This document shows, piece by piece, positions 1 to 19,605 of a stretch of 19,605 bases of DNA; the stretch's first letter is position 1; each line of letters begins with the position of its first letter. The position numbers were made by a program, and so were the translations under genes. The stretch is from positions 4,206 to 23,810 of the forward strand of contig JAVZBY010000012.1 of the NCBI GenBank assembly GCA_038874655.1. Direction: 5' to 3'. The notes under the pieces were generated by a model that had not been told where the DNA came from, ran no database searches, and saw only the letters and a program-made list of their open reading frames with translations. This stretch comes from Candidatus Woesearchaeota archaeon (lineage in GTDB: Archaea > Nanobdellota > Nanobdellia > Woesearchaeales > GW2011-AR15).

Positions 1-885
1 ATCACCAGTTCCTGCAACAACAAATTTTACATTTGGCATTATTTTTAAAACCTTATGAGCAGCTTCAATAAAATAATCAGGACCTTTTTGCAATGTTAAT
101 CTACCTAAAAATAGAACAACTTTATCATTCTCATCAATTTCATTAATATTATTATTTTTTTCATTTACTTTATTTTTCTTTAATTTTTCTTTATCTTTTT
201 TTTTATTTTTTGTTTGTTCTATGCCATTATGTACAACAAAGACTTTTTCAGGGTTAATACCATAATGTTTTACAATCATTTCTTTTGTATAATTACTTAC
301 AGCAATTATTTTATCAGCAAAATGCATACCCTCTCTTTCAATATCATAAACCATTTGATTTGGATGTCCACCAGTTCTATCAAAATCAGTAGCATGTACA
401 TGCACAACAAGAGGTTTTCCAGAAATTTGTTTTGCTTTAATTCCTGCTTTAAATGTAAGCCAGTCATGACAATGAATAATATCAAAATCCTCAAACTTAG
501 CAATTATAGCTGCTTTTTCCGCAAACCTATTAACTTCCTCAAACAAATTTCTACCATAAAGTTCAGAAATTTCACTATTGATTGCAATCAAATTTTTATA
601 AAAAGATTCATACTCTTTTTGATATTGTAATTCAGTCATATAAGGCATTAACAAAGAATCTAAATATTTTATTTTCAATTTTTTATTTTCAATATACAAC
701 TCAGATGCAGGAATTACATTAATAAAATTATAATTATAACTGCCTTTTGGAACAACAAAAGTAATTTTTATTCCTTTTTTCGTTAAACTTTTAGTTAAGC
801 CATAACAAGCAGTTCCTAAGCCGCCAAAATTATATGGAGGAAATTCCCACCCAAACATTAGAATTTTTAATTCTTTTTTTTTCAT
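1..885 (-). CDS. GT-B fold family 4 glycosyltransferase (glycogen/alpha-glucan synthase-like); 3' end runs off the window
   Basis: Absent from the ORF track because there is no stop in the window. Manual translation from ATG 885 gives MKKKELKILMFGWEFPPYNFGGLGTACYGL...IIHCHDWLT...VHVHATDFDR...IIAVSNYT...VVHNGI...VLFLGRLTLQKGPDYFIEAA...FVVAGTGD, all in one frame. These are typical GT4 motifs. GAGG lies upstream. Confidence 0.93.
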   Translation of the reverse strand, partial: MKKKELKILMFGWEFPPYNFGGLGTACYGLTKSLTKKGIKITFVVPKGSYNYNFINVIPASELYIENKKLKIKYLDSLLMPYMTELQYQKEYESFYKNLIAINSEISELYGRNLFEEVNRFAEKAAIIAKFEDFDIIHCHDWLTFKAGIKAKQISGKPLVVHVHATDFDRTGGHPNQMVYDIEREGMHFADKIIAVSNYTKEMIVKHYGINPEKVFVVHNGIEQTKNKKKDKEKLKKNKVNEKNNNINEIDENDKVVLFLGRLTLQKGPDYFIEAAHKVLKIMPNVKFVVAGTGD

Positions 886-905
886 TTGGCAGCCTCATTT
901 AGAAA

Positions 906-1001
906 TTACATTAGATTATCATGACTTTTAGATTTGCAATATATTAAACTATAGATATACCTAAAATTACTAAAAATACAAGTTTCTAAAAACCCACCCA
1001 T
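906..1001 (-). CDS. Possible 31-aa small ORF/leader peptide upstream of the glycosyltransferase
   Basis: GAGGATAAA-ATG (SD-like), then MGGFLETCIFSNFRYIYSLIYCKSKSHDNLM-TAA. It ends 20 nt before the GT start. No recognisable homology. Confidence 0.35.
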   Translation of the reverse strand: MGGFLETCIFSNFRYIYSLIYCKSKSHDNLM

Positions 1002-1218
1002 TTTATCCTCTTTTATTTTATAAATATAATAAAATGTCTAGTTTAAATATTTTTCTATATTAATTACTAATTTAGAATAAATTTTATTTTTTTTAAATTT
1101 TTTAAATTTTTTTATATGTATTATAAGAAAAAAGTATTTATTTTTATCTCTATACTAGTTTATTTTTAAATAATTAAATAATTATTTAACTAAAATAATT
1201 ACTTTATTTTTAGAAAAA

Positions 1219-1249
1219 TTTAAATATTTCAATAGATTATTATAAACTA
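1219..1249 (+). promoter_or_regulatory. BRE/TATA promoter and imperfect dyad in front of the wHTH gene (leaderless)
   Basis: GAAAAA followed by TTTAAATA (1219-1226), 23 nt before ATG 1250. Dyad TAGATTATTATAAACTA at 1233-1249. Confidence 0.55.
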
Positions 1250-1909
1250 ATGGAAATTGAAAGTGTTTTTTTAGATTCAAAATGGAAAATACTTAATGAA
1301 TTAAGTCAAAAATCATTATCTCCTTCTGAGTTAGCTGAAAAAACAAAAACAAGCTTAGCAAACATAAGTGCACAAATTAGATTATTAGAAGCATTAGATT
1401 TTATAGAGATGGAAAAAATAAACAACATTGCAAAAGGAGAGCCAAGAAAACTTTATTCATTAAAAAAAGAGTTCAGCTATTTAATAATTGGAACAAAATT
1501 CTATGTTGGAAAAAAGATGTTTAAATTAGATGAAAAATTAATGTCAATCTTTTTATCATTGATGATTAATAAAAAAGAAATTTCCTTAGCTTTAATAAAA
1601 CTAATTCTTGATTTAGATTTTAAACTAATTGAAGGATTAGCATATTTGGATCACAAAATATCGGAACAAAATATTAATGAATCAACAATTTTTATTTTGT
1701 TAATAAAAAGTCAAGAAGCTAATTTTGATTACTTAAATAATAATTATATCCTAAAAGTTGATAATTTTAATTTTAAAATTAATGCAGCAATCTGCAATAA
1801 AGAAGAATTTCAAAATAATCTAAACAATGAAAATTGTATTGAGAAAATAAAAAAATCTTATATTTTATTTGATAGAGGTATTTTAAATAATCTTAAAAAA
1901 AATTTATAA
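1250..1909 (+). CDS. ArsR-like winged-helix transcriptional regulator with a C-terminal domain resembling a degenerate minimal nucleotidyltransferase
   Basis: N-terminus KWKILNELSQKSLSPSELAEKTKTSLANISAQIRLLEALDFIE...GEPRKLYSL fits a wHTH. The tail IKKSYILFDRGIL resembles MNT C-termini, but GS/DxD are absent. Confidence 0.8.
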   Translation: MEIESVFLDSKWKILNELSQKSLSPSELAEKTKTSLANISAQIRLLEALDFIEMEKINNIAKGEPRKLYSLKKEFSYLIIGTKFYVGKKMFKLDEKLMSIFLSLMINKKEISLALIKLILDLDFKLIEGLAYLDHKISEQNINESTIFILLIKSQEANFDYLNNNYILKVDNFNFKINAAICNKEEFQNNLNNENCIEKIKKSYILFDRGILNNLKKNL

Positions 1910-2029
1910 AACATTCAACTATAGTTTAGATATAGTTTTTTAATAAAACTAGAAAACATATAAAAATTAAGAGTGAAACATAAAAAATTTATACAAAATG
2001 AAACTAATAAAAATAAAAAAGGGGAAAAA

Positions 2030-2323
2030 ATGAACAAATTAGTTGGAATTATAAATTCATTAAATTATCAAGAATTAAAGTTAATACAAAAAGATGTACT
2101 AGAAGGTAATTTAGCAAAATTAATAAATGAAAGAATAAAAGAGTTTGAAAAAAATGAAACAGAAAATAATATTTGTCCAACCTGTGGAACTCCATTAAAT
2201 GAGGAAAATACAAAATTTGTTTTAATTTTTGGACCTATTGATTTCAAGAAAAAAGCAAGGTTTGATGAAATAGATTGCTTATCTTTCTTCATTGAAAAAC
2301 TAAAAAACAAAATTTACAAATAA
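2030..2323 (+). CDS. Small hypothetical protein with TRASH/zinc-finger-like CxxC...(D)xxxC motif
   Basis: In-frame ATG 2030 after AGGGG is preferred over GTG 1973. Motif CPTCG...FGPIDFKKKARFDEIDCL. Confidence 0.7.
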   Translation: MNKLVGIINSLNYQELKLIQKDVLEGNLAKLINERIKEFEKNETENNICPTCGTPLNEENTKFVLIFGPIDFKKKARFDEIDCLSFFIEKLKNKIYK

Positions 2324-2361
2324 AAATTATTATTAAATTCAAAAAAATTGGCTTGATTAAA

Positions 2362-3765
2362 ATGCTTAAAAAAACAAAAATAATTGCAACAATAGGGCCA
2401 TCATCAAAAGAATTAAACATCTTGGAAAAGATGGTTGAATCAGGAATGGATATTATTAGAATAAATAGTGCTCATGGGGATATAGAACAATATAAAAACA
2501 TAATAAAGAATATTAATGAATTAAATAAAAGAATAACCTATAAAAAAATTTCTGTTTTGTTAGATGTAAAGGGTCCTGAAATAAGAATAATCTCAGATAA
2601 AAAATATGATTTGAAATATAATGATATTATAGAAATTTTCTTTCCAACAAATTCTATGAAATCTAAGAAAAAGGATACTATGAAAATGCCCATTTTTAAT
2701 CATTTTTTTAAATCACAAACAGGAAATAAAATATTGGTTAATGATGGTTTATATGAATTAGAAATAATTAAAAAAAACAAGAATAGTATTGTTTTAAAAG
2801 CATTAATGAATTTACAGATAACTAATAAATTAAGAGTCAATATCCCAGGCGTTGAATATGATTCTGAGATATTAAGTGAAAATGATAAGAAAGTTATTTT
2901 AGAATTAAAAAACGAATTTGATTTTTTAGCTTTATCATATGTTAGAAATAAAAATGATCTCATTAATGCAAGGAATTTTTTAAATAAAAATAACATAGAT
3001 GTAAAAATTATCTCAAAAATAGAAAATATAGCAGCTGTTAATAATTTTGATGAAATTTTAGAGTATAGTGATGCAATCATGGTTGCCCGTGGCGATTTAG
3101 GTGTAGAATTAAAACATGAAAAAGTGCCAATAATTCAAAAAGAGATTATTAAAAAATGTAATCAAAAAGGTAAAGCAGTGATTACAGCAACACAAATGCT
3201 TCAAACAATGGTAGAAAACCCAGTTCCAACAAGAGCAGAAACAAGTGATGTAGCTAATTCTATATTAGATGGCACTGATGCTATTATGCTATCAGCTGAA
3301 AGTGCAACAGGAAAATTTCCTATTAATGCAGTTAAAGAAATGACAAAAATTGCAAAAGAAGTTGAGCCATATGTTAAATCTAATGTTGTTTTAGAAAAGA
3401 CAGAAAATATCTCAGAGGCAACAGCAAAGTCTATATCAGAAATTACAAAATTATTAAACATAAAAAAAGTAATTGCATTAACTCATACAGGATTTACTGC
3501 AAAAATGTTATCAAGATTTAGATTAAAACAACCAATTTATGCAATATGCAATGAAAAAATAGCAAAAGAATTAATTTTGTATTATGGTGTAGAACCATTT
3601 ATTTTTAATAATGGCTTAGAAAATATGAAAAATTTTATTAACACTTTAATTAATCAAAAGAGACTATTAAAAGAAGATTTAATTTTAATTGCTTCAGGAA
3701 CAAAACCAAATGAAACTAATTTAATAGAGATAAATTATGTTCATGAAATTTTGAATAAAAATTAA
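2362..3765 (+). CDS. pyk: Pyruvate kinase
   Basis: KTKIIATIGPSS, RINSAHG, DVKGPEIR, ISKIEN, signature DAIMVARGDLGVE, TATQMLQTM, PTRAETSDVAN, DAIMLSAESATGKFP. ATG 2362 preferred over TTG 2353. Confidence 0.98.
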   Translation: MLKKTKIIATIGPSSKELNILEKMVESGMDIIRINSAHGDIEQYKNIIKNINELNKRITYKKISVLLDVKGPEIRIISDKKYDLKYNDIIEIFFPTNSMKSKKKDTMKMPIFNHFFKSQTGNKILVNDGLYELEIIKKNKNSIVLKALMNLQITNKLRVNIPGVEYDSEILSENDKKVILELKNEFDFLALSYVRNKNDLINARNFLNKNNIDVKIISKIENIAAVNNFDEILEYSDAIMVARGDLGVELKHEKVPIIQKEIIKKCNQKGKAVITATQMLQTMVENPVPTRAETSDVANSILDGTDAIMLSAESATGKFPINAVKEMTKIAKEVEPYVKSNVVLEKTENISEATAKSISEITKLLNIKKVIALTHTGFTAKMLSRFRLKQPIYAICNEKIAKELILYYGVEPFIFNNGLENMKNFINTLINQKRLLKEDLILIASGTKPNETNLIEINYVHEILNKN

Positions 3766-3810
3766 ATTAATTTTTTTAATGATAATTTTTAAATAAAAAA
3801 AGGTGATAGA

Positions 3811-4398
3811 ATGAAAATAAAAATTGGTGTTATGGGTTCTTCAGAAATACCAAAAGATAAAATATTAATTGAAAAAGCCAGAGAAGTAGGAAGAGAAATA
3901 GCAAGGCATAATTGTATCTTAATAAATGGTGCTACTACAGGATTGCCAGATGAATCAGCAAAAGGTTGTAAAGAAGAAGATGGCTTTGTATTAGGAATTA
4001 GTCCTGCAAAAGACATGAAAGAACATGTTGAAGTTTATAGATTACCATATCAAAATTATGATTCAATAGTTTTTACAGGAGTAGGATTTAATTTTAGAAA
4101 TATTTTCAATATAAGAACCTCAGATGCTATTGTATTTATAAGAGGTTCATTAGGCACTTTAAATGAATTTACTATTGCATATGAAGATGGTAAAATTATT
4201 GGTGTTTTAGATAAAACCGGTGGCATAAGTGCTTTTTTTGATGAATTAATAGAAATATGTAAAAAAGAGACAAATGCAATTATTATTAAGGATTCAGATC
4301 CTAGAAAATTAATAAGGCGCTTAGTTCAAGAAGTAAAAAAAAGGTATTATGTTCCTAAGAACTCAAAAACAAAAACAAAAGCAGATAACGCAAAATAA
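3811..4398 (+). CDS. LOG/SLOG-family Rossmann-fold nucleotide-binding protein
   Basis: IGVMGSS, AREVGREIA, NGATTGLP, GISP, RNIFNIRTSDAIVFIRGSLGTLNEFTIAY (variant of the PGGxGTxxE motif). SD AGGTGA at 3801-3806. Confidence 0.88.
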   Translation: MKIKIGVMGSSEIPKDKILIEKAREVGREIARHNCILINGATTGLPDESAKGCKEEDGFVLGISPAKDMKEHVEVYRLPYQNYDSIVFTGVGFNFRNIFNIRTSDAIVFIRGSLGTLNEFTIAYEDGKIIGVLDKTGGISAFFDELIEICKKETNAIIIKDSDPRKLIRRLVQEVKKRYYVPKNSKTKTKADNAK

Positions 4399-4496
4399 AT
4401 TATAATCTAATTACAGAAAGAGCAAGAAAAAAAGTTAAGAATATTCATAAACTTTTTAAAATAAAATAAATTTCATTATGCTATTTTATTTAAAAT

Positions 4497-4602
4497 GGGC
4501 CCGTAGCTTAGTCTGGTGGAGCGATGCTCTTATATGAGATTGCTTCCTACAAAGAAGCCCTAAGCAAGGCATTGGTCGCCGGTTCAAATCCGGTCGGGCC
4601 CA
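4497..4602 (+). tRNA. tRNA-Ile(UAU) with a 32-nt intron at position 37/38 (4535-4566); CCA not encoded
   Basis: Acceptor GGGCCCG/CGGGCCC with discriminator A. D arm GCTT..GAGC. Anticodon stem ATGCT/GGCAT with loop CT-TAT-A^A. Variable loop TGGTC. T arm GCCGG-TTCAAAT-CCGGT. Bulge-helix-bulge: CTTA/TAAG central helix with bulges TA|T and CA|A. Confidence 0.93.
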
Positions 4603-4661
4603 CTTTCTTAAAATAAATATTTATAGTAAATTTTATAAAAGAGATATACTTTTCTTTCTCT

Positions 4662-5714
4662 ATTAGGTGGGGTTTTTATTTATTTTTTGATAGATATTTT
4701 TTTATAAGTTTATTTATAATTTTTCTACTTATTAATACTGTCATAGCAGGTAGAGTTATCTTAAATTCAGGTGTGATAAATGCAACAGGGATAGATATAA
4801 ATAATGGATTGCTATATGTAGATAGTGTCAATAATAAAATAGGAATAGGTAGTATATTACCAAGTTCAACATTAGATGTTAATGGTACTTTGAGTGTAAT
4901 AAATAAGTCAGGAGATTCACTCTTATATGTAGATAGTGTCAATAATAAAATAGGAATAGGAACGAACTCGCCTTCTTCAAGACTAGAGATAGGTAATGGA
5001 GGTGTCCTTAAAGTAAGTGGCTCATCCTCTCCAGCATATCCTACCACAGGAAGTGGTGTAGAAATTACTTATGATAGTGACGGATATTATGAAGCTTCTG
5101 GTAGTGGTGTAGGGGTAGGACTAATTCAATCAGTTGATAGAAATATAGGGCTTTATAAAGATTTTCGTATAAGATTTAATAACACTTTATTTCAATCTGG
5201 AAGTACAGCAACTACAAACCTTCTTATGCTAACATCTTCTGGTAGAGTTGGTATATTAACAACATCACCAGCATATACTTTAGATGTAGCAGGCCAAGCA
5301 CATGCATCTAGTTTTCCAACTTCATCTGATATAAGATTTAAAGAAAACATTACAAATGTATCTAATGCTATTGATAAGGTAAAAAAGATAAGAGCTGTCT
5401 ATTTTGATTGGAATAAAAATTACACAGAAATGGGAAGAAGTACAGGACATAGAGAATTAGGTGTTATTGGTCAAGAAATAGAAAAAGTTATTCCTGAAGT
5501 TGTTACATATTGGGGTGATGGGAATTATACTGCTGTTGATTATTCAAGATTGTCAGTTTTAGCTATTCAAGCTATCAAAGAACAACAAAAAATTATAGAA
5601 TCTTTAAATAAAACAATAACTTTATTAAATGAAAAAATTGAATATCTAGAAAAAAAGAATCAAAATATTTCTCTTGAAATAGAAATTCTGAAAAATTTAA
5701 CATCAAATAATTAA
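4662..5714 (+). CDS. Tail-fibre-like protein with N-terminal signal peptide, three IGIG/VGI-xxxP-xxxLD/EV repeats and C-terminal peptidase S74 (intramolecular chaperone) domain plus coiled coil; start uncertain (first canonical start is GTG 4773)
   Basis: SDIRFKENI...VYFDW...GVIGQEIEKVIPEVV...VDYSRLSVLAIQAIKEQQ is the S74 pattern, starting at 5325. The frame is open from 4617 and encodes RYFFISLFIIFLLINTVIA upstream of 4773. Confidence 0.85.
   Translation: MRWGFYLFFDRYFFISLFIIFLLINTVIAGRVILNSGVINATGIDINNGLLYVDSVNNKIGIGSILPSSTLDVNGTLSVINKSGDSLLYVDSVNNKIGIGTNSPSSRLEIGNGGVLKVSGSSSPAYPTTGSGVEITYDSDGYYEASGSGVGVGLIQSVDRNIGLYKDFRIRFNNTLFQSGSTATTNLLMLTSSGRVGILTTSPAYTLDVAGQAHASSFPTSSDIRFKENITNVSNAIDKVKKIRAVYFDWNKNYTEMGRSTGHRELGVIGQEIEKVIPEVVTYWGDGNYTAVDYSRLSVLAIQAIKEQQKIIESLNKTITLLNEKIEYLEKKNQNISLEIEILKNLTSNN
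4813..4960 (+). repeat. Exact 37-bp direct repeat (4813-4849 and 4924-4960), period 111 bp
   Basis: TATATGTAGATAGTGTCAATAATAAAATAGGAATAGG occurs twice and encodes (L)YVDSVNNKIGIG. Confidence 0.95.
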
Positions 5715-5761
5715 AAAATTTCAAAGAAAATATTTTATATAAAAACATCTTTTACAAATTT

Positions 5762-6346
5762 ATGGTTGTTTATAAACACAAAAAAAAAGAGTTATTATCA
5801 ACTAATCCTCTTTTAAATATAATTTATAAATACAATTTAACGAAATATCTTAAATATATTGCTATTATCATACTTTTTTTTCTTAATAAAAAGTGGTTTG
5901 TATTTGGTATTTTTACTATACTCACCTATATAATTATTTATTATTCAAAACTATGGCATCTTCCTATTGATGTTTCTCCATTATTTTTTTTTGGATTAGT
6001 TATAACTAAATACTATGGTTATCAATATATGATTTTGTTTTACATATTAGCTTATTTTATCCCTAAAACATTAGCAGGACAAAGTGCAAATTGGTTATCT
6101 TATATTTTTATTTCTATAAGCTGGTTATCCTTTTTAACAGTTTTTTTATTACCGAAAACATTAGATTTAAGAATATTGGGATACATAACAAGCATAATAC
6201 AATTTACTTTAGCAGCAATGTTTCAAGCAACAATGAAACCATTATTTATAGCAATAATAGATGGCATTGGCAATGTTTTAAACAATTTACTCTGGTTTCT
6301 TATTTTTTCTGATTTAATTGTCTGGATTATGAAATTTATTATGTAA
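5762..6346 (+). CDS. Integral membrane protein (about 6 hydrophobic segments), weakly reminiscent of ECF S-components
   Basis: Multiple hydrophobic stretches in 194 aa. TTTATATA (5734-5741) lies 20 nt before the ATG. Family assignment is a guess. Confidence 0.75.
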   Translation: MVVYKHKKKELLSTNPLLNIIYKYNLTKYLKYIAIIILFFLNKKWFVFGIFTILTYIIIYYSKLWHLPIDVSPLFFFGLVITKYYGYQYMILFYILAYFIPKTLAGQSANWLSYIFISISWLSFLTVFLLPKTLDLRILGYITSIIQFTLAAMFQATMKPLFIAIIDGIGNVLNNLLWFLIFSDLIVWIMKFIM

Positions 6347-6447
6347 TAAACTTTTTATAAAAAGCGTATTAATCTTCTATCTATATTTTAAAATATATAT
6401 ATAGTATATACTAAATATTAAAAAATCTTTTTTTATTTTCATTATAT

Positions 6448-6732
6448 ATGAATCTTTCACTTTGTTCATATAATTTTTTAGGTCATCGAGGAGAATGTAT
6501 TTTATTTTATGAAGGTAAACCTCCTGAAGGATATAAGCCTTTAGTCACATATGAAATTCCAAGAGAATTAGAAGTATTAAATGAGAGGGTTGGATTTAAT
6601 GGATTTACAATTATGAAGTATTATGGTAGCAATTATGTAGATAAGAAATCACCTGTGCCAAGATATATTGCTTTATTTCCAAATAGAAATACAAAAATTG
6701 ATTTAGAGTATATATTAACACAATTAAAATAA
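6448..6732 (+). CDS. Hypothetical protein (94 aa)
   Basis: ATG-TAA ORF filling the gap, with globular-looking composition and an upstream TATA-like box. No motif recognised. Confidence 0.65.
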   Translation: MNLSLCSYNFLGHRGECILFYEGKPPEGYKPLVTYEIPRELEVLNERVGFNGFTIMKYYGSNYVDKKSPVPRYIALFPNRNTKIDLEYILTQLK

Positions 6733-6770
6733 TGCTAAAACTTATAATTTTAATAAATTTCTTTTTTTAC

Positions 6771-7463
6771 ATGTTAATCTCTGGAATTGACGAAGCTGGT
6801 AGAGGTCCAGTTATAGGTCCACTAGTTTTAGCAGGAATTTCTTTAAATGAAAAGGATGAAAATAAACTAATTGAAATTAATGTAAAAGATTCTAAGTTAC
6901 TGACAAAAAAAGATAGAGAAATATTGTTTAAAAAAATATTATCAGTTGTTAAAGATTACAAAATAATTACACTGACACCTGAGATAATTGATGCGCATCT
7001 TAAATCAGAAGCAAGCAATTTAAATATTTTAGAAGCAAAAACAACAGCAGAAATTATAAATTTTTTAAATCCTGATAAAGTTATTATAGATTTACCAGAT
7101 AAAAATCAAAAAAGATATCAATCTTACATTATAGAGAAATTAAATGAACCTATCAAAGAAAAAATAAAACAAAAATCTTTCATTTTAATTACAGAGCATA
7201 AAGCAGATTTTAATTATCCAGTTGTTTCTGCTGCTTCTATTTTAGCAAAAGTAACTAGAGACAAATATATTGAAAATCTAAAAGAAATCTTTAAACAAGA
7301 TTTTGGCTCTGGTTATCCAAGCGATCCAAAAACAATAGATTTCATAAAAAAAAATTGGAATAATGACAAAATACATTTCATAAGAAAAGAATGGCTCACC
7401 TTTAAAGAAATAAAAAAAAATAAAACAATAGAAAAAGAGCAAAAAAAATTGTTTGATTATTAA
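6771..7463 (+). CDS. rnhB: Ribonuclease HII with C-terminal PCNA-interacting (PIP-like) motif
   Basis: GIDEAGRGPVIGP, DSKLL, EHKAD..YPVVSAASILAKVTRD, GSGYPSDPKT, and tail QKKLFDY. ATG 6771 (22 nt after CTTATAAT) is preferred over 6732. Confidence 0.97.
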   Translation: MLISGIDEAGRGPVIGPLVLAGISLNEKDENKLIEINVKDSKLLTKKDREILFKKILSVVKDYKIITLTPEIIDAHLKSEASNLNILEAKTTAEIINFLNPDKVIIDLPDKNQKRYQSYIIEKLNEPIKEKIKQKSFILITEHKADFNYPVVSAASILAKVTRDKYIENLKEIFKQDFGSGYPSDPKTIDFIKKNWNNDKIHFIRKEWLTFKEIKKNKTIEKEQKKLFDY

Positions 7464-7492
7464 TTTACTTAAATAGTAATTTTTTAAATATC

Positions 7493-7837
7493 TTGTTTTT
7501 TGATTTTTCTATCAATTTAGAATTAATATTAAAATTAGATGAAAAAGAATATACTTTTAATCTACTAGGGGAATTTAATTTGATTAGGATAGGCACATTT
7601 AACAATCCTGAATTAAGAGATAATGAACAATATTTGAATATGAATAGAATTTTTCCACATATCCAAGGGTTATATAAAAATCAAACATATCTCACTTTAG
7701 AGTTTTCTAATCGAATTTTAAAGATATATTATCAAGGAAAACAAGTTAGTGCTTTGAAAACTGGTGAAACATATAGTCAAACTATTGAAACATATAATCT
7801 TACTAAACCAAAATTAATAATTAAATACAATCCTTGA
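7493..7837 (+). CDS. Hypothetical beta-rich protein; start uncertain (TTG 7493 or ATC 7511)
   Basis: Open frame filling the gap between rnhB and ileS with plausible codon usage. No confident motif. Confidence 0.55.
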   Translation: MFFDFSINLELILKLDEKEYTFNLLGEFNLIRIGTFNNPELRDNEQYLNMNRIFPHIQGLYKNQTYLTLEFSNRILKIYYQGKQVSALKTGETYSQTIETYNLTKPKLIIKYNP

Positions 7838-7854
7838 AAAAATTAAAAAAATAA

Positions 7855-10800
7855 CTAAAAACAAACAATAATCTTTTTCTTTTTAATTTCTGCTTCAAAT
7901 TTATTTTTACATTTACTACTATCTTCGTTTATAAATAATTCACTAGCACCTACTTTTTCTTTCAATTCTTCCTTAAATTTAGTTAATCTTTCTGTCATTT
8001 CTTTATCTAAATGTAGGTATAATTTTATTGTATCTTTCTTTTTTAATCCAGCTTCTTTTCTAAATGACTGAATTCTTCTGATTAATTCTCTCAAATAACC
8101 TTCATTAATTAAATCCTCATTCATTCTTATATCAAGGTAAATATTGCCATTATCAAAAACACCATAACTGTAATTATTTCCGACCTTTCTTTCAATAACT
8201 AAATGTTTTTTATTTAATTTTATTTCTTTTCCTTCTATTTCAACAACATAACTATTATTTTCTTTAATTATACTTTCTGCAATCTCTTTACCATTCTTTT
8301 GTACTATTTTTATTAATTCTTTACTTAAACTTCCAAATTCTTGTCCTAATTCCTTATAATTTGGTTTTACAATTAATTCTGCTTCTTTAAATTCATTTAT
8401 TACTGAAACTTCCTTAACATTAGTCAATCTTTTGATTAATTTATCTAAATCTTTCAAAGCAGATATAACTTCCTTATTTTGTGTTTCAATTAAAACTTTT
8501 TGTAGAGGCCATCTTATTCCAATTTGCGCTTTTTCTCTTGCACTTAAAATTCCCTGAACTATGTCTTTAACTAAGCCAATTTCTTTTTCAAGTTCATGAT
8601 TAATCAATTTAGAATCATATTTAGGCCAATCATATAAATGGATTGATTCTAAATTTAATCTTTTATCATCACCAAACTCTCTTTTGAAATTTTGATACAT
8701 CATTTCTGTTATCATTGGAGTTATTGGTGCCATTAATAATAAAATTTCTTTCATTACAGTATAAACAACATATAAAACTAATTCTTTTTCTTCATCAGTG
8801 CCAGAATTGGCTTTTTCTCTAACCATTTGTATATAAGTTCTTGATAGTTCTAAATACAAATTCTCAACTGCCCATGGAACTTCATTTAAATAGTATTTGT
8901 CCATTAATTCACTAACTTTCTTTATTGTAGAATTAAGTTTAGATAAAATATAGTGCTCCTCTTCACTTGCATTTCTTAAAATTTTTTTATCTATCTTTTC
9001 AGGATTTTTTCCAGTATTTTTTGCTAAATCCAAAACAAAATTATGCAAATTCCACAAAATATTTAGATTTCTTCTCTTTATTTCAACATCTTCAAAATTG
9101 TAATTTAAATCTAATCCAGGATCACAAGCACCAATACTATAATATCTAAAAGTATCTGCACCATATTTACTTGTAACTTCATCAGGACTTATTACATTTC
9201 CTAAACTCTTAGACATTTTTCTGCCTAATGCATCATTCACAAATCCTGTCATATAACATGCTTTAAATGAAATATCTTCCATAGCCAACATACTTGCTAC
9301 AAACAATAAATTAAACCAACCTCTTATTTGGTCTTTACCTTCTGTAATAAAATCAGCAGGATACAATTTTTTAAACAAATCTTCTTTATGTGGATATCCC
9401 AAAGATGCCCAAGAATCAACACCAGCATCAATCCAAACATCCATAATATCAGGATATCTTTTCATTACTCCTTTACATTTAGGACAAGGAATTGTAACTT
9501 CATCAATCCAAGGCTTATGTAAATCTTTAGGTATGTGTGAAGCATTATATTTTTTCAATTCCTTTCTTGATTCAATAACTAAATGCTCATTACATTTTTC
9601 ACATTTCCAGATTGGTAAAGGAGAACCCCAATATCTTTGTCTTGTAATTCCATTATCCCTTAAATTTTCTAACCAAGAATCAAATTGATTTGAGCCAGCC
9701 CAATCAGGAACCCAATAAATCTTTTCTTTATTGAGTTTTCTCATTTTTGGAATTAAATCTTCAACCTTAAAAAACCATTGTGTTGTTGTTCTATAAATTA
9801 CAGGATTTCTGCAACGCCAACAATGAGCATAATCATGTTTATAATCTTCTTTATAAACAATAGCATTTCTTTTTTCTAATTCTTCAATGAATTTTTTGTT
9901 ATCTTCTTTTGCATGCCAACCTGTAAAAATAGCCATATCTCTATAAAAACCACTCTCATCAACATTATTAAAAGGAATAATTCCTTCCCTATGCCCAACT
10001 TCATAATCTTCTGGCCCACAGCCAGGAGCCATATGTACTAGTCCTGTTCCACTCTCTATTGTAACATATTCTTCACTTAAAACAACAACATGCAATTTTT
10101 TTGATTTTTTTCTAACTTCTTCATAATGCTTTTCTAAAATATCAGAAAACGGATGTTCATATTCAATACCTTCTAATTCCTTTCCTAATAAAACTTCCAT
10201 CACCATATAACTTTTTCCAAGTTTTTCTTCTATTAAATCATGTGCTAATTCCTTCGCTATAATCCAAATTTCATCATCTACTTTTGCTTTTATATATTCA
10301 ACATTAGGATTAACCATAACTCCTAAGTTAAAAGCAATAGTCCAAGGCGTTGTTGTCCAAATAACTAAATACACATTATCTTTTGCTTTGTTATTATTTT
10401 TCGCTTTTTTATTTTCTTTAATCTTAAATTTTACATATATGGATTTATCAACAACTTCTTTATATTCTAATTCATGTTTAGCCAAAGCAGTTTGACAGCT
10501 ATAACACCAAGTTATAGTCATTTGTCCTTGGTATAATCTTTTTTTCTCATGTGCTTTTTTTACAAGCCACCATGTTCCTTCAATATAATCATTATCTATT
10601 GTTTGATAGGCATTATCAAAATCTAGCCAAACACCTAATCTTTTAAAATCTTTATTCATTTGTTTCAAGTTAGAAACAGCAAAATCTTTACATTCTTTAA
10701 CAAATTTTTCCAAACCAAATTTCAATATATCTTCTTTTGTTTTTAATCCTAATTTAGCTTGTACTTTTCCTTCAGTTGGCAAGCCATGCATATCATATCC

Positions 10801-11034
10801 AGCTCTATCCCAAACATCAAAGCCATTCATTCTTTTGTATCTAGTAACTAAATCCTTTAATGATTTATTCCAAGCAGTTCCTAAATGGATTTTCCCGCTT
10901 GTATAAGGAGGACCATCTAAAAAGTAAAACTTTTGTTTATTTTTGTTCTTTTCACGAGCTTTTTCAAGTATCTTATTTTCTTCCCAAAACTTTAATATTT
11001 TTTCTTCATCTTCAATTGGATTATAGTTTTGCAT
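7855..11034 (-). CDS. ileS: Isoleucine--tRNA ligase (archaeal/eukaryote-like long form)
   Basis: FLDGPPYTSGKIHLGT (HIGH variant), WTTTPWT and GTGLVHMAPGCGPED (CP1 editing), ITRQRYWG, EGKDQIRGWF, KMSKS. 1059 aa. SD GGGTGA. Confidence 0.98.
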   Translation of the reverse strand: MQNYNPIEDEEKILKFWEENKILEKAREKNKNKQKFYFLDGPPYTSGKIHLGTAWNKSLKDLVTRYKRMNGFDVWDRAGYDMHGLPTEGKVQAKLGLKTKEDILKFGLEKFVKECKDFAVSNLKQMNKDFKRLGVWLDFDNAYQTIDNDYIEGTWWLVKKAHEKKRLYQGQMTITWCYSCQTALAKHELEYKEVVDKSIYVKFKIKENKKAKNNNKAKDNVYLVIWTTTPWTIAFNLGVMVNPNVEYIKAKVDDEIWIIAKELAHDLIEEKLGKSYMVMEVLLGKELEGIEYEHPFSDILEKHYEEVRKKSKKLHVVVLSEEYVTIESGTGLVHMAPGCGPEDYEVGHREGIIPFNNVDESGFYRDMAIFTGWHAKEDNKKFIEELEKRNAIVYKEDYKHDYAHCWRCRNPVIYRTTTQWFFKVEDLIPKMRKLNKEKIYWVPDWAGSNQFDSWLENLRDNGITRQRYWGSPLPIWKCEKCNEHLVIESRKELKKYNASHIPKDLHKPWIDEVTIPCPKCKGVMKRYPDIMDVWIDAGVDSWASLGYPHKEDLFKKLYPADFITEGKDQIRGWFNLLFVASMLAMEDISFKACYMTGFVNDALGRKMSKSLGNVISPDEVTSKYGADTFRYYSIGACDPGLDLNYNFEDVEIKRRNLNILWNLHNFVLDLAKNTGKNPEKIDKKILRNASEEEHYILSKLNSTIKKVSELMDKYYLNEVPWAVENLYLELSRTYIQMVREKANSGTDEEKELVLYVVYTVMKEILLLMAPITPMITEMMYQNFKREFGDDKRLNLESIHLYDWPKYDSKLINHELEKEIGLVKDIVQGILSAREKAQIGIRWPLQKVLIETQNKEVISALKDLDKLIKRLTNVKEVSVINEFKEAELIVKPNYKELGQEFGSLSKELIKIVQKNGKEIAESIIKENNSYVVEIEGKEIKLNKKHLVIERKVGNNYSYGVFDNGNIYLDIRMNEDLINEGYLRELIRRIQSFRKEAGLKKKDTIKLYLHLDKEMTERLTKFKEELKEKVGASELFINEDSSKCKNKFEAEIKKKKIIVCF

Positions 11035-11356
11035 TAAATCACCCTTGCTAATATAAAAATTAAATAATATTCACTATTGTAGAATTTAGAAATTTATTTA
11101 GATTATTTTTTAATAAAAAAATTTTGCCAATTTTTAAAATGTGATTACAAAAATAAAAAAAATCCATTCAAAATAATATCTTTTATTTCTTTATAAATCT
11201 TTTCAGTTAAAAAAATTTAATTCAATTTTTTTATATTTAGCAAAACACAAAATTTATATACTAGTATATCATTTTTGTATACTGAAATACAAAATAAATC
11301 AGTTTTTAGATTTAAATCCAAATAGTATTAGAATAAAAAAATAAGGAGAGGTTAAA

Positions 11357-12151
11357 ATGGATACAAAGGTTAATGGATTAGCTGAAACATTAAAAAGTTT
11401 AGGCATTGTTTCAAGTGCTTCAGATGCTATGAATTTAGCTAAAAACATAGTATCAACAGAAGAAAAATTAGCTAAAAGCTATGGAAGAATAACTCCTGCT
11501 CAAACAAAAACAAAAACATATCAAGAAGAAATTGAGGAACTTATAAGAAAAACAAGTCCTGAATACAAGAATTATCATATTCCAGTTAAAGGCTATCAAA
11601 GAGAAACAAGAAAATCTAATGATTTAGCATCAGAACTAGTAAATAATTTTTCAAAACAAAATGAAACATTAAAACCCTCTAATAATAAAATAACGAATAT
11701 TAAACAAGAAAAAGATGTTTTTTATGAATTAGAAGAATTAACAGGAATAAACTCAGAAAAAGAAAGTATGACAAATATGCATTTAATTGATAAAGAAGTT
11801 TATAAAGAAGAAGTTTATACAGACATTGAAAATAGTGATAAAGTTTTAAAAGAATTAATTAATCAACCATTACAAGAAAATGAAGAAACAATAACAACTT
11901 ATCCACAAACAACAGAAGTTTTACTTAATAATCAACAAGAAGAAAAACAAGATAATGATTTCATAATTGAAGTCAAAGAACTAGAACCAGAAAAACCTGC
12001 TTTTATAATTGATAAACCAGAAATAAAAAATGAAACTAAGGAAAAACCAGAACAATTATTTAAGGAAATAAAAGAAGATAAATCAAAGCCAAGAGAAATA
12101 AAAAATCCAATTGAGTCAATAGATTTAATGAATTATTTTAAGTCTAAATAG
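11357..12151 (+). CDS. Hypothetical protein: ordered N-terminus, long acidic/low-complexity middle, short hydrophobic C-terminal motif
   Basis: Strong SD AGGAGAGG (11344-11351). Rich in E/K/N/T. Ends IDLMNYFKSK. Confidence 0.85.
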   Translation: MDTKVNGLAETLKSLGIVSSASDAMNLAKNIVSTEEKLAKSYGRITPAQTKTKTYQEEIEELIRKTSPEYKNYHIPVKGYQRETRKSNDLASELVNNFSKQNETLKPSNNKITNIKQEKDVFYELEELTGINSEKESMTNMHLIDKEVYKEEVYTDIENSDKVLKELINQPLQENEETITTYPQTTEVLLNNQQEEKQDNDFIIEVKELEPEKPAFIIDKPEIKNETKEKPEQLFKEIKEDKSKPREIKNPIESIDLMNYFKSK

Positions 12152-12266
12152 AAAATACTAAATAAAAAATAGTCAATTTATATTATATAAAAAAATATAA
12201 ATCTTAATAAAATAATATAAAATTATCTTTTTTATTTTTTAATCGAGATATCTTATGTGATGGAAA

Positions 12267-12674
12267 ATGCAGCATTTTGTATGGAAAGAAGAATATTCTG
12301 TAAATATAAATCTAATAGATAAACAACATCAGAAGTTAATAAAAATTATGAATGAATTATATGATGCTATTTTAACTTTAAAAGCAAAGGAAAAAATAAA
12401 TGATATTTTCAAGCAATTGTTTGATTATGCTAATTACCATTTTTCAACAGAAGAAAAATATTTTGAAAAATTCAACTTTAAGTATAAAAAATCCCACATA
12501 AGAAAGCATAATTTTTTTAAAAAAAAATTAAGCTCTTTATATAAAAAAATGAATGAAAACGAATTAGAACTTTCTTTTAAATTATTGGACTTCTTAGAAG
12601 ATTGGTTAATTGAGCATTTAAATACTGAAGATAAAAAATATATACAATGTTTTAAAGAACATGGTCTTAAATGA
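12267..12674 (+). CDS. Single-domain (bacterio)hemerythrin
   Basis: W..EYSV...IDKQH, HFSTEE, HIRKH, WLIEHLNTEDKKY together give the full H/HxxxE/HxxxH/HxxxxD di-iron ligand set. Confidence 0.95.
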   Translation: MQHFVWKEEYSVNINLIDKQHQKLIKIMNELYDAILTLKAKEKINDIFKQLFDYANYHFSTEEKYFEKFNFKYKKSHIRKHNFFKKKLSSLYKKMNENELELSFKLLDFLEDWLIEHLNTEDKKYIQCFKEHGLK

Positions 12675-12945
12675 ATCTTAAATGAATTATCTTTCTATCT
12701 TTAGTATTTCTTATTTAAATTTTTTATAAAATTTTTACTATTTATTAGTAAATAAAAGAAACATTTAAATATAAATTTTATACACAACCTTTTTATATAA
12801 ATTTAGATACTACTATAAAGTATATCAATACATTTAGTATTAACCTAAAATTAAAATTTGTTATTATATTCATATATTAAAAAAAAATTCCTAAAAATTA
12901 TTATAAAAACAAAAAAAGTTAAGAGGAAATTTATGAGGGTAAAAA

Positions 12946-14340
12946 ATGAAAAAAACCTATTTATTAATCATTTTCATTTTGTTAGCTATTGTCAATCTTA
13001 ATTTAGTTTTATCAAGTTTAGATATCTCAGACATTACACTTGGCAGTGATACACAAGAAAGAGCAAAAAATACAACTACAACAATTAATATTAAAAATAT
13101 TGGTGATTCAAAATTATCATTACTTTCATTATCTTTTAATGGAGATTCTAAATACAATTTAAAATATAATTTATCAAAATCAGAGATTAATCCAAATGAA
13201 ACAATTCAATTAACAATTCAAGGTTATGTGCCATTAGATTTTGATGCAGTAAACTCAAAAGGCAAAAAAACTTCTTTTAAAATAAGTGATTTTACTATTT
13301 CAGGTAAATATCAAAATAACTCAGATTATAGTATAACAAGATCTTTATTTATGCAAGCTGAAAACAAATTAAGAATTACAACAGGAAGTAAAATTCTTAT
13401 CAACGATGAGGAGAAAACATTAAGAAATGAAAGATCTTATGATATAAAAAGGTCTGATAAAATAGAATTAAAAATTGAACTGGAAAATAGATTCTCAACC
13501 TCAGGAGATTGTGAAAAAGATTCATCTGATTGTGCAATTGATGACATAGAATTGACTTTAGAATCAAGAAATTCTGATTTGGATGTTGAAAAAGATATCA
13601 GTTATTCAAAATTAAATCCAAACAAAAAATCCTCAAAATCAATAACATTTACAATTCCAGATGACTTAGATGAAGATGAGTATACATTAGATATATGGCT
13701 AATTGGTGAAGATGAAAATGGTGCTTTACATGGAGATTATTGGGAATTCACATTAAATTTAGAATTGCCAGATGATGAAGTTTCAATAACAAATGTTAAT
13801 TTATTTCCTGAGGAATTAAATTGTAATGAAAGAAACTTTAGGTTAGATGTATCTATAAAAAATACAGGTAAAGATGACCAAGATGAGGTTTCAATTTGGG
13901 TAGATTCAACAAAATTAGATATAATGGATTCAATTGAAAATATACTATTAGATGAAAATGAAAAAACAACAAAATCTTTTTTCTTAAAAACACCAACTAA
14001 TATAAAGCCAGGAATATATCCAATATTAGTAAGAGCAAATGTCAATAATGATGACGAAACAGACAGAGAAGTTGTTTATTTAAAAATTAATCCTTGCAAT
14101 ACAACACAAACACAACCAACCCAACAAAATAATCAACAGACAAACATTACAAACAATCAAAATACAAACAATCAAAATCAAGATTCAAATGTTATAGAAA
14201 TTCCACCAACACAGATAATCTATGGAACTGAAAAAAGCAACTTTTTTGAATCAAAAGAATTTATATATATTTTAATTGGATTTATAGTAATTTCTGTAAT
14301 CTTATTATTAATCTTAGTTGCAATACTAGCTAAGAGATAG
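12946..14340 (+). CDS. Secreted, C-terminally anchored surface (S-layer-like) protein with Ig/CARDB-like domains
   Basis: Signal peptide MKKTYLLIIFILLAIVNLNLVLS. Ig-like starts INIKNIGD, IELENRF, VSIKNTGKDD. Q/N/T linker, then a TM helix and KR. Several N-x-S/T sequons. Confidence 0.82.
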   Translation: MKKTYLLIIFILLAIVNLNLVLSSLDISDITLGSDTQERAKNTTTTINIKNIGDSKLSLLSLSFNGDSKYNLKYNLSKSEINPNETIQLTIQGYVPLDFDAVNSKGKKTSFKISDFTISGKYQNNSDYSITRSLFMQAENKLRITTGSKILINDEEKTLRNERSYDIKRSDKIELKIELENRFSTSGDCEKDSSDCAIDDIELTLESRNSDLDVEKDISYSKLNPNKKSSKSITFTIPDDLDEDEYTLDIWLIGEDENGALHGDYWEFTLNLELPDDEVSITNVNLFPEELNCNERNFRLDVSIKNTGKDDQDEVSIWVDSTKLDIMDSIENILLDENEKTTKSFFLKTPTNIKPGIYPILVRANVNNDDETDREVVYLKINPCNTTQTQPTQQNNQQTNITNNQNTNNQNQDSNVIEIPPTQIIYGTEKSNFFESKEFIYILIGFIVISVILLLILVAILAKR

Positions 14341-14973
14341 ATTTTTAAATAAATATTCAAATTTTTTAACCTTTAATCTTGCTTTTTTTAATTTATTATT
14401 TGCTTCTTTAATTAATACTTTCAGGTAATCATCAGAAACTAAAATTTTCTTATTTCTAGAAAATATTGTATTAATCTTATCAGGTATAAAAATTTCAATT
14501 ATCACTCTTTTTTTAAAGCTTAATATAGCACTTCTTCTAAACCCAGAATTATTAGCTATTTTAAGCAACTTATCAGCCAAATCAAGGTTTTCAGCACATA
14601 TATGTAAAATTGGTGCTTCCATTCTAAACCAAACACTTTCCTTAGGTAAGTTGTTTTCAAAATTTTTTATTATTCTCTTAATATCACTTAACTTAACATA
14701 ATCATGGCTTACAAAAAGCCAATTTGTCTCATTTTTCTTAATCCCTTCTTTAACTAACATTATTCTACCCGCACAACTACTAGTAGTATAAAAATTAGGA
14801 TGACTATTAATTAAATTAATTGTACTTAAAATTTCTTTATCTATTTCTCCTTTCTTTGATTTATCATTTTCAAATGCTTTTTTTAAGGCAATTTTTTTTT
14901 GGTTTTGGAACATTTGATTTATTAATTTTTCATTATATTTTATTTTGCTTGTTTTGTATTCTTTTTGATACAT
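14326..14973 (-). CDS. taw3: tRNA wyosine/wybutosine methyltransferase Taw3/TYW3; conserved part probably begins near ATG 14913
   Basis: DKSKKGEIDKEI...IN....YTTSSCAGRI, WLFVSH, EAPILHI, A..SGFRRS. Overlaps the convergent surface-protein gene by 15 bp. Confidence 0.93.
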   Translation of the reverse strand: MYQKEYKTSKIKYNEKLINQMFQNQKKIALKKAFENDKSKKGEIDKEILSTINLINSHPNFYTTSSCAGRIMLVKEGIKKNETNWLFVSHDYVKLSDIKRIIKNFENNLPKESVWFRMEAPILHICAENLDLADKLLKIANNSGFRRSAILSFKKRVIIEIFIPDKINTIFSRNKKILVSDDYLKVLIKEANNKLKKARLKVKKFEYLFKNLSLS

Positions 14974-14992
14974 ATGTATCTAAAAAGACACA
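14955..14992. promoter_or_regulatory. Tandem 18-bp dyad operator-like element centred on the taw3 start codon
   Basis: TGTATT-CTTTTT-GATACA-TA-TGTATC-TAAAAA-GACACA, with perfect core GATACATATGTATC (14967-14980). Minus-strand TTTATAGA box at 14996-15003. Confidence 0.7.
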
Positions 14993-15057
14993 ATCTCTAT
15001 AAATTTTTTTATTATAATTTGAAAATTCTTAAATATACTCATTTGTTTTTTAAAAAA

Positions 15058-15332
15058 ATACAACTCAAAGAGTAATGTTTTTAAGTGAGTTAGAACAATG
15101 GTGTAATGAAGGAATTCCAATAGAAGTGAATTTTACAACATCAAGAGAAGAGGCAAATAATTTTGCAAAGCAATATCATCAACCACCATACTTGTTTTTT
15201 CAATGCCTTATGATGACCTTATTTTTGGTTTGCCTTTTTCATTAGAAAAAAATAAGAAATTGTGGTGATTGGTATAGAACAATTGAATCAATCTTATTAA
15301 CTCATATTGATTATGAGATTGAGCATATATAA
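15058..15332 (+). pseudogene. Disrupted small gene with ADP-ribosyltransferase/Tpt1-like motif pattern
   Basis: RVMFLSELEQWCNEGIPIEVNFTTSREEANNFAKQYHQPP, then ILVFSMPYDDLIFGLPFSLEK in a shifted frame, then IRNCGDWYRTIESILLTHIDYEIEHI-TAA back in the first frame. The first frame has TAG at 15243-15245. Confidence 0.55.
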
Positions 15333-15334
15333 TT

Positions 15335-16141
15335 TTAATACTTTCTCATAACCTCTATACTAATAGCTGGCTCTAAAATTTTTATATACATTGGACAAAA
15401 AACATATTCATAATTATACAATTTACAGAAATCTATAATTTTTAATTTTTCTTCCTCATTTCTATACTTTACAACAACATTTAATCCATTGCTATCTTTA
15501 TGCACTATTTCAAAATCCTTTAATTTTTCTTTAATCTCATTTGTTTCTTTTCCTATTTTTTTTAATTTGCTTTTTAGAAGTTTTAATTTTTCCTTTAGAT
15601 CTTTTGAAAAATCTTTAACTTCTTTTTTCATGTTTTCTTTAAAAAAAGTTTCATAACTGGAATTATCAAATGCAATGAAGCCACCATAGCCTATATTTAT
15701 AGGTTTCCAATGCCCAAAACTACCTAAAATTAAATCACCATATTTTGCTTCATTTGTTCCAATAGAGCCAGAAGCATCATTGATTAAAAAGCATTTTTTT
15801 TCTTTGCAAAAATCATTAATTAAAGCCATGTTTTGTAATGCAATATAGCTAGGCATAGAATTTATCAATAAAACAGAACTTTCATCAACATAATTTTTTA
15901 AAATATTTAAATGCTTTTTTTCTATGATTCCGTAATTTGTTTCAATATAATTTTTCTCTAACTTTAATCTATCAGCAAATTGGTAATAAGTAATCCATCC
16001 GCCTTGATCTTGAATAAAAATTTTTTTCTTTCCAAGGCTTTTTGATAATTTCAAAGCTAATAAAATAGAAGTATTGCCTCTATCTGTGAAAAAGATATGT
16101 TTTTTTGAGGTTAATTTTTTGAGAGGTTCAATATTTTTCAT
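15335..16141 (-). CDS. Short fold-type I PLP-dependent protein, DegT/DnrJ-like
   Basis: FTDRGNTSILLAL, LINDASGSIG (PLP Asp), GDLILGSFGHWKPINIGYGGFI (Schiff-base Lys in SFxxxK...GG). Confidence 0.75.
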   Translation of the reverse strand: MKNIEPLKKLTSKKHIFFTDRGNTSILLALKLSKSLGKKKIFIQDQGGWITYYQFADRLKLEKNYIETNYGIIEKKHLNILKNYVDESSVLLINSMPSYIALQNMALINDFCKEKKCFLINDASGSIGTNEAKYGDLILGSFGHWKPINIGYGGFIAFDNSSYETFFKENMKKEVKDFSKDLKEKLKLLKSKLKKIGKETNEIKEKLKDFEIVHKDSNGLNVVVKYRNEEEKLKIIDFCKLYNYEYVFCPMYIKILEPAISIEVMRKY

Positions 16142-16169
16142 TTTTATGAAAATTTTCTTTTAATTTTTT

Positions 16170-17192
16170 TTATTTCTCATAAATCTTTTTTATTACTTCC
16201 TCAATCTCAGGGTTTGTTATATTTAAATCTTTTATAGGATAATGTTTAATTATGTAATTTATAACTTTTTCAATTTCATGCTGTTGTTTATCAACTTCTA
16301 TTTTGACTTCATAATCTTGTTTTTCCAAAATTTTTATTCCCTTAACTTTTGTTTCATCTATTTTATAATCAATCTTATCTTTAAATTTAATTTGCACTAT
16401 TTTTGTTTTTAAATAATCATTCTTTAATTTTTCCAAACTACCATCATAAACAATTTTCCCTTTATTAATTATTATTATATTTTCGCATAATTCTTCTATA
16501 TCTTCTAAATCATGAGTAGTTAATAAAAAAGTAATATTCTTTTCTTTATTCACTTTTTTTATAAATTCCCTAATTTTTTCTTTTGAAACAATATCTAAGC
16601 CAATAGTTGGCTCATCTAAAAAAACAACATCCGGCTCGTGCAACAAAGAACTAATTAATTCACATTTCATTTTTTCTCCTAATGATAATTGTCTAACAGG
16701 TCTTTTTATTATATCTTCTAACTCAAAAAGTTTCACAAAAAAATCCAAATTTCTTTTATACATTTCATCAGGAATTTCATATAAAACTTTGTTTAATTCA
16801 AATGTGTCAATAGCAGGCAGATCTAGCCAAAGTTGTTGTTTTTGGCCAAAAACAACACCAATTCTTTTCACATATTTTTCTCTGTCTTTCCATGGTTCAA
16901 AACCATTAACATTAACACTTCCAGATGTTGGATATAAAATTCCAGACAATATTTTAATAGTTGTTGATTTTCCCGCACCATTAGGGCCAATAAAACCTCT
17001 AATTTCGCCTTTTTTCACATTAAAAGAAATTTCTTCTAATGCTTTAATCTCTATATATTCTCGTTTAAACAAGCTTTTTAATGTTGAAAAAAACCCAGCT
17101 TCTTTTTTAAATGTCTTGAAATACTTTTTTAAATTACTTACAACAATTATATCATTATTTTTTTTATCTTGATTTTTTTTATTATCTCTCAA
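16170..17192 (-). CDS. ABC-2 type exporter ATP-binding subunit
   Basis: Walker A GPNGAGKSTT, Q-loop VFGQKQQL, signature LSLGE, Walker B VFLDEPTIGLD, H-loop TTHD. TTG start with SD GAAGGTGA. Confidence 0.96.
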   Translation of the reverse strand: MRDNKKNQDKKNNDIIVVSNLKKYFKTFKKEAGFFSTLKSLFKREYIEIKALEEISFNVKKGEIRGFIGPNGAGKSTTIKILSGILYPTSGSVNVNGFEPWKDREKYVKRIGVVFGQKQQLWLDLPAIDTFELNKVLYEIPDEMYKRNLDFFVKLFELEDIIKRPVRQLSLGEKMKCELISSLLHEPDVVFLDEPTIGLDIVSKEKIREFIKKVNKEKNITFLLTTHDLEDIEELCENIIIINKGKIVYDGSLEKLKNDYLKTKIVQIKFKDKIDYKIDETKVKGIKILEKQDYEVKIEVDKQQHEIEKVINYIIKHYPIKDLNITNPEIEEVIKKIYEK

Positions 17193-17252
17193 AAATAATC
17201 ACCTTCTCTATTTTCAACTATTTTTTTATTATTAATCTTTTAATTATAATCT

Positions 17253-18035
17253 TTAACCACCAGCACTTGTGTAATTTTTAATTGCTCTTTTCCATAGATA
17301 AATACTAAAAACATAAAATATAAATACAATTACAAAAGTATAAACTAAATTATCCTTATAATTCTCAATTAAAATTTTGCTTGGAATGTACGCCAATACA
17401 GTTAAAGGAATCAAATATCTAAATATAAAACCTAAAAAATTACTATAAATTTCATTAGGATATTGAGCATAATTTTTTATTGTTCTTATAAATTCACCTA
17501 ATCTGCCAATTCTTACAGCATTTAAAATAATAGAATATTTTAAAATTGCTATAGAAAAAATAAATAATAATGCAGTTGATAAAAAAATCAAAAAAATCAA
17601 AATCTTATCAAAAGTAAAAATAATGCCTAATTTGACACTGGAATAAATTATCAATATTAAACCTAATAAAAAATCTGCAATATGCTCTAACCCAAAATTT
17701 GTAAAAGATATGTATTTTAATGTATCAATTGGATATAATAAATAACGGTCAAACATACCAGTTCTTACATCATATGATAAACTCCAATCAACCCTTTGAA
17801 AAAACATTCTATCAATTGAATTTATTAGCATAAAAATTCCCTGTAAAAGTAAAATTTCATTAAAACTCCATCCAGGAAAACCATTTGTATGCATATATAT
17901 CAAAATTGTTATTAAAGGTAAAGCCAAATCAAAACTCAATAAAGTAAACATCATTAAAATAAAATTTGCCTTAAACATCATTTGTTCTTGTATTCTTAGT
18001 TTAATACTTTTGATGAAAAAATTTATGGTTTTCAT
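17253..18035 (-). CDS. ABC-2 family permease (ABC2_membrane_6/DUF990-like)
   Basis: About 6 TM segments. GWSFNEIL, VRTGMFDRYLLYP, YPNEIY, terminal YTSAGG. ATG 18035 is preferred over TTG 18068, which lies inside the HEPN gene. Confidence 0.9.
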   Translation of the reverse strand: MKTINFFIKSIKLRIQEQMMFKANFILMMFTLLSFDLALPLITILIYMHTNGFPGWSFNEILLLQGIFMLINSIDRMFFQRVDWSLSYDVRTGMFDRYLLYPIDTLKYISFTNFGLEHIADFLLGLILIIYSSVKLGIIFTFDKILIFLIFLSTALLFIFSIAILKYSIILNAVRIGRLGEFIRTIKNYAQYPNEIYSNFLGFIFRYLIPLTVLAYIPSKILIENYKDNLVYTFVIVFIFYVFSIYLWKRAIKNYTSAGG

Positions 18036-18045
18036 TTTTTTAATT

Positions 18046-18477
18046 TTATTTTTTATCAAGTTCTTCAATATATTTTAAAATTAGGTTATATATCCTTTTT
18101 GCTTCATTAATTTTTTCAATTAGCTCTTTAATTTCAAAAGAAAAACCATAATACTTAGATTTATTTCTTTTATCTCTTAACTCATCTAAAATAATACTAT
18201 CTTTTTGGTTTAAGATTTTTTTTTCTTTTGCATATGAAATATTTGCTTGGTGGGAATAAGATTTTAAATTATTTTTCAATAAAATAGCATCTAACAGTTC
18301 TCTTATTGCTTCGTATAAATTCTCAAAGACAAATTTTGCATTTATTCTATCAATGTTTAGATTAGAAAAAAACACATATCTCTTTTTTGCGTCATTAATT
18401 AGAGATTCATATTCTTTTTGATTAAAGTTAGTCTCTCTTATTTCACCTATTTCTTGATAATATTCAAATGGTTTCAT
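18046..18477 (-). CDS. HEPN-domain protein (putative toxin), RxxxxY variant
   Basis: All-helical 143 aa. LYEAIRELLDAIL...SH...LRDKRNKSKYYG. ATGA overlap with the upstream MNT gene. Confidence 0.8.
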   Translation of the reverse strand: MKPFEYYQEIGEIRETNFNQKEYESLINDAKKRYVFFSNLNIDRINAKFVFENLYEAIRELLDAILLKNNLKSYSHQANISYAKEKKILNQKDSIILDELRDKRNKSKYYGFSFEIKELIEKINEAKRIYNLILKYIEELDKK

Positions 18478-18986
18478 GGAAAAAATCCCTCTATTAAAAT
18501 TCCTTGCTTAATATTATCCAACAAGTTCTTATTTTTAGATTTCTTAATATCTTCTAAATAATGTAATTCTATTTTTTTATTAAAAAAATTCTCATACTTC
18601 TCAAGATTAATATCTATCTTTTTATCTACAGCAATATCAATATCAGATTTTTCAGTATCCTGTCCTAAGCTATAACTTCCGAATAAAATAATTGTTTTTA
18701 TATCTTTTTTAATCATATCTTCAATTAAGTTGGATTCATAAAGTAAAAATAGATTTGTAAATTTTTTATAAACAAAAAGAAATTTATTATCAAAATTTAA
18801 ACTTAAAACATAATTTTTTCCAATAATCTCTTTTTTTATCAAACCTTTTTTTAATAAATCGTCTGCATATTTTAATGTTGTAGCAGGCGATATATTTAAT
18901 TGCCTGCTTAATTCCCTAACATGTATTTTTTTTAAAGGATTCTTTACAAAATAAATCCAAAGTTTATTGTTCAATAAATTAAACAT
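18474..18986 (-). CDS. wHTH + minimal nucleotidyltransferase (MNT) fusion (putative antitoxin/autorepressor)
   Basis: HVRELSRQLNISPATTLKYADDLLKKGLI (HTH) and ILFGSYSLGQDTEKSDIDIAV (GS-x10-DxD). Confidence 0.92.
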   Translation of the reverse strand: MFNLLNNKLWIYFVKNPLKKIHVRELSRQLNISPATTLKYADDLLKKGLIKKEIIGKNYVLSLNFDNKFLFVYKKFTNLFLLYESNLIEDMIKKDIKTIILFGSYSLGQDTEKSDIDIAVDKKIDINLEKYENFFNKKIELHYLEDIKKSKNKNLLDNIKQGILIEGFFP

Positions 18987-19017
18987 ATGTTTAATAAAAT
19001 AAACAATTATTTATTAA
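18968..19017 (-). promoter_or_regulatory. Promoter and tandem 18-bp dyad operator centred on the wHTH-MNT start codon
   Basis: TGTTCA-ATAAAT-TAAACA-TA-TGTTTA-ATAAAA-TAAACA (18968-19005), with perfect core ATTAAACATATGTTTAAT (18978-18995). Minus-strand TTAATAAA at 19010-19017 has a purine-rich BRE and lies 23 nt from the ATG. Confidence 0.78.
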
Positions 19018-19057
19018 TTTTTCTTTTTTGAAATAAAAGGCAAATATTTTTTAAAAG

Positions 19058-19603
19058 CTAGCCTCCACTTCCAGCATATTTTTTTATTGCAATACTTAAA
19101 AATATTTTACATGCAAAAATTAAAATAAAAAGCCATATAATTTGTAATCCAATAAACATGATTGATCCAGATAAAGTAAATTTTTCTATGTAAATTTGTA
19201 TAACACCATATCTTATATAATAAAAAGGTAGAAATTTTGACAAATTAAAAAAAAAAGTGCCAAAAAACTCCAATGGAATAAATTCACCAGAGGCAAATCT
19301 AATGAAAAAAAACAAAAGCCATTGTAAAGATTCAATTTTATAAAGCCAGAAAGCAAAAATACCAATGAAAAAGTTTATGAAAAAATTAAGGAAAAAAGCA
19401 AAAACAATTGCAATAAAAAATAAAGAAAAAATCAAAAAATTCGGAATTCTAATTTTGAATATTAAAAAAGAAATAATAAAAACAGGAATGACTTCAACAA
19501 AAAAAGCAAACAATCTTTCTGCTGTTGTAATTGCTAAAAATTGATTGATAAGAGAAAAAGGTTTTAATAAATCTTGGTTTAGTTCGCCTGCAACAATCTT
19601 GTC
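19058..19603 (-). CDS. Second ABC-2 family permease (ABC2_membrane_6-like); 5' end lies outside the window
   Basis: The frame stays open past TTG 19513 to the edge: DKIVAGELNQDLLKPFS...; also ASGEFIPLEFF, FLPFYY, terminal YAGSGG. Confidence 0.9.
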   Translation of the reverse strand, partial: DKIVAGELNQDLLKPFSLINQFLAITTAERLFAFFVEVIPVFIISFLIFKIRIPNFLIFSLFFIAIVFAFFLNFFINFFIGIFAFWLYKIESLQWLLFFFIRFASGEFIPLEFFGTFFFNLSKFLPFYYIRYGVIQIYIEKFTLSGSIMFIGLQIIWLFILIFACKIFLSIAIKKYAGSGG

Positions 19604-19605
19604 TT

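Follow-up and report, generated by a model that had tools for sequence, protein, structure and literature searches.

The tRNA-modification gene taw3 has probably borrowed the promoter of wHTH-MNT genes, which encode a winged helix fused to a minimal nucleotidyltransferase, and perhaps the control exerted by their products as well. The element at 14955-14992 of the window (the whole 19.6-kb stretch of archaeal DNA analysed here) very likely represents the 5'-end module of the wHTH-MNT family, and it was in fair probability gained at taw3 in this lineage. On balance, the favoured reading is that the element is a displaced copy of a wHTH-MNT promoter-operator module that now gives taw3 its start and its control. 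That it still regulates taw3, to judge from sequence, may be so, a call that falls just short of even. The features concerned, with positions counted along the window, are these:

14955-14992, no strand: double dyad at taw3, four half-sites, axis between 14973 and 14974, scores 14/15 and 19/20.
14996-15003, minus strand: TATA-like box TTTATAGA with an A-run before it, -30 to -23 from the A of ATG 14973.
14914-14973, minus strand: 20 lineage-specific codons, MYQKEYKTSKIKYNEKLINQ, in frame with taw3 and shared by 0 of 21 homologues.
14326-14913, minus strand: core of taw3, a TYW3/Taw3 methyltransferase (PF02676).
15075-15334, plus strand: divergent neighbour of taw3, the remains of a 93-aa ORF, frameshifted here but whole in L001, the closest relative.
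18968-19005, no strand: double dyad at the wHTH-MNT gene, axis between 18986 and 18987, score 14/15, a putative autoregulatory operator.
19008-19017, minus strand: TATA-like box TTAATAAATA of the wHTH-MNT gene, -31 to -22.
18474-18986, minus strand: wHTH-MNT protein, 170 aa, N-terminal winged helix plus minimal nucleotidyltransferase (Pfam, PADLOC, AlphaFold).
18046-18477, minus strand: HEPN-like partner, 143 aa, overlapping the wHTH-MNT stop by 4 nt; PDC-M05B.

A preliminary description of this DNA had reported a double dyad at the start codons of both taw3 and the wHTH-MNT gene, and its coordinates and sequence agree with what is found here. A scan of the 19.6-kb window for TGT-N12-ACATATGT-N12-ACA returns two matches, at 14955-14992 and 18968-19005. 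The pattern was to be abandoned if equally common in composition-matched shuffles; none of 200 dinucleotide shuffles of the window contains a single exact match. Both symmetry axes lie directly 5' of the A in the ATG that opens each minus-strand ORF (14326-14973 and 18474-18986), and the encoded N-termini are MYQKEY (taw3) and MFNLLN (wHTH-MNT), as described. Likewise, the half-sites differ in the way first noticed: read on the minus strand, they are of TGTAT type at taw3 (TGTGTCT and TGTATCT on one side of the axis, TGTATCA and TGTATTC on the other) and of TGTTT type at the wHTH-MNT gene (TGTTTAT and TGTTTAA, then TGTTTAA and TGTTCAA), the centre of the taw3 double dyad being a 14-bp perfect palindrome, GATACATATGTATC. 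TATA-like boxes are present upstream of both genes, but the distance of 22-23 nt given for them fits only their 3' edges.

Not every property of these sites is equally telling. The core ACATATGT occurs twice in the window, both times at these sites, against 0.37 expected, and is by itself weak evidence because 14 of 200 shuffles also reach two. Both sites rank among the top four 38-bp palindromes of 19,567 centres, with 15 of 19 arm positions paired, the remaining two being centred at 12519 and 11262. A post-hoc control in which the same geometry was allowed any trinucleotide, all-A/T words included, is unremarkable (2 observed, 2.37 expected); with words holding at least one G or C, 2 are observed against 0.04 expected, and none of 300 simulations reaches two. 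Relaxation to at most two mismatches gives four matches in the window against 0.92 expected, weakly above chance, and the extra two, at 3157 and 10641, both lie inside coding regions.

The same architecture recurs across a family of related genes. In 80 related DPANN loci (1.04 Mb; 1.06 Mb with the window), the HMM of alignment A2 recovers, window included, 89 full-length wHTH-MNT ORFs, 86 of which have a usable in-frame ATG and were scored for four matching 5-mers in the exact geometry (maximum 15); 48 of the 86 reach at least 12/15 and 58 at least 10/15. The family layout consists of four TG-led half-sites (→ ← → ←) spanning -19 to +19 around the ATG, arranged as two 18-bp dyads with centres 20 bp apart, such that the start codon is made of the linker's last base, A, and the TG of half-site 3. 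Among the 58 genes scoring at least 10/15, TTTAAATA with at most one mismatch begins at -32 in 41, placing the family TATA box at -32 to -25, and 21 carry a triple rather than a double dyad. The upstream dyad is at least as well conserved as the downstream dyad in the family consensus. The architecture is found at dozens of wHTH-MNT genes, on contigs of Woesearchaeota, Pacearchaeota, Aenigmatarchaeota, Undinarchaeota, and Micrarchaeota.

Away from this family the architecture is nearly absent. Only 28 of 34,400 other ATGs reach 12/15, comprising 23 opposite-strand or adjacent readings of wHTH-MNT sites, two readings of the taw3 site, and three unrelated sites that score 12 only; outside wHTH-MNT cassettes, taw3 alone attains at least 13/15. 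An ATG-free scan finds 76 sites of at least 18/20, of which 73 fall within 150 nt of a wHTH-MNT start and the other three are taw3 and two sites in locus L032 that adjoin MNT/HEPN-like ORFs. The exact pattern TGT-N12-ACA-NN-TGT-N12-ACA has nine matches, spread over 8 of the 80 loci, and each is located at a wHTH-MNT-type ORF or upstream of one. Coincidence in AT-rich DNA might be argued from the four palindromes of 15/19 arms in one window and the chance-level frequency of the geometry with all-A/T words, but the 200 shuffles and 300 simulations without an equal, together with the presence of the architecture at 48 of 86 family genes and almost no other ATG, leave that explanation a negligible probability.

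The protein encoded behind the second site has the domains of a candidate regulator. Pfam recognizes HTH_24 (25.8 bits, cut-off 21.9), Polbeta (32.5 bits, cut-off 26.9), and NTP_transf_2 (29.6 bits, cut-off 21), and the NCBIfam MntA equivalog NF047752 stays below its cut-off (33.5 versus 60 bits, residues 94-141 only). The nucleotidyltransferase fold carries the signature G-S ... D-x-D, and G103, S104, D115, and D117 are invariant among 33 sequences. In the AlphaFold model (pLDDT 95.5), Foldseek likens the N-terminal half to ArsR/SmtB/MarR repressors (residues 1-65 to HlyU and CzrA) and the C-terminal half to the MNT antitoxins 8xeh_E, 8xeo_B, 1no5_B, and 7bxo_E; it matches separate halves only, at query-normalised TM-scores of at most 0.42, and a sequence search of the PDB returns 0 matches. 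A homodimer is predicted with a score of 0.79 against 0.01 for the best control, its runs agreeing in at least 93% of contacts with a partner pLDDT of at least 90. The same mark is reached by 20 of 30 proteins whose solved structures are pairs of one chain and 1 of 23 solved as single chains, counts that apply only roughly since the alignment was one made for this analysis, and a pass may come by likeness to solved MNT dimers. The predicted homodimer supports binding, so far as a model can.

The wHTH-MNT gene and its partner form a two-gene, toxin-antitoxin-like cassette at 18046-18986, in which the wHTH-MNT gene comes first and is the antitoxin-like member; two ABC-2 permease genes flank it. 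Both adjacent genes match PADLOC models (PDC-M05A, E 1.6e-8; PDC-M05B, E 7e-7), the latter being the sole match of the partner, for which Pfam gives no HEPN match. A partner ORF lies directly downstream in 64 of the 89 wHTH-MNT genes. Where the HEPN-MNT (type VII) toxins have the catalytic Rx4-6H motif, the partner here has RNKSKYYG instead, of the form RN...YYG; the motif RN...Y[YERD]G has 62 instances across 90 partner ORFs, and His is absent at that place. A tblastn search of plasmid and phage collections with the wHTH-MNT protein found no match.

The module would thus comprise a TATA box at about -30, four half-sites, and a start codon assembled from the linker base and the TG of a half-site, and the TATA spacing suggests a leaderless mRNA with its 5' end at that ATG. 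The position, symmetry, and conservation of the dyads suggest that the wHTH-MNT protein binds as symmetric dimers, one per dyad; bound protein would cover the transcription start and block recruitment of RNA polymerase, resulting in negative autoregulation. As read from sequence, the family double dyad most likely serves a leaderless wHTH-MNT/HEPN-like cassette as the operator for its self-repression. An alternative places the signal in RNA: once transcribed, the downstream dyad would fold at the 5' end into a hairpin that covers the AUG and governs how the leaderless mRNA is translated or how stable it is. That dyad is able to pair, with the UG of the AUG included, but the hairpins are weak (-1.7 and -3.2 kcal/mol; 7 and 40 of 200 shuffles fold at least as well), and the upstream dyad, untranscribed in the leaderless model, is nevertheless no less conserved, which makes this alternative highly improbable.

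Archaea have winged-helix repressors, among them MDR1, LrpA, Phr, and Lrs14-type proteins, that occupy the transcription start and keep RNA polymerase from being recruited. The operator proposed here likewise sits just 3' of the TATA box, over the start site; unlike theirs, it lies partly within the regulator's own first seven codons, and the regulator carries a nucleotidyltransferase domain and belongs to a mobile cassette rather than a metabolic regulon. The HepT/MntA pair of Shewanella oneidensis (SO_3166/SO_3165) is similarly an operon with MNT first, HEPN second, and overlapping frames. In the available part of its report, the promoter of the pair contains two palindromes and is bound and repressed by the MNT antitoxin itself (PMC4621449). 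The palindromes are described there as dissimilar and located at -10 and -35, in contrast to the regular dyads centred on a leaderless ATG found here; further, the same text gives SO_3165 no predicted DNA-binding domain, whereas the MNT domain of the window is fused to an N-terminal winged helix. That text also compares the Shewanella case with MqsA-type operators, in which the antitoxin operon's promoter carries a pair of similar palindromes (PMC4621449). The MqsA operators also resemble those proposed here in being two similar palindromes, but they are bacterial, are bound by another DNA-binding fold, and are not centred on the start codon. MqsA also controls genes beyond its own operon, which would parallel the taw3 site. 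Finally, the candidate defence system PDC-M05, whose PADLOC models both window genes match, is presented in the accessible portion of its source as a nucleotidyltransferase with a HEPN-domain protein, enriched in Archaea and of unconfirmed antiviral role (PMC12988326); that portion mentions no regulation, operator, or wHTH fusion.

The second gene to carry the module is a divergent DPANN member of the Taw3 family. PF02676 matches its product with E 3e-49 and 167.6 bits (cut-off 27) over residues 26-209 (profile positions 3-209 of 211), the NCBIfam equivalogs NF047731 and NF003267 score 140.3 bits (cut-off 200) and 163 (cut-off 190), respectively, and the TTSSC.GR core, invariant in the Taw3 alignment, is present. 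Recognizable Taw3 sequence had been said to begin about 20 codons in, and it does so at residue 21 by the NCBIfam models and residue 26 by Pfam, indicating that ATG 14913 is the family's usual start. The seven codons that open the extension are the downstream dyad. No Shine-Dalgarno sequence precedes the start at 14973, while GGTGAT does so at other genes of the window, and the TTTATA within the TATA-like box (15003-14998, -30 to -25) would be placed as expected for a leaderless transcript starting at ATG 14973. ATG 14913 has a TATA-like stretch of its own, about 20-27 nt upstream, so the old start could still serve, independent of the element. A sigma-70 promoter scan of the window (37 found, 41.5 expected) is uninformative for an archaeon.

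Comparison with relatives points to acquisition. L001, the closest relative, has the same gene order, with Taw3 86% and wHTH-MNT 87% identical, and its taw3 has no counterpart of the element and none of the 20 extra codons, starting instead at the ATG equivalent to M21. The extension, had it been conserved in Taw3 orthologues lacking the dyads, would have told against a borrowed element; none of the 21 aligned homologues shares it, 18 starting at the M21 column and three having unrelated extensions. The module was thus apparently gained at taw3 in this lineage. The preliminary description had proposed capture of both the promoter and the first codons of a wHTH-MNT gene. The absence of the element from L001 and the other homologues, and of the architecture from anywhere in 1.06 Mb except wHTH-MNT/HEPN-type cassettes, fits capture of the promoter; the codons are another matter, as the extension scores about 1 bit against the wHTH-MNT profile. 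Without protein homology to wHTH-MNT N-termini, the operator-promoter is the sole part shown to be common. The 33-aa plus-strand reading from ATG 14974 likewise gives about 1 bit, GATACATATGTATC is absent from all 80 loci, and a blastn-short search for a donor with 14914-15040 against all loci and the window found short AT-rich matches only: 15 nt to the wHTH-MNT TATA region (in the window and L001) and two of 19 nt, one of them, in L065, falling antisense within HEPN-like coding sequence where no dyad is present.

If the module was acquired as favoured, it would have supplied taw3 with a fresh leaderless start, lengthened its reading frame by 20 codons, and probably brought its transcription under the control of a wHTH-MNT repressor. 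That repressor could be the product of the gene 4 kb away or of a paralogue not seen here. The element is absent from L001, the sole close relative compared, and so is not conserved at taw3; it may be a recent neutral leftover. It could be an inert relic: a head-to-tail wHTH-MNT/HEPN cassette 5' of taw3 would have been deleted, fusing promoter, operator, and first codons in frame, such that the promoter may still fire, no regulator recognizes the site, and nothing is selected. Absence of the element from L001 and all 21 homologues fits this account, as do the gain and loss of MNT-HEPN modules between close relatives reported in the available text of PMC2701414 and the lack of a TGTAT-class member among the family genes scored. 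The frameshifted ORF at 15075-15334 bounds a rearranged intergenic region 5' of taw3, and its state suggests a region that is decaying or rearranging, which also counts for a relic. On the other side, the taw3 site is as intact as family operators (14/15 and 19/20), the fusion is open and in frame (chance about 0.07), and no MNT or HEPN coding trace is left by profile scoring or blastn-short, although a recent event would leave none of them decisive. A relic is accordingly a serious but unlikely explanation.

The palindrome might also be an end or attachment site for cassette insertion or excision rather than an operator. The position of the cassette between two permease genes is insertion-like, and in many DPANN lineages the gene and the module are found together. 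Against this, the cassettes of the window and L001 have no adjacent recombinase gene, the element stands at one end only, the taw3 copy shows no convincing direct repeats or target duplications on its flanks, and the fixed register with TATA box and ATG in 41 of 58 genes argues for a role in transcription. A scar of this kind is therefore very unlikely.

If the displaced module is regulatory, its regulator matters. The second option of the preliminary description, that a paralogue with an orthogonal operator controls taw3, may hold: where two wHTH-MNT genes are co-resident, their half-site consensus 7-mers differ (4 of 4 two-gene loci). Yet related genes in L014 and L050 have operators that each mix TGTAT and TGTTT half-sites, and the neighbouring wHTH-MNT protein might consequently read both window sites. 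The predicted paralogue with TGTAT-type half-sites centred on its own ATG did not emerge from the 86 family members, and the window holds no visible wHTH-MNT paralogue besides 18474-18986. The 219-aa wHTH protein at 1250-1909 was considered as a paralogue and rejected (hhalign probability 24%, with the wHTH region alone in common), and no double dyad is seen at the start of its gene.

DPANN archaea have been cultured barely or not at all, and to our knowledge next to nothing is known of their gene regulation. The family would supply a concrete cis-regulatory design, a leaderless promoter with putative repressor sites symmetric about the start codon and half of them written into seven codons, and the fused winged helix would provide the DNA-binding function thought missing from MNT-HEPN modules in earlier surveys. 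Within the 80 loci and the window, taw3 is the sole housekeeping gene found with the module; it shows either a promoter captured once the cassette was lost or a first link between such cassettes and tRNA modification. That a wHTH-MNT protein has been recruited as a true transcription factor for this housekeeping gene, with the state of the cassette setting the level of Taw3, is improbable. If true, cassette state (repressor free, engaged with its HEPN-like partner, or consumed during infection) would act through Taw3 on wyosine at position 37 of tRNA-Phe. Decoding fidelity, or the susceptibility of the tRNA to an anticodon-loop nuclease, would then be tied to a switch for defence or stress, and the portable 60-bp module, made up of TATA box, operator, and start codon, would serve DPANN genomes as a ready device for rewiring genes under cassette control.

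More broadly, the family is a naturally occurring collection of related operators and putative repressors, and the design predicts that N-terminal peptide and operator specificity co-vary. Operator class appears to track protein phylogeny only loosely, a weak trend in the sequences: 19 changes on the protein tree, where 200 label shuffles give 21-25 (minimum 21, mean 24). In L001 the wHTH-MNT operator is retained with its upstream dyad changed at 4 of 18 positions, while a 31-nt stretch upstream that includes the TATA box is identical, suggesting that the operator is either loosely constrained or co-evolving with its protein.

The best relatives of the window's proteins are Woesearchaeota and Nanoarchaeota metagenome-assembled genomes, and the window (24% G+C) is therefore from a DPANN archaeon. 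The genes of interest are as follows.

14326-14973, minus: taw3, TYW3/Taw3 tRNA-Phe wyosine methyltransferase (Pfam E 3e-49; also named by NCBIfam)
18474-18986, minus: wHTH-MNT protein, 170 aa, N-terminal winged helix plus minimal nucleotidyltransferase (MNT) domain (Pfam, NCBIfam); PADLOC PDC-M05A match
18046-18477, minus: partner of the wHTH-MNT protein, 143 aa, 4-nt overlap with the wHTH-MNT gene; PADLOC PDC-M05B match

The start codons of taw3 and the wHTH-MNT gene each carry the 38-bp double dyad that the preliminary description assigned to them (14955-14992 and 18968-19005), with the axis, as claimed, directly 5' of the A of the ATG. The dyads are 18 bp each and lie 20 bp apart, centre to centre; their half-sites (→ ← → ←) read TGTGTCT, TGTATCT, TGTATCA and TGTATTC at taw3, and TGTTTAT, TGTTTAA, TGTTTAA and TGTTCAA at the wHTH-MNT gene. 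The pattern TGT-N12-ACATATGT-N12-ACA matches the window at these two sites only and had no match in any of 200 shuffles. Taken by itself, the core ACATATGT says little: at least two copies of it occurred in 14 of 200 shuffles. Since the pattern had been picked post hoc, the same geometry was also scanned with any trinucleotide: all-A/T words were at chance level (2 observed, 2.37 expected), and for G/C-containing words 0.04 sites were expected and two were seen in 0 of 300 simulations. Among 19,567 centres ranked as 38-bp palindromes, both sites fall in the top four (15/19). A 38-bp palindrome at 11244-11281 (15/19, core ATATACTAGTATAT), equal best in the window with both double dyads, lies between the divergent IleRS gene and the ORF 11357-12151.

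The architecture extends across the wHTH-MNT family. An alignment of 33 homologues (A2), used for a profile search of genome contigs, matched at least 599 stretches, of which at least 460 were confirmed as relatives; the best 80 loci (1.04 Mb) were retained, and in their ORFs and those of the window the A2 HMM gave 100 domain hits, 89 of them full length and 86 with a usable in-frame ATG. When the 5-mers at -19, -2 (reverse complement) and +19 (reverse complement) are compared with that at +2, 48 of these 86 genes score at least 12/15 and 58 at least 10/15, with 28 lower. Half-site classes include TGATA (the majority), TGTTA, TGCTA, TGTTT, TGTTC and TGTCC; throughout, the last linker base and the TG of the third half-site together make up the start codon, and consequently codons 1-7 belong to the operator. 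Within the 58 genes, TTTAAATA (at most one mismatch) begins at -32 in 41, and in 21 the TATA box is overlaid by one more dyad, the third in phase (TGATA class, e.g. L035 9926-10002); two loci, L009 (1677-1770) and L050 (9334-9425), have two double dyads each, one either side of the TATA box. A fourth, downstream dyad is essentially missing, with both half-sites in 0/58 and one in 1/58. By visual reading, low-scoring members (about 28 genes, e.g. L072 3396-3433, L047, L031 and L057) often have a GTTACC ... ATGGTAA dyad overlapping the start codon, and some (e.g. L014) carry a double dyad 5' of the ATG.

Elsewhere in the 80 loci and window (1.06 Mb), 28 of 34,400 other ATGs score at least 12; by visual reading, wHTH-MNT sites read from the opposite strand or an adjacent position account for 23 of them and the taw3 site for 2, which leaves 3 unrelated ATGs at exactly 12. 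Scanning independently of ATGs gave 76 sites of at least 18/20, of which 73 are no more than 150 nt from the start of a wHTH-MNT gene. Besides the taw3 site, the remainder is a pair in locus L032: the first is 273 nt away from a weak wHTH-MNT-like ORF, and the second has an MNT-like ORF on one side and a HEPN-like ORF on the other. Matches to the exact TGT-type pattern number 9, spread over 8 of the 80 loci, and each falls at a wHTH-MNT-type ORF or 5' of one; a hand estimate from base composition expects about 0.1. From these three controls, therefore, taw3 is the sole gene outside wHTH-MNT/HEPN-type cassettes with the architecture among the 80 loci and the window. In L032, an island at 7500-9441 holds an MNT-like ORF, a HEPN-like ORF and a divergent minus-strand wHTH-MNT-like ORF; its double dyad at 8750-8787 looks orphaned and shares the half-site TGATAAC with the main wHTH-MNT operator of that locus.

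Taw3 homology begins about 20 codons in, as had been proposed, with Pfam matching from residue 26 and NCBIfam models from residue 21. The extension is lineage-specific: MYQKEYKTSKIKYNEKLINQ occurs in none of 21 aligned homologues, 18 of which start at the column of M21 (ATG 14913) and 3 of which have unrelated extensions. Its 20 codons are open and in frame with taw3, for which the chance is about 0.07. The taw3 element is a complete module, with scores of 14/15 and 19/20, an ATG in register and, from -30 to -23, a TATA-like box. A TATA-like box, previously placed 22-23 nt upstream of the taw3 and wHTH-MNT starts, is indeed present before ATG 14973, 18986 and 1250, at about 25-30 nt by visual reading. 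GGTGAT-type Shine-Dalgarno sequences occur at several window genes and are absent at these three, whose mRNAs are probably leaderless, judging from the usual archaeal TATA-to-start distance. Another TATA-like stretch, upstream of ATG 14913 (visual reading), may still serve the old taw3 start.

L001, the closest relative among the matches listed, is a Woesearchaeota contig of 6,911 bp whose genes follow the order seen in the window (wHTH-MNT protein 87% and Taw3 86% identical). The wHTH-MNT promoters align at 91% identity; the 31 nt 5' of the operator, TATA-like box included, and the downstream (coding) dyad are identical, and the upstream dyad has changed at 4 of 18 positions, one change bringing closer likeness to the distal half-site. 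At L001 taw3 the intergenic region is 72 bp, the ATG is the M21 equivalent and alignment with the window found no counterpart of the double dyad; in all alignments tried, the taw3 element sits inside an insertion of about 70-80 nt with borders ambiguous in this AT-rich DNA. Being missing in L001 and in all aligned homologues, the element points to a probable gain in this lineage. The divergent neighbour of taw3 (15075-15334, plus) is a 56-aa ORF, a frameshifted remnant of an intact 93-aa ORF in L001, to which homology runs beyond the stop with two frame switches.

One of two earlier proposals, that taw3 captured the 5' end of a cassette since lost, gives the simplest origin for the taw3 copy, given that MNT-HEPN modules are described, in the available portion of PMC2701414, as inserted and lost between close relatives, and that the window's cassette lies between two ABC-2 permease genes; however, no donor was found in the 80 loci and window, and no coding remnant is detectable at taw3. 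In favour of the other proposal, wHTH-MNT paralogues with orthogonal operators, all 4 of 4 loci with two double-dyad genes have operators whose 7-mer consensus disagrees at no fewer than 3 positions, and the window's two sites disagree at 3 of 7, which would suit a separate paralogue reading the taw3 site. Against it, TGT-class relatives (L014, L050) have TGTAT next to TGTTT half-sites in one and the same operator, which, together with the loose fit of operator class to the protein tree (19 changes versus 21-25 in shuffles), would suit reading by the neighbouring wHTH-MNT protein.

The wHTH-MNT protein model (pLDDT 95.5) resembles ArsR/SmtB/MarR-type repressors in its N-terminal half and MNT antitoxins from solved HEPN-MNT complexes in its C-terminal half; sequence and structure searches found no solved structure matching the entire protein. 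A homodimer is predicted with a score of 0.79 (best control 0.01), at least 93% contact agreement between runs and partner pLDDT of at least 90, through a symmetric interface (residues 68-92, 1-6 and 160-169). By counts that are only rough because a custom alignment was used, 20 of 30 proteins solved as pairs of one chain and 1 of 23 solved as single chains passed the same mark. The prediction supports a putative dimer, and the pass may reflect likeness to solved MNT dimers. Bound as symmetric dimers to the two dyads, which are spaced by two helical turns, the protein would occupy -19 to +19, directly downstream of the TATA box, a place from which archaeal repressors keep polymerase from being recruited. 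For the wHTH-MNT double dyad we infer negative autoregulation. A role of the dyads in RNA is unlikely, with weak 5' hairpins (-1.7 and -3.2 kcal/mol) and the upstream dyad outside the predicted transcript. As a precedent for autoregulation, an MNT antitoxin from Shewanella is described in the accessible text of PMC4621449 as binding to its own promoter and repressing it.

In the minus-strand stretch 15335-19603, the cassette has an ABC2_membrane_6 permease gene on either side (19058-19603 and 17253-18068); close downstream come a gene for an ABC ATPase (16170-17192) and an ORF of 268 aa, in the same order in L001, and transcription of the whole transporter operon may depend on the promoter of the cassette. 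Within the ATPase gene of this putative operon, a palindrome at 16834-16857 (centre 16845, 12 perfectly matched bases per side) contains TGTTTTTGGCCAAAAACA, whose TGTTT-type ends are similar to the wHTH-MNT half-sites; this may be an operator inside the gene or simply chance.

A homologous partner ORF directly follows 64 of the 89 family genes in the best 80 loci and window. The partner family (window 18046-18477 and L001-L080) conserves RN...YYG in place of the HEPN RNase Rx4-6H motif (62 instances across 90 ORFs), which puts a Tyr at the position of the catalytic His. The pair is similar in layout to HepT/MntA, but the partner's motif differs; given also that Shewanella toxicity required both R and H in the part of PMC4621449 available, it is not classed as a canonical HepT/MntA system, and the partner is at most a candidate toxin. 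The substitution raises the question whether these HEPN-like partners are nucleases at all.

In the portions available of literature on HEPN/MNT, PDC-M05, DPANN nucleotidyltransferases, HepT/MntA autoregulation, Taw3/wyosine and leaderless archaeal toxin-antitoxin palindromes, neither this operator design nor regulation of taw3 is described. Makarova et al. 2009 speculated, in the text available (PMC2701414), about a DNA-binding component acting in trans, whereas the fused winged helix would supply one in cis. An antitoxin-type autoregulatory operator is of a known kind; the start-codon-centred, codon-embedded double dyad seems to be novel, as does its occurrence at a gene for tRNA modification. 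The preliminary observation thus stands and extends family-wide, its interpretation is partly supported, and function at taw3 is putative. Two other proteins of the window may be mentioned: a 464-aa protein (12946-14340, plus; PACE-CTERM putative S-layer model, E 5.8e-19, below cut-off), whose ORF end is convergent with the taw3 3' end and overlaps it by 15 nt, and a 313-aa protein (4773-5714, plus) with a Peptidase_S74 (endosialidase chaperone) domain, typical of phage tail fibres, here in a DPANN contig.
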